This document shows positions 1-64,000 of a stretch of DNA of 64,000 nt, one piece after another. The notes under the pieces were generated by a model. The model searched no databases. It saw only the letters and a list, made by a program, of their open reading frames with translations, and was not told the origin of the DNA. Source of the stretch: Escherichia phage mistaenkt; sequence record MN850587.1; one strand, written 5' to 3'. A program made the position numbers and the translations under genes. Positions within the stretch are counted from its first letter, which is position 1. Each line of letters starts with the position of its first letter.

Positions 1-7311: not shown

Positions 7312-8094
7312 TTAGTTCTTTGCAGCTAAGAACTTGATATTGGAAATGTCTACAATTGCTTCAGCATCTTTCTCATTTGCTGCAAGAATGTACACATCAG
7401 GTTCACTTCCAAATGTCACTGCACGTTGCATACTGCCTTTCAACGGTGGGGTAACTTGAGTGTTACTTAGAGACATTCTCTCAACCGGAGGGTTACTCCG
7501 ATGTACCTTGTTCTTACGATGCCTGAAGAGGGTAACTCCGTCTTCGTTGACAACGGCTACCCCTGCAAAGTATTGTGGTTCACTGTGATTACCCCATGTT
7601 GACAGAGTATTAAACATTGCCTCTTCAAATACGTAAAGGTAAACATCAACATCTGTCAAGATGTGATTCATGATTACCACAACAGCTTTCGGGTCAAGTC
7701 CACCAATACCTGCACCAATCATTGGGAGACCAACTTTCTTCAGTTGATTCACTTTGCAGTACTGGTTAAGGCTCAACAAAGCACTCTCAAGAGCATCGTA
7801 ACGGGCATCTTTACCAGTCTTCAACTGAGTATATAGGTTAGCAATACGGCCTTGTTTAAGACGTGCTACAGAGAGTTTACCAAGCAGTTTCTGGCAAGGT
7901 TTATGCCCTCTTCCTCCTGCTACACGGTAGACTTCAGCATCGGTTTCATAGGCTTTTGGGTAGCCTTTAGAAATCTTATCAGCAATACCTGCACCCATCA
8001 GGTTCATGCAGTTACAACCGTGACCGATGATATCAAACTTACCTTTTTCAAAGTCTGCGAAGATATCACCTTTGATGACTTTTACAATACCCAT
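7312..8094 (-). CDS. Macro-domain protein with uncharacterised C-terminal extension (260 aa)
   Basis: N-terminal GDIFADFEKGKFDIIGHGCNCMNLMGAGIA and later GLPMIGAGIGGLDP resemble macro-domain GDIT...NAAN...GGGV and FPAISTGIYG motifs; C-terminal about 100 aa unrecognised. Confidence 0.6.
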   Translation of the reverse strand: MGIVKVIKGDIFADFEKGKFDIIGHGCNCMNLMGAGIADKISKGYPKAYETDAEVYRVAGGRGHKPCQKLLGKLSVARLKQGRIANLYTQLKTGKDARYDALESALLSLNQYCKVNQLKKVGLPMIGAGIGGLDPKAVVVIMNHILTDVDVYLYVFEEAMFNTLSTWGNHSEPQYFAGVAVVNEDGVTLFRHRKNKVHRSNPPVERMSLSNTQVTPPLKGSMQRAVTFGSEPDVYILAANEKDAEAIVDISNIKFLAAKN

Positions 8095-8095
8095 C

Positions 8096-8314
8096 TTACC
8101 ATTTCTCCCATGATTCTTTATCTTTAGAAGGCTTCACACGCTGTCCTTCATGGTCTACCCAGATTCCACCACAACCTTCACAGAGTGTTGGCATAGCGTA
8201 ACCAGCTTTGAACTCTTCTTCAGAGATAAGACCTTTTAAGTCTCCTGTGTCACGTCCAAACAGTTTGATGGAACAGTCTTTGCAGAAATCAGCCATTTTC
8301 TTTACCTTTTTCAA
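8096..8314 (-). CDS. Small zinc-ribbon-like protein (72 aa)
   Basis: CKDC ... CEGC cysteine pairs. Confidence 0.55.
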   Translation of the reverse strand: MKKVKKMADFCKDCSIKLFGRDTGDLKGLISEEEFKAGYAMPTLCEGCGGIWVDHEGQRVKPSKDKESWEKW

Positions 8315-8615
8315 AGAGAACTTTCTCTGTCAACTCGTACAAGTCTACATGCTCTATGCCAGCAATGTCAATACCAAGTTTAGTATAACGCTCTTTGATA
8401 TCTTTCTCATTCATCCAGATAAGACACCAATGATTCCTGACAGACTCTTCGAGTTTATCTACACAATCATGAAATGTTGGTGTGTCACCTCTTGTACCAA
8501 CCATTGCCACAACACCATAAAGGAACTCACCGTTACCATGTGTGACTTGTGCTACACCAATATCTTTTTCACTATCTTGAATAACAGCTACAAAGGTTTT
8601 ACCATTCAATTCCAT
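8289..8615 (-). CDS. Hypothetical protein (108 aa)
   Basis: ORF in operon context. Confidence 0.55.
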   Translation of the reverse strand: MELNGKTFVAVIQDSEKDIGVAQVTHGNGEFLYGVVAMVGTRGDTPTFHDCVDKLEESVRNHWCLIWMNEKDIKERYTKLGIDIAGIEHVDLYELTEKVLFEKGKENG

Positions 8616-8772
8616 CAGAGACTACCTCTTCAATTTGTTGTAGAATTGCTTCTGAAGTTTCTTCCCACATCATCATACTGTCAATATCACCACAACAGCT
8701 TTCTCCAGCAACGTTGTAACGTGCTTGACCATATTCTTTGATGAGTTCAATCAACTTCTCTTTGCTTGACAT
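8599..8772 (-). CDS. Small acidic protein (57 aa), not in ORF track
   Basis: ATG at 8772, overlaps the start of the next gene; hand translation MSSKEKLIELIKEYGQARYNVAGESCCGDIDSMMMWEETSEAILQQIEEVVSDGIEW. Confidence 0.3.
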   Translation of the reverse strand: MSSKEKLIELIKEYGQARYNVAGESCCGDIDSMMMWEETSEAILQQIEEVVSDGIEW

Positions 8773-8773
8773 G

Positions 8774-9043
8774 CTACTTCCTCGTTTTGAGAACTGCCAT
8801 AATTTCTTTGGTATCTTCTAAGAACCATGTGTAGTGATTCTCTTTGATTTCTGGATGCGTGTCAATCTTTAATTTGCAATCTCTTCCAGTATCTTTAAGT
8901 TGAGTTGTAATACCCTTCATAAAGATATGACACATCACGTCATCCATAACCATTGGCATGAAGTCAATGCGCATGTAAGTATCTTTTGGTCTTGGAAGAA
9001 GTAAATAACCTTCTGTATAGAACAGTTCTGTCTCTTGACTCAT
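8774..9043 (-). CDS. Hypothetical protein (89 aa)
   Basis: ORF in operon context. Confidence 0.55.
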   Translation of the reverse strand: MSQETELFYTEGYLLLPRPKDTYMRIDFMPMVMDDVMCHIFMKGITTQLKDTGRDCKLKIDTHPEIKENHYTWFLEDTKEIMAVLKTRK

Positions 9044-9309
9044 TGCTGCTTATTCCCTAACAAAATCATATCAATCAAATTATTGGCTTTCATCGTACAC
9101 TGATAGTATCCATCACGATAAAATTCAAGGGCTTGTGACAGGTCTGTGCCTGTATTACCCTTGACAACATAGCGTGATTCTTCTTGAGTGTACTTATCAT
9201 TTTCACTTACTTGGGAGTTTTTGAACGTAGAGTTCACTTTGTTCATTGAACACCCTGACATAAGTATCAGTAGCACAAATGTTATAAAACTCTGGCTTAG
9301 TCTTTTCAT
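9040..9309 (-). CDS. Putative o-spanin (outer-membrane lipoprotein)
   Basis: Signal peptide with lipobox-like LILMSGC; short mature protein with one more Cys; overlaps the 3 prime end of the upstream TM protein gene in another frame. Confidence 0.45.
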   Translation of the reverse strand: MKRLSQSFITFVLLILMSGCSMNKVNSTFKNSQVSENDKYTQEESRYVVKGNTGTDLSQALEFYRDGYYQCTMKANNLIDMILLGNKQQ

Positions 9310-9550
9310 ATGTCAATACCTCTTTTGTGTGTTTGTTTTTAGCAAGCACATCTTTCAAATCATTTTTGTAACTGGAGCTAAGATTTGATAAACCTTCTTG
9401 GTAAGCATCCTTAGCAACACTGACAAGTTTCTGATTAGTTAACTCTGTTTGAGTGACTTGGTAATCCTTGTAAGAATAACCTCCCCAGACACCTACACCA
9501 ATCAGGAAAACAACTATGAAAGCGGCTTGACAGAACTCTTTAAATGTCAT
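9203..9550 (-). CDS. Putative i-spanin (N-terminal TM anchor, periplasmic helical domain)
   Basis: TM segment AAFIVVFLIGVGVWGGY then charged helical region; 107 bp overlap with the lipoprotein gene. Confidence 0.45.
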   Translation of the reverse strand: MTFKEFCQAAFIVVFLIGVGVWGGYSYKDYQVTQTELTNQKLVSVAKDAYQEGLSNLSSSYKNDLKDVLAKNKHTKEVLTYEKTKPEFYNICATDTYVRVFNEQSELYVQKLPSK

Positions 9551-9564
9551 TTGTCAATCTCCTA

Positions 9565-9590
9565 AAACGAAAAAGGCTCCCGAAGGAGCC
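9565..9590 (-). terminator. Rho-independent terminator with UUCG-type tetraloop
   Basis: GGCTCC-CGAA-GGAGCC; minus-strand RNA GGCUCC-UUCG-GGAGCC followed by UUUUUCGUUUU. Confidence 0.7.
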
Positions 9591-9602
9591 TGTATCATAA
9601 CC

Positions 9603-10067
9603 TTAACCGAGGACTTTAGCAAGGACATTCGCAGCCATCGTTGAAGCTTTTGCAGCAGCAGCTACGCCAGCCTTGATAGTGCTATCCTTAATGGCAGATA
9701 CCGTTGCAGCATCAGTAAAGAGATACGTGGTAGTTTGCGAACCACTTGTAAAGGAAAGCATAAGAGCAGTTTCCAGATTGAAAGAACGGTACGGAGCACC
9801 GGACTGTACAATTCCTTTAGCACCTAACTCCGAAGCCATACCCATATCATAGATGGTCATCAGGTTTTCTTTATGTGCTGTAGTAGAACCGACACCTTTA
9901 ACGTGTTTTGAAACGTTCAGCAAAGCACGATATTCACGGATATCACCATCCGCTTTTACGTTGACAGCACGAAAGATTTTGCCATCAAAGTTGCTTTTAA
10001 TGATATCACGAACAACCTGTGATTTGTTTGCTGATGCGTCGATAGCTACTGTAATAATGTTTTGCAT
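9603..10067 (-). CDS. Hypothetical protein (154 aa), Ala/Ser/Thr-rich
   Basis: ORF followed by a strong terminator. Confidence 0.6.
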   Translation of the reverse strand: MQNIITVAIDASANKSQVVRDIIKSNFDGKIFRAVNVKADGDIREYRALLNVSKHVKGVGSTTAHKENLMTIYDMGMASELGAKGIVQSGAPYRSFNLETALMLSFTSGSQTTTYLFTDAATVSAIKDSTIKAGVAAAAKASTMAANVLAKVLG

Positions 10068-10079
10068 GATTTCTCTCTC

Positions 10080-10775
10080 TTAGTGTTTGATAAGCATTGT
10101 TTTAATGTCTGGAAGGATTCGTTTAACCTTCTCAACATTCCTTACTGTATCTTCTATAAAGCATACTACATCATAGTACGGAAGAATGCAAGACTGAATC
10201 ATACGAACTTTCAAACTTTCTGCACTGATTCTGTTTGAACCAAAACCACGCATAAAAAGCATGTAGTCAGTCACAATATGCTTGTCAATAAATAAATGAG
10301 TTGGTACACGTTGAGACTCGCCACGAGCAGTTAAAACACCGATTGCAGCACTCTGATGAATGCCTGAAATGATGTTGAAGATATACGTAGGTTGAGCATC
10401 AACTGAGTCAATCAAGTTTGTATATTGTGACAGAGTACCATCTTCTAGATACGTTGAATTTGTCGGCTTATCAAACTTAGTGAGGACACCATCAATATCT
10501 GTTAAAACCATTGGCTTTTTCATATCAAGGTCTTTTGCAACCAAGATTAAACTATCACGTTTCACTGACACTGTTTTACCTGATTGAAGGTCTGTGCATA
10601 ACACTCTTTCAGCCGTGGAATGGAAGTTCTTAAAATCACACTCAACAGCCCTTGCAGTATCTGCAAAGTCTTCTTTCATAAGGTCTGTCCAACTTGCTGC
10701 ACTTAAATCAATATCCAAAGGATTGATATCGTAAGCGTGACAAAATACCTTGTCCAATTGTTTTAATTCGCTCAT
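10080..10775 (-). CDS. Putative HAD-superfamily phosphatase or nucleotidase (start uncertain)
   Basis: Internal MVLTDIDGVL resembles HAD motif I (DxDG); track start 10817 overlaps the upstream gene; ATG at 10775 has an AAGG SD; later Mets at 10679 and 10520 are possible. Confidence 0.45.
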   Translation of the reverse strand: MSELKQLDKVFCHAYDINPLDIDLSAASWTDLMKEDFADTARAVECDFKNFHSTAERVLCTDLQSGKTVSVKRDSLILVAKDLDMKKPMVLTDIDGVLTKFDKPTNSTYLEDGTLSQYTNLIDSVDAQPTYIFNIISGIHQSAAIGVLTARGESQRVPTHLFIDKHIVTDYMLFMRGFGSNRISAESLKVRMIQSCILPYYDVVCFIEDTVRNVEKVKRILPDIKTMLIKH

Positions 10776-11301
10776 GTTTAACCTTTTTAATGTTTGTTGC
10801 AAACTCACATTGAGCAAGCACCTTCATGTTATTGTACACATCTTGAGAGTATTGTCTAGCTTTTGGGATGCGATATGAGTAACCTGCATTGTATGAAGCT
10901 AAGACACGCTGTAAAGAATATTTCCCATTAGGATTACCATGAACCTTAGTCCAGAACTGAAGCTCTTTGTGTGTTTCCTTTGCAGCATAATCGAAGTCTC
11001 TGATAAGTTTCTTCTTAGCTACGTTTGGGTTAACTTTGTTACGCTTTACAACAGTCTTCAAGTGATTCTGGAACAATCCATAATCGTGAGTCTTTTTATT
11101 TTCAAGACGAAGACCTAACTCTGACTCTTGTAAGGCTATAGCGGCTAAGGTTAAACCCCAACCTTTACCCATCTCTTTCTCACCGTAGTGATAAGCTTTA
11201 AGCATGTTTGTTTTCTGACTGATGGATAATTCTGGACAGTCTGAAGCAACTGCCAAATGTGCTGTTAAGAATAAGCACAAACCTAAAATGAACTTCTTCA
11301 T
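10708..11301 (-). CDS. Lytic transglycosylase (SLT domain) with N-terminal signal peptide; candidate secreted endolysin
   Basis: Signal-like MKKFILGLCLFLTAHLAVAS; catalytic-region motifs ALQESELG and DYGLFQ typical of family 1 lytic transglycosylases. Confidence 0.7.
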   Translation of the reverse strand: MKKFILGLCLFLTAHLAVASDCPELSISQKTNMLKAYHYGEKEMGKGWGLTLAAIALQESELGLRLENKKTHDYGLFQNHLKTVVKRNKVNPNVAKKKLIRDFDYAAKETHKELQFWTKVHGNPNGKYSLQRVLASYNAGYSYRIPKARQYSQDVYNNMKVLAQCEFATNIKKVKHERIKTIGQGILSRLRYQSFGY

Positions 11302-11360
11302 TGGTTCTCCTGTTTAGTTCAACATGCAAGCAATTATACACTACTCTGCACAAAACACAA

Positions 11361-11385
11361 ATAAAAAAGGCTGCCGAAGCAGCCC
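11361..11385 (-). terminator. Rho-independent terminator with UUCG-type tetraloop
   Basis: GGCTGC-CGAA-GCAGCC; on minus strand followed by TTTTTTAT. Confidence 0.7.
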
Positions 11386-11401
11386 TTTAAGAATTTACTT
11401 A

Positions 11402-12529
11402 TCAGATTTCACGTTTACGCTGAGAAATCAGTTCACCAGCAGTACCTACAACAACATGCAGTGCTTCAGATTTGCCATCCCACTCTTTGACAACCTGACG
11501 CTGACCATTTACAATTGCTGCAACCTCATAACGTGAAGCTCGCATTTTCATGTCTTGATAATCAGTTGGTACAGATACAACGTCTCGTGGATGTACACGA
11601 ACTTTCAGGATGGTATCACCAGAGAAGCTACGTACATAATCCCAAGCACCAACATGAAGACCTTGAGAGCAAGTTACTGTACGGTCATTATCAACCATCC
11701 ATCGTGGCATTTCTACAACGTTACCCAAATCATTAGGAACTTTGCATGTACGAGAGTCAAACAGCTTACCGCCACGAGTTGTAACTTTCTTCCAACCAAT
11801 GATATAACCTTCTTCATCAATCTCAACATCAAGGTGAGATACAAAGCCCCAAAGTTGTTCTACAGAATCTTTGGATGGGTTTTCCATAAGTTTTTCGAAG
11901 AATGCTACCAGACGTTTAAATCCGTCATCACCAACTTTCATCATGTCCAGAATACGGTCTACCAGAGTTGAACGCATTTGTACAGCACCGTAGTACAGGT
12001 TATCGCCTTTGATAGTGATTGCACCCTGAGTGAAGTTTTCGATAGATTTGCGGATATTCATCAGTTCGAAAGCTTTCTTATACTCGCCACCTACAACAGC
12101 CATCACAATCTCTTTGTAGTTCGGATGGGTAGACTCAACGATTTCAGAATCTGCACCGAAAGTCATGATAACAGAATCACCAGTAATCATGTACTCAATC
12201 TGGTTACCATTCTGCATTGCTTCATGCAGTTGGTTAACAGGTTCTTTCTTCACTGCCTCTTTAACAGCTTTGGCAACTTTGGCAACTTTGGCAACTGGTT
12301 TAGTAGCCGTCTTCTTAGCAGACTTTGCAATCTGTTTCAGAGTCTGTTTAGCTGGCTTGGAAGTTGCTTTCTTAGCACCTCTCAGTGTTGCTTCGTGACG
12401 TTCTACAGCACGACCAACGGAACGTGTAGAAGTATTATACTTCATTGCAATGGCAGTTTTGGTCAGTTTACCTTCCTGAACCATTGCATAAATTTCTGCG
12501 TCGATTTGTGCTTTAGTTTTAGTAGTCAT
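11402..12529 (-). CDS. Putative rIIB-like protein with N-terminal HTH-like segment and Lys/Ala-rich tract (375 aa)
   Basis: Immediately downstream of rIIA, as in T4-type rII loci; KKATSKPAKQTLKQIAKSAKKTATKPVAKVAKVAKAVKEAVKK tract; rIIB identity is by position and recollection, not verified. Confidence 0.45.
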   Translation of the reverse strand: MTTKTKAQIDAEIYAMVQEGKLTKTAIAMKYNTSTRSVGRAVERHEATLRGAKKATSKPAKQTLKQIAKSAKKTATKPVAKVAKVAKAVKEAVKKEPVNQLHEAMQNGNQIEYMITGDSVIMTFGADSEIVESTHPNYKEIVMAVVGGEYKKAFELMNIRKSIENFTQGAITIKGDNLYYGAVQMRSTLVDRILDMMKVGDDGFKRLVAFFEKLMENPSKDSVEQLWGFVSHLDVEIDEEGYIIGWKKVTTRGGKLFDSRTCKVPNDLGNVVEMPRWMVDNDRTVTCSQGLHVGAWDYVRSFSGDTILKVRVHPRDVVSVPTDYQDMKMRASRYEVAAIVNGQRQVVKEWDGKSEALHVVVGTAGELISQRKREI

Positions 12530-12608
12530 CTTATTACTCTCTCTTGTTAGTTAAAATTACTTAGTGGCTCGTATTCTAAGGGGCTTTTCAGCCCCTGTCA
12601 AACTATTT

Positions 12609-14975
12609 TTAATCAAAAGCCTGAGTTCCTTCAGGGATGCACTTAACATCAAACCCTAAGAACTGACCAACTTCAACAGGACTTACTTTATTCCAGTCTA
12701 AGTTAGAAAGCAAGAAGTTTTCTGCTTTACGTGCTTTGAAGTATACGGTCAATTTCTGCTTAATACGTTCTCTTGCGTTGTATATTGCAGAATGTACCTT
12801 ACTCTTCGCTCTTGTCAAACGCTGTAAGTCATGCAGAACGCTTGTAACGTCTTTATAAGCAATCGGTGAAGCAACATAAGCCAGCTTACCAAACATTGCT
12901 TCTACGGCCTCTTCGTTCCCTTCCAAGAAGATACGTTTGCTGTAATCAGCACTATATACATAGCCTCTTGAGCACTTCTTATCACCAAACTGGAACGTTC
13001 TGGCAATAACACCTTTATCAGTGATATCGCAGTTTGAGCTACACCACTCACGAGTTACAAAGCGGTTAAACTCAATCCAGTGAATGTCAGTGATAGAGTC
13101 TTTGAAGACTTGCTGATTCACTTCTAACCAGTCTTCAGGAATTTTCTTCCAGTTTGCTTTACGGAACACATAAACTGGCTGTCCAGTTAAACGTGCCATA
13201 ACCTTTGCAGCACCTTCTGGTGAGCAATTAAAGATTCCACCCAAAACATCATCACCCTGTGCTTTGATATAATACTGAGGTTCTTCAATATCATCAAAGT
13301 TTTCTTTGACTTCTGTATAAGATACACCGTGTTCATGTACAGAAGCTTTGTAGAGTTTTACAACACCACGAGTTACGGTACGCTTCACATAGTGATGCTC
13401 TTTGTCAGACATTTTAACAATCGTCAACAGACTCTTATCAATCATGTGGAGATTAATAAACTGGTCTAACTCTTGTTCATCATAGAACACATAAACAATA
13501 CCGTTGTAGCGACGGAAGTTCGGTTCTTCATTTTCACGGTCACGACAAGCGCCACGAATAATCTGATTGCGTCCTACAGTCTTTTCAGTACCATTTTTGT
13601 TTCGACGGTCATTGATAAGGAACAAATAGTTAGACATTTTGTTCTTACTCATTGCACCGAAGATACTGAAGTTCGCACCTTCCTGAGTGTACATCGCTGA
13701 AGTTGCACGAATCTTATTTTCCAGTTGACTATACTTGAAGTAAGCAACAGGCTCATACAGATTCCCAATAACAGGAATGTGATTACCACTCTTATCAACA
13801 ACCAAAGCTCCTGAATCATCAGTTGCAAACTTTGGAGTGCCATCTTCATTACTCAACTGTCCTTGACGAATCTTTAAAAGTCTCTGTTCAAGGTCTGCTA
13901 AGTTCTGACCATTCCATTCAAGACGTGTAAACACATGCTGGAAGATTTCACGAGAGTTAGCTCGCAAGTCTGCATAAGCCTGTGCAGCGTCTGCCAAGGT
14001 TGGCTCGTTGTCAATACGTTTTACCACATCTTCTACAATCGTTGCAGTAATCTTTTTAACTGCATCTGTAATTGCTTTCTTAGTGGTCTCATTCATCTGC
14101 AATGCTTCACGAGATGCAGCGATAGCCACTGAACCGATTGGCATGTAGATGTTAACAAGGTCTACAGCATTACGGAAGAAGGTAGGCAGTACGTTGGTGA
14201 ACTCTGCACCAAGTAAATCTCCTAAGTCAACCGGATAAGCAATGTTACCCATGACAACGTTGAAGTTTGTCTGGTTATTACTTGAACGCCAGTTCTCTTT
14301 ATACTTCATTGCATCGTAAACACCATCTTCACGAACAATGGTTGTCATCTCACTGAGAATGTCACGATATTCAACGTTGCATTCTGGCTTCAGTTTGAAG
14401 TAAGAGAATACGTTACTCGCTTCTTCATGGAACTTCTGAATACGGTGGCCAGCCACTGCAACACGAACTGCTAAACCATTTGGTTCGGTAGTTGGGTTAG
14501 TAGTCAGTTTAGTAACTTGAGGAATACCATTCTCAAGATATACAGAGTACTTGTTAACCACTCCATCTACGTAGCTGGACACGGTGAATGACTGTGCAAT
14601 TGCAAAAGGTGACTTCGAACCGATACCCATAGCGCCGATGTAGTCGTTTGAGTCATTCTTAGTAGAAGCTCCATAGTTCAGGTACAGAGACATAACCTTC
14701 TCATGAGTCAGGCCAGTACCGAAGTCACGAACTTCAAAGTACGGGTCAAAACGAGTTGGCAGGTGTACACGAAATGGTACATTCTCTTTTCCAGCTTCTT
14801 TGTGAGTATCTACAGCATTACAAGACAACTCACGAATTACAGCACGTTCTTTAAAAGTGTAGACACCTGAACTTAACAGGCTGAACATTTCAGGAGTCAT
14901 CGTGATAGATGCCTGAGAAGTTTCTAATGAAGATGAACTCTTAATCACCTCTGCGTGGTCATTTACCATGCGCAT
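12609..14975 (-). CDS. rIIA: rIIA-like protein with GHKL-type ATPase domain (788 aa)
   Basis: Bergerat-fold motifs IRELSCNAVDT (N box), EVRDFGTGL (DxGxG), GAMGIGSKS (GxxGxG); size and position fit phage rIIA. Confidence 0.75.
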   Translation of the reverse strand: MRMVNDHAEVIKSSSSLETSQASITMTPEMFSLLSSGVYTFKERAVIRELSCNAVDTHKEAGKENVPFRVHLPTRFDPYFEVRDFGTGLTHEKVMSLYLNYGASTKNDSNDYIGAMGIGSKSPFAIAQSFTVSSYVDGVVNKYSVYLENGIPQVTKLTTNPTTEPNGLAVRVAVAGHRIQKFHEEASNVFSYFKLKPECNVEYRDILSEMTTIVREDGVYDAMKYKENWRSSNNQTNFNVVMGNIAYPVDLGDLLGAEFTNVLPTFFRNAVDLVNIYMPIGSVAIAASREALQMNETTKKAITDAVKKITATIVEDVVKRIDNEPTLADAAQAYADLRANSREIFQHVFTRLEWNGQNLADLEQRLLKIRQGQLSNEDGTPKFATDDSGALVVDKSGNHIPVIGNLYEPVAYFKYSQLENKIRATSAMYTQEGANFSIFGAMSKNKMSNYLFLINDRRNKNGTEKTVGRNQIIRGACRDRENEEPNFRRYNGIVYVFYDEQELDQFINLHMIDKSLLTIVKMSDKEHHYVKRTVTRGVVKLYKASVHEHGVSYTEVKENFDDIEEPQYYIKAQGDDVLGGIFNCSPEGAAKVMARLTGQPVYVFRKANWKKIPEDWLEVNQQVFKDSITDIHWIEFNRFVTREWCSSNCDITDKGVIARTFQFGDKKCSRGYVYSADYSKRIFLEGNEEAVEAMFGKLAYVASPIAYKDVTSVLHDLQRLTRAKSKVHSAIYNARERIKQKLTVYFKARKAENFLLSNLDWNKVSPVEVGQFLGFDVKCIPEGTQAFD

Positions 14976-15033
14976 AATAACTTTCCTCTTGGGTTGTTTG
15001 ATGCAGAGACTTTAAAGAACTCTGCACCGATTG

Positions 15034-15216
15034 TCAACTGTTTCCGTTATGTTTCTTTCCAGTTCCACCACAATAAGGGCAGCAACCATAACTTACCAGA
15101 CCTGTACCATCACAATCTTCACACTCTTCTGCACCGAAATAGTGTTTAGCCAGAAGGTATCCGATTACAATCAGACCACCAAATGACAGGATTAACTCTA
15201 ACCAATAACCTTGCAT
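15034..15216 (-). CDS. Small membrane protein with DnaJ-type zinc finger (60 aa)
   Basis: TM segment LELILSFGGLIVIGYLL followed by two CxxCxGxG repeats (CEDCDGTG, CPYCGGTG). Confidence 0.5.
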   Translation of the reverse strand: MQGYWLELILSFGGLIVIGYLLAKHYFGAEECEDCDGTGLVSYGCCPYCGGTGKKHNGNS

Positions 15217-15533
15217 AACTTCTCTCCAACATGTTTGTACAGAATGAAACTACGGTCATGAACAATACTTGAGGCAACTGCAAAGTTCTCTTCCAGTATT
15301 GCTTTGTTCGGATTATAGAATCCGTCTAAGAATTGGTCAAGTGCTAATTGGTGGTTTTGTGGAAGACCTTTCACATAAATCTTCATAGAAAGTGTGGCAA
15401 CCACTTCACCTTGTAGTTCATCTCGTGCTGCTACCAAGATTTGGTTAATGAACTTGTGACCATCTTCAGGACGTTTAATATCATCCCAATTCTCTTCCAA
15501 GACCATGTTGATATTCATCTGTTTGATTTTCAT
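15198..15533 (-). CDS. Hypothetical protein (111 aa)
   Basis: ORF directly downstream of the Nampt-like gene. Confidence 0.6.
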   Translation of the reverse strand: MKIKQMNINMVLEENWDDIKRPEDGHKFINQILVAARDELQGEVVATLSMKIYVKGLPQNHQLALDQFLDGFYNPNKAILEENFAVASSIVHDRSFILYKHVGEKLCKVIG

Positions 15534-15550
15534 AACATTCTCCAGAAATT

Positions 15551-15571
15551 AAAAAGGCTCCCGTAGGAGCC
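15551..15571 (-). terminator. Rho-independent terminator
   Basis: GGCTCC-CGTA-GGAGCC followed on the minus strand by TTTTTAATTT; downstream of the Nampt-like gene. Confidence 0.7.
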
Positions 15572-15586
15572 TCTTATAATACTTAT

Positions 15587-17413
15587 TTAAAGCTGTCTGT
15601 CAATAACATTTCGTACATCACGAAGGTTAACGTAGCCATATGGCTGAGAGTCGCAGAATACCAGCTTCAGAGCACACTGAGGGTTGTCAAGTACGCCTTC
15701 AAACTCTGCAAAGCCAAAGCCATCTACAGCTTCCAGCTTATCACCATCCCACATAGGGACTACACCACCAAAAGCAGACTTCTTCAGACCACTGTCAGTT
15801 TTAGGGTCTTTTGCCAGCATGATTTCTTCACCATCCATCTGTGCAAGAGTTGCTTTAACAGCGAATGCAAAGGTATCACGAGTCAGGTACTGGTAAGTGT
15901 ATGAACCAACACCAAAGACAACGTTAGAACTTGCAAAGCCCTTTTCAGCAAGACGGCTAAGAATCTCTTCAGCACGTTCCAGAGTGATAGAGTCACCATA
16001 GATTAAGCCAATATGTTCATCAAGGACTTTGTAACCTTTAGAGTTTACAGTGCCTCCAAAGATGTTGTACAGAGTTTTGATAGCCCCATCAATTTCTGCT
16101 GTCAGCATACGTTTAACAACAACTTTACCAGTCTTGTAAGTCTCTTTAAGGTTAACTGTATCGGCAACGTTAAAGTCTTCTGCATCAACAATTAACTCAT
16201 AACCTTCAGAGATTAGCCAAGCAGAGAAGCCATAACCCATATCTGTCATGTTACAATTCAAGATTGCATCAAGTAGATAAGTATTGTCAGGGGAAATAGT
16301 TGACATGTGTTTGTAATACATGCTCTTAGCATTTTCCCATTCAATTGCACGATAACCAGTAACAATGTGTACAGGGTCACCTGAATCTGGACGGATTACC
16401 AGTTTACCATCACGGTTCATGATTTCTTCACGGAGTTCTGGAAGAATCTCTGTAACTGTACGCCAGAAGTTGTAAGTATCGGACACAACACTTGCAATAC
16501 CAGTTGGGTAAACATCTACCAGCAGGTGCTTAAAGGTTTGAACCTCACCACGCCAGCGTTTAGCATCCAGCAAGCTATCAGACTGCATAATGTACTGTGA
16601 GTGAATGTCATCTTCTGTCAAGTCTTTCATATTCCATGAAATGTTTGCACACATCACAGAGTGTTCAGTTGCTGGAACAGAGTTACCAATATCACTTACA
16701 GTCATGAACTGACCATATGCACGTTTAGCAGTATACACAGCAGGGAAGCTGTCAGTGCCTTTAAAGCTGGTCAGGTGACCTACAGCGTTGAAAGCATCAT
16801 CTGTAAAGCCAGACATACCACGCATTGCAAAGTCGTGACACTGCCAAGGAAGATGGAAGTCATTGTCACAGGTCTTGTCAGCCCAAGATTTACAGATACG
16901 TTTGTAATGCAGTGCAATAGTTGCAATGGTACAAGCTTTCCAGATTTCAGCAGAGAAAGCATCTTCCAGATAACCAGCTACCCAATGGAAACCTTCAACG
17001 GTATTTTTGAAGATAATCATTGGAACACGCATAGGAACGATTGTACCTTCTTCAACAGAGTACACTGCAACTGGCAGATAACCTAAGTCGTGAAGTTCTT
17101 CCCAATGATGACGCTTGATAGCATCTGCACCAAGAACACCATTCATGATTTCCAAGATTTCATCAACAGCTTCTTTCTTATCACGTTCGAAGAAAGTTGC
17201 ATTCCAATGGTCTACTAAGTAATCTTTAACGAAACGTTGAATACCGAAAGCAACTACACCGTCAGTCTCCAAAGGAGTATTAAACCACTTATCGCCACGG
17301 GGTGTAAGGTTCAGCATCAGATACTGAGTTGCACTCGGATACTGGTAGGTGTGACCAGCTTTATAAGCATCTGCATTAAGACCTGCTGGAACTGCATAGA
17401 TTGATTTAGACAT
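15587..17413 (-). CDS. nadV: Nicotinamide phosphoribosyltransferase family protein (Nampt/NadV-like, 608 aa)
   Basis: N-terminal DAYKAGHTYQYP and C-terminal GLIYGDSI, VVFGVGSY, TRDTFAFAVK, KDPKTDSGLKKS blocks match the Nampt family as recalled; longer than typical Nampt. Confidence 0.8.
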   Translation of the reverse strand: MSKSIYAVPAGLNADAYKAGHTYQYPSATQYLMLNLTPRGDKWFNTPLETDGVVAFGIQRFVKDYLVDHWNATFFERDKKEAVDEILEIMNGVLGADAIKRHHWEELHDLGYLPVAVYSVEEGTIVPMRVPMIIFKNTVEGFHWVAGYLEDAFSAEIWKACTIATIALHYKRICKSWADKTCDNDFHLPWQCHDFAMRGMSGFTDDAFNAVGHLTSFKGTDSFPAVYTAKRAYGQFMTVSDIGNSVPATEHSVMCANISWNMKDLTEDDIHSQYIMQSDSLLDAKRWRGEVQTFKHLLVDVYPTGIASVVSDTYNFWRTVTEILPELREEIMNRDGKLVIRPDSGDPVHIVTGYRAIEWENAKSMYYKHMSTISPDNTYLLDAILNCNMTDMGYGFSAWLISEGYELIVDAEDFNVADTVNLKETYKTGKVVVKRMLTAEIDGAIKTLYNIFGGTVNSKGYKVLDEHIGLIYGDSITLERAEEILSRLAEKGFASSNVVFGVGSYTYQYLTRDTFAFAVKATLAQMDGEEIMLAKDPKTDSGLKKSAFGGVVPMWDGDKLEAVDGFGFAEFEGVLDNPQCALKLVFCDSQPYGYVNLRDVRNVIDRQL

Positions 17414-17457
17414 GTTTTAATCTCTCTCAAAGTGGGGCTTAAAAGCCCCTGATTAAT

Positions 17458-18339
17458 TTAATAGATGTTTGCTACAGTTACTTGACCGAAATGAGTCAGA
17501 CCACGGTCTTTCGCACTACCTAAAGAGTCTGTAGTGTAGATGTGTGAAATACCATTGTCAAGCAGGTTTTCAACACCTTTTGAGAAAATACCATGTGTTA
17601 CATACAGTTCAACTTTAGATGCTCCAGCTTCACGAAGATACTTGGCTGCTTCAATGAAGGTACGACCACCATCACAGATATCATCAATGATGAGTACAGT
17701 TTTACCAGTAAGGTCTACATCATCAAGCAGACGCATACCTGTAATCTCACCAGTCTTCAGGTCTCGAACCTTAGCCATTGTTACGTAAGGCTTATCAACC
17801 TCTTTAGCCGTCTCTGCAATCTTCTTAGCTGCTCCTGCATCTGGTGCTACCAGAAAATCAATGGTAGGCTCACTGGCATAGTGTGCTGCAACATCTTTTT
17901 GATGGATGTTCTGGAAGCATTTGAACAGGTTGTCTGCAACGTCACTGTGAGCATCCAGAGCACATACTGCATCAAAATCCATTGCATTGACCAGATTAGC
18001 AAACACTTTCAGTGCTGCTGCATCACCTTTAAACATGTGACGGTCATATCGAGCATTTGGCAGGTAAGCAAAGATGACAGTTTTCATAGTTGCTTTCTGA
18101 GGAATCATTTTGTCGATTGCCTCTTTTGCCAGAGCTAAAGCAAACAGAGTGTCTTTGTCGTAACCTTGTACAGTGAAGATGACGTTCTCAATCTGGGAAG
18201 CATTCTCTTCAGCATAGGTTACTAATTCTTCAGAGAAGTTACCACCAATTTCCCCAGACGGGAACTGGATAATGTTGAACTCTTCTTGGTGAGCACCTTT
18301 TTTCTGTGAGTGCAACAGTACGCTAATAATAGTTTTCAT
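17458..18339 (-). CDS. prs: Ribose-phosphate pyrophosphokinase family protein (Prs-like, 293 aa)
   Basis: PRPP-binding loop VLIIDDICDGGRT and THGIFS block, FPSGEI N-terminal block, VAPDAGA. Confidence 0.8.
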   Translation of the reverse strand: MKTIISVLLHSQKKGAHQEEFNIIQFPSGEIGGNFSEELVTYAEENASQIENVIFTVQGYDKDTLFALALAKEAIDKMIPQKATMKTVIFAYLPNARYDRHMFKGDAAALKVFANLVNAMDFDAVCALDAHSDVADNLFKCFQNIHQKDVAAHYASEPTIDFLVAPDAGAAKKIAETAKEVDKPYVTMAKVRDLKTGEITGMRLLDDVDLTGKTVLIIDDICDGGRTFIEAAKYLREAGASKVELYVTHGIFSKGVENLLDNGISHIYTTDSLGSAKDRGLTHFGQVTVANIY

Positions 18340-18351
18340 CTTTAATCTCTC

Positions 18352-18630
18352 TCAATCAAAAGTTACAAAGGTCACAGCCATAGCTGTTTTACATTTTTGT
18401 GGATTCACAATGTGATAGATGACTGAACAGTTTCCTGTTCCATCTGGTACTGGTTTTGTCCAAGTGCGTTCAACATTTGGTTCACCAAGTTCTTTGTAGA
18501 ATCCGTTTGTGTGATGGTCAATCATCTCAAGTGCTAATGAGTCTGGTACATGACCACGAATCATATACATCTCACAGCCATTGCCAGCATCACTTACAAG
18601 GTCTTTTATTTCCCAATCTGCTCTAGCCAC
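18352..18630 (-). CDS. Hypothetical protein (92 aa)
   Basis: ORF directly upstream of the Prs-like gene. Confidence 0.55.
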   Translation of the reverse strand: MARADWEIKDLVSDAGNGCEMYMIRGHVPDSLALEMIDHHTNGFYKELGEPNVERTWTKPVPDGTGNCSVIYHIVNPQKCKTAMAVTFVTFD

Positions 18631-19138
18631 GATAAGTTGCCTTATAAACAGTTTCGAATTTCAACAGGAGAGATATTGCCAGAACTGCATATTCTCTGTC
18701 AAGCATTGGTGGCATATTATTTCTTAGATACTCTTTTTGTTCTTCATAAGTCATCTTTGGAGTGTCTAAAATCTTCTCACCTTGCTTCTGGTTATCAATC
18801 TGAGTCTGGATAAACCAGTTTGCACAGTGGTGCTCACCACCTTTTGTAACTGGCTTGTGGTGGCCTAATGTAAAGGCTTGCTTGCCAGAATAACGACAAA
18901 GCTTGTTAAGAGTTGCAATAGTGTTCTTGACAACACAGTATTCATAGAGGTTATCAATTGTATAGTGAGGGTAGTATGCAAAGAGGGAACTGTCACGAAA
19001 CTTCCCACGATTCCAAAGAACCATGTGATTAGAGTTAGAAGGGTCATACTGATGGGAATCAATGAACTCTTGACGTTCATCAAAGTCAAGTCTTAGAACA
19101 GACATTGCAGCGGCACGTTTCAAGTTAGGTAAGTACAT
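18623..19138 (-). CDS. Hypothetical protein with HNH-like motif (171 aa)
   Basis: GHHKPVTKGGEHHCANW resembles the HH...GG...N core of HNH nucleases; weak. Confidence 0.4.
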   Translation of the reverse strand: MYLPNLKRAAAMSVLRLDFDERQEFIDSHQYDPSNSNHMVLWNRGKFRDSSLFAYYPHYTIDNLYEYCVVKNTIATLNKLCRYSGKQAFTLGHHKPVTKGGEHHCANWFIQTQIDNQKQGEKILDTPKMTYEEQKEYLRNNMPPMLDREYAVLAISLLLKFETVYKATYRG

Positions 19139-19151
19139 TTTCTCTCCAAAA

Positions 19152-19177
19152 TAAAAAGGGAACCTTTTACAGTTCCC
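19152..19177 (-). terminator. Rho-independent terminator
   Basis: GGGAAC-CTTTTACA-GTTCCC followed on the minus strand by TTTTTATTTT. Confidence 0.6.
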
Positions 19178-19190
19178 TAATCATAACTTA

Positions 19191-19502
19191 TTACTGAAGC
19201 TCTTTCAAGACTCTTACAAAATCTTCTTGGCTTACATCCATCTTGAGAGACTCAGATGGCTTGACAAGGTTGTTTGTACATACAATCTTCTTGTGCTTTT
19301 TGTCATAAGTCAGCTTCAGTTGATGCAGTTCTTTATCAGACTCATCCTGAGTGTTGTACATCTCAACAGCTTTTTTAAATGGGGTGTATGCACCACCAAA
19401 AGCTAAAAAGCCTGTACCACAATAATGTGCATTGTGTTTGTCATACATGAACTGGCACAATGCTAAAATCTGAAGTTTACGAGTGTTATAAATCTTGCTC
19501 AT
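19191..19502 (-). CDS. Hypothetical protein (103 aa)
   Basis: ORF preceded by a terminator hairpin. Confidence 0.6.
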   Translation of the reverse strand: MSKIYNTRKLQILALCQFMYDKHNAHYCGTGFLAFGGAYTPFKKAVEMYNTQDESDKELHQLKLTYDKKHKKIVCTNNLVKPSESLKMDVSQEDFVRVLKELQ

Positions 19503-19513
19503 GACAATTTTCC

Positions 19514-19771
19514 TTATTTATTACGTTTACGATTACGCGCTTTCTTAGCTGCACGTTTAATAGCTGCTGCACCAGTCTGACGATGGGCTTGTTTCTTACC
19601 GCCTTTGCCACGACCTACATAGATATATGGTTGTGCAAGAGTCTGTGCATTGATGCTGTCAGTGACAGTTTTGATATCAATTCCTGCATCTTTACCAGTT
19701 GTTGCAATCACTGCTGCAACCTTTGCAAGAGCCGCTAACATACGGCTTTTCATTCCACTAAAAATTCCCAT
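19514..19771 (-). CDS. Hypothetical protein with basic C-terminal tail (85 aa)
   Basis: C-terminus AAIKRAAKKARNRKRNK. Confidence 0.55.
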   Translation of the reverse strand: MGIFSGMKSRMLAALAKVAAVIATTGKDAGIDIKTVTDSINAQTLAQPYIYVGRGKGGKKQAHRQTGAAAIKRAAKKARNRKRNK

Positions 19772-19788
19772 TTTAATATCTCTCTCTT

Positions 19789-20187
19789 TTAAAGTTTGAT
19801 GCAGAACTGTGTAAGTTCTTCTTCTGTAATTCCGACAACAGAACCACCGACAACAAGGTTTGTAATGTAGAAATTGGAGTTGTGACCTTTGAATTTTACT
19901 TTAAAGGTTCCAGCTTTTTCAATCTCCGCCAGAGCACTCAGACCTGTACTACCAAACAGTGATTGAGTGTAATCTTTCCAGTCTTCCAGTTTATCTTGAT
20001 TAACTTTATATTGACCAAGAACAGACATGTTGCAACCAATTACTAAAAACTCACCTCTGCGAAAGCCATTATTCAGCTCTCCACTGACAATCACCTTGCC
20101 ACCCATATTCTTTTCTCCAAAGGTTTTGGTTATCAGAACCACGATACGGTTTGTTCGTTGGTTTAGAAGCATCATACTTACCATCAA
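19789..20187 (-). CDS. Hypothetical protein (start uncertain; track start overlaps nrdG)
   Basis: ORF; a later Met around 20106 would reduce the overlap. Confidence 0.5.
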   Translation of the reverse strand: MMVSMMLLNQRTNRIVVLITKTFGEKNMGGKVIVSGELNNGFRRGEFLVIGCNMSVLGQYKVNQDKLEDWKDYTQSLFGSTGLSALAEIEKAGTFKVKFKGHNSNFYITNLVVGGSVVGITEEELTQFCIKL

Positions 20188-20554
20188 TCACCACGTCAAC
20201 ATATTTCATTACTTCATGGTGAATTTTTTGGTGAAGCTGGAAACCTGTCCAAAGCCAGATAGATTTTTCTGGATAATGCTCTTTAACAGTCTTGCAGATA
20301 TACGCCACAGTGTCAATGTTTCGTTCTTCTAAAGGTTCTCCACCTAACACTGACAATCCTTCTATACCATCATCTTTCAACATAGCTAAGATATCAGCCA
20401 TATCAAAATCAGTAAACTCTTGACCTGCATTGAATTTCCAAGATTCTTTGTTGAAACAACCTTCACAGTGATGTTTGCAACCAGCTACGAAGATACTTAC
20501 ACGAGCACCTTCACCATTAGCGGTATCAAATCCTCGAATTTCCATAAAATTCAT
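20069..20554 (-). CDS. nrdG: Anaerobic ribonucleotide reductase activating protein (radical SAM)
   Basis: CKHHCEGC (CxxxCxxC) radical-SAM cluster motif near the N-terminus; adjacent to nrdD. Confidence 0.85.
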   Translation of the reverse strand: MNFMEIRGFDTANGEGARVSIFVAGCKHHCEGCFNKESWKFNAGQEFTDFDMADILAMLKDDGIEGLSVLGGEPLEERNIDTVAYICKTVKEHYPEKSIWLWTGFQLHQKIHHEVMKYVDVVIDGKYDASKPTNKPYRGSDNQNLWRKEYGWQGDCQWRAE

Positions 20555-20949
20555 TCAACTACCTCCACTTCAATCTTTTCATAAGACATAACATATTCTG
20601 GACAGTGTTTGTAAATGAAGTCTTGCAAAATTTTACTATCTTGTGCAGCAGTCATCAAGGCCACGTACTTAGGATTCATCTTCTGGATGTAGCTGTAGAA
20701 CGAGATATCACCAATCTCAGTTCCCCAATCGTCATCCCAAGTGCCTGTGATGATAATGATTTTATCAAGTAACCAATCAGGGACTACTAAGTTTTCATCC
20801 TCTTTGATTGAGTCAATGAGTTCTTGAGTGATGGTTAACTCACTGGTGATGTAAAAGCTGGAACCACGGCGATGTTCTTTCTCGCACTTTCCATCATCTA
20901 ACGTGCATTCTTTCAGCACTTCCATTAACGCTTTGGAGATTTTAAACAT
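20551..20949 (-). CDS. Hypothetical protein between nrdD and nrdG (132 aa)
   Basis: ORF with 4 nt overlap with nrdG. Confidence 0.6.
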   Translation of the reverse strand: MFKISKALMEVLKECTLDDGKCEKEHRRGSSFYITSELTITQELIDSIKEDENLVVPDWLLDKIIIITGTWDDDWGTEIGDISFYSYIQKMNPKYVALMTAAQDSKILQDFIYKHCPEYVMSYEKIEVEVVE

Positions 20950-21105
20950 TTTAACTTTCCTCTTAATTCACAATAAAGGAGTCCTAAAAAGAACCCTAGT
21001 AAGACAGAACCGATGAATAAACCAATGATGCTCTCTGCCATAACCAACATCCAATAAAAAAAGGTGATGCAAGCCTATCAAGACTTACACCACCTTGTCA
21101 ACTAC

Positions 21106-23247
21106 TTACATAGATTTTCTGTCACGAATCTCAGCAATCTTTGCATCGTTCATTCTTGAAGTTCCTTTGATTTTAGTCCATCCAAGGTAACCACAAACAC
21201 GGTTAATGACTGAGATATCATGTGAATGACACTTAGGACACTCTTCAACGTCTGCATTAGGACGATGACCACAATTCTCACAGATTGCTAAGTCAAAGTT
21301 CACACCTTGATAGAACCCTTTGCCCATACCTCTTGAGACACAAGCTTTGATAGCTTTATGATTCTCTGGGTTAGCCAGACGTACATACTGAATGTGACCG
21401 CCATTACAGCTATGGAACAGAGGTTCTTCCAAGTCTTGCTTCTGATACGGAGTAATCTCTGCTGCAACGTTCATATGGAAGCTATTAGTGAAGTATTCTT
21501 TATCAGAAACATCTTTCACAACACCAAACATATTACGGAACTGCTTCAATTGCGTCCCACAAAGGCTCTCAGCAGGTGTACCGTAAAGGGCATACAAGAA
21601 GCCATCTTGCTCTTTAAAGTACGCCAGACGGTCATTCAGGTAGTCCAGAACTTGCTGTGCAATCACTTTCTGAGACTCATGCAGTCTACCTTCTCCAGCC
21701 AGTACAGAAAGCTCATCAAGTGCAGTTACGCCGAAAGAAGCTGTGAAGGACTTCACAGTACCCCAACCAATCTTATCAGTTGGCTTCTTATCCCCTTTGT
21801 AAAGGCCACCTTGTGTGAATGCCAGAGGGTTTGAACTTGCTGGCATGTTAGCAATCATCTCATAGCGTTTCTTATGGAAGCTACGAATCATCTCAAGGTA
21901 TTTGTCAAGTTCTTTCCAGAAGTCTAAACCGTTCTCTTTAGCATACTGATAAATCATTGGCAAGTTCAAAGAAACTGCACCAATGTTTGCACGACCAACG
22001 TAGAACTCTTCTCCGTTTTCGTCATAGTATGGAGACAGGAAAGCTCGACAACCCATCGGTGAAATTACCTTTCCAGAACGTTCAAACGCTTCTGCAACAG
22101 CACCATGACCAGATACACTCAAGAAGTCTGGGTACATTGCTCTAGAGCAACATTCAATAGCCTTGTTATACAGTCTTGCTTGGCAGATATCAAGAGCATA
22201 TCTTGTCTGGTCATGAATGTAGACCAGTTTAGGGAACACAACAGGCTTCTTATTCTTCCCTTGACCATTCATACGAACATCAAGGATTGTATCAGCAATC
22301 ATAAACTGGAGGCGGTTATCCTCGTTGTGCATATCAGGTTCCAGTAAACCGAATGTCAAAGTTGTGAATGCAAAGTCACCACGGCTACAAGGAACTGTGT
22401 TAAGCTTCATCTCAAGTGATTGAAAGCCTTGTGTAAGTTCAATTTGGAGTTGTTCCATCACGTAGTTGTAATGTTGGTCTTTAGGGATTCCATAAGCCTC
22501 TGCTTTCTCAGAGTGGTAGCGTAAAGACTTCTTAGCATACGGCACAAGAACCTTATCAATCTCTGGGATTGTGAAGCCACCAAATTGCTGTGCAGTTGCT
22601 GATAACACAACATCTCCAATGACCTGTAAAGCTGACAGAACAGACTTAGGTTCACAGTATTCTATACCGGACATTTCAAAGCCACCTTTTAGGACTTTAC
22701 CAATGTCAAACAGGCAACAGTTAATACCACCAAATACCAAATCTCTCAGGTCATGAATGTAGATGAAACCTGCTTCAATAGCTTCAAGTTCTTCTGGTGT
22801 CAAGTGATACTGCTTGAAGATTTCTTTAGTCAGGTAGCCACGAATGATAGAACCTTTTGTAGAGATTAAGCTACTGTCAAAGTTAGCATTCTCACGGTCA
22901 CCTAAGAAGAGGGTATCTTTGGTCTTCTGATAGAGTTCATCCCAATTCTGTGCAACCTCTTTACGATAGTTACGATAGGTTGAATAAGATTCATAAATCT
23001 CGTGATTAACTTCTGCTAAAGCCCCTTCAACAATGCTGTGAATGTCATCTACAGAAATCAGCAAAGTATTCTGGTTAGAAGCCTTTACAAGAATCCGCAT
23101 AAAAGCTGACTCAAGAGCATGGACAACCTCTAACGGGAGTTCTTTATAGCCAACTCGGTTAGCTGACTTTGTAACTGCTGCTAGGACTTTCTTAATATCT
23201 GGTTCTTCAAGTGAGCCATTCTTTTTAATAATTTGTACTTTGACCAT
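21106..23247 (-). CDS. nrdD: Anaerobic ribonucleoside-triphosphate reductase (class III)
   Basis: N-terminal ATP-cone-like VKVQIIKKNGSLE; C-terminal glycyl-radical motif RVCGYLG and Cys-rich zinc site; start moved from track 23349 to ATG 23247, which has an AAGGAG SD. Confidence 0.9.
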   Translation of the reverse strand: MVKVQIIKKNGSLEEPDIKKVLAAVTKSANRVGYKELPLEVVHALESAFMRILVKASNQNTLLISVDDIHSIVEGALAEVNHEIYESYSTYRNYRKEVAQNWDELYQKTKDTLFLGDRENANFDSSLISTKGSIIRGYLTKEIFKQYHLTPEELEAIEAGFIYIHDLRDLVFGGINCCLFDIGKVLKGGFEMSGIEYCEPKSVLSALQVIGDVVLSATAQQFGGFTIPEIDKVLVPYAKKSLRYHSEKAEAYGIPKDQHYNYVMEQLQIELTQGFQSLEMKLNTVPCSRGDFAFTTLTFGLLEPDMHNEDNRLQFMIADTILDVRMNGQGKNKKPVVFPKLVYIHDQTRYALDICQARLYNKAIECCSRAMYPDFLSVSGHGAVAEAFERSGKVISPMGCRAFLSPYYDENGEEFYVGRANIGAVSLNLPMIYQYAKENGLDFWKELDKYLEMIRSFHKKRYEMIANMPASSNPLAFTQGGLYKGDKKPTDKIGWGTVKSFTASFGVTALDELSVLAGEGRLHESQKVIAQQVLDYLNDRLAYFKEQDGFLYALYGTPAESLCGTQLKQFRNMFGVVKDVSDKEYFTNSFHMNVAAEITPYQKQDLEEPLFHSCNGGHIQYVRLANPENHKAIKACVSRGMGKGFYQGVNFDLAICENCGHRPNADVEECPKCHSHDISVINRVCGYLGWTKIKGTSRMNDAKIAEIRDRKSM

Positions 23248-23271
23248 TTGTGCTCCTTTATATACGAAAAA

Positions 23272-23287
23272 GGTCTCCGAAGAGACC
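23272..23287 (-). terminator. Terminator or attenuator hairpin with UUCG-type loop just upstream of nrdD
   Basis: GGTCTC-CGAA-GAGACC followed on the minus strand by TTTTTCGTATATAAAGGAG. Confidence 0.6.
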
Positions 23288-23293
23288 CTTATA

Positions 23294-23500
23294 TTAATTC
23301 TTTTTGAAAATCTTCTCAACAAACTTTTTGAGTTTGCCGCTAATGTCAAGATGGATTTCTAGAATCTCAAAGATTACCCATACTAGCATAGCACCAAACA
23401 AAGCACCTTGTTTGATATCAATAAACAGGTTCACAAAGAAGAAACCGAGTACAATCATCGGTGCATCAACTGTGAAACCTTCCCACAAACGCTTAAGCAT
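23294..23500 (-). CDS. Small membrane protein (68 aa)
   Basis: Two hydrophobic segments (MIVLGFFFVNLFI, ALFGAMLVWVIFEIL). Confidence 0.5.
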   Translation of the reverse strand: MLKRLWEGFTVDAPMIVLGFFFVNLFIDIKQGALFGAMLVWVIFEILEIHLDISGKLKKFVEKIFKKN

Positions 23501-23735
23501 TGTTCACCTCTGCCATAAAGTCTTGTAGTGTACCAACCGGAGTCAGGACAGTATCTTCAGTCTTCATAATGAACGGCATCTGACGAACTGGCATCTTTGC
23601 AATATCCATCAGGTCTGACAGTTCATAGTCCTGTCCTAACATTCTTACAATGTGGTCAATACCACGAGCCTTCGCAAAGTTCTTTGCAGTTTCACACTGA
23701 GGGCAACCAGTTTTGGAGTAAATTACGTAAGTCAT
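23493..23735 (-). CDS. Glutaredoxin or NrdH-like redoxin (80 aa)
   Basis: Active-site CPQC near the N-terminus, thioredoxin-fold size, between nrdB and nrdD. Confidence 0.75.
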   Translation of the reverse strand: MTYVIYSKTGCPQCETAKNFAKARGIDHIVRMLGQDYELSDLMDIAKMPVRQMPFIMKTEDTVLTPVGTLQDFMAEVNNA

Positions 23736-24808
23736 TAAGGAACCTCTAAATATCCTGAGTTTAAATCATCTACAACGGTATTCAACAAGTACGCACCGTT
23801 TTGCTGTTCTTGGTTAGCATTCTGCTCTTTATCAATTTCCATCTTCTTAATCATGTATTTCAAAGGTGGTTCTTTAGGAGCTACGAAGTCTCTTGGAATA
23901 CCAAACATATCATACAATGGTGCAGCATTATAGTAAACCCACTCATGTAGAAGTTTTGTATTCAAACCAACTACGGCACGACCTTCAGAGAAAATATAAT
24001 AAGACCATTTCTCTTCACTTTCAACTACTTCATCAAGAATTACTTTGATTTCTGGAAGAACCTGACGGAAAGCTTCTTGCCATTCTTCATCTTTCAAAGT
24101 CTCTTTCAGTGCTTCAATGTCAATCTTCGTGTGAAGGATTTCATCAAGCATAATTTTCTGTACTGCCTGAGCAATACCTTGGAACTTATCTTGTGCATCA
24201 AGTGCAAAGGTACATGCAAAGGATGCCATAAAGGATACACCTTCCAAGGCAGTTACTGCAAAGAGACCTTTCAAAATTACTTTGTGAAAGTGTAAAGGGT
24301 CTTTCTCAAGCAGTGAATCACGAACATAACTTAGACGATAGTTGATACCTTCGTCAAGTAATTCTTCCAGTGCTCTGTTCACAGTCTTCAGACGGTCTTG
24401 TACAGCAGCATTCTGGTTAATCTCATCAAGGATTGTCTCAGGATTCTTAATACACTGGCGAACAATCTCTGAATAAGTCAAGGCATGAAGGTTCTCAATT
24501 TCAGATTGCTTCATGATTGCCGTTGCGTAGATATCATCAGAGATGAATGGTGCAAAAGCAAATGCCAAACTCTTAGCAACCTGTGTATCAGCTTCCCACT
24601 GCCACTTAATAATCTCAAGCATTACACCAGACATTGATTCTGGAACACTTTCAAAGTCTAATCGTGACTGCTCAAACGGGAACTCATCTTCAGACCAGTC
24701 TTGTGCTTTCTGCTGTTTGTACAGTTCAAAGATTTTTGGATAGTGTTTGTTGAGTGAGTCAAAAGTTTTTCGCTCACCACCTAAAAAGATTGGATGTTGG
24801 TTAATCAT
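23735..24808 (-). CDS. nrdB: Ribonucleotide reductase class I small subunit
   Basis: Di-iron and radical-site-like block EGVSFMASFACTFAL...LDEILHTKID; directly downstream of nrdA. Confidence 0.85.
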   Translation of the reverse strand: MINQHPIFLGGERKTFDSLNKHYPKIFELYKQQKAQDWSEDEFPFEQSRLDFESVPESMSGVMLEIIKWQWEADTQVAKSLAFAFAPFISDDIYATAIMKQSEIENLHALTYSEIVRQCIKNPETILDEINQNAAVQDRLKTVNRALEELLDEGINYRLSYVRDSLLEKDPLHFHKVILKGLFAVTALEGVSFMASFACTFALDAQDKFQGIAQAVQKIMLDEILHTKIDIEALKETLKDEEWQEAFRQVLPEIKVILDEVVESEEKWSYYIFSEGRAVVGLNTKLLHEWVYYNAAPLYDMFGIPRDFVAPKEPPLKYMIKKMEIDKEQNANQEQQNGAYLLNTVVDDLNSGYLEVP

Positions 24809-25080
24809 AATGGTAGGTTTCCTGTTTCATAAAATTCTCTGGCTTCTGACGCTGTTAAAACTTGCCAACGGTCAACTTTAAACATATCAAGAGACCTTGC
24901 ATAAGTGTTGCTTGGGTTAAAGCAATCAATGTAACGAAGATGCTCTTTCCAAGAACCATCTGGCATTTTAACTTTCAGATGATAGTCTGCAATATAATAT
25001 AGAGACTCTCTTGGAATATAATACAGATACAAAGCACAGTTTGGTTCTCTGTTCCTTGCATCTTGAATGAGTTCTAACAT
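24805..25080 (-). CDS. Hypothetical protein between nrdA and nrdB (91 aa)
   Basis: ORF with 4 nt overlap with nrdB. Confidence 0.55.
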   Translation of the reverse strand: MLELIQDARNREPNCALYLYYIPRESLYYIADYHLKVKMPDGSWKEHLRYIDCFNPSNTYARSLDMFKVDRWQVLTASEAREFYETGNLPL

Positions 25081-25093
25081 GGTTTCTCCAAAA

Positions 25094-25109
25094 GGGGCTT
25101 TACAGCCCC
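25094..25109 (-). terminator. Hairpin terminator or attenuator
   Basis: GGGGCT-TTAC-AGCCCC followed on the minus strand by TTTTGG. Confidence 0.55.
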
Positions 25110-25117
25110 CTGTTTAG

Positions 25118-27352
25118 TTAAACTCCGCAACCTTCACAGTAAGCGTCTTGGAGTGCTGACTTACCAACACCAATACGACTGTTAAGGTAGTACATAGTTT
25201 TCATCCCAACTGAGTTAGCATAAATCATGTACTTCAAAGCTTGCTCTAATGATACCTTTTTCGATTTTGAATAGTCAACATAGAAATCTGAAGAGATAGC
25301 TTGACCAGTGAATTTTTGAACAATTGCATAGCAATCAATCATATCAAAGGTGTCAATATCCCAAGCAATTTCATAGACATACTTCAACTCTTCGTAATCT
25401 GGAACGATAAATAAAACGTTACCAGTTGCTGACTTCTTGGTTAAGATGAAGTCACGAATTGGGTACAAACCATTTGTCGTATTAGTTGCCAGTGAAGAAC
25501 TCTCATTAGGCATGTAAGCCTCAAGTACAGAGTTTCTGATACCACCATTTGCTTTAATACGGTCTGCTAAGTCATCCCAATCATAACGAAGTTTTGCATC
25601 GTGTTTTGTATCAATCTTCCTGTTAGCTGTCTTCGGAGGAACCCAACCTTCAGGATACTTGGTGAACTTCATATATTCAGGTACACCACGCTCTTTTGCA
25701 AGTCTTAGTGAAGCCTCATGCAGATAGTAAGAGTGCATCTCTGCAAGTTCATGTAGCTTCGTTTTACCTGCTCTTGAAGAATAGTTCACGTAGTTCTTCG
25801 CAAGGTAGTGAGCCACATTCGTAAGGCCAATCCCAACAGAACGACGTTTCTGAACGTGGTTACGCATTGACGGATACGGATAGTCCATAAGGTCAATAAC
25901 GGAGTCAACCATTGCAAGAGCATAATAAGCAACGTCAGCGTATTCATCTTCTGTGATTCTCCCTGCTACCAGACTAGCTAAGAAGCAAAGAGCAACTTCA
26001 CCATCTTCTTTAGGTGCTGTGTAACTGTAAAGGTCACGTTCATCTTCAAACCCGTAAACTGGCAGTATAATTTCCATGCACAAGTTAGACATTTTCAAAG
26101 CTTCTTTAAACGGTGTGTGTGTGTTCGCATTGTTCGTAAAGAACGGATACACACGACCTGTGGCATAACGTTGCTGGATGAACAGCTTGGCAACTTCACG
26201 AGCCTTAACACGTTTATGCTTAACACCTGAATGCACTGCGTGACCGACTGCCATAGCAAACTCATCAGCAGATGCTGTGTAGAACATGTCATAAAGCTTT
26301 GGAGCGTCCTTGTAAGAGAACAGCAACCAATCTGTGTCATACTGTACACACTGCCAGAAATAGTCATTTGCACCAAATGAATAGTCCATCTCATTAATAC
26401 GCTTCGAAGGAACCGTTGTAGGATGCTTCAAACGCAGTAAATCTTCAATCTGCGGGTCTAGGGCAGTATAGAAGTTGTTAGCTGAACCACCACGACTCTT
26501 CTGCTTATTGGCCTCTACAGCAGCACGTACAAGCTTGTAGTAAGGAAGCTTACCCATGTGTTCAATGGTGTTTTGACGAATACCATCACCAATTGTACGG
26601 GTCTCCATAAGCATACCAATACCAGCTTGCTTGGTGGTCATATCATAAGCTACCTTAGTAGCAATGCCAAGAGACTCAGCAGTGTCATTAGCCTTGATTA
26701 AGCAGCATGACGCATAACCTGACTTAGTAGCACGTAAACCATTCAGATAAGGCGTAGGGGCGTTAATCTTCAGGTCAGACAGGTAAGTGTACAGCTTGAT
26801 AACATCTTCCAGTCTACGGTGCTTAGGTTGTCTCTCAAAGGCTTTCATAGCCATACCCATAAACATAAATTGTGGGGATTCAAACAGACGACCTGACTTG
26901 ATATCTCGGATGCCATACTTGTCACGGAACTGTTTCAGTACTGCATAACCGTAAGAGATATCTTTTGAGTGAACAATGTGACCTTGTAAATAGTCAATCT
27001 CTTGTTCGGTGTAATCCATGTGTTCCCACAAACCCATTTGCTCCATCTTCATAACGAAGTTGAACAGTTGAGGAACTTTTGTGAAACCACCAAAGGCTTC
27101 TTTGTAGATGATACCAAGGAGTAATCGACCAGCCATATCAGAGTACTCTTGAGTCTGCTTATCAATACAAACGTCAATCATAGCTTGGTGCATCTCTTTG
27201 GTAGAGCAACCTTCATAAACACGCTTCATGGCTTCCATAGTTACTTCTGACCAAATGATTCCTCGTTTGTCAGCCCATGAAGCCCATTTGTTTAAACGTT
27301 CTGGTTCGAATGGCACGATTGTACCGTCAGATTTGCGAATGGTCTTAATCAT
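25118..27352 (-). CDS. nrdA: Ribonucleotide reductase class I large subunit
   Basis: 744 aa; N-terminal ATP-cone-like region; C-terminal CEGCGV redox-active Cys pair. Confidence 0.9.
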   Translation of the reverse strand: MIKTIRKSDGTIVPFEPERLNKWASWADKRGIIWSEVTMEAMKRVYEGCSTKEMHQAMIDVCIDKQTQEYSDMAGRLLLGIIYKEAFGGFTKVPQLFNFVMKMEQMGLWEHMDYTEQEIDYLQGHIVHSKDISYGYAVLKQFRDKYGIRDIKSGRLFESPQFMFMGMAMKAFERQPKHRRLEDVIKLYTYLSDLKINAPTPYLNGLRATKSGYASCCLIKANDTAESLGIATKVAYDMTTKQAGIGMLMETRTIGDGIRQNTIEHMGKLPYYKLVRAAVEANKQKSRGGSANNFYTALDPQIEDLLRLKHPTTVPSKRINEMDYSFGANDYFWQCVQYDTDWLLFSYKDAPKLYDMFYTASADEFAMAVGHAVHSGVKHKRVKAREVAKLFIQQRYATGRVYPFFTNNANTHTPFKEALKMSNLCMEIILPVYGFEDERDLYSYTAPKEDGEVALCFLASLVAGRITEDEYADVAYYALAMVDSVIDLMDYPYPSMRNHVQKRRSVGIGLTNVAHYLAKNYVNYSSRAGKTKLHELAEMHSYYLHEASLRLAKERGVPEYMKFTKYPEGWVPPKTANRKIDTKHDAKLRYDWDDLADRIKANGGIRNSVLEAYMPNESSSLATNTTNGLYPIRDFILTKKSATGNVLFIVPDYEELKYVYEIAWDIDTFDMIDCYAIVQKFTGQAISSDFYVDYSKSKKVSLEQALKYMIYANSVGMKTMYYLNSRIGVGKSALQDAYCEGCGV

Positions 27353-27373
27353 TATTTTAGAGTCCTACAGGTG

Positions 27374-27396
27374 AAAAAGGGTCTCCGAAGAGACCC
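27374..27396 (-). terminator. Rho-independent terminator with UUCG-type loop
   Basis: GGGTCTC-CGAA-GAGACCC followed on the minus strand by TTTTTCACC. Confidence 0.6.
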
Positions 27397-27404
27397 ATTA
27401 GAGA

Positions 27405-27740
27405 TTAAATGCTAAAGATTTGTTTACTTTGCCAAAGTTCATAGAACTTGTGAGAAACCTTAGTCAGTGAAGCTTTTGACATTGCGTTGCAGTACCACCA
27501 ACGTTTAGTTTCATCAAACAGTTTTTCAAGGTCTTCGTGCAGGTTATCTTCCATTCGTGAAATAACAAAGTTACCACGCTTCTTACCAGTAACACGACCA
27601 AACTTGATATCACTTCGCCCTTTACAATCCTCTGTGTACATCACTATGTCACCGAACCGTAAAGGTTTGTCAAACTTATCTACTCCAAGTTCAACGCCAG
27701 CTTTTACATCTTCAATTGTAAGCTTATTTGCTTTAGACAT
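27405..27740 (-). CDS. Hypothetical protein (111 aa)
   Basis: ORF in operon. Confidence 0.6.
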   Translation of the reverse strand: MSKANKLTIEDVKAGVELGVDKFDKPLRFGDIVMYTEDCKGRSDIKFGRVTGKKRGNFVISRMEDNLHEDLEKLFDETKRWWYCNAMSKASLTKVSHKFYELWQSKQIFSI

Positions 27741-28065
27741 GATATTTATCCAAGTTTCGTTTCAGGTAAAGCCACCCATCATCAGTGCGCTCAACACCCA
27801 TGAACAGTGGAGCCGTTACAACCTTTCCAAACGTATTGCGATGTTGACAAATCTCATAAGAATACGTTTTCTCAATGTTTAGGCCATATTTGAAAAGCAC
27901 TGCTTTCAAGACCTGTTCATTATCCAGTAAAGTTTCTGGTGTCTCTCCATATTTTACTAACAGTGAATCATTCATAAACACTGTCATAGAGAGATTATAG
28001 TTTGAGAAATGGCTCTTTGGAGCCACCTCTTCAGTATTAATGTTCTGTGAATCCATTATAACCAA
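27733..28065 (-). CDS. Hypothetical protein (110 aa)
   Basis: ORF in operon. Confidence 0.55.
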   Translation of the reverse strand: MVIMDSQNINTEEVAPKSHFSNYNLSMTVFMNDSLLVKYGETPETLLDNEQVLKAVLFKYGLNIEKTYSYEICQHRNTFGKVVTAPLFMGVERTDDGWLYLKRNLDKYHV

Positions 28066-28792
28066 CCCCTTTTAACCAATTCTTCAGGTTATTTGCATCA
28101 TAGTTCAGTTTCGGGTATGAGGTCACATGGAACTTCTCACCGTCATAGTAAACAATATCTGCAAGCCATAATCCGTTTTCTCGGCAGAAGTCTTTGTCTG
28201 CTTTCGAACTGATTGGTCGAACTTCTGTGAAGTCACTCAATCCAAGGTCTTTCAAACTTCCTACAAGACCTTTACAGATAACGCATGTGTCAGATGTTAC
28301 CACGAACAATTCTTTGCTTTCAAGTTCCGCGATGAACTCTGCAAGCTGTACTTTAGGAAGATTAGACTGCTTCATAACCTTCTTATCAGACTCACGGATA
28401 ATGGCGTACCATTCTTTTCCGTCAATCGTTGAAGCACGTACACGACATTCATCACCAGTACGCTTTTCGATATCTGCGAGACGTTTCAAAGCTTCTTCGT
28501 AGTTATCAGTATACTTCAGGTTGTTATTCTCACAGACTGCTTTCATAGCTCCGTCATGGTCATGCTGTGAAAGGTAAATCAGTCCATCAAGAACATACTG
28601 TAAATCTGCCTGAGCATCAAGAGCCTCAATAGGGTCTTTTTCATCAACAGCTTTCAAAAGCTCTTTGGCTTCTTCTAACATGCAAAGTGCTTGACTACGC
28701 ATCGAAGACCAGTACTCAGGTGTATAAGGAGTCAACGGGGTCTTACCACAACGCTGATTCCAAGTTAGAACGGATTCTCTGGAATTAAACAT
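28037..28792 (-). CDS. Two-domain protein: all-alpha MazG-like N-terminal region plus thioredoxin-fold-like CxxC C-terminal region (tentative)
   Basis: N-terminal acidic helical pattern EEAKELLKAV...EALDAQADLQYV; C-terminal VVTSDTCVICKG. Confidence 0.4.
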   Translation of the reverse strand: MFNSRESVLTWNQRCGKTPLTPYTPEYWSSMRSQALCMLEEAKELLKAVDEKDPIEALDAQADLQYVLDGLIYLSQHDHDGAMKAVCENNNLKYTDNYEEALKRLADIEKRTGDECRVRASTIDGKEWYAIIRESDKKVMKQSNLPKVQLAEFIAELESKELFVVTSDTCVICKGLVGSLKDLGLSDFTEVRPISSKADKDFCRENGLWLADIVYYDGEKFHVTSYPKLNYDANNLKNWLKGVGYNGFTEH

Positions 28793-29001
28793 TAAACCTC
28801 CTGAAACAGTTTCTGCTGAGACTCAATATAATCCAGTCTGCCTTTCAGTTCAACACGTTTGTTAATCAGGTGCTGAATCTGGGACTCAAGAGCCTCCATT
28901 TCGGACTCCGTAGCTGCTTTAGCTTTGACAATTGCATCTTTCAGTGCTGCAATGTGGCTGTCAATTTTAGCTACGTGGTCATTCTTAATTTTGTTAAACA
29001 T
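28792..29001 (-). CDS. Small coiled-coil protein (69 aa)
   Basis: Heptad-like charged helix. Confidence 0.5.
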   Translation of the reverse strand: MFNKIKNDHVAKIDSHIAALKDAIVKAKAATESEMEALESQIQHLINKRVELKGRLDYIESQQKLFQEV

Positions 29002-29005
29002 AATC

Positions 29006-29506
29006 TTATTCTCTCTCGTTAAGTTTCATGATTTTATGGATTCTCTTCTCAGCATCTTCATAAGTCTCTTTGGTAAGAAACTTGATTGCTGCAATGTTTG
29101 CATTGTAGAAGAGTCGAAGCTTGGAGTCAATCCTTTTTGTCATGACGTCAAACTTATGTTGGAGGTTAGCTTCTCCGTAGACCAACCCACCTCGCGTATA
29201 ATAAGTTTGCACAATATAGAAGTCAAACTCTTTTTCACCGAAAGTTTCAATATCTTTCTTAATGTACTCAGAAGAGGTCTGGTAAACCATCCAGTCACTC
29301 TCTTTTGTCACAATCTTACGTCTGGCCTTTCCAGCTACTTTCTTCTTGGTGACATTGTTAAACTGCTTCTTACCAATGTAATACTGTCCAGTCTTTTTGC
29401 AGTACACTAAGTAAACGAAACCAAAATACTTAGCGGGGTCAATCTCCCCGCACAGTGAAATCCAATGCCCATATTCAGGGCAATTGCCAAAACCTTTAAT
29501 CTTCAT
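29006..29506 (-). CDS. GIY-YIG family endonuclease (putative homing endonuclease)
   Basis: FGFVYLVYCKKTGQYYIGKK matches the GIY...YIG motif; 166 aa; inserted between the exonuclease gene and downstream genes. Confidence 0.6.
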   Translation of the reverse strand: MKIKGFGNCPEYGHWISLCGEIDPAKYFGFVYLVYCKKTGQYYIGKKQFNNVTKKKVAGKARRKIVTKESDWMVYQTSSEYIKKDIETFGEKEFDFYIVQTYYTRGGLVYGEANLQHKFDVMTKRIDSKLRLFYNANIAAIKFLTKETYEDAEKRIHKIMKLNERE

Positions 29507-30536
29507 TCATAACAGGCTCCCAACCATATTTAGCAAATGTGAAGTCATCTTTCGGATTACGCTCTTGATAGGCAATCCAGAAGTGCTGGTGCATAAGTTC
29601 AAGAGGTGTTCTTGTGACCACTTGACCATCCCATGATTCATAAGTATATGACTCTTTCTTAGCGTAAAGTTCATAGATAGCATCAAGACACTCTTTGTAA
29701 GTCTCTTTACCTTCCAGAGCGTTCATTACAGCAACTTTCCCTGCACCCTTAAGGCCAAAGTAGTTATCTGCGTTGTCTCCTGCTACAGCTTGATAGCAGA
29801 GGAATTTGAAGCCTACACCAACAGTCTTTTTAGCTTTCGGCTTAGACTTGATAGGGCAATCCCAAATATTACCTACGTTACCGTCTGCAATGAAAATCAG
29901 AGGGGCTTTCTCGTAAGTCATATCAATACAGTAAGTTCCTTCCGCTTGGCGAAGGTCTTTATCAATACTCATAAGAGCAGCCTTCTTACCCATCTTCTCA
30001 GCTTTTGCAATAACAATGGAGTCAGCTTCAAAGCCACCTTTGAGAAGCTTAAACTCAGGTCGTGACAGAAGATACTCACGACAAGCAACTAAATGCGTAG
30101 GGGTTACTGATTCTTTACGGTTACCTTGATACTGGTGTTCAAGACCTTTAATGTCTTTGTGTTTATGTACACCTTTCTCAGTGAGGTATCCCATCCAAGT
30201 TCGCTCTTTACCAACAACTTTCAACCATTCCTGAAGAACTTGTTGAGTTGCCATAATAGCTTCTTTTTCACTCTTAGCTTCTTTCCAAGATTGTCTTTCC
30301 CATTCATCTTCATCGAATGCAAGACCAAGTTCCTCTGTTAGAACTCTCTGGTCAGATAGCCATTGATTAGCATCTTTAGCACTTTCAAAGGCATCAGACT
30401 CTTCAGCAGTGAGTTTATTCACATACTTGTACTTTGCTTTCTCAACGACACAGGCTCCCTTGTAAGCAATACTGTCAGAGTCAATAAAGACATGTGTCAC
30501 AGTATCTGGGAGTTTTGTTAACGTGTACTTTTCCAT
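29496..30536 (-). CDS. 5-prime to 3-prime exonuclease / flap endonuclease (FEN family)
   Basis: N-terminal VFIDSDSIAYKG and later SIDKDL, GVGFK blocks; track start 30548 is TTG; ATG at 30536 has a GGAG SD 7 nt upstream. Confidence 0.8.
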   Translation of the reverse strand: MEKYTLTKLPDTVTHVFIDSDSIAYKGACVVEKAKYKYVNKLTAEESDAFESAKDANQWLSDQRVLTEELGLAFDEDEWERQSWKEAKSEKEAIMATQQVLQEWLKVVGKERTWMGYLTEKGVHKHKDIKGLEHQYQGNRKESVTPTHLVACREYLLSRPEFKLLKGGFEADSIVIAKAEKMGKKAALMSIDKDLRQAEGTYCIDMTYEKAPLIFIADGNVGNIWDCPIKSKPKAKKTVGVGFKFLCYQAVAGDNADNYFGLKGAGKVAVMNALEGKETYKECLDAIYELYAKKESYTYESWDGQVVTRTPLELMHQHFWIAYQERNPKDDFTFAKYGWEPVMNED

Positions 30537-30551
30537 TTGTATCTCCAATAC

Positions 30552-30580
30552 GAAAAAGCCCCATACTAAGTACAGGGCTT
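30552..30580 (-). terminator. Hairpin terminator
   Basis: AGCCCC-loop-GGGGCT; minus strand followed by TTTTTCGTATTGGAGAT. Confidence 0.5.
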
Positions 30581-30598
30581 TGTAGTAACTACTGAGAA

Positions 30599-31450
30599 TT
30601 AATCTTCAGTATCGAAATCTTCTTCGTCGTCGTCATCTGGGTCTGGCATATCATCGTCGTCATCGTCAGAGTTAGTATCTTCAGAATCCTTCGCATCTTC
30701 TTCGGTGATTTCACCGTTATCTTCAACGCCATCCAGACCAAGCAGAGCCAGTTCATCTTCATCCAGTTCAGGCTCACCGTTACCACCTGTACCACCAGTG
30801 TACGGAACCAGAGTATCAATGATAAACTGTTCCTGAATCGGCTTCGTCAGAACGTTGCTTTCAAAAGTGTAGAAGTGAGTTGCAAGAATCACACTACCAA
30901 ATGAACCGTTGCCGACTGCGATATCTGGGTGAATAACATCATAAGTTTTGTCGTCATCGTGTTTGTCAGAATGTTGAGCCTTGATTTTCTTCATCGGCTG
31001 TTTAACTGCAACACGCTTACCGTTAACTTCTTCAATCAGCATAACAGGGAATGACTGTTTCGCTGTCCAGACTGCACCATCTTTATAAGCAGCAGCACGA
31101 CTTACTTTCAGAATGTGATAAGTGTCTGCTTCAAATGGTGGTTTGCAACCGAACTTCTCTTCAAAGTCATCTGCATCAACAGCTTCAGTTGTAACCTTAT
31201 CCCAACCATCAGGATTCTTTTTAGACTTGGTGAACTCTTTGAAGAGTTTGTTACCATCTTTTGCCAGAATTGAAACACTGTAGTTACAATCTTTGCCTGG
31301 GAATTTCTTATCAACTGATTTACCTTTTCCCGGACGTGGAATAGTATTCAGGTAGTAGAACCAAACATCTTTTAGCAAGTAACGCAGAGTCTGACGTTCA
31401 GTACCGTTGTATTTTTCTACCGGAGATTTCATTTTAACAACTTTAGACAT
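30599..31450 (-). CDS. Putative single-stranded DNA-binding protein with acidic C-terminal tail
   Basis: C-terminus DSEDTNSDDDDDDMPDPDDDDEEDFDTED; adjacent to primase-helicase; start moved to the ATG at 31450 (MSKVVKM), which has an RBS. Confidence 0.55.
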   Translation of the reverse strand: MSKVVKMKSPVEKYNGTERQTLRYLLKDVWFYYLNTIPRPGKGKSVDKKFPGKDCNYSVSILAKDGNKLFKEFTKSKKNPDGWDKVTTEAVDADDFEEKFGCKPPFEADTYHILKVSRAAAYKDGAVWTAKQSFPVMLIEEVNGKRVAVKQPMKKIKAQHSDKHDDDKTYDVIHPDIAVGNGSFGSVILATHFYTFESNVLTKPIQEQFIIDTLVPYTGGTGGNGEPELDEDELALLGLDGVEDNGEITEEDAKDSEDTNSDDDDDDMPDPDDDDEEDFDTED

Positions 31451-31535
31451 TCTTAAATCCTCTTTCTCAAAATTATTTCTTTCAAACTTGAAGGAGTACA
31501 ATCTTACAGACTTCATACTCCCTTGTCAAACACTT

Positions 31536-31673
31536 TTAAGCAGATTTTTTAGCTGCTTTACGTGCTGTCTTACCAGTGCGAACACGTTTTGCTTCGTAGT
31601 GTGCAGCAGATTTACCAGCAGTTGCTTTCAGTGAATCGCCAAATACTTTTTCAAACGCTTTAGAATGTTTCAT
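31536..31673 (-). CDS. Small basic Ala/Lys-rich protein (45 aa), not in ORF track
   Basis: ATG at 31673 with GGAGAG SD; hand translation MKHSKAFEKVFGDSLKATAGKSAAHYEAKRVRTGKTARKAAKKSA. Confidence 0.4.
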   Translation of the reverse strand: MKHSKAFEKVFGDSLKATAGKSAAHYEAKRVRTGKTARKAAKKSA

Positions 31674-31951
31674 ACAACTCTCCGATAAATTTCGTATTCA
31701 AATGTTTTGTCAGTCAACTTAAACATATATCCAGTATCATTGTCAACAGAAACTAAGATTCCATCAAGGCCAATCTCAATCTCTCTGTGCTCTAACTCAA
31801 CCGTATGCCCTTCGTTGATGAGTACTTTACAGAAATTGTCTATACGAGTCAAGCACTCTTTTTTAAATTTTACTGAATTTGTTTCTTCATAGAAGGGCGT
31901 AAAGCCCTCCTTAAGATACGCATCAGTCAGTTTCAAACGGGCAGTCATCAT
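31670..31951 (-). CDS. Hypothetical protein (93 aa)
   Basis: ORF overlapping the primase-helicase 3 prime end. Confidence 0.55.
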   Translation of the reverse strand: MMTARLKLTDAYLKEGFTPFYEETNSVKFKKECLTRIDNFCKVLINEGHTVELEHREIEIGLDGILVSVDNDTGYMFKLTDKTFEYEIYRRVV

Positions 31952-33920
31952 CTTCTCCGTCTTCGTTTAATACTGGTGGAATAGTATAACTTTGACGTTG
32001 CTCTTGAGTGTAAATCTCTCCAGTCTCACGGTCAAAGACTTCATCATCATAATGCGGCATAGAGTCATCGTAGTGGTCATCGGCTTCACCAATACCAAAC
32101 TGCTGACGAATATTCTCTGCTGCACCATCAATATCAACACCACTACCAGCAGCCTTGATAAGACGGCCTGTATCTGGATTATACCAAGTGTGACCAGCAA
32201 TACCAGTTGACTTACCATGACGACGACATTTCGTTAACTTGATTTTGGTCAAGTTTTTCTTAACAGGGTCTGGGTCAACCTTGTTACGCATTAACAGAAT
32301 GTTGTTCATGGAAATCTGGAAGTATGCACCAGAACCCTTGATATCCTCTTCAGAAATATCACCACCTTCAGAGTTAGCCTTCTGACCACCTGCACTCTTA
32401 CGAACGTGACAGACGTTTACCTGTGCATATTGGTAACGCTTGCAACGACGCAACAGTTCAGACAAAACTTCTTCTTCATCCGTATCAGAACGTGACAGAG
32501 CCAACGTGATAGGGTCAAGAATAATAATCTTACAGTCTAAGCTGTTAACCAGATAGTCAACAAACTCTAACAGGTTATCTTGGTCGATTGCCCCTTGGTG
32601 GTCAACGATATGGATACGACGACCAGCAGACAACTCAGCATGTGCAACCTTGATTTCATCCCAATTACGTTCATCGTAAGGAATCTCTGAAATCTGTTTG
32701 CTAAGGTGAATTGCACAGAGCATCTCCATTAACTCTTCGTAAGTATCTTCTACAGGAATCACACCGATATTGTAATCAGTTTCCTTCCAAGCAGTATAAA
32801 TCATTTCACGAGTGTAAGCTGATTTACCTACTGAAGATGGTGCTGCCAGAGTTGTAATCTCACCTAAACCGTAACCGCCATAAGTCAGTCTGTTCAAATC
32901 TCCGAAAGATTCTGGGAATGGAATCAGTGGAATCTGACCACGATTCTTCATTGCCTCAAAACCATCTGCGAAGTTCTTGATACCAGCAGGGCAGTATCGA
33001 GGTGCATTATAGATACGCTGTTTAAATCCTTCCAGTACTGTATCTTTCTCTTTATAAAACTTAGTCCACCATTCATTCAGGTCTTTGACACCTTCTGGAT
33101 ACTGGAATAAGCGAACCTTCTCAATCGGAAGAATACCAGCAGCCTCTTTAGTGGCTTTTGCACCTGCTTCGTCGTTATCAAAGCACAGGTAAATCTCATC
33201 AAATGATGTGATGTACTGATAGTTGTCTTTGATAGACTTAATGTTTGCACCTGATGGAACAGATACGTGACAGTAATTCTTACGACGAGACTTATCTTTA
33301 ATTGCCAGAGAAGTCATGTAGATTGCTGTAGCACATTCCATCTCACCTTCCCAGATGAAGAGACGGTTACCACCTTCTGGAGCAATCCATGAACCGAACA
33401 TTGCCAGTTCACCTTTAATGTCACCTACACCACCTGAGAAGTCTTTCAGCTTACCACGAAGATGCTCTTTCGGATGGTCTTCTGGGTAACGGTGACGAAC
33501 ACGGTAACCTACATGCTCAAGCTTTCCATTTTCATCTTTCTTGTAAGTTGGGTAAAAGTGTGCATCAATTTCACCTTCACCATCTACATCAACCTTGATA
33601 CCAAGACGGTCAAGCACCTTTGCAGGAATCTTACGGTCTTTCAAATCCATTGCTTCAAGGTTATCTTTTACATCGTCTAAATCCATACCACGGAAAGTAC
33701 GATTTTTATTGTCTGAACCAGTAGAATAAGTACTCACAATTTGCCCTTTATCAAAATCCCACTCTGGAAAACCCTTGTTGCAACTAAAGCAAGTCATCGA
33801 ATAAGAATCATCGTCATGATGATAGATTGAACCAGCATCTGATGAACCACACTTAGGGCAAGCACAATGACCAACAAACTGACCAGCTTCCTTCAATTTA
33901 CGACCTTTAGACATTAGCAC
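31923..33920 (-). CDS. Bifunctional DNA primase-helicase (T7 gp4-like)
   Basis: N-terminal zinc ribbon CPKCGSS...CFSCNKGF; helicase Walker A APSSVGKS; 665 aa. Confidence 0.85.
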   Translation of the reverse strand: MLMSKGRKLKEAGQFVGHCACPKCGSSDAGSIYHHDDDSYSMTCFSCNKGFPEWDFDKGQIVSTYSTGSDNKNRTFRGMDLDDVKDNLEAMDLKDRKIPAKVLDRLGIKVDVDGEGEIDAHFYPTYKKDENGKLEHVGYRVRHRYPEDHPKEHLRGKLKDFSGGVGDIKGELAMFGSWIAPEGGNRLFIWEGEMECATAIYMTSLAIKDKSRRKNYCHVSVPSGANIKSIKDNYQYITSFDEIYLCFDNDEAGAKATKEAAGILPIEKVRLFQYPEGVKDLNEWWTKFYKEKDTVLEGFKQRIYNAPRYCPAGIKNFADGFEAMKNRGQIPLIPFPESFGDLNRLTYGGYGLGEITTLAAPSSVGKSAYTREMIYTAWKETDYNIGVIPVEDTYEELMEMLCAIHLSKQISEIPYDERNWDEIKVAHAELSAGRRIHIVDHQGAIDQDNLLEFVDYLVNSLDCKIIILDPITLALSRSDTDEEEVLSELLRRCKRYQYAQVNVCHVRKSAGGQKANSEGGDISEEDIKGSGAYFQISMNNILLMRNKVDPDPVKKNLTKIKLTKCRRHGKSTGIAGHTWYNPDTGRLIKAAGSGVDIDGAAENIRQQFGIGEADDHYDDSMPHYDDEVFDRETGEIYTQEQRQSYTIPPVLNEDGEDDDCPFETD

Positions 33921-34098
33921 CTCTGCGTTGTAGTTCTGCTTTTAAGCCATTTTCAATCTTGTCTAGCTCGTGAATCTCTTCTGCAATCTCTTTCCGTCTT
34001 GAAGCGACCCTTTCAAGTCGCTCCATCATAACTTCTTTGGAAAGAGATGAGAGTTCCACCGAACGATGGTCAACAACTTCTAAATTATTTACTCTCAT
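33907..34098 (-). CDS. Small coiled-coil protein (63 aa)
   Basis: ORF upstream of primase-helicase. Confidence 0.5.
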   Translation of the reverse strand: MRVNNLEVVDHRSVELSSLSKEVMMERLERVASRRKEIAEEIHELDKIENGLKAELQRRGANV

Positions 34099-34109
34099 CT
34101 TTATCTCTC

Positions 34110-34853
34110 TTATTTAATGATAATAGCTTTCAGCTTATTTTCGAGGTCTTCAAGGCTACCATTGTTTTGAATAATGTCACGTTCAAATTTGGTAGAAATC
34201 CCATTTTCTGATTTATGTGATGAAACCTTAACCAGATTGTCTCTTTTTACCTCAATGATTTGGCTGTCAAAAGACTTTAAGAACTCTGCTTCATGGTCAA
34301 AACGTAAGTCACTAATCAGTGCAATACCATACTGGTTAGCTTTTGAGCATGATTCAAAGAACCTTTCCATTCTTTCTGCAAGGTCACGAATCCAGAACTT
34401 CTCTCCAAGAACTTTCCTGACAACTTCAGTTCCCCAGATTTGTTGAATCTGACGTGAAGAGAATTTGTAAGTTTTACTAAGTCCCATTCTGGTTAACAGA
34501 GTTGGTTTAGCAACCTTCTTCAGTTCCATGATTAATCGTCCAGTTAGCTCACCACATAACTTGACGTCAAGATGCAAGTTTTTGTGTGGGAATACCTGTT
34601 CAAGTGACCATTGAACTGCAAAGTACAGGTCAGAGAATCTTAAGTTGAACTTTTGAGGTGTCTCTTTAGTTTCACCATACAAATCGTTCCAGTCAAGGCC
34701 AAAGATGTATGCAGCAGATTCTTTTAAACTGTCTGCAAAAGCAAAGATGTGAACATTGCAACCTTCCTCATCTTGAAGGAAGTTCTTTACCAACATGCAG
34801 GAAGTGTCCTTACCAGAACGAGCCTTTCCAGTAAATGCAATAATACTTTTCAT
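34110..34853 (-). CDS. Deoxynucleoside monophosphate kinase (T4 gp1-like)
   Basis: P-loop GKARSGKDT at the N-terminus and C-terminal GSLEDLENKLK block resemble T4 dNMP kinase as recalled. Confidence 0.75.
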   Translation of the reverse strand: MKSIIAFTGKARSGKDTSCMLVKNFLQDEEGCNVHIFAFADSLKESAAYIFGLDWNDLYGETKETPQKFNLRFSDLYFAVQWSLEQVFPHKNLHLDVKLCGELTGRLIMELKKVAKPTLLTRMGLSKTYKFSSRQIQQIWGTEVVRKVLGEKFWIRDLAERMERFFESCSKANQYGIALISDLRFDHEAEFLKSFDSQIIEVKRDNLVKVSSHKSENGISTKFERDIIQNNGSLEDLENKLKAIIIK

Positions 34854-34862
34854 ATACCATTA

Positions 34863-34890
34863 TCTCCATACGAAAAAGCCCCCAATTAAG
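34863..34890 (-). terminator. Imperfect hairpin terminator
   Basis: AGCCCCC-AATTAA-GGAGGCT; minus strand followed by TTTTTCGTATGGAGAT. Confidence 0.45.
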
Positions 34891-34913
34891 GAGGCTTTGG
34901 GAAAACAATTCTA

Positions 34914-35717
34914 TTAGTGAATCTGCGTAGAATCAAGCTTTTCTTTATCAGACAGAGCCTGAATAGTTGCTACAAATTCATCACCAAAGTGGATGGCAAT
35001 CTTGTCTTGAAGAACTGCTGCACCAGTTTGCATAATCACTTCTCGCAGGGCTTCACCACTTACGTTACCAGCAATCTGCTCTACAAACTCAATAGGTGCA
35101 TCAATCAAACCTGCAACTTCAAACAGAGCGTGAATGCTCATCACGGTGATGATTGAAGGAACCAGAGCAGTCAGTTTGACTTGAATCTCATCAAGGCCAC
35201 GTTCAGCTTCATTGTCAACAACCTCTTGAAGTTGCTCTTTGGTCAGTTTCACCATTTCCTGTGAACGCTCAAAGATATCTGCAAAACCCCAATCAAGTTT
35301 TTCATAGCGTGGAAGTTTCTCTTGAACACGCTTCTCAAGTACAGCCATCACACTTGCAATTGAGTTGATAATCAGGTTGAAGGTCTCGTCTTCAGTGAAC
35401 TCAAGCAGTGCTTCTTTCTCTTCTTCAGAGAGAACTTTGTAGTCACCAGTTTGCATCTTGTCAAAGACATAACCAGCAAAGGCATCTACACCAACAGCTA
35501 CTGAAGCCAGAGCCAGTTGACGGTTATTCAGAAGCAGTTCAACCTGCGAGCGAAATGCTGACTCATCAGAGATTTCTGCATTAACCTGATAAGATTCAGG
35601 AGTTGCTTGTGAACTGAAGGTATTGCTACGCATAACGATAGCAAGGCTTTCAACAGTGTTCAGCATAAAGTTACTATCAATACCTTTGGAGGCCAGCATT
35701 TCATTTACAGTAGTCAT
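34914..35717 (-). CDS. Hypothetical protein (267 aa)
   Basis: Long ORF in the leftward operon. Confidence 0.65.
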   Translation of the reverse strand: MTTVNEMLASKGIDSNFMLNTVESLAIVMRSNTFSSQATPESYQVNAEISDESAFRSQVELLLNNRQLALASVAVGVDAFAGYVFDKMQTGDYKVLSEEEKEALLEFTEDETFNLIINSIASVMAVLEKRVQEKLPRYEKLDWGFADIFERSQEMVKLTKEQLQEVVDNEAERGLDEIQVKLTALVPSIITVMSIHALFEVAGLIDAPIEFVEQIAGNVSGEALREVIMQTGAAVLQDKIAIHFGDEFVATIQALSDKEKLDSTQIH

Positions 35718-35718
35718 A

Positions 35719-36141
35719 TTAATTCTCTCTCATTTTGTTAAGTGTTTGTCGTGATAACTTTAAGCTTTCTGTAGAGGAAAAGTCAAGAACTTTTTCAGAC
35801 CTTGGGAAGTAATGTCTATCCCATGAACTTTCTACATCGCTAATCAGTGTTGCTAGGTTATCTAAGTCTGTTCCGTTTTGCAACTTCTTTTTTAAAGAAT
35901 CTATCAAGAAGAGTGTATCTTTTGCTTTACGCCTCTCAGCAGATATCTCCTTCATATGCTCAAAGACTGAACATTTCATTCTTTCATCGTAACCTTCGGA
36001 GAGTTCAATCTCATGTTGAACATCAACCATTCGACGGTGATGGTAAGCGTATTCCTTTTGAGCAGCAATGTCAAGTTCTTCCAACTTTTTTAAAGCTCTC
36101 ATGAAGTCAGCTATGTCTGGGTGAACAAACATTCTCTGCAT
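35719..36141 (-). CDS. Hypothetical protein (140 aa), first gene of the leftward operon
   Basis: ORF starting at the divergent control region. Confidence 0.6.
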   Translation of the reverse strand: MQRMFVHPDIADFMRALKKLEELDIAAQKEYAYHHRRMVDVQHEIELSEGYDERMKCSVFEHMKEISAERRKAKDTLFLIDSLKKKLQNGTDLDNLATLISDVESSWDRHYFPRSEKVLDFSSTESLKLSRQTLNKMREN

Positions 36142-36398
36142 AATGCCCTCTTTTAAGTACCTATTAAACTTAATCTGTTTTCTTTACGTATTCTATACGT
36201 ATAACTTTAAAGCTTCTTAAAAGCTATTAAAAATCTTTTAAGGGTTTTAAAGAAACTGTATAGTTAATCTGTAAAGGGAGTCTTTTAAGTTAAAACCCAC
36301 TTCGCAAAGATTAACACCTTGTCAAGTGAATTGTCAACTTGCTTTTTGAAACTTTTTGCAGTAATGTATTGAGTCAATGATTTTGAGAGGGAGTAAAA
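36142..36398. promoter_or_regulatory. Divergent control region between leftward and rightward operons
   Basis: 257 bp AT-rich, several CTTTTAAG/CTTAAAAG motifs, TTGTCAAGTGAATTGTCAA direct repeat, candidate TTGCTT-17-TAATGT promoter ahead of the polymerase gene. Confidence 0.5.
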
Positions 36399-39098
36399 AT
36401 GGAAAACGTAGATTTTGAAAACTTGCACTTGGTAGGTGATACCGAAACTGATGGGTTACTCCTTGAGTTCACAAAAGCACACGTAATGGCATTTGCAGAT
36501 TACAAAGATGACAGTGACGAACCTGCTGTGTGGGTCTTCACTGATGAACCTATTCTTGGTCACAAATGCACTAAGTACATTAAAGGTGGTCTTCGTGAAG
36601 GTGTAGAGTTTGCTCTTAAGGCAAAACGTCTCTGCATTCATAACGGCCTTGGCTATGACTGGTGGGTGTTCAATCACATTGCACCGGACTTATGGAACTT
36701 TGATAATCCGAAGTGTAAACCTTGGGGAGACTTCTTTCAGGATTCTCTTATCCAGTCTCGTGTTCAGTGGATGGATAGACCTACACCGAAAGGTTACAAA
36801 GGTGCTCATGGTTTGGCTGCATGGGGTGCTCGTGTTGGTGTTCGTAAACCAGAGATTGAAGAGTGGGGTGTTTGGAATGCTGATATTCTGAACCGTGTTG
36901 TTGAGGATATTCGAATCAACGCCAAAACTAAACGTGCTCTTGATAACGAATACCTGAAGCTGAAGAAGTGTGGTGTAGACACTTATGAAACCTACATGCG
37001 AGCTAAAGAAACATCTTTCTGGATGAGTCAGCAAGCTATCAACGGTTGGAAAGCTGATATTGAACTTATGCAGTTCCATGTCAAAGAACTTGACAGAATG
37101 ACTGATGAATTAGCTGCTGAAGTTGAGCCTCATCTGCCACCGACTATCAAGACGAAAGGTAAAGTTACTGGTGAAGAGTTTGCAAGGGCTTGGAACGAGT
37201 ATGTTGAGACATTTGGTGAAGCAGATGGTTTGAAGCGTATCACTAAGTATCCAAAAACTAAGTTCCGTCAGCAGGTTCGCAATGGTGAGATGCAGACTTA
37301 CGCTATCAAACCTTTTGGTAAGCCAACTACCAAGATTTTCAACATTGAGAAGCGTAACTGCTACACTCCAACTAATACGGTTACTGGAGAAGAGTACAAA
37401 GAAGGTTTCGTGGCAATGAAAGATGCTCGTGCAGTTTGTAACGAGTTGAATGCTGCGATTGATAAGAAGTGCAAAGACTGGAAGCCAGTTAAAACTGTGA
37501 AGACTGTGAAGTACTACAACAATCACGTAGTAAATCACTTTGAACTTGAGTCAAGTCGTTACACAGGTTTGATTGATGCACCTTATACACCGATTGAGTT
37601 TGAAGTTTCACGTATGACTCAGGTTGCTGTTGTGAAGGATTATCTGAAAACTCTTGGCTGGATTCCTGATGACTGGAACTACAAGAAAGATTCTGATGGT
37701 CGTCCGGTGAAGGTTTGTCGCTTCAAAGACAACAAGAAGATGATTCGTAAACATCCTAAATGGCAAGAGATGGTGGAACGTTGCGGATTGAACTATGTTG
37801 AACATGAAGGTGTACAGTACATCGAACACAACTGGTCTGTGAAGAAGTACACAGATTTGCTTGAACCTTGCTTGATTCGTACTTCACCGAAACTAACTGA
37901 ATCATCTTACGATACGATTGAAGGTGAACTTGGACAGAAGATTGCGAAGTACTATACTTTAATGCACCGACGCAGAACTATCGAGAACTCAAAGGATGAC
38001 GAAAAAGGTTGGTTAAACCAGATTCGTCCAGATGGTCGTTTGAGTGCTGGTGCAATGGTGTTTGGTACTTCAACTGGACGTATGACACAATATGGAATTG
38101 TGAACGTACCTTCTGGGGCTGCTGTTTATGGTGAACCAATGAGGGCAGTCTGGATTTGTGAAGAGGGAACCAACGTAGTATCCGTTGATATGAACTCTGC
38201 ACAGCTTGTTTTACTGTGTAACTTTATGGGCGATAAAGAGTTCACCAAAGCGGTAACTCAAGGTAAAGAAGAGATTGAGTTTATCCGTCAGGAAGATGGC
38301 AGATATTACTGCAAACACTTTGACGAATACCTGAATCCAGAAGTTGATAAGTATCTACGTTATGACTCTGAAAACGACTTGTACGTAGTTTATTCAGGTA
38401 CTGATGCTCATACACTGAACAGCATCTACTTCAGCTTGAACGAAGAACAAGATATATTGACTTGTCGTATGACTCAGGATGAAAATCTTCTTCACGAAAT
38501 TAGTAAAGGTCGTAAGAAAGCTAAGAATGGTATCTATGCGTTACTGTTCGGTGCTGGTGATGAGAAGTTTGCTAAGACGATTAAAGCTGCGACTACTCAA
38601 GAAGGTGCATTAACTAAACAGACTTACTTTGTTCGTTTACCGAAGATTAAGAAACTGTTAGATGACTTGGAAGCTGACTTTAAAGCAACTAAGAAAGCAC
38701 TCGAAGAGGTATTTGGTAAGACTGCTGCAATTGCTAAAGGTGGTTTTGTCAAGGTTGCTGGAGCATGGTTGTGGTGTAAGTCTCCACACAAACTGTTGAA
38801 CTACTTGCTGATGGGTTCAGAAGCACAAGTTCAGAATGAAGCAATCAACCTTGCATGTCGTCGTATGATTGATGAAGGTTTGATGAAGTTGAATGGTCGT
38901 AAGCCAGCTATCGGTGCTCGTTTACTCTGTGCATATCACGATGAAACAAGTTGGGAATGTCCAGAGAGCATGACAGCAGAAGTTAAGGCTGTAACTGACT
39001 GGTACTACGGACAAGCTTCTAAGAACTTAGGGCTTCGTAAAGAAACTCTGGTAACAGGGACTGGTAAAGTTGGTAAGTCTTGGTATGAGGTGCATTGA
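36399..39098 (+). CDS. DNA polymerase, family A (T7-like), with 3-5 exonuclease domain
   Basis: Exo I motif DTETDG near the N-terminus; KKAKNGIYALLFG and HDE motifs in the polymerase domain; 899 aa. Confidence 0.9.
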   Translation: MENVDFENLHLVGDTETDGLLLEFTKAHVMAFADYKDDSDEPAVWVFTDEPILGHKCTKYIKGGLREGVEFALKAKRLCIHNGLGYDWWVFNHIAPDLWNFDNPKCKPWGDFFQDSLIQSRVQWMDRPTPKGYKGAHGLAAWGARVGVRKPEIEEWGVWNADILNRVVEDIRINAKTKRALDNEYLKLKKCGVDTYETYMRAKETSFWMSQQAINGWKADIELMQFHVKELDRMTDELAAEVEPHLPPTIKTKGKVTGEEFARAWNEYVETFGEADGLKRITKYPKTKFRQQVRNGEMQTYAIKPFGKPTTKIFNIEKRNCYTPTNTVTGEEYKEGFVAMKDARAVCNELNAAIDKKCKDWKPVKTVKTVKYYNNHVVNHFELESSRYTGLIDAPYTPIEFEVSRMTQVAVVKDYLKTLGWIPDDWNYKKDSDGRPVKVCRFKDNKKMIRKHPKWQEMVERCGLNYVEHEGVQYIEHNWSVKKYTDLLEPCLIRTSPKLTESSYDTIEGELGQKIAKYYTLMHRRRTIENSKDDEKGWLNQIRPDGRLSAGAMVFGTSTGRMTQYGIVNVPSGAAVYGEPMRAVWICEEGTNVVSVDMNSAQLVLLCNFMGDKEFTKAVTQGKEEIEFIRQEDGRYYCKHFDEYLNPEVDKYLRYDSENDLYVVYSGTDAHTLNSIYFSLNEEQDILTCRMTQDENLLHEISKGRKKAKNGIYALLFGAGDEKFAKTIKAATTQEGALTKQTYFVRLPKIKKLLDDLEADFKATKKALEEVFGKTAAIAKGGFVKVAGAWLWCKSPHKLLNYLLMGSEAQVQNEAINLACRRMIDEGLMKLNGRKPAIGARLLCAYHDETSWECPESMTAEVKAVTDWYYGQASKNLGLRKETLVTGTGKVGKSWYEVH

Positions 39099-39610
39099 TG
39101 CAAGATTGTGGTTTTACTCATGAGCAATTAAAATCATGGATTCACTACGACCCCTTAACAGGTGTCTTAACTTGGATTGGTAGACCTCCTAACAGTGGTA
39201 GGGTGGTTATAGGCAGTCAAGCTGGGTCAATCAAAAGGACAAAATCTGGTGTGTATCTTCATACACAGATACTAGGTTACAGGACAGGGAATCACCGTAT
39301 TGCTTGGTTCTGGATGACTGGAAAATGGCCTGATAAACATATTGACCATAAGGATGGAGATGGTCTAAACAATGCTTGGGAGAATCTTAGAGAAGCCACG
39401 AAAGAGCAGAACATGGCTAACAGGAGACAACCTAGAACATCAAAGAGTTTAAAAGGCACAAGTAGAAGCAAATCTGGAAAGTGGATTGCACAGATTAACC
39501 ATAATGGAAAGACTAACCATATTGGCACATACATGACCGAGCAAGAAGCCCACGAAGCTTACTGTGAAGCTGCTATAAAACTCCACGGAGATTTTGCAAA
39601 ACTTAGTTGA
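39098..39610 (+). mobile_element. HNH homing endonuclease with AP2-type DNA-binding domain
   Basis: HIDHKDGDGLNNAWENLREATKEQN (HNH core), then GKWIAQINHNGKTNHIGTYMTEQEAHEAYCEAA (AP2-like); ATG overlaps the polymerase stop (TGATG). Confidence 0.75.
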
Positions 39611-39662
39611 CAAGGTGCTCATGGAAGAGTACCTTATACTATATATTGTATAGGAGACTTGT

Positions 39663-39863
39663 ATGACTATTTCAGAAATTGAAGTTCAACTGCAATGTGC
39701 TGGATATTCTCAAAGTGAGATTGAGGCTATGTGCATCATCATTTGCAGTAGCCATAAGCACCTCAAGCTTTCTAATGAAAATCTTTTCAAGGTTGATATT
39801 TTTATCGCTGGGGGCAAGATTATCAAGGATAAGACAGGCTACCTTAAAGGTGAACGTCTATGA
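39663..39863 (+). CDS. Hypothetical protein (66 aa)
   Basis: ORF. Confidence 0.5.
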   Translation: MTISEIEVQLQCAGYSQSEIEAMCIIICSSHKHLKLSNENLFKVDIFIAGGKIIKDKTGYLKGERL

Positions 39864-40069
39864 GCCATCGTGGAAGAACTCATCTTGCCATGATGCAAGG
39901 GGCTTCAAAAGAGACTATCAAGAATCGGAAGAAAACTCTTTTTGACAGAATGAATAGACTCATTGATAATGCAAGTCTACCTAACTCTGAAAAGGTTTTC
40001 TTGAAAGGGAATCTGAAGAGTATTGCACAGGAACTTATTGATATTGAATTTTGGAGACACCAAAAATGA
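39860..40069 (+). CDS. Hypothetical basic protein (69 aa)
   Basis: ORF with overlapping stop-start. Confidence 0.5.
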   Translation: MSHRGRTHLAMMQGASKETIKNRKKTLFDRMNRLIDNASLPNSEKVFLKGNLKSIAQELIDIEFWRHQK

Positions 40070-40317
40070 GCAATAAAGAGCAAGAAGCTTTAGCAATCTT
40101 CAAGAGTGAAGACAAATCAATAGCTTTTGTCTCAGAGGCTTGGTGCAGAGATTTGGGGTATGATTGGTATCTCTTCTTATGCGCTAAGAAAGATGTTAAG
40201 CCAGTTGATGAAACCCGATTCAAAGAACTGTATAATGTCTGCCAAGATGGTTATGAAGAACATTACAAAGGTTCTTTGAATCCTGTAAATTCAAAAGCTT
40301 CAGATTTATTTTATTGA
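40066..40317 (+). CDS. Hypothetical protein (about 83 aa)
   Basis: ATG at 40066 after a GGAG SD; track start 40051 is TTG. Confidence 0.5.
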   Translation: MSNKEQEALAIFKSEDKSIAFVSEAWCRDLGYDWYLFLCAKKDVKPVDETRFKELYNVCQDGYEEHYKGSLNPVNSKASDLFY

Positions 40318-40327
40318 GAGGTTTAAA

Positions 40328-40573
40328 ATGTTAAAATTATTGATACCAGCTTTAGCAGTCCTACTGGTTGGGTGTAACCCTTCTTATGAGAATAAGGATG
40401 CTTCTTACAGACTTCCTCCAGAAATGCAAGACTGCAAGATTTATAAGCCTAATGGTGATGCCATTAGCAGGGATGTTATTGTAGTTCGCTGCCCAAATTC
40501 TCAGACGACAACTTCTTACAAGTATGGGAAGAATAGTCAGTCACACGCCACAGTTTTTGATGAGGGATATTGA
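40328..40573 (+). CDS. Small lipoprotein (81 aa)
   Basis: Signal peptide MLKLLIPALAVLLVGC with canonical lipobox LVGC; mature part about 65 aa with 2 Cys. Confidence 0.6.
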   Translation: MLKLLIPALAVLLVGCNPSYENKDASYRLPPEMQDCKIYKPNGDAISRDVIVVRCPNSQTTTSYKYGKNSQSHATVFDEGY

Positions 40574-40574
40574 T

Positions 40575-40781
40575 ATGCAGGTTCTGGTAAACTTTATCTA
40601 TAAGTATGAAAACATCTTCAGCACTATGACTGTAGCTCAACGCAATCCAGTTATTCCCCGAGAAGGGGAGACTGTTGAGATTAATGATTGGAACTACAGA
40701 GTTGAAGAGGTCAAGCATAAACTTAAAGATGGTTATGACCACCAAGTTGTAAATGTGTATTTAAAAGGTAAGTGGCAATGA
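40575..40781 (+). CDS. Hypothetical protein (about 68 aa)
   Basis: ATG at 40575 after a GAGGGA SD. Confidence 0.5.
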   Translation: MQVLVNFIYKYENIFSTMTVAQRNPVIPREGETVEINDWNYRVEEVKHKLKDGYDHQVVNVYLKGKWQ

Positions 40782-41020
40782 GTAGAGAAGACCAGTTAAT
40801 TGATATGCAAAATGACAAAAATGAGGCAATATCCATAATCCCAATATTGTGGGGGCATGACTGCACATATGGTAACTATCTGTGTGTTTGTGAAGACCGA
40901 AACATTGAACCCGTAAGCCGTAATGAGTATCAAAAACACTTAAAGGCTCTTGACAATTACTTCACAGATAATAAATGCTCTCAGATTTCAAGTGAGGTCT
41001 TGCATGAAGATTTTTATTAA
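40772..41020 (+). CDS. Hypothetical Cys-containing protein (82 aa)
   Basis: ORF. Confidence 0.5.
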   Translation: MAMSREDQLIDMQNDKNEAISIIPILWGHDCTYGNYLCVCEDRNIEPVSRNEYQKHLKALDNYFTDNKCSQISSEVLHEDFY

Positions 41021-41101
41021 AGTTATTGATGAAGATTTTGGAGGGTGCTCTTGGCACTCATTTTTCACAAAAGGTTGTCTAGCTTGTGAGGCACGTAATA
41101 A

Positions 41102-42202
41102 ATGACAATTCTGTACAAACAAAATAAAGATGGTTCTTTCAACGTCTGGTCATGCGTTGCTGTAGGTGACAAAGTGGTTACCACGTATGGCAAAGAAAAC
41201 GGTAAAATGATGTTTGAAGAGTACACAGCAGAACCGAAGAACATCGGTAAAAAGAATGAGCGTAATGCTGAACAGCAAGCTCTCTTTGAAGTTACTGCTA
41301 AGTATAAGAAGCAAGTTGACCGTAAAGGTTATGCTTATTCAAAATCTGCTGCACAGGAAGTTGAGAAGGTTGGTGTACAGCTTGCTCATGATGCTTCCAA
41401 GGTTAGCCACAAAAAATATCTGAAATTTCCTGCTGATGCTCAACCGAAACTTGATGGTGTTCGTTGCAGAATTTCAAGGGATGTTGATTCAGTAAGCTTC
41501 ACAGCTTATTCTCGTGAAAATACTGTTTACAATGTGCCTGAAGAGTTAATTCCTGATTTGCTTCTCATGCTTAAGTGTCACCCACAAGTTGAAGACTTTG
41601 ACGGTGAGATTTATGCTCATGGCTGGGACTTAGAAGATATTGTATCCATGATTAAGAATGCTGACAATCCAGACCGTCACCTTCTTAAATTCTACTGGTA
41701 TGATATCTGTGACAATACTAAATCATGGCCTGAGCGACGAGAGGTTATTGATAACTCACCTATCGTTGAACTTGGTGATGCTTGCAGGGTTGTTCCTGTA
41801 CAGACTATCCGTGTAAACTCTTGGGAAGAGTTCGACAAAGCCCATGATAATTGGGTTAAGCTGAAGTTTGAAGGGGCTATGTACCGTTCAATCTCTGAAG
41901 AATCTTTCTACGAGTGTAGTCACCGTTCATACTTCTTAATCAAGCATAAGAAGATGCACACTGAAGAGTTTAAAGTAACTGGTGTGAAGACTGATAAGCG
42001 TGGACATGGTAAGTTTGTTGTAGAGACTCTTCCTAACGTCTTTGTGGATGTTTCATGGAAGACTACCCATGAGAAGAAACAGTATCTTGCTGAACACCCT
42101 GAAGAGTTTATCGGGAAGCCTTTGACGGTTCAGTTCCAGAAGATGACTCGCAAGGGGTCTTTGCAGTTCCCTGTTGGGTTAGTTATTAGAGATTATGAAT
42201 AA
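41102..42202 (+). CDS. ATP-dependent DNA ligase
   Basis: Nucleotidyltransferase motif I KLDGVRC (adenylation lysine); 366 aa. Confidence 0.85.
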   Translation: MTILYKQNKDGSFNVWSCVAVGDKVVTTYGKENGKMMFEEYTAEPKNIGKKNERNAEQQALFEVTAKYKKQVDRKGYAYSKSAAQEVEKVGVQLAHDASKVSHKKYLKFPADAQPKLDGVRCRISRDVDSVSFTAYSRENTVYNVPEELIPDLLLMLKCHPQVEDFDGEIYAHGWDLEDIVSMIKNADNPDRHLLKFYWYDICDNTKSWPERREVIDNSPIVELGDACRVVPVQTIRVNSWEEFDKAHDNWVKLKFEGAMYRSISEESFYECSHRSYFLIKHKKMHTEEFKVTGVKTDKRGHGKFVVETLPNVFVDVSWKTTHEKKQYLAEHPEEFIGKPLTVQFQKMTRKGSLQFPVGLVIRDYE

Positions 42203-42208
42203 AAGTTG

Positions 42209-42236
42209 TTGACATACTCTCTCCGGTAGTTATACT
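42209..42236 (+). promoter_or_regulatory. Strong sigma70-like promoter (TTGACA-16-TATACT) within an inverted repeat
   Basis: -35 at 42209-42214, -10 at 42231-42236; 9 bp inverted repeat CCGGTAGTT (42223-42231) / AACTACCGG (42260-42268). Confidence 0.55.
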
Positions 42237-42286
42237 AGCAATATAAAATTTGATATAGGAACTACCGGATGAGTTAGGAGAAGAAA

Positions 42287-42667
42287 ATGAAAAAGATTAT
42301 GGTAGGTGTCATTCTGGCAACTCTGAGTTTTGGTGCATCAGCTATGAAGATGCCTGAAGCAGACTTTAGCAAGGTCTCTACAGAGGCTTGTCAGATTGTT
42401 CGTAAAGTCGTAACAGATGCTGGAGAGTTGGCTAAACCGTTATCTTCTCCAACTGTCATGGAAATGTCTGACCGCATCACTGATTACAATTATCGTGTGA
42501 TGGCAGATTACTACGAAGCTGTCTCTGATGCTATGGTCACTCAGGATATTGATTTGCTTGATGACAAAGACATTGAGAAGGTTGAAGACACCAAGCGTGA
42601 CATGATGGATGAAACTTTCAAAGGTGTTCATTATTTTGTTGAAAAGCGTACTTGTGTAGGTCTATGA
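42287..42667 (+). CDS. Putative secreted or periplasmic protein (126 aa)
   Basis: Signal peptide MKKIMVGVILATLSFGASA; acidic mature region. Confidence 0.6.
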   Translation: MKKIMVGVILATLSFGASAMKMPEADFSKVSTEACQIVRKVVTDAGELAKPLSSPTVMEMSDRITDYNYRVMADYYEAVSDAMVTQDIDLLDDKDIEKVEDTKRDMMDETFKGVHYFVEKRTCVGL

Positions 42668-42668
42668 T

Positions 42669-42872
42669 ATGAAGAAGAATCGTTGCAAGAAGAACTATGG
42701 AGAAGTGCTTGACGATGAAGGTCATGTCATCTTCCGAGTTTACTGTGCAGATGACTCTGAAGTAGATAAAGCACTTGATGACTATATCAACGGTACTCGT
42801 GAAAACGTCAGAGCAACAAACATAGATTCATTGATTGACACTTCCAGAAAACGGAGGAAGAAAGATGAATGA
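42669..42872 (+). CDS. Hypothetical protein (67 aa)
   Basis: ORF. Confidence 0.5.
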   Translation: MKKNRCKKNYGEVLDDEGHVIFRVYCADDSEVDKALDDYINGTRENVRATNIDSLIDTSRKRRKKDE

Positions 42873-43164
42873 AGTCTTTGACCCTTACGCCCCACAAGAT
42901 AAGTGGGAAGCTGATAGAGAGTATGAGATGGAAAGTTATATCTGCCCAATGGATGTAGACGAAATGAGAGAGTTCGTTGCATTCCGTTTTGAAAAAGAAA
43001 TTGAGAAAAGAAAACTTTCTCAGGCACAAGTTGCAAAGATTTGTGATATCTCTCAAAGTCGTGTTTCCAACATAGTCAATGGTACTGGAAAGATTACCCT
43101 TGAATACATGTTGAAAGCTTGTGAAAAACTTGGTGTTAACTTCAACTTAAGGCTGTCAGATTAA
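42865..43164 (+). CDS. XRE-family helix-turn-helix DNA-binding protein
   Basis: LSQAQVAKICDISQSRVSNIVNG helix-turn-helix; ATG at 42865 with SD. Confidence 0.6.
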   Translation: MNEVFDPYAPQDKWEADREYEMESYICPMDVDEMREFVAFRFEKEIEKRKLSQAQVAKICDISQSRVSNIVNGTGKITLEYMLKACEKLGVNFNLRLSD

Positions 43165-43165
43165 T

Positions 43166-43525
43166 ATGAAACGTGAAAATGCAATCTTCAAAGGTAACTT
43201 TGCAATTGGCTTCTATGGGAAACCTACCGAAGCTGAGAAGGTGTGGGGGCATGAGATTCTTGAAGAGATGATTCCAAAACTCCAAAAAGGAGAAATAAAA
43301 CATTCTGAAAAGAATCGTGTGAAAGGTTATATGGCAATTGGTTCAGCTATATCCAACATCAAACTTGAGACGACATGTGCAAAAGATGTTCGTAACTCAT
43401 TTATAAAGGAACTCTTCAACAACCTTGATGGTGTAGATGCTACCGCTATCTGGCTTGATGTTGATGGTGCTAAGTATACAACTTTCGTATTTAAAAATGA
43501 GGATATCAAATGTCTCTTCCCGTAA
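43166..43525 (+). CDS. Hypothetical protein (119 aa)
   Basis: ORF. Confidence 0.6.
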   Translation: MKRENAIFKGNFAIGFYGKPTEAEKVWGHEILEEMIPKLQKGEIKHSEKNRVKGYMAIGSAISNIKLETTCAKDVRNSFIKELFNNLDGVDATAIWLDVDGAKYTTFVFKNEDIKCLFP

Positions 43526-44010
43526 AAATTGACTTGTTCTTCGGATACAATCTGATGACAGGATGTATGCTTAGTCTTCCAAAGTCTCCTTATCGTACTG
43601 AGAAAGGTGCTGTGAAACGTGCTGCACACTACAATAATGACTTAGGTCGTTTGCAGACGATTTACAAGTGGCTTGAAGAAGATGGTCGAGTAAATGAGTA
43701 CTTCCATAAACTTCGTATGGCTAACGAAGAAAATAAGATGGGCTATGAACTGTTCCCACGTCTTTACAAAGTGACTTCACCAACTTCTCAAACTTGGAAT
43801 GAGAAGTCTATTGAGGGTTACAAAAAGGTCACAATGTCTCCGTTTAGTAGTGGTGCAGAGTTTGAGAAGCTACGTGAGATAATTTATCAGACTGTTGCAA
43901 AGCGTGTTGCAAAGGGTCTTTCTTATAATGAAAAGATTGACTGGAACACTCAAAAGGTTATACAATTCTTTGCATACGATAATGACAAACAAACTTTTGT
44001 AGAGGTTTAA
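43510..44010 (+). CDS. Hypothetical protein (166 aa)
   Basis: ORF. Confidence 0.6.
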   Translation: MSLPVKIDLFFGYNLMTGCMLSLPKSPYRTEKGAVKRAAHYNNDLGRLQTIYKWLEEDGRVNEYFHKLRMANEENKMGYELFPRLYKVTSPTSQTWNEKSIEGYKKVTMSPFSSGAEFEKLREIIYQTVAKRVAKGLSYNEKIDWNTQKVIQFFAYDNDKQTFVEV

Positions 44011-44011
44011 C

Positions 44012-44530
44012 ATGAAGATTGGAAATAGCTTAACAGAGCCAGAAGCAATTCTACTTAAGGGTGTTATCAAAGAACATCTGAAAAATCGTAGACTTCAAGA
44101 GGGCACAATCCTTATTGAGACAAACTATGAAGCTGGAACGATTGAGTTTCTTGATGAAGATACTGGTGATGCACTTTGCCTTTTACCAACTCACCTCTTC
44201 ACTACTGAATTTCGAGATTCTAAATCAATCTCTGTGAAGCTGGTTCCAAGCATTGAGTTGTATGAAGGTATGCAATACCCACGTAGCTTCAAAGCTTTAC
44301 TTAACATCTTCATAGACGACATTGTAGATTTAGTAAGGCCAGAAGCTGGTGAGTATGTAATTACTGCTGAGTGTCAGAATAGCAGCTACATCACTCTCGC
44401 TGGTAATCTCTCAACGATGAACTTCTTAGATTTCATCCCGAAACACTTTGAAGACTTCCTTTCATCGTGTGGTGATGACCTTGATTTCATTGTAAAACTG
44501 GAACAAGAATATAAGGTGAATAAGAAATGA
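44012..44530 (+). CDS. Hypothetical protein (172 aa)
   Basis: ORF. Confidence 0.6.
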   Translation: MKIGNSLTEPEAILLKGVIKEHLKNRRLQEGTILIETNYEAGTIEFLDEDTGDALCLLPTHLFTTEFRDSKSISVKLVPSIELYEGMQYPRSFKALLNIFIDDIVDLVRPEAGEYVITAECQNSSYITLAGNLSTMNFLDFIPKHFEDFLSSCGDDLDFIVKLEQEYKVNKK

Positions 44531-44823
44531 AAATCTTTAAAGTTGAACACTGTTACATGCAGAGTGGTGAGCCAATTCGTTGTCCACATTGTGGTGGCAC
44601 AGACTTCCAAGGTGAGGTTACAGATATCATCTCTGGTCATGTAGCAGAAGAGTATACTCGTTGCCGTGGTTGTATGAAGATTGTTTCATTTTGGGCTTAT
44701 GGAAGTTATGAGCCACACCCACACATTATTTACCATCCAGTTAAAGTGGTTAAGAACGTCATCAACTGGTTTATCATTAAGGGTTTTTCAAATGATTCGT
44801 TTAGTATTTGCAAGTGGTCGTAA
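44527..44823 (+). CDS. Small zinc-ribbon protein (98 aa)
   Basis: CPHCGG ... CRGC cysteine pairs; 3 prime end overlaps the DHFR start. Confidence 0.5.
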   Translation: MKIFKVEHCYMQSGEPIRCPHCGGTDFQGEVTDIISGHVAEEYTRCRGCMKIVSFWAYGSYEPHPHIIYHPVKVVKNVINWFIIKGFSNDSFSICKWS

Positions 44824-45337
44824 AGGTGAGTTTGGTACTCCTGATGGGATGCCTTGGGAACGTAATCGTGAAGATATGAAAGAGTTTAAAAAGCTGACTC
44901 AAAACCAGCTTGTAATCATGGGTAACGAAACTTTCAAGACTCTTGGACGAAAACCTTTACCAAATCGTGAGAACATGATTCTGACAAACAACCTCCCATA
45001 TTACGGGATAGACTTTGATAATGATGGCTTTGTATTTGCGAAGGTTGACCCAGATTCTTTTGGTGCATTCTTGAAGAAGATTGACAGCCAGATTGATGAA
45101 AACGTATGTGTGATTGGTGGTGCAAACATCTTAAAAGCAGCTTTACCGTTTGCTGATGAAGTTTACCACACAGTTATCTATGAAATTACTAAAGAGCCAA
45201 CTGTGTATCTTCCTGAAGAGGGATTCTTTGAGTATTTACACGAGCCTGAACTCTTTGCTAGAATACAGGCTAAACCTCTGGCTGATAAATCTGGGGTTGT
45301 AAATTTCTATGTTCCACAAGTAAGAGGACGTTTCTGA
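44792..45337 (+). CDS. frd: Dihydrofolate reductase
   Basis: N-terminal MIRLVFASGRKGEFGTPDGMPWE pattern typical of DHFR; immediately upstream of thymidylate synthase; start moved to ATG 44792. Confidence 0.8.
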   Translation: MIRLVFASGRKGEFGTPDGMPWERNREDMKEFKKLTQNQLVIMGNETFKTLGRKPLPNRENMILTNNLPYYGIDFDNDGFVFAKVDPDSFGAFLKKIDSQIDENVCVIGGANILKAALPFADEVYHTVIYEITKEPTVYLPEEGFFEYLHEPELFARIQAKPLADKSGVVNFYVPQVRGRF

Positions 45338-45338
45338 T

Positions 45339-46235
45339 ATGTCACAAGCAGATGTAAGCTACAAAAATATTCTGAACCATGTTTTAACAGTTGGTGAGCA
45401 GCGTAAAACCCGAACTGGTTCTGTAATTTCAACGTTCTCACCTCCAGAGTTTCGTTTTGATATGCGTACTGGTTTCCCTTTACTGACCTCTAAACAGGTT
45501 CTGACCAGACAAGTTATCGGGGAAGCTTTATGGTTCTTGAACGGTGAGAATAAACTTGGTCATCTTCGCTATCGTACTTGGGGAGAAAACGATGGAGAGC
45601 GTTGGACAATCTGGACAAATGACTTTGAACGCTGGCTTAAAACAACCTATGCAAGTGAGCAAGATTGGTTAGATGATGCAGGTGGACGAATCTACGGTGT
45701 TCAGTGGAGAGCCTCAGAAGGTCATGGTGGCGTTACAGTTGACCAGCTAGACAATCTGATTACCAAGATGAAAAAGTCTCCTACAGACCGTTACATGCTG
45801 GTTAACGCTTGGAATGCTGCTGATATCTCAGCTAACACAATGGCATTACCACCTTGTCATGTACTTTTCCAGATTTACATCTCGAATACTGGTGAAGTGG
45901 ATTTAAAATGGTATCAACGTTCTGTAGACAGCTTTTTAGGTTTACCATTTAACATTGCATCTTATGGTTTTATCTTGGAAGTGCTTTGTAAGATGACTGG
46001 ATATACACCTCGTTACTTGATTGGTACTTTTGGTGATACTCAGATTTATCAGAACCATATGAATCAGGTATTCCAGCTTTTAGGTAATGAAGAGTTTCCT
46101 GCACCGAAGTTTGAGATTGTTCAAGATTTGAAATGTCTGGATGACCTCAAGCATATGACTGCAAGTGACTTTATCGGTGGTTTCAAAGATTATCGACATG
46201 CAGGGAAGATTGAAGCTCCCTTGTCAGTAGGTTGA
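45339..46235 (+). CDS. thyA: Thymidylate synthase
   Basis: Active-site block ALPPCHVLFQ (catalytic Cys). Confidence 0.9.
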   Translation: MSQADVSYKNILNHVLTVGEQRKTRTGSVISTFSPPEFRFDMRTGFPLLTSKQVLTRQVIGEALWFLNGENKLGHLRYRTWGENDGERWTIWTNDFERWLKTTYASEQDWLDDAGGRIYGVQWRASEGHGGVTVDQLDNLITKMKKSPTDRYMLVNAWNAADISANTMALPPCHVLFQIYISNTGEVDLKWYQRSVDSFLGLPFNIASYGFILEVLCKMTGYTPRYLIGTFGDTQIYQNHMNQVFQLLGNEEFPAPKFEIVQDLKCLDDLKHMTASDFIGGFKDYRHAGKIEAPLSVG

Positions 46236-46248
46236 TAGATACAAAAAA

Positions 46249-46268
46249 GGCTCCTTTTTACGGGAGCC
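46249..46268. terminator. Bidirectional rho-independent terminator between convergent operons
   Basis: GGCTCC-TTTTTACG-GGAGCC with T-runs on both strands. Confidence 0.75.
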
Positions 46269-46274
46269 TTAAAC

Positions 46275-46649
46275 TTATTTTTTCTTAGCATTTTGAGTGT
46301 TCTGTTCAGTGATTGCTTGCAAAGCCGATACAGACTGTGCTAGGTTATTAACACTGTCAGAGAATTTATCAAGGGTTTTGGTCAACTTGGCGTTTTCACC
46401 CTTTACGTTCTCTAGCTGAACCTTCTGGTTCTCCATGCCTAATTGCAGGAGTTTCATGTCAGACTGTAAATCACGAATAGCTGAATAGTTGCTTTTGTTG
46501 TAACTATCAAGCTGTTGTAACTTTGTCGAAACGGAAACTTCCTGCTTCCCACTAGACACCTGCATTGTAGTGTACATACCAATTACACTGAAGATACCCA
46601 CAACAATTGCACCAATATTATTTTTGAAAGCATCCTCTAACCATCTCAT
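46275..46649 (-). CDS. Membrane-anchored coiled-coil protein (124 aa); possible lysis or fibre-associated function
   Basis: TM segment IGAIVVGIFSVIGMY then a long heptad-like helix; last gene of the late operon. Confidence 0.5.
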   Translation of the reverse strand: MRWLEDAFKNNIGAIVVGIFSVIGMYTTMQVSSGKQEVSVSTKLQQLDSYNKSNYSAIRDLQSDMKLLQLGMENQKVQLENVKGENAKLTKTLDKFSDSVNNLAQSVSALQAITEQNTQNAKKK

Positions 46650-46843
46650 TCTTTCTCCCCTTTAAAGGCTTTTTCCAAGTTATTAACAAATTCATCATCA
46701 ATAGGCGTATCTGTCTTACTCGCAAGGTATCTTGCAAGTCTGAAGAAGGCTTTCTCAATCATGTATTCACTCAGAAGGGAAAGAACGAGTTTCCAGAGGA
46801 AGCTACCCAAGTTTTTTAAGAGGATTGCTAGGATAGTCGGCAT
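46646..46843 (-). CDS. Small hydrophobic protein (65 aa)
   Basis: Hydrophobic N-terminus ILAILLKNLGSFLWKLVLSLL; ATGA overlap with the downstream gene. Confidence 0.5.
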   Translation of the reverse strand: MPTILAILLKNLGSFLWKLVLSLLSEYMIEKAFFRLARYLASKTDTPIDDEFVNNLEKAFKGEKE

Positions 46844-46922
46844 TATGTCACCTCATCAGCCAAGATGGTGAGAATACCTATGAAAATATTAACACCATCT
46901 TAACATTTAGTCAACAAATTGA

Positions 46923-49124
46923 TTACGCCGTTCTAACCCATGCCATCAATCTGATAAACAAGTTCACAACACTGAATGCTGAACCAGAACCTGTACCACC
47001 AGTGTTACCACTAACTGTGTGGGTGTGAGCACCAATACCAACTGTGTGAGCATGGTTACCAGCAGAAGCAGCAGAACCACTTACAGAGTGAGTATGAGCA
47101 CCAGTAGTGTTAGAGGTCTTCGTACCATAGTCAAAGCTACTCGTTGTAGCGGAGAAGCTGTGAGTGTGTGAAGGAATATGCCCTACAGATAATGTCACAG
47201 TGTCTGCACCACCAACTGACTTCACATCTGAACCATTCGCTGCACCGATTCTAACTGTTCTACCTACACCCTCATTCAGATACGTCCAAGTCATACCTGC
47301 AAGAGTTGTGTTAGGGTTCTGGTTAGTAGCAAACCATGTTACAATCCCAACTGGATAGACTTTCTTAAGGTCTGTTGAAGATGTAACAGCCGTAGCAATC
47401 TTCTGGTCAGTTTCTGCTTTGGTGTATGCACCAATTTCAGAAGGTGTTGGTTTCTGTGCTTCTGTATAAATCTTAGACCAATCTGCTTCAAAACCATAGC
47501 TATCCCTAGCCGACCTGTACCACATCCCACCATTTTTATAGTTGAATTTCAACTGAGCAGACGGTGTTGATGATGCACCCTGATACATATGGTAGACCAG
47601 TTGTGTTGAGCCACCAGTTGAAAATGTAACATTGTACAAACCTGTCTTGGCATTCCATGCTACGCCATCTCCACCATTCTGTTCAGTGGCATTGCCTGAT
47701 GAGCCAGCAAGCATAAATCTAGAGTTAGCTGCTGTCTGTGTGAAGTATCTCGCATCCAAGTTACCCCAATCAGAAGGTTTCACCTGTCCAGTAATCTGTA
47801 AAGATTTAGACAGAAGAATCTCATCAGACAAGTCAATTCTCGCACCAGTTAAGTAGTTATGGAAAGATGCAACCACAGAGCCATTTGTACCACAACCAAC
47901 ATACCACTTATTAGTGTTATCAGTGTTCTTTCCAACAATGTAAGAAGCATTGTTCTGGACTTTGCTGTAAATCCTTAAAGCTTCACCGTCAGACTGAATA
48001 TTTTGTTGAAGGGTGAATGTGTTAGCTTCATTCTTCTTAGCAAGGTTAGCATATGTACCAACCAACACATAACGAGAGTCAATGTTAGCCCAATCTGTAG
48101 GCTGAACCTGTCCAGTAATTGCAAGGCTCTTGTTCACTCTGACCATGTTATCAAGCAATACATAGGTATCATTTGAGATGTTTGTCAATACAACTGAGTT
48201 GCTACCATCTGCATAGTTACCTACAGCCCACTTCATAGAAGCATCTGTGTTCTGACCTTCAATGTAAAGTGCTTTACCAGTTGTCAAGTTCTTCAGGGTT
48301 AATCTTGCACCGTCACCAAGTAACGTTGTAGTCCCTCTGAAGGTGTTGTTTCCAGTAATCGTGTTAGCTGCTGCCAACTGAACAAATCTTTGGTCTGCTG
48401 CATCACGAGTATAGAATCTTGCATCGAAGTTTGCAAAGTCTGAAGGAACAACCTGTCCAGCAACTTGAAGCTGCTTGTTAATACCTACAGAACCAGTACC
48501 AAGAACAATATTAGTATTCTGTTTGGTGTTTGCAATAGTAACGTCAGAACCAGAACTCAAGTTACCAATTGTGAACCTTACAGCGTTTGCTGTATCACGA
48601 CCTTCATAATACAATGCAGCCGCAGCAGTGTTCTTCAAAGTCAAACCAGCATTATCTGTCTGGAAAATCTGACTTGCTGTAAAGGTATTTTGAGTTCCCT
48701 TGATAGCAAATCTTGCATCGTTCTCATCATTAGTTCTCATCCCAAGTTCATTGGGAGATGGCTTATTCAGAGTGTGATAAACAGTTGCACTTCTTGAAGC
48801 ATCTGCAATAGTCAGTTTAAGACCATTTGCATTAAGCTTGAAAGTTTTTGCAGTGTCACCGAAGACAATTTCGGAGTTACCTGTTGGGTCAAGTAAATCT
48901 TTTCCCCCATAGGTAAGCTTCACAATTCCTAAATTACCTGTCATGGTTCCACCAACTAATTGCAGAAATCTTTCCAGTCTAAATGATGCAAGGAAATCTG
49001 CATAAGTCATTCTACGGTCTTCATCACCTAGCATCTCAGTTCTTTTCTTAACTCTGACATGCAATAGGTCATCAGAACGAATCTCACTAATCGAGTTTAA
49101 TTCACTCAATTTAAATTCTGCCAT
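46923..49124 (-). CDS. Long tail fibre protein with His-x-His repeat tip
   Basis: 733 aa; C-terminal HTHSFS, HTHSVS, NHAHTV, GAHTHTVS repeats and conserved terminal motif shared with ORF 49167-50315. Confidence 0.8.
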   Translation of the reverse strand: MAEFKLSELNSISEIRSDDLLHVRVKKRTEMLGDEDRRMTYADFLASFRLERFLQLVGGTMTGNLGIVKLTYGGKDLLDPTGNSEIVFGDTAKTFKLNANGLKLTIADASRSATVYHTLNKPSPNELGMRTNDENDARFAIKGTQNTFTASQIFQTDNAGLTLKNTAAAALYYEGRDTANAVRFTIGNLSSGSDVTIANTKQNTNIVLGTGSVGINKQLQVAGQVVPSDFANFDARFYTRDAADQRFVQLAAANTITGNNTFRGTTTLLGDGARLTLKNLTTGKALYIEGQNTDASMKWAVGNYADGSNSVVLTNISNDTYVLLDNMVRVNKSLAITGQVQPTDWANIDSRYVLVGTYANLAKKNEANTFTLQQNIQSDGEALRIYSKVQNNASYIVGKNTDNTNKWYVGCGTNGSVVASFHNYLTGARIDLSDEILLSKSLQITGQVKPSDWGNLDARYFTQTAANSRFMLAGSSGNATEQNGGDGVAWNAKTGLYNVTFSTGGSTQLVYHMYQGASSTPSAQLKFNYKNGGMWYRSARDSYGFEADWSKIYTEAQKPTPSEIGAYTKAETDQKIATAVTSSTDLKKVYPVGIVTWFATNQNPNTTLAGMTWTYLNEGVGRTVRIGAANGSDVKSVGGADTVTLSVGHIPSHTHSFSATTSSFDYGTKTSNTTGAHTHSVSGSAASAGNHAHTVGIGAHTHTVSGNTGGTGSGSAFSVVNLFIRLMAWVRTA

Positions 49125-49142
49125 TATACAATCCTCTTAAAA

Positions 49143-49158
49143 GGGGCTAAAAAGCCCC
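49143..49158 (-). terminator. Hairpin between the two tail fibre genes
   Basis: GGGGCT-AAAA-AGCCCC; minus strand followed by TTTTAAGAGG. Confidence 0.5.
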
Positions 49159-49166
49159 TGTAATAA

Positions 49167-50315
49167 TCAAGCAGTTCTCTGCCATACATATAGAACAAAT
49201 GATGGCTGTTCAATGTTAAATGCCTGACCAGAACCAGTTGAGCCAGTTGTACCAGAGTGAGAGTGTTCACCTGCACCTGTAACAGTTACAGTAGCAGTAT
49301 GCGAGTGGCTACCAATTGATACAGAGTGGCTATGAGCACCAATCGCTACAGTATGAGTGTGCGCACCAATCGCTACAGTGTGCGTATGGTTGTTAGCGGT
49401 TGTCAGAGTGGCTCTTGGGTCATAGTCTGCACCAACTACTGAAAGTCCCGGATGACTCCCTGGGTCATAACCACGGTTAATCCACGTTGTCTGAGTGAAT
49501 CCAGCAGAACTCGTAGTTTTATTACCATAGTTAAATGATGATGTGGTCTTAGTACCATAATCAAATGTTGTAGTGCTTCTATTCCCATAGTCAAATGAAC
49601 TGATTGAAGCAGTTGCACCATGTGAGTGACCACCACCTGTAACGTACACTGAGTGAGTGTGAGCAGGGATGTTATTAGCTGTCAATGCAGCAGTCTGAGA
49701 ACCAAACGTAGAACCTGCTGGTCTCGAAGCACTATCATAGCCTACAAGTGCTCTACCTCTTGAAACTAGCTCCCAAGTACCTCCACAAATCAGGTAAGTA
49801 GATGGGTTAGCAGCATTCATAGACAAGTGGATAGTACCCACTGGATACGAAGCCTGAACAGCCCTGTATAGACTATTAACTGCTCTTGCTGTAGCATACT
49901 TATCAGCATCTTCATTATATGCGTTAGAGGCTAACCAGTTCTGAACATTACCCAAGCCAACTTGTGATTTAGTTGTATTGTGAGGGTTGTTCTTGTCATT
50001 AATGTGAGCCTGAATAAGTTGATTAACTTCATCAGAAGACATAATCTGTAAGTTCGCTCTTGCTTCAGCTACGTCAACGATATCTGATAAGTTATTTGCA
50101 GCGACAAGCTGTAAAGCGTTTAATACGTTACCTAACTCAACCTGAACCTTTGTAACACCGTGAGGGTTATTTCTCAAGGATGCGTGAGGGTCAAGTAATT
50201 GTTCAAGTGTACATCTTTTGTCTTCAATACCTTGTTTAAGGTGGAAGATATCACTTAGCTCAATTGGTAACGACGCTTGAGGCAAGGCACTAATTTGAAT
50301 TTCACCTACTGCCAT
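49167..50315 (-). CDS. Tail fibre protein paralogue with His-x-His repeat tip
   Basis: 382 aa; HTHSVYV, HSHGAT, HTHTVAIGAHTHTVAIGAHSHSVSIGSHSHTATV repeats; same terminal motif (GSGQAF ... WQRTA) as 46923-49124. Confidence 0.8.
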   Translation of the reverse strand: MAVGEIQISALPQASLPIELSDIFHLKQGIEDKRCTLEQLLDPHASLRNNPHGVTKVQVELGNVLNALQLVAANNLSDIVDVAEARANLQIMSSDEVNQLIQAHINDKNNPHNTTKSQVGLGNVQNWLASNAYNEDADKYATARAVNSLYRAVQASYPVGTIHLSMNAANPSTYLICGGTWELVSRGRALVGYDSASRPAGSTFGSQTAALTANNIPAHTHSVYVTGGGHSHGATASISSFDYGNRSTTTFDYGTKTTSSFNYGNKTTSSAGFTQTTWINRGYDPGSHPGLSVVGADYDPRATLTTANNHTHTVAIGAHTHTVAIGAHSHSVSIGSHSHTATVTVTGAGEHSHSGTTGSTGSGQAFNIEQPSFVLYVWQRTA

Positions 50316-50317
50316 TA

Positions 50318-50632
50318 TTAGCCTCCGATAAATTCATAAGTGTACTGATTAGTTGTGCTTGTTGGAGCAGTACCTGTCACGGTATTAATAAGGTTCCATC
50401 CAGCCGATACTAAATCAGGTTGCTCGGTAGCAAAGCTTCTTACTTCGCCTACAATAGCTGTTGTCCCATTTGCTCTTTCCAACAAATAGTTTAAAATATA
50501 GTTATACCATTGACGACCCATTGGTTCGCCACGAAGTAAACCTGTTGCCTGAATCTCAGGAGGTGGTAACACTTTTAACTGGTTACCATCAGCGTCTACA
50601 TCATCTGTAGCCCATCTTACTGCATCTGCCAT
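50318..50632 (-). CDS. Baseplate or tail fibre-associated protein (104 aa)
   Basis: Position between baseplate and fibre genes. Confidence 0.45.
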
Positions 50633-51489
50633 TATGAACTTCCTTCCTGTTGAGATTTATCTTTTCTGCCTTTGATGATTTGTGCAACTTCAGCCATTAC
50701 ACCATATTCACCACCTGCAACCGTTTCTTTACCGACAATAAAGTTGTCGTTACTGTTATTCGTTCTGCTCACATTCATATAATCTTTTGAAGTGCTTCCA
50801 GCAGTTCTATCAATTCTGAAATAACCGTCTCTTACACCTGCATCTGCTAAACTACCTAACAAGTTAGCCTCAAGAGAACCACCTGTGTTATTCGTTACAA
50901 GACCTCTGTTGTTATCTGTTACGAACCAGTTATCTTTGTCATCAACGATGGCTAAGGCTGAGTCAGCAACCTCTACAGGTGTCCAAGCAGTACCATTCAA
51001 AGTTACATCTCTTAAGATGACTGCTGAACCAATTGTTGTTGCAGCAATCCTTGAAAGTGTGTATGCTGTATCTAGAACGTTATTTCTCGTGTTAACACGA
51101 ATAACAATACCACCAGTCATCGGTGTGATATGTTCAAATACCTGTGAAAAGGTAGCATTGTAAAGTGTCATTACGGCATTTTGAAGAAACGCTGGAGTTG
51201 TGTCAGAACGTCTTAGGAAAATTTGGATATACAGCATTGCACGATATGAATCGTCATCAGCACCAAGAGGTCTAGGGACTTTAATCAAAGCCCCGATATT
51301 ATCTAATTGCTGACCAATAGCTGTACGGATATTACGTTCTGTGTGCATCTGCCAAGTAATATCCTCTAACAATTGTAACTCATCTGTAATAGATTTCAAT
51401 AGACTAGTGTAAATAAACTTTTCTTTGAATTGAGTTACAGTTCTTTCATCCAATGTTTTGTAATAGACGTCTTCAATCTTTTCAAACAT
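50632..51489 (-). CDS. Baseplate wedge protein (285 aa)
   Basis: Position downstream of the J-like gene; translationally coupled. Confidence 0.5.
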
Positions 51490-51491
51490 TG

Positions 51492-52960
51492 TTACTCCTT
51501 AGTGATAGTGTACTGGCTGCTTTCCCATACCGTATACTGGTCACCATCAACTGTGATTCTTGAAGTAGTATACTGGTCATCTGTTGGTGGAACTGCTTGG
51601 TTATTTGAAAGGGCAACTTTAATCTCATTGATTTCAATTCCCTGAATAACATCATAGATGTATCCATAGATTCTGTTAGGAATCACGTCATTACCAACTT
51701 TCAGAGTTCTACCATAATCGTTAATACCCTGTACAATACTGTCATGGATATCTTCTTCAGGGATTGTCAAGCTTTCTTCATCATACAACTCGTAAGTTAC
51801 CTTAACAAAGACATACTTAGGTGTTGGTCTGCTGAAGTAAACGTTATGAGCCAAACCTCCAAGGTCGTATGCAGTACCAAAGATGGAACCATAAGCCCTG
51901 ATACCAGCAGGTTTAGTATCCCAGATAGCTTGAGCAACGTTATCATTCTGACCACCTACAACGACAATCTTGAAAGATTTCGGAGGAATACCATCAGAAG
52001 TTGTTGTCTCAGTGTCGTTCTCAACACCTGAAGCATCTGAAACACCCTGAACTCTCTTGACAGCAGCAACGATAGCGTCTAAAGTACCTACACCAGTAAC
52101 GGTTAAAGACTCTAGGTAACGTTGACGAAGTTCTGTATCAGTTTCTTCATCACGTCCTGTTGTCAGGTCGTATCTGTTAAATACACTATCAAGACCGTCT
52201 ACAGTTGTTTCAATTTCAATCAGTGTTCCTGCCAAAGCTGGAATAGCACCAACCTGTTCAGCAACTACATCGTGGATTGTAGTAATCTTTGTAAAACTTA
52301 AGAAGGTCGTTGCAGTAACAACCATAGGGTTTGTTCTGGCAATAATATCTCCTTCATCTTTATAGATTCTTAGGGATGAGCCATCATTAATAACCTCAGC
52401 TTTAGCAACAATACCACCATTAATAGCATCTGCAAGTTCGTTTAGCAGAGTTGTGATAGTATCCGAAGAAGTAGGCTGATAAGAGAAAACAACGTTATCA
52501 ATAATAATAACATAGTTTGCATCAGTACGTAAAGAGTTAACTTCTAAAACTGCTTCAACACAATAAGATGGTGTCAAGGTGAATGTAGAAACTGGATAGA
52601 AAATATTACCAGCAGTACTTCTCAGTCTTGTTGTTGCAGGAATTGAAGCACCAGTTGTACCAGTAAATTCAGCCTGTCCTCTTGTAGCCTGAGCGACATA
52701 TCTGTAGATTGCGTTTAAGGCTGTGATATCATCTAGGTTGAATCCTTCAGCTTTGTCAATAGTGTTACCATCATAAATCTCAGACAGAACTTCATGGGTA
52801 TCTGCCAAGGCTCTTGCTACTGATGCTAAGAACAGACCTAACTGGCTGTCTTCAGATACATCAAGGTTTGGGGAGATATCTCTTAAAAGTCTTGCTTTGA
52901 TATTATCAAAGATTTCTTGATATCTCAATGTTTGTAATCCTGTTGCGGTTAATCCAGCCA

Positions 52961-52961
<1 letters not shown>
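51492..52961 (-). CDS. Baseplate J-like protein (489 aa)
   Basis: Size, position and N-terminal region typical of baseplate J / gp47-type proteins (inference). Confidence 0.55.
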
Positions 52962-56117
<3,156 letters not shown>

Positions 56118-56118
<1 letters not shown>

Positions 56119-58358
56119 TATTCTTCCTCTGGGTAACTTGAGTTAAGAAGGATATCTTCTTGGTTCTTGTCCATGATATCAACCGTCTTAGTAGCAATCT
56201 GCTTACCATCCAGATTGAATGAAACATTCAGAGTCTGTCTAGTCTGCATAGGGAAACCAGAAGGTGTCATCATCATTGGGGTTTGGTTGAACTTCGTTGC
56301 AAAGTTATTTAAAGACTCTGACAAGTTGTTCATGATAATATCCCAATTGGACATTCCATTATCAACAAAGCTGCGATTGCCTTGAGCATCTACAGAATAT
56401 TGTGCAAACTGTAGCTGTCCATTCTGGTCAAAGAACATTGGACGTTTCGGGTTGGTAATGCTTGCTACGGCATCTTCAAAAGGTTTTGGAAGGTTTACTT
56501 CACTGAATCTACCATTATTCTTTCTGTCTGTAGAGCCAGATAGCATTAATGATGAACCAACTGTACCAAGAGCCATTCTTGTTGCTGATACTCCTGCAAC
56601 ACCTGCTGCTTCAGATGCGGCTGCTGCACCACCTAAACCAAACTTCTTCATGATTTTTGCAAAGATACCTTCTTCAAAGATACTCTTGACAAATGCTACA
56701 GTACCGCCAAAGATTTTTGCAACCTTCGTGATAGCGGCAATTGCAACACCAATCATAGCAAAGGTTGAAACTAGTTCAGCAGAATCCTTGATAAGTTTCT
56801 GTTGACTTGCATCCAAATCCTTGTACCATGCCATTGCAGAGTAATATAGTGAAGATGTTCTATACATGATATCTGTTACGAAGTCAAGTAAGTTACCAGC
56901 ACCTTTTAACAGGTAACCAATCACTGTACCGAGTGCTTCAGCAGTACCCATAGAACCTTGTAAGAACATTGCAATGGATTGTGAAAGCTGTGAAATACCG
57001 TCGCTAGAGTTGTTAAACAATGCAACTAACATGTTATCCCACATAGACTTTGCTTGACCCATTGAGGTAGCTGTCTGCTTAGATACGGCATTCATACCAC
57101 CTGCTGCCTGTACCAACTCAGCCATCTTTTCAGATACCTTTGGAAGTACATCTTCAGCAAGGAGTTTACCGTCCTTCATCATCTTATCAAGTTCTTGTGG
57201 TGTCTTACCGATAGCGTCAGCAAATAGCTGTACAGCACCTGCCAAACGGTCACCTAACTGACCACGGAGTTCTTCAGCCTGAATCTTACCCTTAGAAGCC
57301 ATCTGCTGGAAAGCAACCATGATACCTTTCAGGTCTTCGTCTGTTGCACCCCTGATACGGGAGAACATCGCAGCGTTCTTATAGAACTCCTGAGTTCCTT
57401 GGAATCCAAGAGCAGGTTGAGCACCAGCAGCAAAGTTTGCGTATTGCTTCATGGTCGCTGTGTAGTTCTGTCCAATCTGATGAGCGAACGATGCAGCGAA
57501 CATTCTAGCTTGCTGTGTATCTGCTCCGAAGATAGCTGTTGAGGCTAACTGTGCAGACTGTCTTTTAACACCTGCATCAATTGTCTTCTGAGCCAATTCT
57601 AAGGCTGCATAAGCTGAAACAAAACCACCAATCATCTGACGTAGAGATGAGTTAGCTCTTTCCTGAAGCCAAGCTGATTCTCTGACTGACTTGAGTCTAG
57701 CATTTTCTGCAATAACCCAACGCTTGGTAACGTCAATGAGCTTCTTGACTTCCATCTCATATTCACCGACTTTACCAGTTCCCTTATATTTGTTATAAAG
57801 ACCTTGCAGGTTTCCTCTGAAGGAAGCTGCCATTTGGTTACCTTGTCCACCAATAGTTTCAAGGCGACGTGTCAGACCAGAATAGAAGTTGTTGTTAAAC
57901 ATTCTTTCCATCTGTCTCTGAGCAATATCAGGTCTTGGAGGTCTTGGGTTACCACTTCCACCAGTAGGAGGGAAACCAGTACCACCCTTTCTACCACCAC
58001 GAACAGTGACTTTTCCATCAACTTTCATAGCGTCTCTTAAAGCTTTATTAATCTCCTTGGCAGTTTTTCTACCTTGAGTTTCCAGTCTTTTAAGAGATTT
58101 TACACCTTGTGAATCAAGGTTAAGGGAGTTGTTGAGTGCTTTATTGATTCTGCCCGAAGCAGTCTGAGCGTTTTTTACAATTCTGTTTAATGCTTCTTGT
58201 GAAGACTTATTAGGTTTCACGTCAAAGGCTTTGTTAATATTACGTTCGATTCGTTGAGCAGACTGCATAGCCATCTTTTCAACTCTCTGCAAACCTTTAA
58301 CAACCTTTTCACTGAAACCCAACTCCACAATAAAGCTATCAACTGTATATTGTGCCAT
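56118..58358 (-). CDS. Tail tape measure protein
   Basis: 746 aa, Ala/Gly/Gln-rich helical composition, hydrophobic central segments, between chaperone pair and baseplate genes. Confidence 0.75.
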
Positions 58359-58597
58359 TAAATTTTACCTGCCCTTCTAAGTTCGTTATAAGCAATTTCT
58401 TCTTTGTATGACCTCTGGATTTCTAAATACTGTCGCAGAGATAATAAATCAGAGAAAGTCATTGAGAAGAGTTGGTCGAGTGTTTCTTTACACCCTTCCA
58501 TACCGTAAATAGCAAGCACAAATTTCATCTCATCTGCTTCTTCATAAGTTGCTGCTACAGCCCCATCAGTCAATGGGGTCTGCATAGCACTACTCAT
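58358..58597 (-). CDS. Tail assembly chaperone (second ORF of the pair)
   Basis: Small acidic protein directly upstream of tape measure. Confidence 0.45.
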   Translation of the reverse strand: MSSAMQTPLTDGAVAATYEEADEMKFVLAIYGMEGCKETLDQLFSMTFSDLLSLRQYLEIQRSYKEEIAYNELRRAGKI

Positions 58598-58599
58598 GC

Positions 58600-59010
58600 T
58601 TACTGAGAAGTTAGGCTTTTGAAAATGCTTGCTTCGAAAAAACTTCCGAAATTAGTCTCCAGAGCAAATGCTAAGAAGTCAATAAATTCACCGTAGTTTG
58701 CTTGGAAGTATTTATCTACGTTTAGAGGGAAGTCATCTACAGTTGCACCTTGGAATAACAGAGCAGCCATTGAATCAATATCGAGTTCATCAATACGGTC
58801 AAAGCAAGCCTCTACTAATTCTTTAAAAGGCACTGCTGTTACACTTTCTTCACCATCTTTCTGCTCTTTCCCAGATAAACTTGAAAACATCTGAGCAATT
58901 GTCGGTACAACAACTTTACCAAGTTTCATCGACATTTTAATACCATCTCTTGCACCTAGCAGGACAATATTCACTTTCTTACCATTAATAATTTTTGATT
59001 CTGTCTTCAT
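58600..59010 (-). CDS. Tail assembly chaperone (first ORF of the pair)
   Basis: 136 aa between tube and tape measure genes. Confidence 0.5.
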   Translation of the reverse strand: MKTESKIINGKKVNIVLLGARDGIKMSMKLGKVVVPTIAQMFSSLSGKEQKDGEESVTAVPFKELVEACFDRIDELDIDSMAALLFQGATVDDFPLNVDKYFQANYGEFIDFLAFALETNFGSFFEASIFKSLTSQ

Positions 59011-59043
59011 TGTGATTCCTTAAATTTCTTAGGTTCTATAAAC

Positions 59044-59075
59044 GAAAAAAGGGAAGACCTTTTACAGTCTCCCCC
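59044..59075 (-). terminator. Imperfect hairpin terminator or attenuator after the tail tube gene
   Basis: GGGAAGAC-CTTTTACA-GTCTCCC; minus strand followed by TTTTTTCGTTTAT. Confidence 0.5.
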
Positions 59076-59089
59076 TTATTAGGATGTTC

Positions 59090-64000: not shown

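Follow-up and report, generated by a model that had tools for sequence, protein, structure and literature searches.

A conserved sigma70-type promoter nested in an inverted repeat after the ligase gene of a Felix O1-like phage: a probable promoter and stem-loop cassette

We analyzed a stretch of 64,000 nucleotides of Escherichia phage mistaenkt (MN850587.1; hereafter, the window), which is a Suspvirus of the Felix O1-like Ounavirinae. Comparison with related phages indicates that the sigma70-type promoter heading a unit for a secreted-looking protein and an XRE-family helix-turn-helix (HTH) protein is genuine and conserved, and that the inverted repeat around this promoter is a selected feature and not a chance occurrence. 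The region from 42203 to 42286 is probably a composite regulatory cassette that combines a promoter with a stem-loop, as in the PeSL type, and is made up of four overlapping elements. By the same comparison, the outer repeat almost certainly does not serve as a binding site for a repressor. We infer from sequence features that the promoter is active, where transcription starts and that a hairpin forms in this region.

Results

The ligase open reading frame ends at 42202, and TTGACA-16-TATACT follows directly at 42209-42236 on the plus strand, at the coordinates given in a preliminary description of the window. The -35 hexamer, TTGACA (42209-42214), and the -10 hexamer, TATACT (42231-42236), are separated by 16 nt and match the consensus at 11 of 12 positions; only two such sites are present between 35 and 50 kb. 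The -35 is preceded by an AT-rich stretch (42184-42208, plus strand) within which the ligase gene stops (TAA, 42200-42202), with 80% A+T in these 25 nt compared to 60% across the window. Transcription is predicted to start at approximately 42243. A Shine-Dalgarno (SD) sequence, AGGAG (42276-42280), and the ATG of the first gene (42287-42289) complete the region (42276-42289, plus strand). In a MAFFT alignment (A1) with rows from Suspvirus, Mooglevirus and contig L070, both hexamers were unchanged across three genera while the spacer varied freely, and GGAG and the ATG were also invariant. The -35 was invariant in Felixounavirus P1 as well, and AA(A/G/T)TTG directly 5' of TTGACA was common to all relatives. 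A scan of IMG/VR for AANTTGTTGACA-N16-TATACT returned mainly unrelated promoters, along with approximately 25 Ounavirinae contigs.

The first gene (gp46; 42287-42667, plus strand) encodes a 126-amino acid protein of PHROG 4332, a family of unknown function. Its N-terminus, MKKIMVGVILATLSFGASA/MK, looks like a signal peptide when judged by eye, in keeping with the signal-peptide protein described earlier as the opening of the unit. Homologues of this gene lie downstream of the cassette in 258 phage records; a search for related loci with the gp46 protein matched only SUSP1/2. The second gene (42669-42872, plus strand) encodes a 67-amino acid protein of PHROG 4473, likewise of unknown function, and its final bases lie within the beginning of the third gene. 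The third gene (gp48; 42865-43164, plus strand) encodes a 99-amino acid protein of PHROG 1373, transcriptional regulator. Its description as an XRE-family HTH protein was borne out by Pfam matches to HTH_3 (E = 6.5e-12) and HTH_37 (E = 8.5e-8); the nearest solved relative is the HigA2 antitoxin 7ewc (E = 0.0017).

A literature search found no transcript maps for Felix O1-like phages. RT-PCR of Felix O1, the only data of this kind, placed the ligase gene (gp88) and the next gene (gp87) together in the "middle" class (PMC3185647), which does not favor the earlier suggestion that the promoter marks a timing switch.

The arms of the inverted repeat flank the -10 and the predicted start and are 28 nt apart, as had been described; each arm is 10 bp long, not 9 as first given. 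The left arm, TCCGGTAGTT (42222-42231, plus strand), takes up the 3' portion of the spacer and shares its last base with the first T of the -10, and the right arm, AACTACCGGA (42260-42269, plus strand), falls at approximately +17 to +26 relative to the predicted start. The arms are perfectly complementary, with centers 38 bp apart. The predicted fold of 42222-42269 has an energy of -16.3 kcal/mol, and the 98-nt context of the hairpin had a z score of -3.1 compared to shuffles. The left arm is upstream of the predicted start and would therefore be absent from the transcripts of this promoter itself, so the hairpin needs RNA that reads through from the ligase gene. The SD had an unpaired probability of 0.35, 0.85 or 0.35, depending on the length of upstream RNA that was folded. 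A Rfam covariance-model search of 41800-43300 gave nothing relevant at E <= 1. We also considered a canonical intrinsic terminator and rejected it: the loop is 28 nt, the 3' tail of the right arm is TGAGTTAG, which has no U-tract, and the terminator scan gave no call here. True terminators in the window have loops of 4-8 nt, mostly with 3-6 T among the next 8 nt.

Within the window, promoter-like matches were not enriched (27 observed, 32.9 expected), perfect inverted repeats of at least 10 bp with loops of at most 60 nt numbered 6 compared to 4.4 in resamples, and the motif of the outer arms had no second copy. An ordinary promoter-like match next to a fortuitous 10-bp repeat would fit these counts, since neither exceeds shuffled expectation within the window alone. 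However, the hexamers are invariant across genera, the arms covary and there is genome-wide enrichment, and we give coincidence next to no probability. It is because of the comparison with relatives that the promoter and the outer repeat are taken as real; the sequence of the window by itself carries neither of them beyond chance.

Five unrelated sets of arms occupy one position in this comparison, and every set is complementary. Besides the arms of the window, these are GAAACATAGCAAGT/ACTTGCTATGTTTT in Sf13, CCTGACGGGT/ACCCGTCAGG in Mordin, TTAGTGGGT/ACCCACTAG in L070 (with one T·G pair) and TGGTGAGTA/TACTCACCA in Felix P1. The hexamers and the position of the stem were retained in Sf13, in Mordin, Michonne and HP1, in contig L070 and in Felixounavirus, with entirely different arms. 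The hairpin is shifted in SUSP1/2, Sf17/19 and Felix O1, where it brackets the -35. Since the window type has its stem displaced by 1 nt from that of the Mooglevirus types, A1 could not carry one structure across its rows; the formal pair count therefore used A2, which leaves out the rows of the window type, and these were tabulated on their own. In A2, 6 of the 10 pairs of the outer helix had changes in both partners, and the paired cells amounted to 96%. When the partners were slid, 29-40% of cells were paired and at most one pair was doubly changed, and none of 500 shuffles reached the observed value. Within one arm type, the outermost pair forms a compensatory series: Mordin has C-G, ESh19 and Sf16 have C·A, and HP1 has T-A. 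The comparison holds just four or five independent arm types, and some of the arm differences may reflect wholesale replacement of the cassette instead of stepwise compensatory mutation. The inner helix showed no covariation because its sequence is conserved.

The preliminary description had proposed that the XRE HTH protein (42865-43164) could bind the repeat. As an operator with two half-sites, through which that protein would repress the promoter, the repeat is suitably placed, with its arms on either side of the -10 and the start site. The same unit also encodes, 600 bp further downstream, an HTH_3 protein whose closest relative of solved structure is a HigA-type antitoxin, from a family that autoregulates at palindromes. 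However, the five unrelated arm sequences are set against a recognition helix, ISQ(S/A)RVSNI, that is invariant in all lineages save for one S/A position. The HTH protein of SUSP1/2 is 99% identical to that of the window, yet the hairpin in those phages has a different sequence and lies at the -35. The centers of the putative half-sites are 38 bp apart, compared to about one helical turn for an HTH dimer, and operators of dimeric HTH proteins do not look like 10-bp arms at this distance. Mismatches of the G·U kind on the sense strand, which are described below, would have no meaning in the recognition of duplex DNA. Lastly, about a dozen further promoters in the window share this layout, each with arms of its own, which one repressor cannot explain. 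We consider the operator proposal very improbable.

A second dyad lies within the loop of the outer hairpin and is a better candidate for an operator, or else for an initial-transcribed element. This AT-rich box, ATATAAAATTTGATAT (42241-42256, plus strand; consensus ATAYA-N7-ATAT), spans the predicted start. Its 16-nt frame is free of indels in every HTH-bearing lineage and begins 4-7 nt past the -10. With a matrix built from its variants, the box scored 18.6 on the plus strand and 15.6 on the minus strand, and it is unique in the window and the remaining genome. Operators of the XRE/HigA type are autoregulatory palindromes at or just past the promoter and are bound by an HTH dimer. The box is like them in being a 16-bp near-palindrome over the start of an operon with a HigA2-like HTH gene, which makes it a candidate site. 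It is unlike them in that its T/C variants (ATATA or ATACA) do not correlate with the S/A variant of the recognition helix; the outer repeat is a different element. The HTH protein may regulate the promoter, in which case it would act through this box, a reading to which we give somewhat less than an even chance. A role of the box in the initial transcribed region or the 5' untranslated region is equally possible.

Promoters nested in hairpins recur across the window. We counted 21 intergenic, sense-oriented, promoter-like sites, and a stem of at least 8 bp overlapped 52% of them, compared to 1% of coding sites and 3% in shuffles. The mean overlapping stem was 7.4 bp for intergenic sites compared to 5.2 bp for coding sites and 5.3 ± 0.2 bp for shuffles, with none of 200 shuffles reaching the intergenic value. 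Hairpin density was 9.4 per kb in intergenic DNA and 3.2 per kb in coding DNA. About 13 hairpins are promoter-embedded, and 12 of the 13, including that at 42222-42269, have no U-tract. Single mismatches in intergenic stems, read on the sense strand, were 17 G·U and 2 A·C, compared to 20 and 33 in coding stems. Read from the hairpin list, approximately 7 independent stems embedded in promoters contain a G·U mismatch, and A·C mismatches are absent from such stems. The bias toward G·U on the sense strand points to a role in RNA, and it is from this bias together with the covariation that we infer an RNA-level role for the hairpins.

The sister cassettes differ in how the hairpin and the promoter are arranged. 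At 46862-46914 (minus strand), AAGATGGTG and CACCATCTT bracket the -10 of TTGACT-17-TAATAT; the arms are conserved in sequence in all relatives, so that this cassette is uninformative for covariation except for one change in a stem extension, T·G to C-G. The cassette at 39612-39662 (plus strand) runs from TTGACA through the hairpin AAGGTGCTC-atggaa-GAGTACCTT, which has one G·U, to ATACT, an AT-rich dyad, an SD and an ATG. At 15000-15037 (minus strand), the hairpin GGTGCAGAG/CTCTGCATC encloses the -10 of TTGACA-17-TAAAGT, and at 12573-12601 (minus strand), the hairpin AGGGGCT-gaaa-AGCCCCT lies entirely within the spacer of TTGACA-17-TAGAAT. A repeated family occupies six gaps of the early region (2579-6430, minus strand), at 2579-2652, 3511-3594, 4334-4418, 5399-5487, 6001-6087 and 6346-6430. 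Its members have TTTACA-17/18-TA..AT, with TGGGG(C/T)TA and TA(A/G)CCCCA bracketing the -10, followed by the conserved CCTAAACTGGAGATTCAAAAATG. At 21061-21105 (minus strand), TTGACA lies beside and within the hairpin formed by AAGGTGGTG/CATCACCTT, which has one G·U pair, and a run of seven T follows; this site resembles a true intrinsic terminator that has a promoter-like -35.

An RNA-level hairpin could also be a site for RNase III or another endonuclease on the polycistronic read-through RNA, with the cut leaving a protective hairpin at the 3' end of the ligase message. This reading is a sub-variant of the RNA-hairpin model. Early mRNA of phage T7 is a polycistronic transcript with intergenic RNase III processing hairpins that are large, interrupted and free of U-tracts. 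The hairpin in the window is likewise a large, interrupted intergenic hairpin without a U-tract, and it would leave a stabilizing 3' hairpin. In Mordin, HP1 and Sf13, the folds consist of a lower stem of approximately 10-14 bp and an upper stem of 5-8 bp, separated by an asymmetric internal loop; these sizes are similar to those of the T7 sites, the energies are -20 to -24 kcal/mol, and the sense-strand G·U bias also speaks for this reading. In contrast, the upper stem of the window version is weak, at just about 3 bp; the inner helix shows conservation of sequence and no covariation; many sister cassettes have simple loops on stems of 7-9 bp, too short for RNase III; and, unlike the T7 sites, the hairpin has a host-type promoter embedded in it. 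We consider it unlikely that the hairpin is specifically such a processing site.

A further alternative places the repeat at the level of DNA, where extrusion of a cruciform or hairpin driven by supercoiling would toggle the promoter or create a recombination site independently of RNA. The early promoters used by the virion RNA polymerase of phage N4 depend on hairpins and act as DNA structures, and Horwitz and Loeb reportedly engineered a cruciform-regulated promoter in E. coli in 1988. The cassette resembles these promoters in having an inverted repeat within the promoter core, and differs from them in its G·U bias, which points to RNA, in its polymerase, which would be the host sigma70 holoenzyme, and in its large loop. 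Arms that flank the -10 and an AT-rich center would be expected to favor extrusion, and indels abut the cassettes. However, a cruciform needs pairing in both strands, and the excess of G·U over A·C (17 to 2) fits RNA; moreover, 10-bp arms with a 28-nt loop would be expected to extrude poorly. PeSLs do give rise to mini-circles through recombination inside the cassette (PMC2839356). We consider a purely DNA-level role quite unlikely.

Gene content changes at the cassettes. SUSP1/2 have approximately 2 kb between two such promoters, with a 62-amino acid open reading frame, repeat arrays and open reading frames of 200 and 146 amino acids. An extra 49-amino acid open reading frame is present at the cassette in Mordin, ESh19 and KhF3, and Kolesnikvirus is without the entire module. 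The type of promoter cassette has changed independently of the HTH gene. The position of cassettes at the edges of gene indels between related phages is consistent with their being recombination points for the shuffling of modules. A role in recombination is compatible with a role in RNA.

Discussion

PeSL (promoter-early stem-loop) cassettes were described in the T4-type phages RB49/phi1, PST/T4 and nt-1/KVP40 (Arbiol et al. 2010, PMC2839356; Comeau et al. 2014, PMC4122927). They have a near-consensus intergenic sigma70 promoter with a spacing of approximately 17 nt, and a stem-loop that lies between the -35 and -10 or, in the RB49/phi1 type, overlaps the -10. An SD and start codon follow on the 3' side, the copies are many, the associated open reading frames are small and accessory, indels lie nearby, and the stem-loop is linked to termination or attenuation. 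The region at 42203-42286 is similar in its near-consensus promoter with an AT-rich upstream region, in its left arm within the spacer overlapping the first base of the -10, and in the SD and ATG at its 3' end. The cassettes of the window are also multicopy, lie among small accessory genes and sit beside indels between close relatives. There are differences. The stems are not of the G(n)-loop-C(n) form, mostly have no U-tract and have loops of up to 28 nt; the region at 42203-42286 lies within a block for replication and nucleotide metabolism and not in a classical hyperplastic region, and it has an additional conserved 16-bp dyad box. The phage is one of the Ounavirinae and not T4-like. We therefore file it as PeSL-like in a new lineage, outside the original set. 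Our literature search found no report of PeSL-like elements in Ounavirinae or Felix O1-like phages.

In the mechanism we propose, the first of the four elements, the strong host sigma70 promoter TTGACA-16-TATACT, would start transcription of the accessory block from gp46 through thymidylate synthase. The second would be the stem-loop, variable between lineages yet always kept, with its left arm in the spacer and its right arm approximately 17-26 nt into the transcribed region. The third would be the conserved AT-rich box, a 16-bp dyad that spans the start site, and the fourth the SD with its start codon. The hairpin would form only in read-through RNA from the upstream DNA polymerase and ligase genes, where it would most likely mark a transcript boundary. 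It could attenuate or pause the read-through, or it could provide the ligase mRNA with a stable 3' hairpin or a processing site, and the embedded promoter would then re-initiate transcription for the genes downstream. Attenuation is the weakest step of this scheme, since the outer hairpin, with no U-tract and a 28-nt loop, is not a canonical intrinsic terminator.

A broader and rather unlikely version of this scheme is that the promoter-embedded read-through hairpins of Felix O1-like phages, being without U-tracts, serve as insulators and portable recombination joints, with HigA-like autoregulation added at this locus through the box nested in the loop. Hairpins that pause, process or stabilize 3' ends may in that case reset transcription at every module, and the box may act as a hairpin loop on read-through RNA and as the operator of the embedded promoter on DNA.

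The Felix O1 genome paper called passage past many terminators and the control of timing unknown (PMC3185647). If most intergenic promoters of these phages are nested in selected RNA hairpins, they would supply a concrete, testable map of transcript boundaries. For annotation in general, the present case warns against taking an inverted repeat that surrounds a -10 as an operator just because an HTH gene lies nearby. Such a map would also help to annotate and engineer Felix O1-like phages, a group in wide use for typing and as candidates for therapy or biocontrol. The PeSL idea would be extended past the T4-like phages, and the indels beside cassettes in the Felix O1-like phages would have an explanation.

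Promoter and inverted repeat beside the ligase gene

The window derives from a virulent, Felix O1-like myovirus (Ounavirinae, genus Suspvirus), and its identity to phages EP1, CHB7, and EcSzw-2 is 93-95%. The promoter/repeat site occupies an 84-bp gap (42203-42286) that follows the DNA ligase gene (41102-42202) and precedes a series of small genes on the + strand, which encode a 126-aa protein (gp46, 42287-42667) with an N-terminus resembling a signal peptide, a 67-aa protein, a 99-aa XRE HTH protein (gp48, 42865-43164), and four more ORFs, followed by dihydrofolate reductase and thymidylate synthase. The 67-aa and HTH ORFs (together 42669-43164) overlap (ATGAATGA), and the HTH protein is HigA2-like (HTH_37, PDB 7ewc). 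The 166-aa protein at 43510-44010, annotated in CHB7 as a second HigA2-like HTH, had no match in Pfam. A bidirectional intrinsic terminator, AAGGCTCC...GGAGCCTT (46247-46270), with T-runs on both strands, lies between the convergent thymidylate synthase and holin genes and corresponds to Felix O1 t79/t80.

The preliminary description placed the promoter correctly (TTGACA at 42209-42214, a 16-nt spacer, TATACT at 42231-42236), and its XRE-type assignment was confirmed (HTH_3 domain, E = 6.5e-12). The inverted repeat that it reported is present, but each arm is 10 bp rather than 9: TCCGGTAGTT (42222-42231) and AACTACCGGA (42260-42269) match perfectly and are separated by 28 nt. The arm motif had no second occurrence anywhere in the window. 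Judged from the window sequence by itself, the promoter match and the repeat are no better than chance, with 27 promoter-like matches observed vs 32.9 expected and 6 perfect repeats (at least 10 bp, loop up to 60 nt) vs 4.4 in resamples. Perfect inverted repeats of 12 nt (40217-40282, 42-nt loop) and 11 nt (4062-4113, 30-nt loop) were found inside predicted ORFs, neither associated with promoter-like hexamers.

Conservation of the gap among relatives

The equivalent gap was taken from relatives and aligned. TTGACA, TATACT, an AT-rich box followed by AGGAAC, the SD, and ATG were invariant, supporting the promoter part of the earlier interpretation; the promoter spacer varied freely. Every lineage type tabulated had a stem at the same place, built from unrelated arms: TCCGGTAGTT/AACTACCGGA in the window, CHB7, and EcSzw-2; GAAACATAGCAAGT/ACTTGCTATGTTTT in Sf13; CCTGACGGGT/ACCCGTCAGG in Mordin and Michonne; TTAGTGGGT/ACCCACTAG, with one T·G wobble, in metagenomic contig L070; and TGGTGAGTA/TACTCACCA at P1, the ligase-proximal promoter of Felixounavirus. 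In a formal count of five sequences in one shared register, both sides of the outer helix had changed in 6 of 10 pairs, and 96% of cells were paired. When the partners were slid, 29-40% were paired with a double change in at most 1 pair, and none of 500 shuffles matched the observed values. The outermost pair differs among phages of the Mordin type: C-G in Mordin, C·A in ESh19 and Sf16, and T-A in HP1. EP1 (L137), the closest relative, has a T->A change in the left arm (TCCGGTAGAT; equivalent to window 42230) that reduces the stem to 8 bp and -13.1 kcal/mol and leaves TATACT unaffected; the mutation may be recent, or the weakening may be tolerated.

The gp46-adjacent promoter of SUSP1/2, Sf17/19, pEC-M719, and Felix O1 carries a 13-bp stem (AAATAAGCTATAA/TTATAGCTTATTT) around the -35, then T5. 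In the cassettes of this type from SUSP1/2, Sf17, pEC-M719, and Felix O1 (L010, L133, L136, L138), with the right arm of the AT-rich stem and the T5 lying in between, TTGACA and TATACT are spaced by 23 nt, which is too long for sigma70; TTGACA-17-TATTTT is an alternative promoter there. In the window, the cassette at 39611-39662 is similarly spaced (TTGACA-22-TATACT), a hairpin filling the stretch between the hexamers.

Probable pairing in RNA and possible roles of the hairpin

Stems were searched irrespective of mismatch type, and single mismatches were then classed. On the sense strand, intergenic stems had 17 G·U vs 2 A·C mismatches, whereas coding DNA stems had 20 vs 33. When the resulting list was read by eye, approximately seven independent promoter-embedded stems had a G·U mismatch and none had A·C; further T·G pairs occur in the L070 stem and in the extension of the stem at 46862. 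Such an excess would be expected of pairing in sense RNA, not of cruciform DNA or a site recognized by protein. Because the predicted start (~42243) is downstream of the left arm, the hairpin would be formed only by RNA reading through from the ligase side. The stem is predicted to be stable, at -16.3 kcal/mol (z = -3.1 for the 98-nt context), and no Rfam family matched.

A classical intrinsic terminator was considered for this copy and ruled out because no U-tract follows the hairpin. Among stems embedded in promoters, 12 of 13 have no U-tract. In the window's canonical terminators, which have small loops, the next 8 nt mostly include 3-6 T. Candidate roles are attenuation or pausing, endonucleolytic processing, and 3'-end protection.

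The HTH protein and its possible operator

The preliminary description proposed that the HTH protein could bind the outer repeat. The recognition helix is ISQ(S/A)RVSNI across all lineages, whereas the arms are unrelated; SUSP1/2 and the window share 99% identity in this protein, yet the SUSP1/2 hairpin is different and relocated. The arm centers are also 38 bp apart. This operator model is therefore unsupported.

Within the hairpin loop is a 16-bp element, ATATAAAATTTGATAT (42241-42256), present in all lineages in the same frame without indels (consensus ATAYA-N7-ATAT) and conserved both where the hairpin encloses it and where the hairpin is upstream. It is unique across the whole ~87-kb genome. 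The box starts 4-7 nt after the -10 and thus covers the predicted start, and it is near-palindromic (scores of 18.6 and 15.6 on the two strands). The nearest solved relative of the HTH protein is a HigA2 antitoxin (E = 0.0017), whose family includes dimeric autoregulators. A near-palindrome over the start and a relative of this kind make the box a reasonable candidate for an autoregulatory operator, a role that we put at somewhat below an even chance. Box variants do not follow the single variable helix residue, and the box could equally well be an initial-transcribed or 5'-UTR element. A weaker AT-rich dyad, ATACTATATATTGTAT (score 12.5; 39636-39651), resembles the box and may offer the same protein a second site; it lies just past the hairpin of a cassette at 39612-39662.

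Recurrence of the cassette

All intergenic gaps of the window were inspected in sense orientation. Promoter-in-hairpin cassettes were present at about a dozen sites, with different arms at each, including 46862-46914, 21061-21105, 15000-15037, 12573-12601, and 1640-2039 (all - strand), 39612-39662 (+ strand), and a repeated - strand family at 2.6-6.4 kb. The mean overlapping stem was 7.4 bp at 21 intergenic sense-oriented promoter-like sites vs 5.2 bp at coding-DNA sites and 5.3 ± 0.2 bp in fixed-hexamer shuffles, none of which (0/200) attained 7.4 bp. Stems of at least 8 bp occurred at 52% of these 21 sites vs 1% in coding DNA and 3% in shuffles. Hairpin density was threefold higher in intergenic than in coding DNA (9.4 vs 3.2 per kb).

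Within 39095-39662, an HNH/AP2-type homing endonuclease gene lies directly 3' of the DNA polymerase gene; its TTG start overlaps the polymerase gene end, and its TGA stop is within the TTGACA of the next cassette. In the early region (2382-6924, - strand), small ORFs lie in series, each preceded by a cassette of ~85 bp: CTTTACATGGGG(C/T)TA...TA(A/G)GCCCCAGATAAAGAG or TTGACA...GGGCAAGCAAGCCC, then a near-invariant CCTAAACTGGAGATTCAAAAATG. At this length the repeats could support homologous recombination, a process proposed for the promoter-early stem-loop (PeSL) cassettes of T4-type phages.

Likeness to PeSLs

The cassette anatomy described here fits that of PeSLs, which are multicopy, lie among accessory genes, and adjoin indels; one of their stem-loops was demonstrated to terminate transcription, and mini-circles were demonstrated from recombination between cassettes (PMC2839356, PMC4122927). 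Indel adjacency is common to both. SUSP1/2 have an insertion of ~2 kb between the Felix-type P1 and a second promoter, P2, containing a 62-aa ORF, repeat arrays, and ORFs of 200 and 146 aa; Mordin, ESh19, and KhF3 have an extra 49-aa ORF. In Kolesnikvirus (Erwinia/Hafnia; L008, L009), the ligase gene is followed by one overlapping ORF and then directly by dihydrofolate reductase. The whole unit is accessory, because these phages are without the promoter cassette and the gp46-gp52 block, HTH gene included. Cassette type has also been swapped independently of the HTH gene.

The ligase-gp46 interval of Felixounavirus and SUSP1/2 has a highly conserved P1 (TTGACATAGAAAATTTGGTGAGTATACT...), then non-coding arrays rich in GGT/ACC-type short repeats (1032-3047 of the SUSP1 locus, L091; 905-1200 of the Felix O1 locus, L138; also L006 and L007). 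In SUSP1 the arrays lie on both sides of the 200-aa and 146-aa ORF pair, and one such repeat is annotated in the KhF3 record as 'possible binding site of StbAB'. This insertion, absent from the window, may be an origin, a partition-like site, or a non-coding RNA.

The Felix O1 genome paper gave a few promoters and many terminators, left their overlap unremarked, and stated that transcriptional control was unknown (PMC3185647). The literature searched yielded no description of PeSL-like elements in Ounavirinae, and an earlier one may still exist. The comparison gives good support for the predicted promoter/hairpin structure. These data suggest that the feature at 42203-42286 is a PeSL-like promoter/RNA-hairpin cassette, newly recognized in Ounavirinae as far as that literature extends.

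Follow-up and report, generated by a model that had tools for sequence, protein, structure and literature searches.

In the Felixounavirus Bas63 (Escherichia phage JohannRWettstein), which was characterized by cryo-EM (Sci Adv 2025), both fibers present a T4-gp37-like tip composed of a collar, an HxH (His-x-His) needle, and a head, with seven HxH in the STF (short tail fiber, gp26) and six in the LTF (long tail fiber, gp27) (PMC12609058). In T4, gp37 makes up the distal portion of a fiber built from four proteins and needs gp38 and gp57A; the tip binds iron, tip residues are essential for binding, and residues 1010-1026 form part of domain D10, which is retained in the mature fiber (PMC6957217, from which the gp37 domain boundaries used here were taken). 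In T-even adhesins, short conserved motifs located beside variable receptor-binding segments are reported to be the places where crossovers produce duplications, deletions, and swaps (Tetart et al. 1996 and 1998, as cited in PMC3157838). For the Ounavirinae, the roles of the two fibers and their exact receptors are unresolved (PMC8594841).

Thus gp37-like HxH tips on both fibers of Felix-O1-like phages have been known since 2025, and the proteins studied here were already annotated as tail fibers. The new point is the loss of 49 aa from one of them. We analyzed a window of 64,000 nucleotides, the whole stretch of DNA considered, from Escherichia phage mistaenkt (MN850587.1). Our results make it likely that the two genes described below encode an STF and an LTF with gp37-type tips, and that the LTF lost its head through 22-nt repeats and may still assemble.

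Two adjacent tail fiber genes

Escherichia phage mistaenkt is an Ounavirinae myophage of the Mooglevirus/Suspvirus group whose DNA is 92-97% identical to that of PC79-13 and SUSP2/phiSUSP1. The genes of interest are as follows.

46923..49124, minus strand: long tail fiber (LTF) gene, ORF of 733 aa, by position the orthologue of Bas63 gp27
49167..50315, minus strand: short tail fiber (STF) gene, ORF of 382 aa, by position the orthologue of Bas63 gp26
50318..50632, minus strand: gene of the LTF-platform protein, 104 aa, matching PDB 9ndy chain S and phrog_4141

Both fiber proteins are closely homologous to annotated Ounavirinae fiber proteins. The LTF was assigned to phrog_4277 (E = 0) and is an exact match of QHR67971.1 (phage mistaenkt), and the STF was assigned to the tail fiber family phrog_2097 (1.2e-123), with identical proteins in GenBank under QHR67972.1 (phage mistaenkt) and WQY99579.1 (EP1). 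The STF gene directly follows the 104-aa ORF, which matched chain S of 9ndy, 'LTF platform protein (gp025)', with an E of 8e-52. Upstream of the fiber genes, ORFs of 285 aa and 489 aa matched baseplate families, and these lengths are those given for wedge 1 and wedge 2 of Bas63, respectively (PMC12609058). The order wedge 2, wedge 1, LTF platform, STF, LTF is found in mistaenkt as in Bas63. Downstream of the fibers, the matches of two ORFs of 65 aa and 124 aa were limited to PHROGs without a known function, and neither Pfam nor PHROG placed these two ORFs in a tail-fiber-assembly family. Scans of the window for tRNA and Rfam families yielded no match.

Architecture of the fiber tips

We divided the STF tip into three features.

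49668..49859, minus strand: STF collar domain, N-terminal part (residues 153-216; Pfam Gp10_C 154-248, 1.9e-18)
49251..49667, minus strand: STF needle and head (residues 217-355), with two outgoing HxH, three FDYG-type units, the head, and five returning HxH
49170..49235, minus strand: STF C-terminal motif GSGQAFNIEQPSFVLYVWQRTA (putative collar-closing strand), kept across STF homologues

The STF collar matched the C-terminal domain of T4 gp10 (2fkk) and gp37 (2xgf), and residues 145-352 of the STF aligned to residues 17-229 of 2xgf with an E of 1.7e-12 (phmmer). The head is present, in a 77-aa segment comprising the FDYG units and the head, and the STF tip is complete. In the AF2 monomer of the full STF, whose mean pLDDT was 60.5, the collar alone was confident (pLDDT 75-89), and this model was left out of fold searching.

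The LTF consists of a longer series of modules.

47709..48707, minus strand: LTF shaft with three repeated gp37_trimer-type modules (about residues 140-472; Pfam PF20744, three stretches, 8.6e-52)
47373..47705, minus strand: module similar to the Mu S / P2 H tail fibers (residues 474-584; Pfam gp37_C, 9.6e-24)
47175..47369, minus strand: LTF collar domain, N-terminal part (residues 586-650; AF2 pLDDT 87-95)
47010..47174, minus strand: shortened, headless LTF needle (residues 651-705) with two outgoing and two returning HxH
46926..46991, minus strand: LTF C-terminal motif GSGSAFSVVNLFIRLMAWVRTA (putative collar-closing strand), kept in LTF homologues and likewise in the short collar-needle proteins of prophages

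The repeats of the shaft are visible in the DNA with a spacing of 324 nt, and the shaft presented a weak match to the tip of T7 gp17 (4a0t). The module at residues 474-584 matched the Mu tail fiber S (PDB 8ju3; 2.1e-25), with tblastn matches in Mu, P2, and related phages. Pfam Gp10_C spans residues 587-732, corresponding to positions 3-139 of the 139 positions of the profile, and the HxH region lies inside this match. The LTF also matched 2xgf (phmmer, E 3.7e-9). In the AF2 monomer of the LTF tip, the C-terminal strand was modeled with a pLDDT of about 85 (E138-141) and the least confident part was the new apex (pLDDT 61-64); fold searches with this model yielded no significant match.

A sequence-only reading of this DNA had described two fiber paralogues ending in HxH arrays followed by GSG(Q/S)AF...W(Q/V)RTA, and we recovered this arrangement in two adjacent genes at exactly the coordinates given. 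The strings HTHSVS and GAHTHTV are present, and the proteins end in GSGSAFSVVNLFIRLMAWVRTA and GSGQAFNIEQPSFVLYVWQRTA. Seven HxH are found in the STF (residues 219, 230, 310, 319, 328, 337, and 351) and four in the LTF (residues 653, 677, 691, and 700), relative to means of 1.10 (maximum 6) and 0.21, respectively, when the same protein was shuffled 20,000 times. Outgoing and returning HxH number 2 + 5 in the STF, 2 + 2 in the LTF, and 3 + 4 in T4 gp37. The two C-terminal regions are significantly similar to each other: LTF residues 586-733 aligned to STF residues 153-382 with an E of 3e-9 and about 25% identity (BLASTP), and the Smith-Waterman score of the whole tips was 181, relative to 60.2 +/- 8.9 for shuffled sequences (reached by 0/2000). 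The same procedure gave a score of 68 for the 28 residues past the last HxH (shuffled 18.5 +/- 3.9; reached by 0/5000) and of 54 for the N-terminal part of the collar (shuffled 24.4 +/- 4.8; reached by 2/5000). Homology of the arrays to the metal-binding needle of T4 gp37, as had been proposed, is borne out by the matches to 2xgf given above and by the alignment of the tip profile to gp37 811-1026 (hhalign, 98.9% probability, E 1.2e-17).

These similarities suggest that each fiber tip would be a collar domain with the gp10_C fold into which a beta-needle is inserted, its chain running outward, turning at the apex, and coming back. The last 22 residues (GSGxAF...WxRTA) would then re-enter and close the collar, and would therefore be part of the mature fiber. 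A C-terminal strand motif is common to T4 gp37, gp10, gp11, and gp12, and as judged from the alignments, GSG(Q/S)AF...W(Q/V)RTA is the strand by which the collar fold closes, a feature of the whole gp10/gp11/gp12/gp37 family. By homology to T4, each HxH in the trimer would place two of six histidines around one axial metal ion (Fe2+ in T4), which predicts seven metal sites in the STF and four in the LTF.

Two other readings of the shared C-termini were considered. Many phage fibers and spikes carry a chaperone domain at the C-terminus, and the HxH region could in principle be an intramolecular chaperone that is cleaved after assembly, an alternative raised by the sequence-only reading itself. 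However, neither Peptidase_S74 nor any other chaperone domain was matched in either fiber protein with Pfam or PHROG, the motif aligns with the retained collar segment of gp37, the homologous gp37 region is present to its last residue in the crystal structure, where it forms collar and needle, and the Bas63 chain is seen returning to the collar (PMC12609058). With no such domain and with homology to a retained structure, we rejected cleavage, which we regard as extremely improbable. The similar C-termini had also been taken as a sign of duplication and recombination, and the tips of mistaenkt could have arisen by a recent duplication or by ongoing recombination between the two genes. Both tips do present the same architecture and C-terminal motif, the STF and LTF genes of a related scaffold (L008) share 278 bp at 100% identity, and head cassettes are common to STF and LTF contexts in relatives, their identity reaching 100% across 31 aa. 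In mistaenkt, however, the tips are only about 25% identical, the longest DNA common to both measures 22 nt (91%), nothing in the LTF or in the full-length relatives of the LTF corresponds to the STF head, and the C-terminal motif belongs to the whole T4 collar-fold family. We rejected a recent duplication between these two genes for the lack of long shared DNA, and a recent or ongoing exchange within this pair appears very unlikely. The proposed recombination is thus unsupported for the mistaenkt pair and supported at the level of the family, as indicated by the cassettes and the 278-bp segment.

Probable loss of the tip subdomain in the long tail fiber

The LTF is ~97% identical to the LTF of SUSP2 over the aligned residues, apart from a 49-aa gap. 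The block AASAGNHNHSISWIGQNSTHYSGGGGGKVGVGPGYTDAGGAHTHTISGT (49 aa), present in the 782-aa LTFs of SUSP2, PC79-13, and phiSUSP1, is absent from the LTF of mistaenkt, although these 49 aa are retained by all close relatives. This loss of 147 bp was evident when the protein and the DNA were each aligned to SUSP2 and PC79-13. The missing residues comprise the tip (head) subdomain in its entirety together with the His box on either side of it, the last of the outgoing and the first of the returning boxes; accordingly, the LTF equivalents of the HxH at gp37 929, of the gp37 tip (932-959), and of the HxH at gp37 966 fall in the gap (hhalign). The LTF array is therefore short because a block that includes the tip subdomain was deleted, and only an 11-residue linker (SVSGSAASAGN) separates the second HxH from the third, relative to 31-45 aa in relatives. 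A single repeat remains at the junction.

47053..47074, minus strand: deletion junction with the single remaining 22-nt repeat CTGCTGCTTCTGCTGGTAACCA, which encodes part of SAASAGNH

In SUSP2, the exact 22-mer CTGCTGCTTCTGCTGGTAACCA occurs twice, 147 nt apart, flanking the block that is missing in mistaenkt. In ULIM3, repeats of 29 nt are found 150 nt apart. Loss of the block may have occurred by unequal recombination or by replication slippage between the direct repeats of 22 nt, from which the His-box linker SAASAGNH is translated, and the result would be a blunt 2 + 2 needle capped by SVSGSAASAGN.

This form is rare. Six HxH were counted in 117 of the 120 best-scoring LTF clusters, seven in one, and four in two, namely the mistaenkt protein and a protein (P0092) from a Felixounavirus contig of Logan accession SRR6743845, which is 62% identical and whose gene independently lost 150 bp at the same repeats. 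The head insert is at least 31 aa long in all other LTF and STF homologues with a measurable head. By inspection, the head of short prophage collar-needle proteins is about 20 aa or more. Both headless genomes (mistaenkt and the SRR6743845 contig) possess an intact STF.

A separate protein search with the tip alone returned proteins of 263 aa or fewer and no full-length LTFs; it brought out the short prophage collar-needle family and no further headless LTFs.

The mistaenkt LTF can probably still assemble and has probably lost its normal receptor-contact surface. Mistaenkt was isolated through the plaques that it forms on MG1655, and CLC and SPAdes were used to assemble its genome from Illumina reads of 150 nt (PMC7552041). 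With LTF receptor contact lost, infection of this rough-LPS isolation host, E. coli K-12, would therefore rest on the intact STF.

Origin and significance of the probable deletion

The 147-bp gap could alternatively be an assembly artefact, in which case the true LTF would be 782 aa long, with six HxH and a head like those of SUSP2 and PC79-13, and nothing about it would be unusual. The gap does fall exactly between perfect 22-nt direct repeats, the genome was assembled by CLC from short reads, and CLC is able to pick a small word size. Moreover, the junction found no colinear match among 50,697 phage records (megablast) and no match in an exact search of IMG/VR viral contigs, and the 90% cluster of the LTF has one member. 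Yet reads of 150 nt cross a 22-nt repeat and reach into unique sequence at either end of it, and they should therefore resolve the loop, and SPAdes assemblies were made as well. An equivalent, independent deletion is also present in a k=31 Logan assembly, for which the closest full-length relative, not necessarily the parent, has only a 29-nt repeat. In Logan output, the 31-mers of an accession are all distinct by construction, and in de Bruijn graph assembly a repeat of at least 31 nt should break the contig and not be skipped. It is unlikely that the 125-bp segment between the 22-nt repeats was looped out by an assembly error, and we consider a full-length LTF in this phage quite improbable. 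Assuming a real deletion, the headless LTF might be a functional, selected state: the new Gly/Ser/Ala cap or the sides of the needle could bind another ligand, or the loss of the head could be of benefit on hosts with rough LPS, for instance if it prevents unproductive binding. The same structural outcome was observed twice in different lineages, neither the reading frame nor any of the remaining His boxes is disrupted, mistaenkt plaques on K-12, and needles with four HxH exist naturally in prophage tail proteins. Nevertheless, recombination between in-frame repeats automatically stays in frame, so the intact ORF says nothing on selection. The deletion is also found in only 2 of the 120 best-scoring clusters, every natural four-HxH needle keeps a head, and the tip residues of T4 are essential for binding. 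Selection for the headless form is an explanation that we find unlikely.

In these fibers, the His-box repeat GAHTHSVSGxAAxAGxH is where both the borders of cassettes and the end points of deletions fall. It is conceivable, although we regard it as rather doubtful, that the His-box repeats flanking the LTF tip are a recombination hotspot that repeatedly yields viable headless LTFs. Ounavirinae populations would then harbor a reversible or recurrent polymorphism by which LTF receptor contact is turned off or altered, with the STF carrying infection, and the same repeats would mediate the exchange of cassettes among STF, LTF, and T-even gp37.

The preferred reading of a genuine loss of the head through the 22-nt repeats makes mistaenkt a natural test of the need for the LTF tip subdomain in Ounavirinae: should the deletion be real, K-12 is infected by a plaque-forming phage whose LTF is decapitated. 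The end points of deletions and the borders of swapped cassettes are alike marked by the His-box repeats, and cassettes are common to STF, LTF, and T4-type gp37. These borders may be useful for the design or prediction of host range in these therapeutic and diagnostic phages.

Comparison with known systems

According to its published description, Bas63 belongs to the same subfamily as mistaenkt and shares the gene order, an STF with seven HxH, and a repeated LTF shaft. Unlike Bas63, mistaenkt belongs to another genus and its LTF presents four HxH instead of six, without the head subdomain. The LTFs of SUSP2, PC79-13, and phiSUSP1 (782 aa) are closer still in that their collar, outer His boxes, and C-terminus are identical to those of mistaenkt, which differs by the absence of the block AASAGNHNHSISWIGQNSTHYSGGGGGKVGVGPGYTDAGGAHTHTISGT.

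The resemblance to the tip of T4 gp37 (2xgf; D10 collar, D11 stem plus tip) extends to the FDYGTK units, the GAHTHTV-type His boxes, the insertion of the needle in the collar, and a closing hydrophobic strand ending in R-x-A, and gp37 and the STF both have seven HxH. In contrast to T4, each fiber of mistaenkt is a single polypeptide, and Pfam and PHROG matched no gp38-like gene next to them. Both fibers also resemble the C-terminal domains of T4 gp10, gp11, and gp12 through their Gp10_C match and through the similar strands IQPYITVYRWIRIA, PTVFYHFERTA, and WNISLNYIIKVKE. Finally, the T4 events described by Tetart and colleagues in 1996 were reportedly duplications that widened host range. In contrast to this plasticity of T-even adhesins, the event in mistaenkt is a deletion that removes the tip.

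Identity and genomic context of the fibre genes

The two fibre genes of the window are encoded side by side:

46923..49124, minus strand: P1, long tail fibre (LTF), ORF of 733 aa
49167..50315, minus strand: P2, short tail fibre (STF), ORF of 382 aa, adjoining P1

Both are identical to mistaenkt proteins in the protein database (P1 = QHR67971.1; P2 = QHR67972.1), and the phage is classified in Andersonviridae, Ounavirinae, Mooglevirus (NCBI taxonomy). Mistaenkt came from Danish wastewater with E. coli K-12 MG1655 as isolation host, and its genome was read on a NextSeq (300-cycle kit), with CLC and SPAdes used for assembly (PMC7552041). The DNA of the fibre region is 92-97% identical to that of Salmonella phage PC79-13 and of the Escherichia phages SUSP2 and phiSUSP1; in these genomes the two genes carry tail fibre or tail protein annotations. 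Upstream of the fibres, a 104-aa ORF matches PDB 9ndy chain S, the 'LTF platform protein (gp025)' of the Felixounavirus Bas63 (8e-52), and stands next to baseplate wedge ORFs of 285 aa and 489 aa (Pfam and PHROG family matches). Bas63 presents the same gene order and wedge lengths (PMC12609058). Because their position after the platform and wedge genes matches, P2 was assigned as the STF (Bas63 gp26) and P1 as the LTF (Bas63 gp27).

Downstream of the LTF (46275-46843, minus strand) lie ORFs of 65 aa (phrog_402) and 124 aa (phrog_4038), neither of which matched a family of known function. Relatives carry the label 'putative holin' on one of the two, and the 124-aa product has a coiled coil behind a hydrophobic N-terminal segment. 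The fibre genes have no gp38-like or gp57A-like fibre chaperone gene as a neighbour. A G+C-rich hairpin (46247-46270) with T runs after it on both strands sits between the 124-aa ORF (minus strand, end 46275) and the convergent thymidylate synthase gene (plus strand, end 46235) and looks like a putative bidirectional terminator. The tRNA and Rfam scans of window 1-64000 yielded no tRNA genes or Rfam matches, whereas 22 tRNAs were reported for mistaenkt (PMC7552041). The GC skew switches sign twice, at about 36 kb and about 46 kb, in step with the change of coding strand.

Homology of the fibre tips

In T4 gp37, domain D11 sits as an insert in the collar D10 (811-881 and 1010-1026) and consists of a stem (882-931 and 960-1009) and a tip (932-959); histidines hold seven iron atoms along the needle, and binding to LPS and OmpC requires residues of the tip (Islam et al. 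2019, PMC6957217). The outgoing strand of gp37 has three His-x-His (HxH) motifs (883, 915, 929) and the returning strand four (966, 980, 989, 998).

The sequence-only reading had described two fibre proteins with HxH arrays of the T4 fibre-tip type and alike C-termini, and this description is borne out. P1 presents four HxH (residues 653, 677, 691 and 700) and P2 seven (219, 230, 310, 319, 328, 337 and 351), against means of 0.21 and 1.10 when the same proteins were shuffled. The similarity of the C-terminal regions was significant: BLASTP aligned P1 586-733 with P2 153-382 (E = 3e-9, ~25% identity), and in Smith-Waterman alignments no shuffle reached the score of the complete tips (181; shuffles 60 +/- 9) or that of the 28-residue segment behind the last HxH (68; shuffles 18.5 +/- 3.9). 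Gp10_C was found in both proteins (Pfam); its match in P1 (587-732) covers the whole profile, and the HxH array therefore lies inside this domain. P1 further contains gp37_trimer (three stretches), gp37_C and a Phage_fiber repeat (Pfam). Among solved structures, the T4 gp37 tip (2xgf) was matched by P2 145-352 (1.7e-12), which also matched the T4 gp10 C-terminal domain, and by P1 (3.7e-9). A profile of P1-tip homologues matched T4 gp37 811-1026 with 98.9% probability (E 1.2e-17).

Cryo-EM of Bas63 describes a gp37-like tip on STF and LTF alike, the former with seven HxH and the latter with six (PMC12609058); mistaenkt has the same number in its STF but only four in its LTF. The central idea of the earlier reading is therefore correct, and the HxH needle tip is already published for the Felix-O1-like group. 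What can be added is a rare and most likely real deletion of the LTF tip and the role of His-box repeats as joints.

P1 474-580 matched Mu tail fibre S (8ju3; 2e-25). The LTF module 474-584 (window 47373-47705) is 45-57% identical to tail fibre parts of the temperate myophages Mu (S/S'), P2 (H) and relatives, and the fibre is thus a mix of T7-like, Mu/P2-like and T4-like modules.

The C-terminal motif

The C-terminus is GSGSAFSVVNLFIRLMAWVRTA in P1 and GSGQAFNIEQPSFVLYVWQRTA in P2. T4 gp37 (NIAFNYIVRLA), gp10 (ITVYRWIRIA), gp11 (VFYHFERTA) and gp12 (ISLNYIIKVKE) close on a similar pattern, with a hydrophobic strand, an aromatic residue and then R-x-A. The motif is the counterpart of the collar-closing segment of gp37 (1010-1026) and is kept in ~60 STF homologues, 120 LTF homologues and short prophage proteins. 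Judged by sequence comparison, it is a family signature and not a sign of recent duplication. A cleavable intramolecular chaperone was rejected, as the motif closes the collar and Pfam found no Peptidase_S74 domain in P1 or P2.

Stand-alone collar and HxH needle proteins of ~180-260 aa occur in Enterobacterales genomes, namely of Erwinia, Providencia, Morganella, Serratia, Klebsiella and Photorhabdus (P0131-P0172). They contain 3-6 HxH, their C-terminus reads ...KLMGWYR(S/T)A, and databases name them 'phage baseplate protein' or 'phage tail protein'.

A deletion in the tip of the long tail fibre

P1 is 97% identical to the LTF of SUSP2 (782 aa) and lacks exactly 49 aa of it: AASAGNHNHSISWIGQNSTHYSGGGGGKVGVGPGYTDAGGAHTHTISGT. 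In DNA the gap is 147 bp. The block in SUSP2 is flanked by exact copies of a 22-nt direct repeat (CTGCTGCTTCTGCTGGTAACCA), one of which remains in the window (47053-47074); the repeat flanking the block in PC79-13 is 17 nt. In T4 gp37 coordinates, the absent block comprises HxH 929, the tip 932-959 and HxH 966, a part shown to contact receptors in T4 (PMC6957217). In the 120 best-scoring LTF clusters (clustered at 90% identity) the HxH count is six in 117 and seven in one; P1 and the homologue P0092 alone have four. P0092 is encoded on a Logan contig of 63 kb (SRR6743845) and is only 62% identical to P1. Relative to its closest full-length relative ULIM3 (96% DNA identity), which has a 29-nt exact repeat with copies 150 nt apart, it has lost 150 bp at the corresponding repeats. 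The loss arose independently, in a different lineage. The head insert is kept in all other homologues examined (31-45 aa in LTFs, 31-77 aa in STFs), and short prophage proteins, including those with four HxH, have ~20 aa or more by inspection. Both headless genomes retain an intact STF.

The gap could have been produced by the assembly, since CLC, which can use small word sizes, was run on short reads; in addition, the mistaenkt junction was absent from all phage records and IMG/VR contigs searched. However, 150-nt reads easily span a 22-nt repeat, so that collapse in mistaenkt is unlikely. Nor can a 29-nt repeat such as that of ULIM3 give collapse in Logan contigs, which use k = 31 and in which all 31-mers per accession are distinct by construction (PMC12424806). 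With a longer repeat, a de Bruijn graph assembler should end the contig there and not skip the loop. We consider an artefact improbable; the rare deletion in mistaenkt is most likely real.

Recombination between fibre genes

Duplication and recombination had also been proposed, and the earlier interpretation is supported in part. In the window, recombination between STF and LTF or a recent duplication was rejected: the tips are ~25% identical, and the longest DNA common to both genes is 22 nt at 91% identity, corresponding to His-box codons. The proposal holds in the wider family, where cassettes are common to STFs and LTFs. Head cassettes found across the two contexts are 100% identical over 31 aa (P0259 versus P0157) or 94% identical (P0284 versus P0173). 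One overlap lies within a single genome, the related metagenomic scaffold L008 (ENA ERZ28588151):

3501-4676: STF gene of L008
4723-7254: LTF gene of L008

STF nt 748-1025 and LTF nt 2164-2441 share 278 bp at 100% nucleotide identity, a stretch that takes in the distal part of the needle and the head. Such identity suggests that one fibre gene converted the other or that the stretch was duplicated between them; a chimeric assembly is also possible. The shared cassette resembles the T4 gp37 tip, and cassettes very close to that tip also occur in some Ounavirinae STFs and LTFs (P0173, P0174, P0284, P0287), which suggests that tips have been exchanged between Straboviridae and Ounavirinae fibres.

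Close relatives of mistaenkt have exchanged the head cassette (P0013, P0015) or, in EP1, the central shaft, and the flanks are nearly identical in each case; EP1 and mistaenkt have identical STFs. Cassette borders coincide with the His-box repeat GAHTHSVSGxAAxAGxH, clear evidence that these repeats are recombination joints of the family.

The EP1 LTF (P0023, 845 aa) is nearly identical to P1 in its first ~350 aa and its tip, with the central shaft replaced at alignment columns ~351-600, so that shafts have been swapped even at this close kinship. The STF of phage CHB7 appears as two proteins of 239 aa and 202 aa (P0007, P0185), suggesting a frameshift or sequencing error; its tip has 9 HxH and an LTF-style cassette (GAHTHSVSGTAATAGNH...).

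Proposed working of the fibres and comparison with known systems

Homology, architecture, motif counts and the deletion are shown by the sequences; from T4 and Bas63 we infer the rest. Each fibre would be a trimer in which every HxH triad holds one axial metal ion (seven sites in the STF, four in the LTF), and the head would contact LPS. Ounavirinae target LPS, and Bas63 requires an intact LPS core (PMC8594841). The mistaenkt LTF may fold as a shorter, blunt needle with an SVSGSAASAGN cap; an AF2 monomer model of its tip has a pLDDT of 80.9 overall and 61-64 at the apex. Such a fibre would be without the normal binding surface, so that adsorption to rough K-12 would rest on the STF. Short conserved motifs may have given rise to the deletion, through unequal recombination or through slippage. 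Such a mechanism has its precedent in the T-even phages (Tetart et al. 1996, 1998; taken from PMC3157838, which lists and uses these papers).
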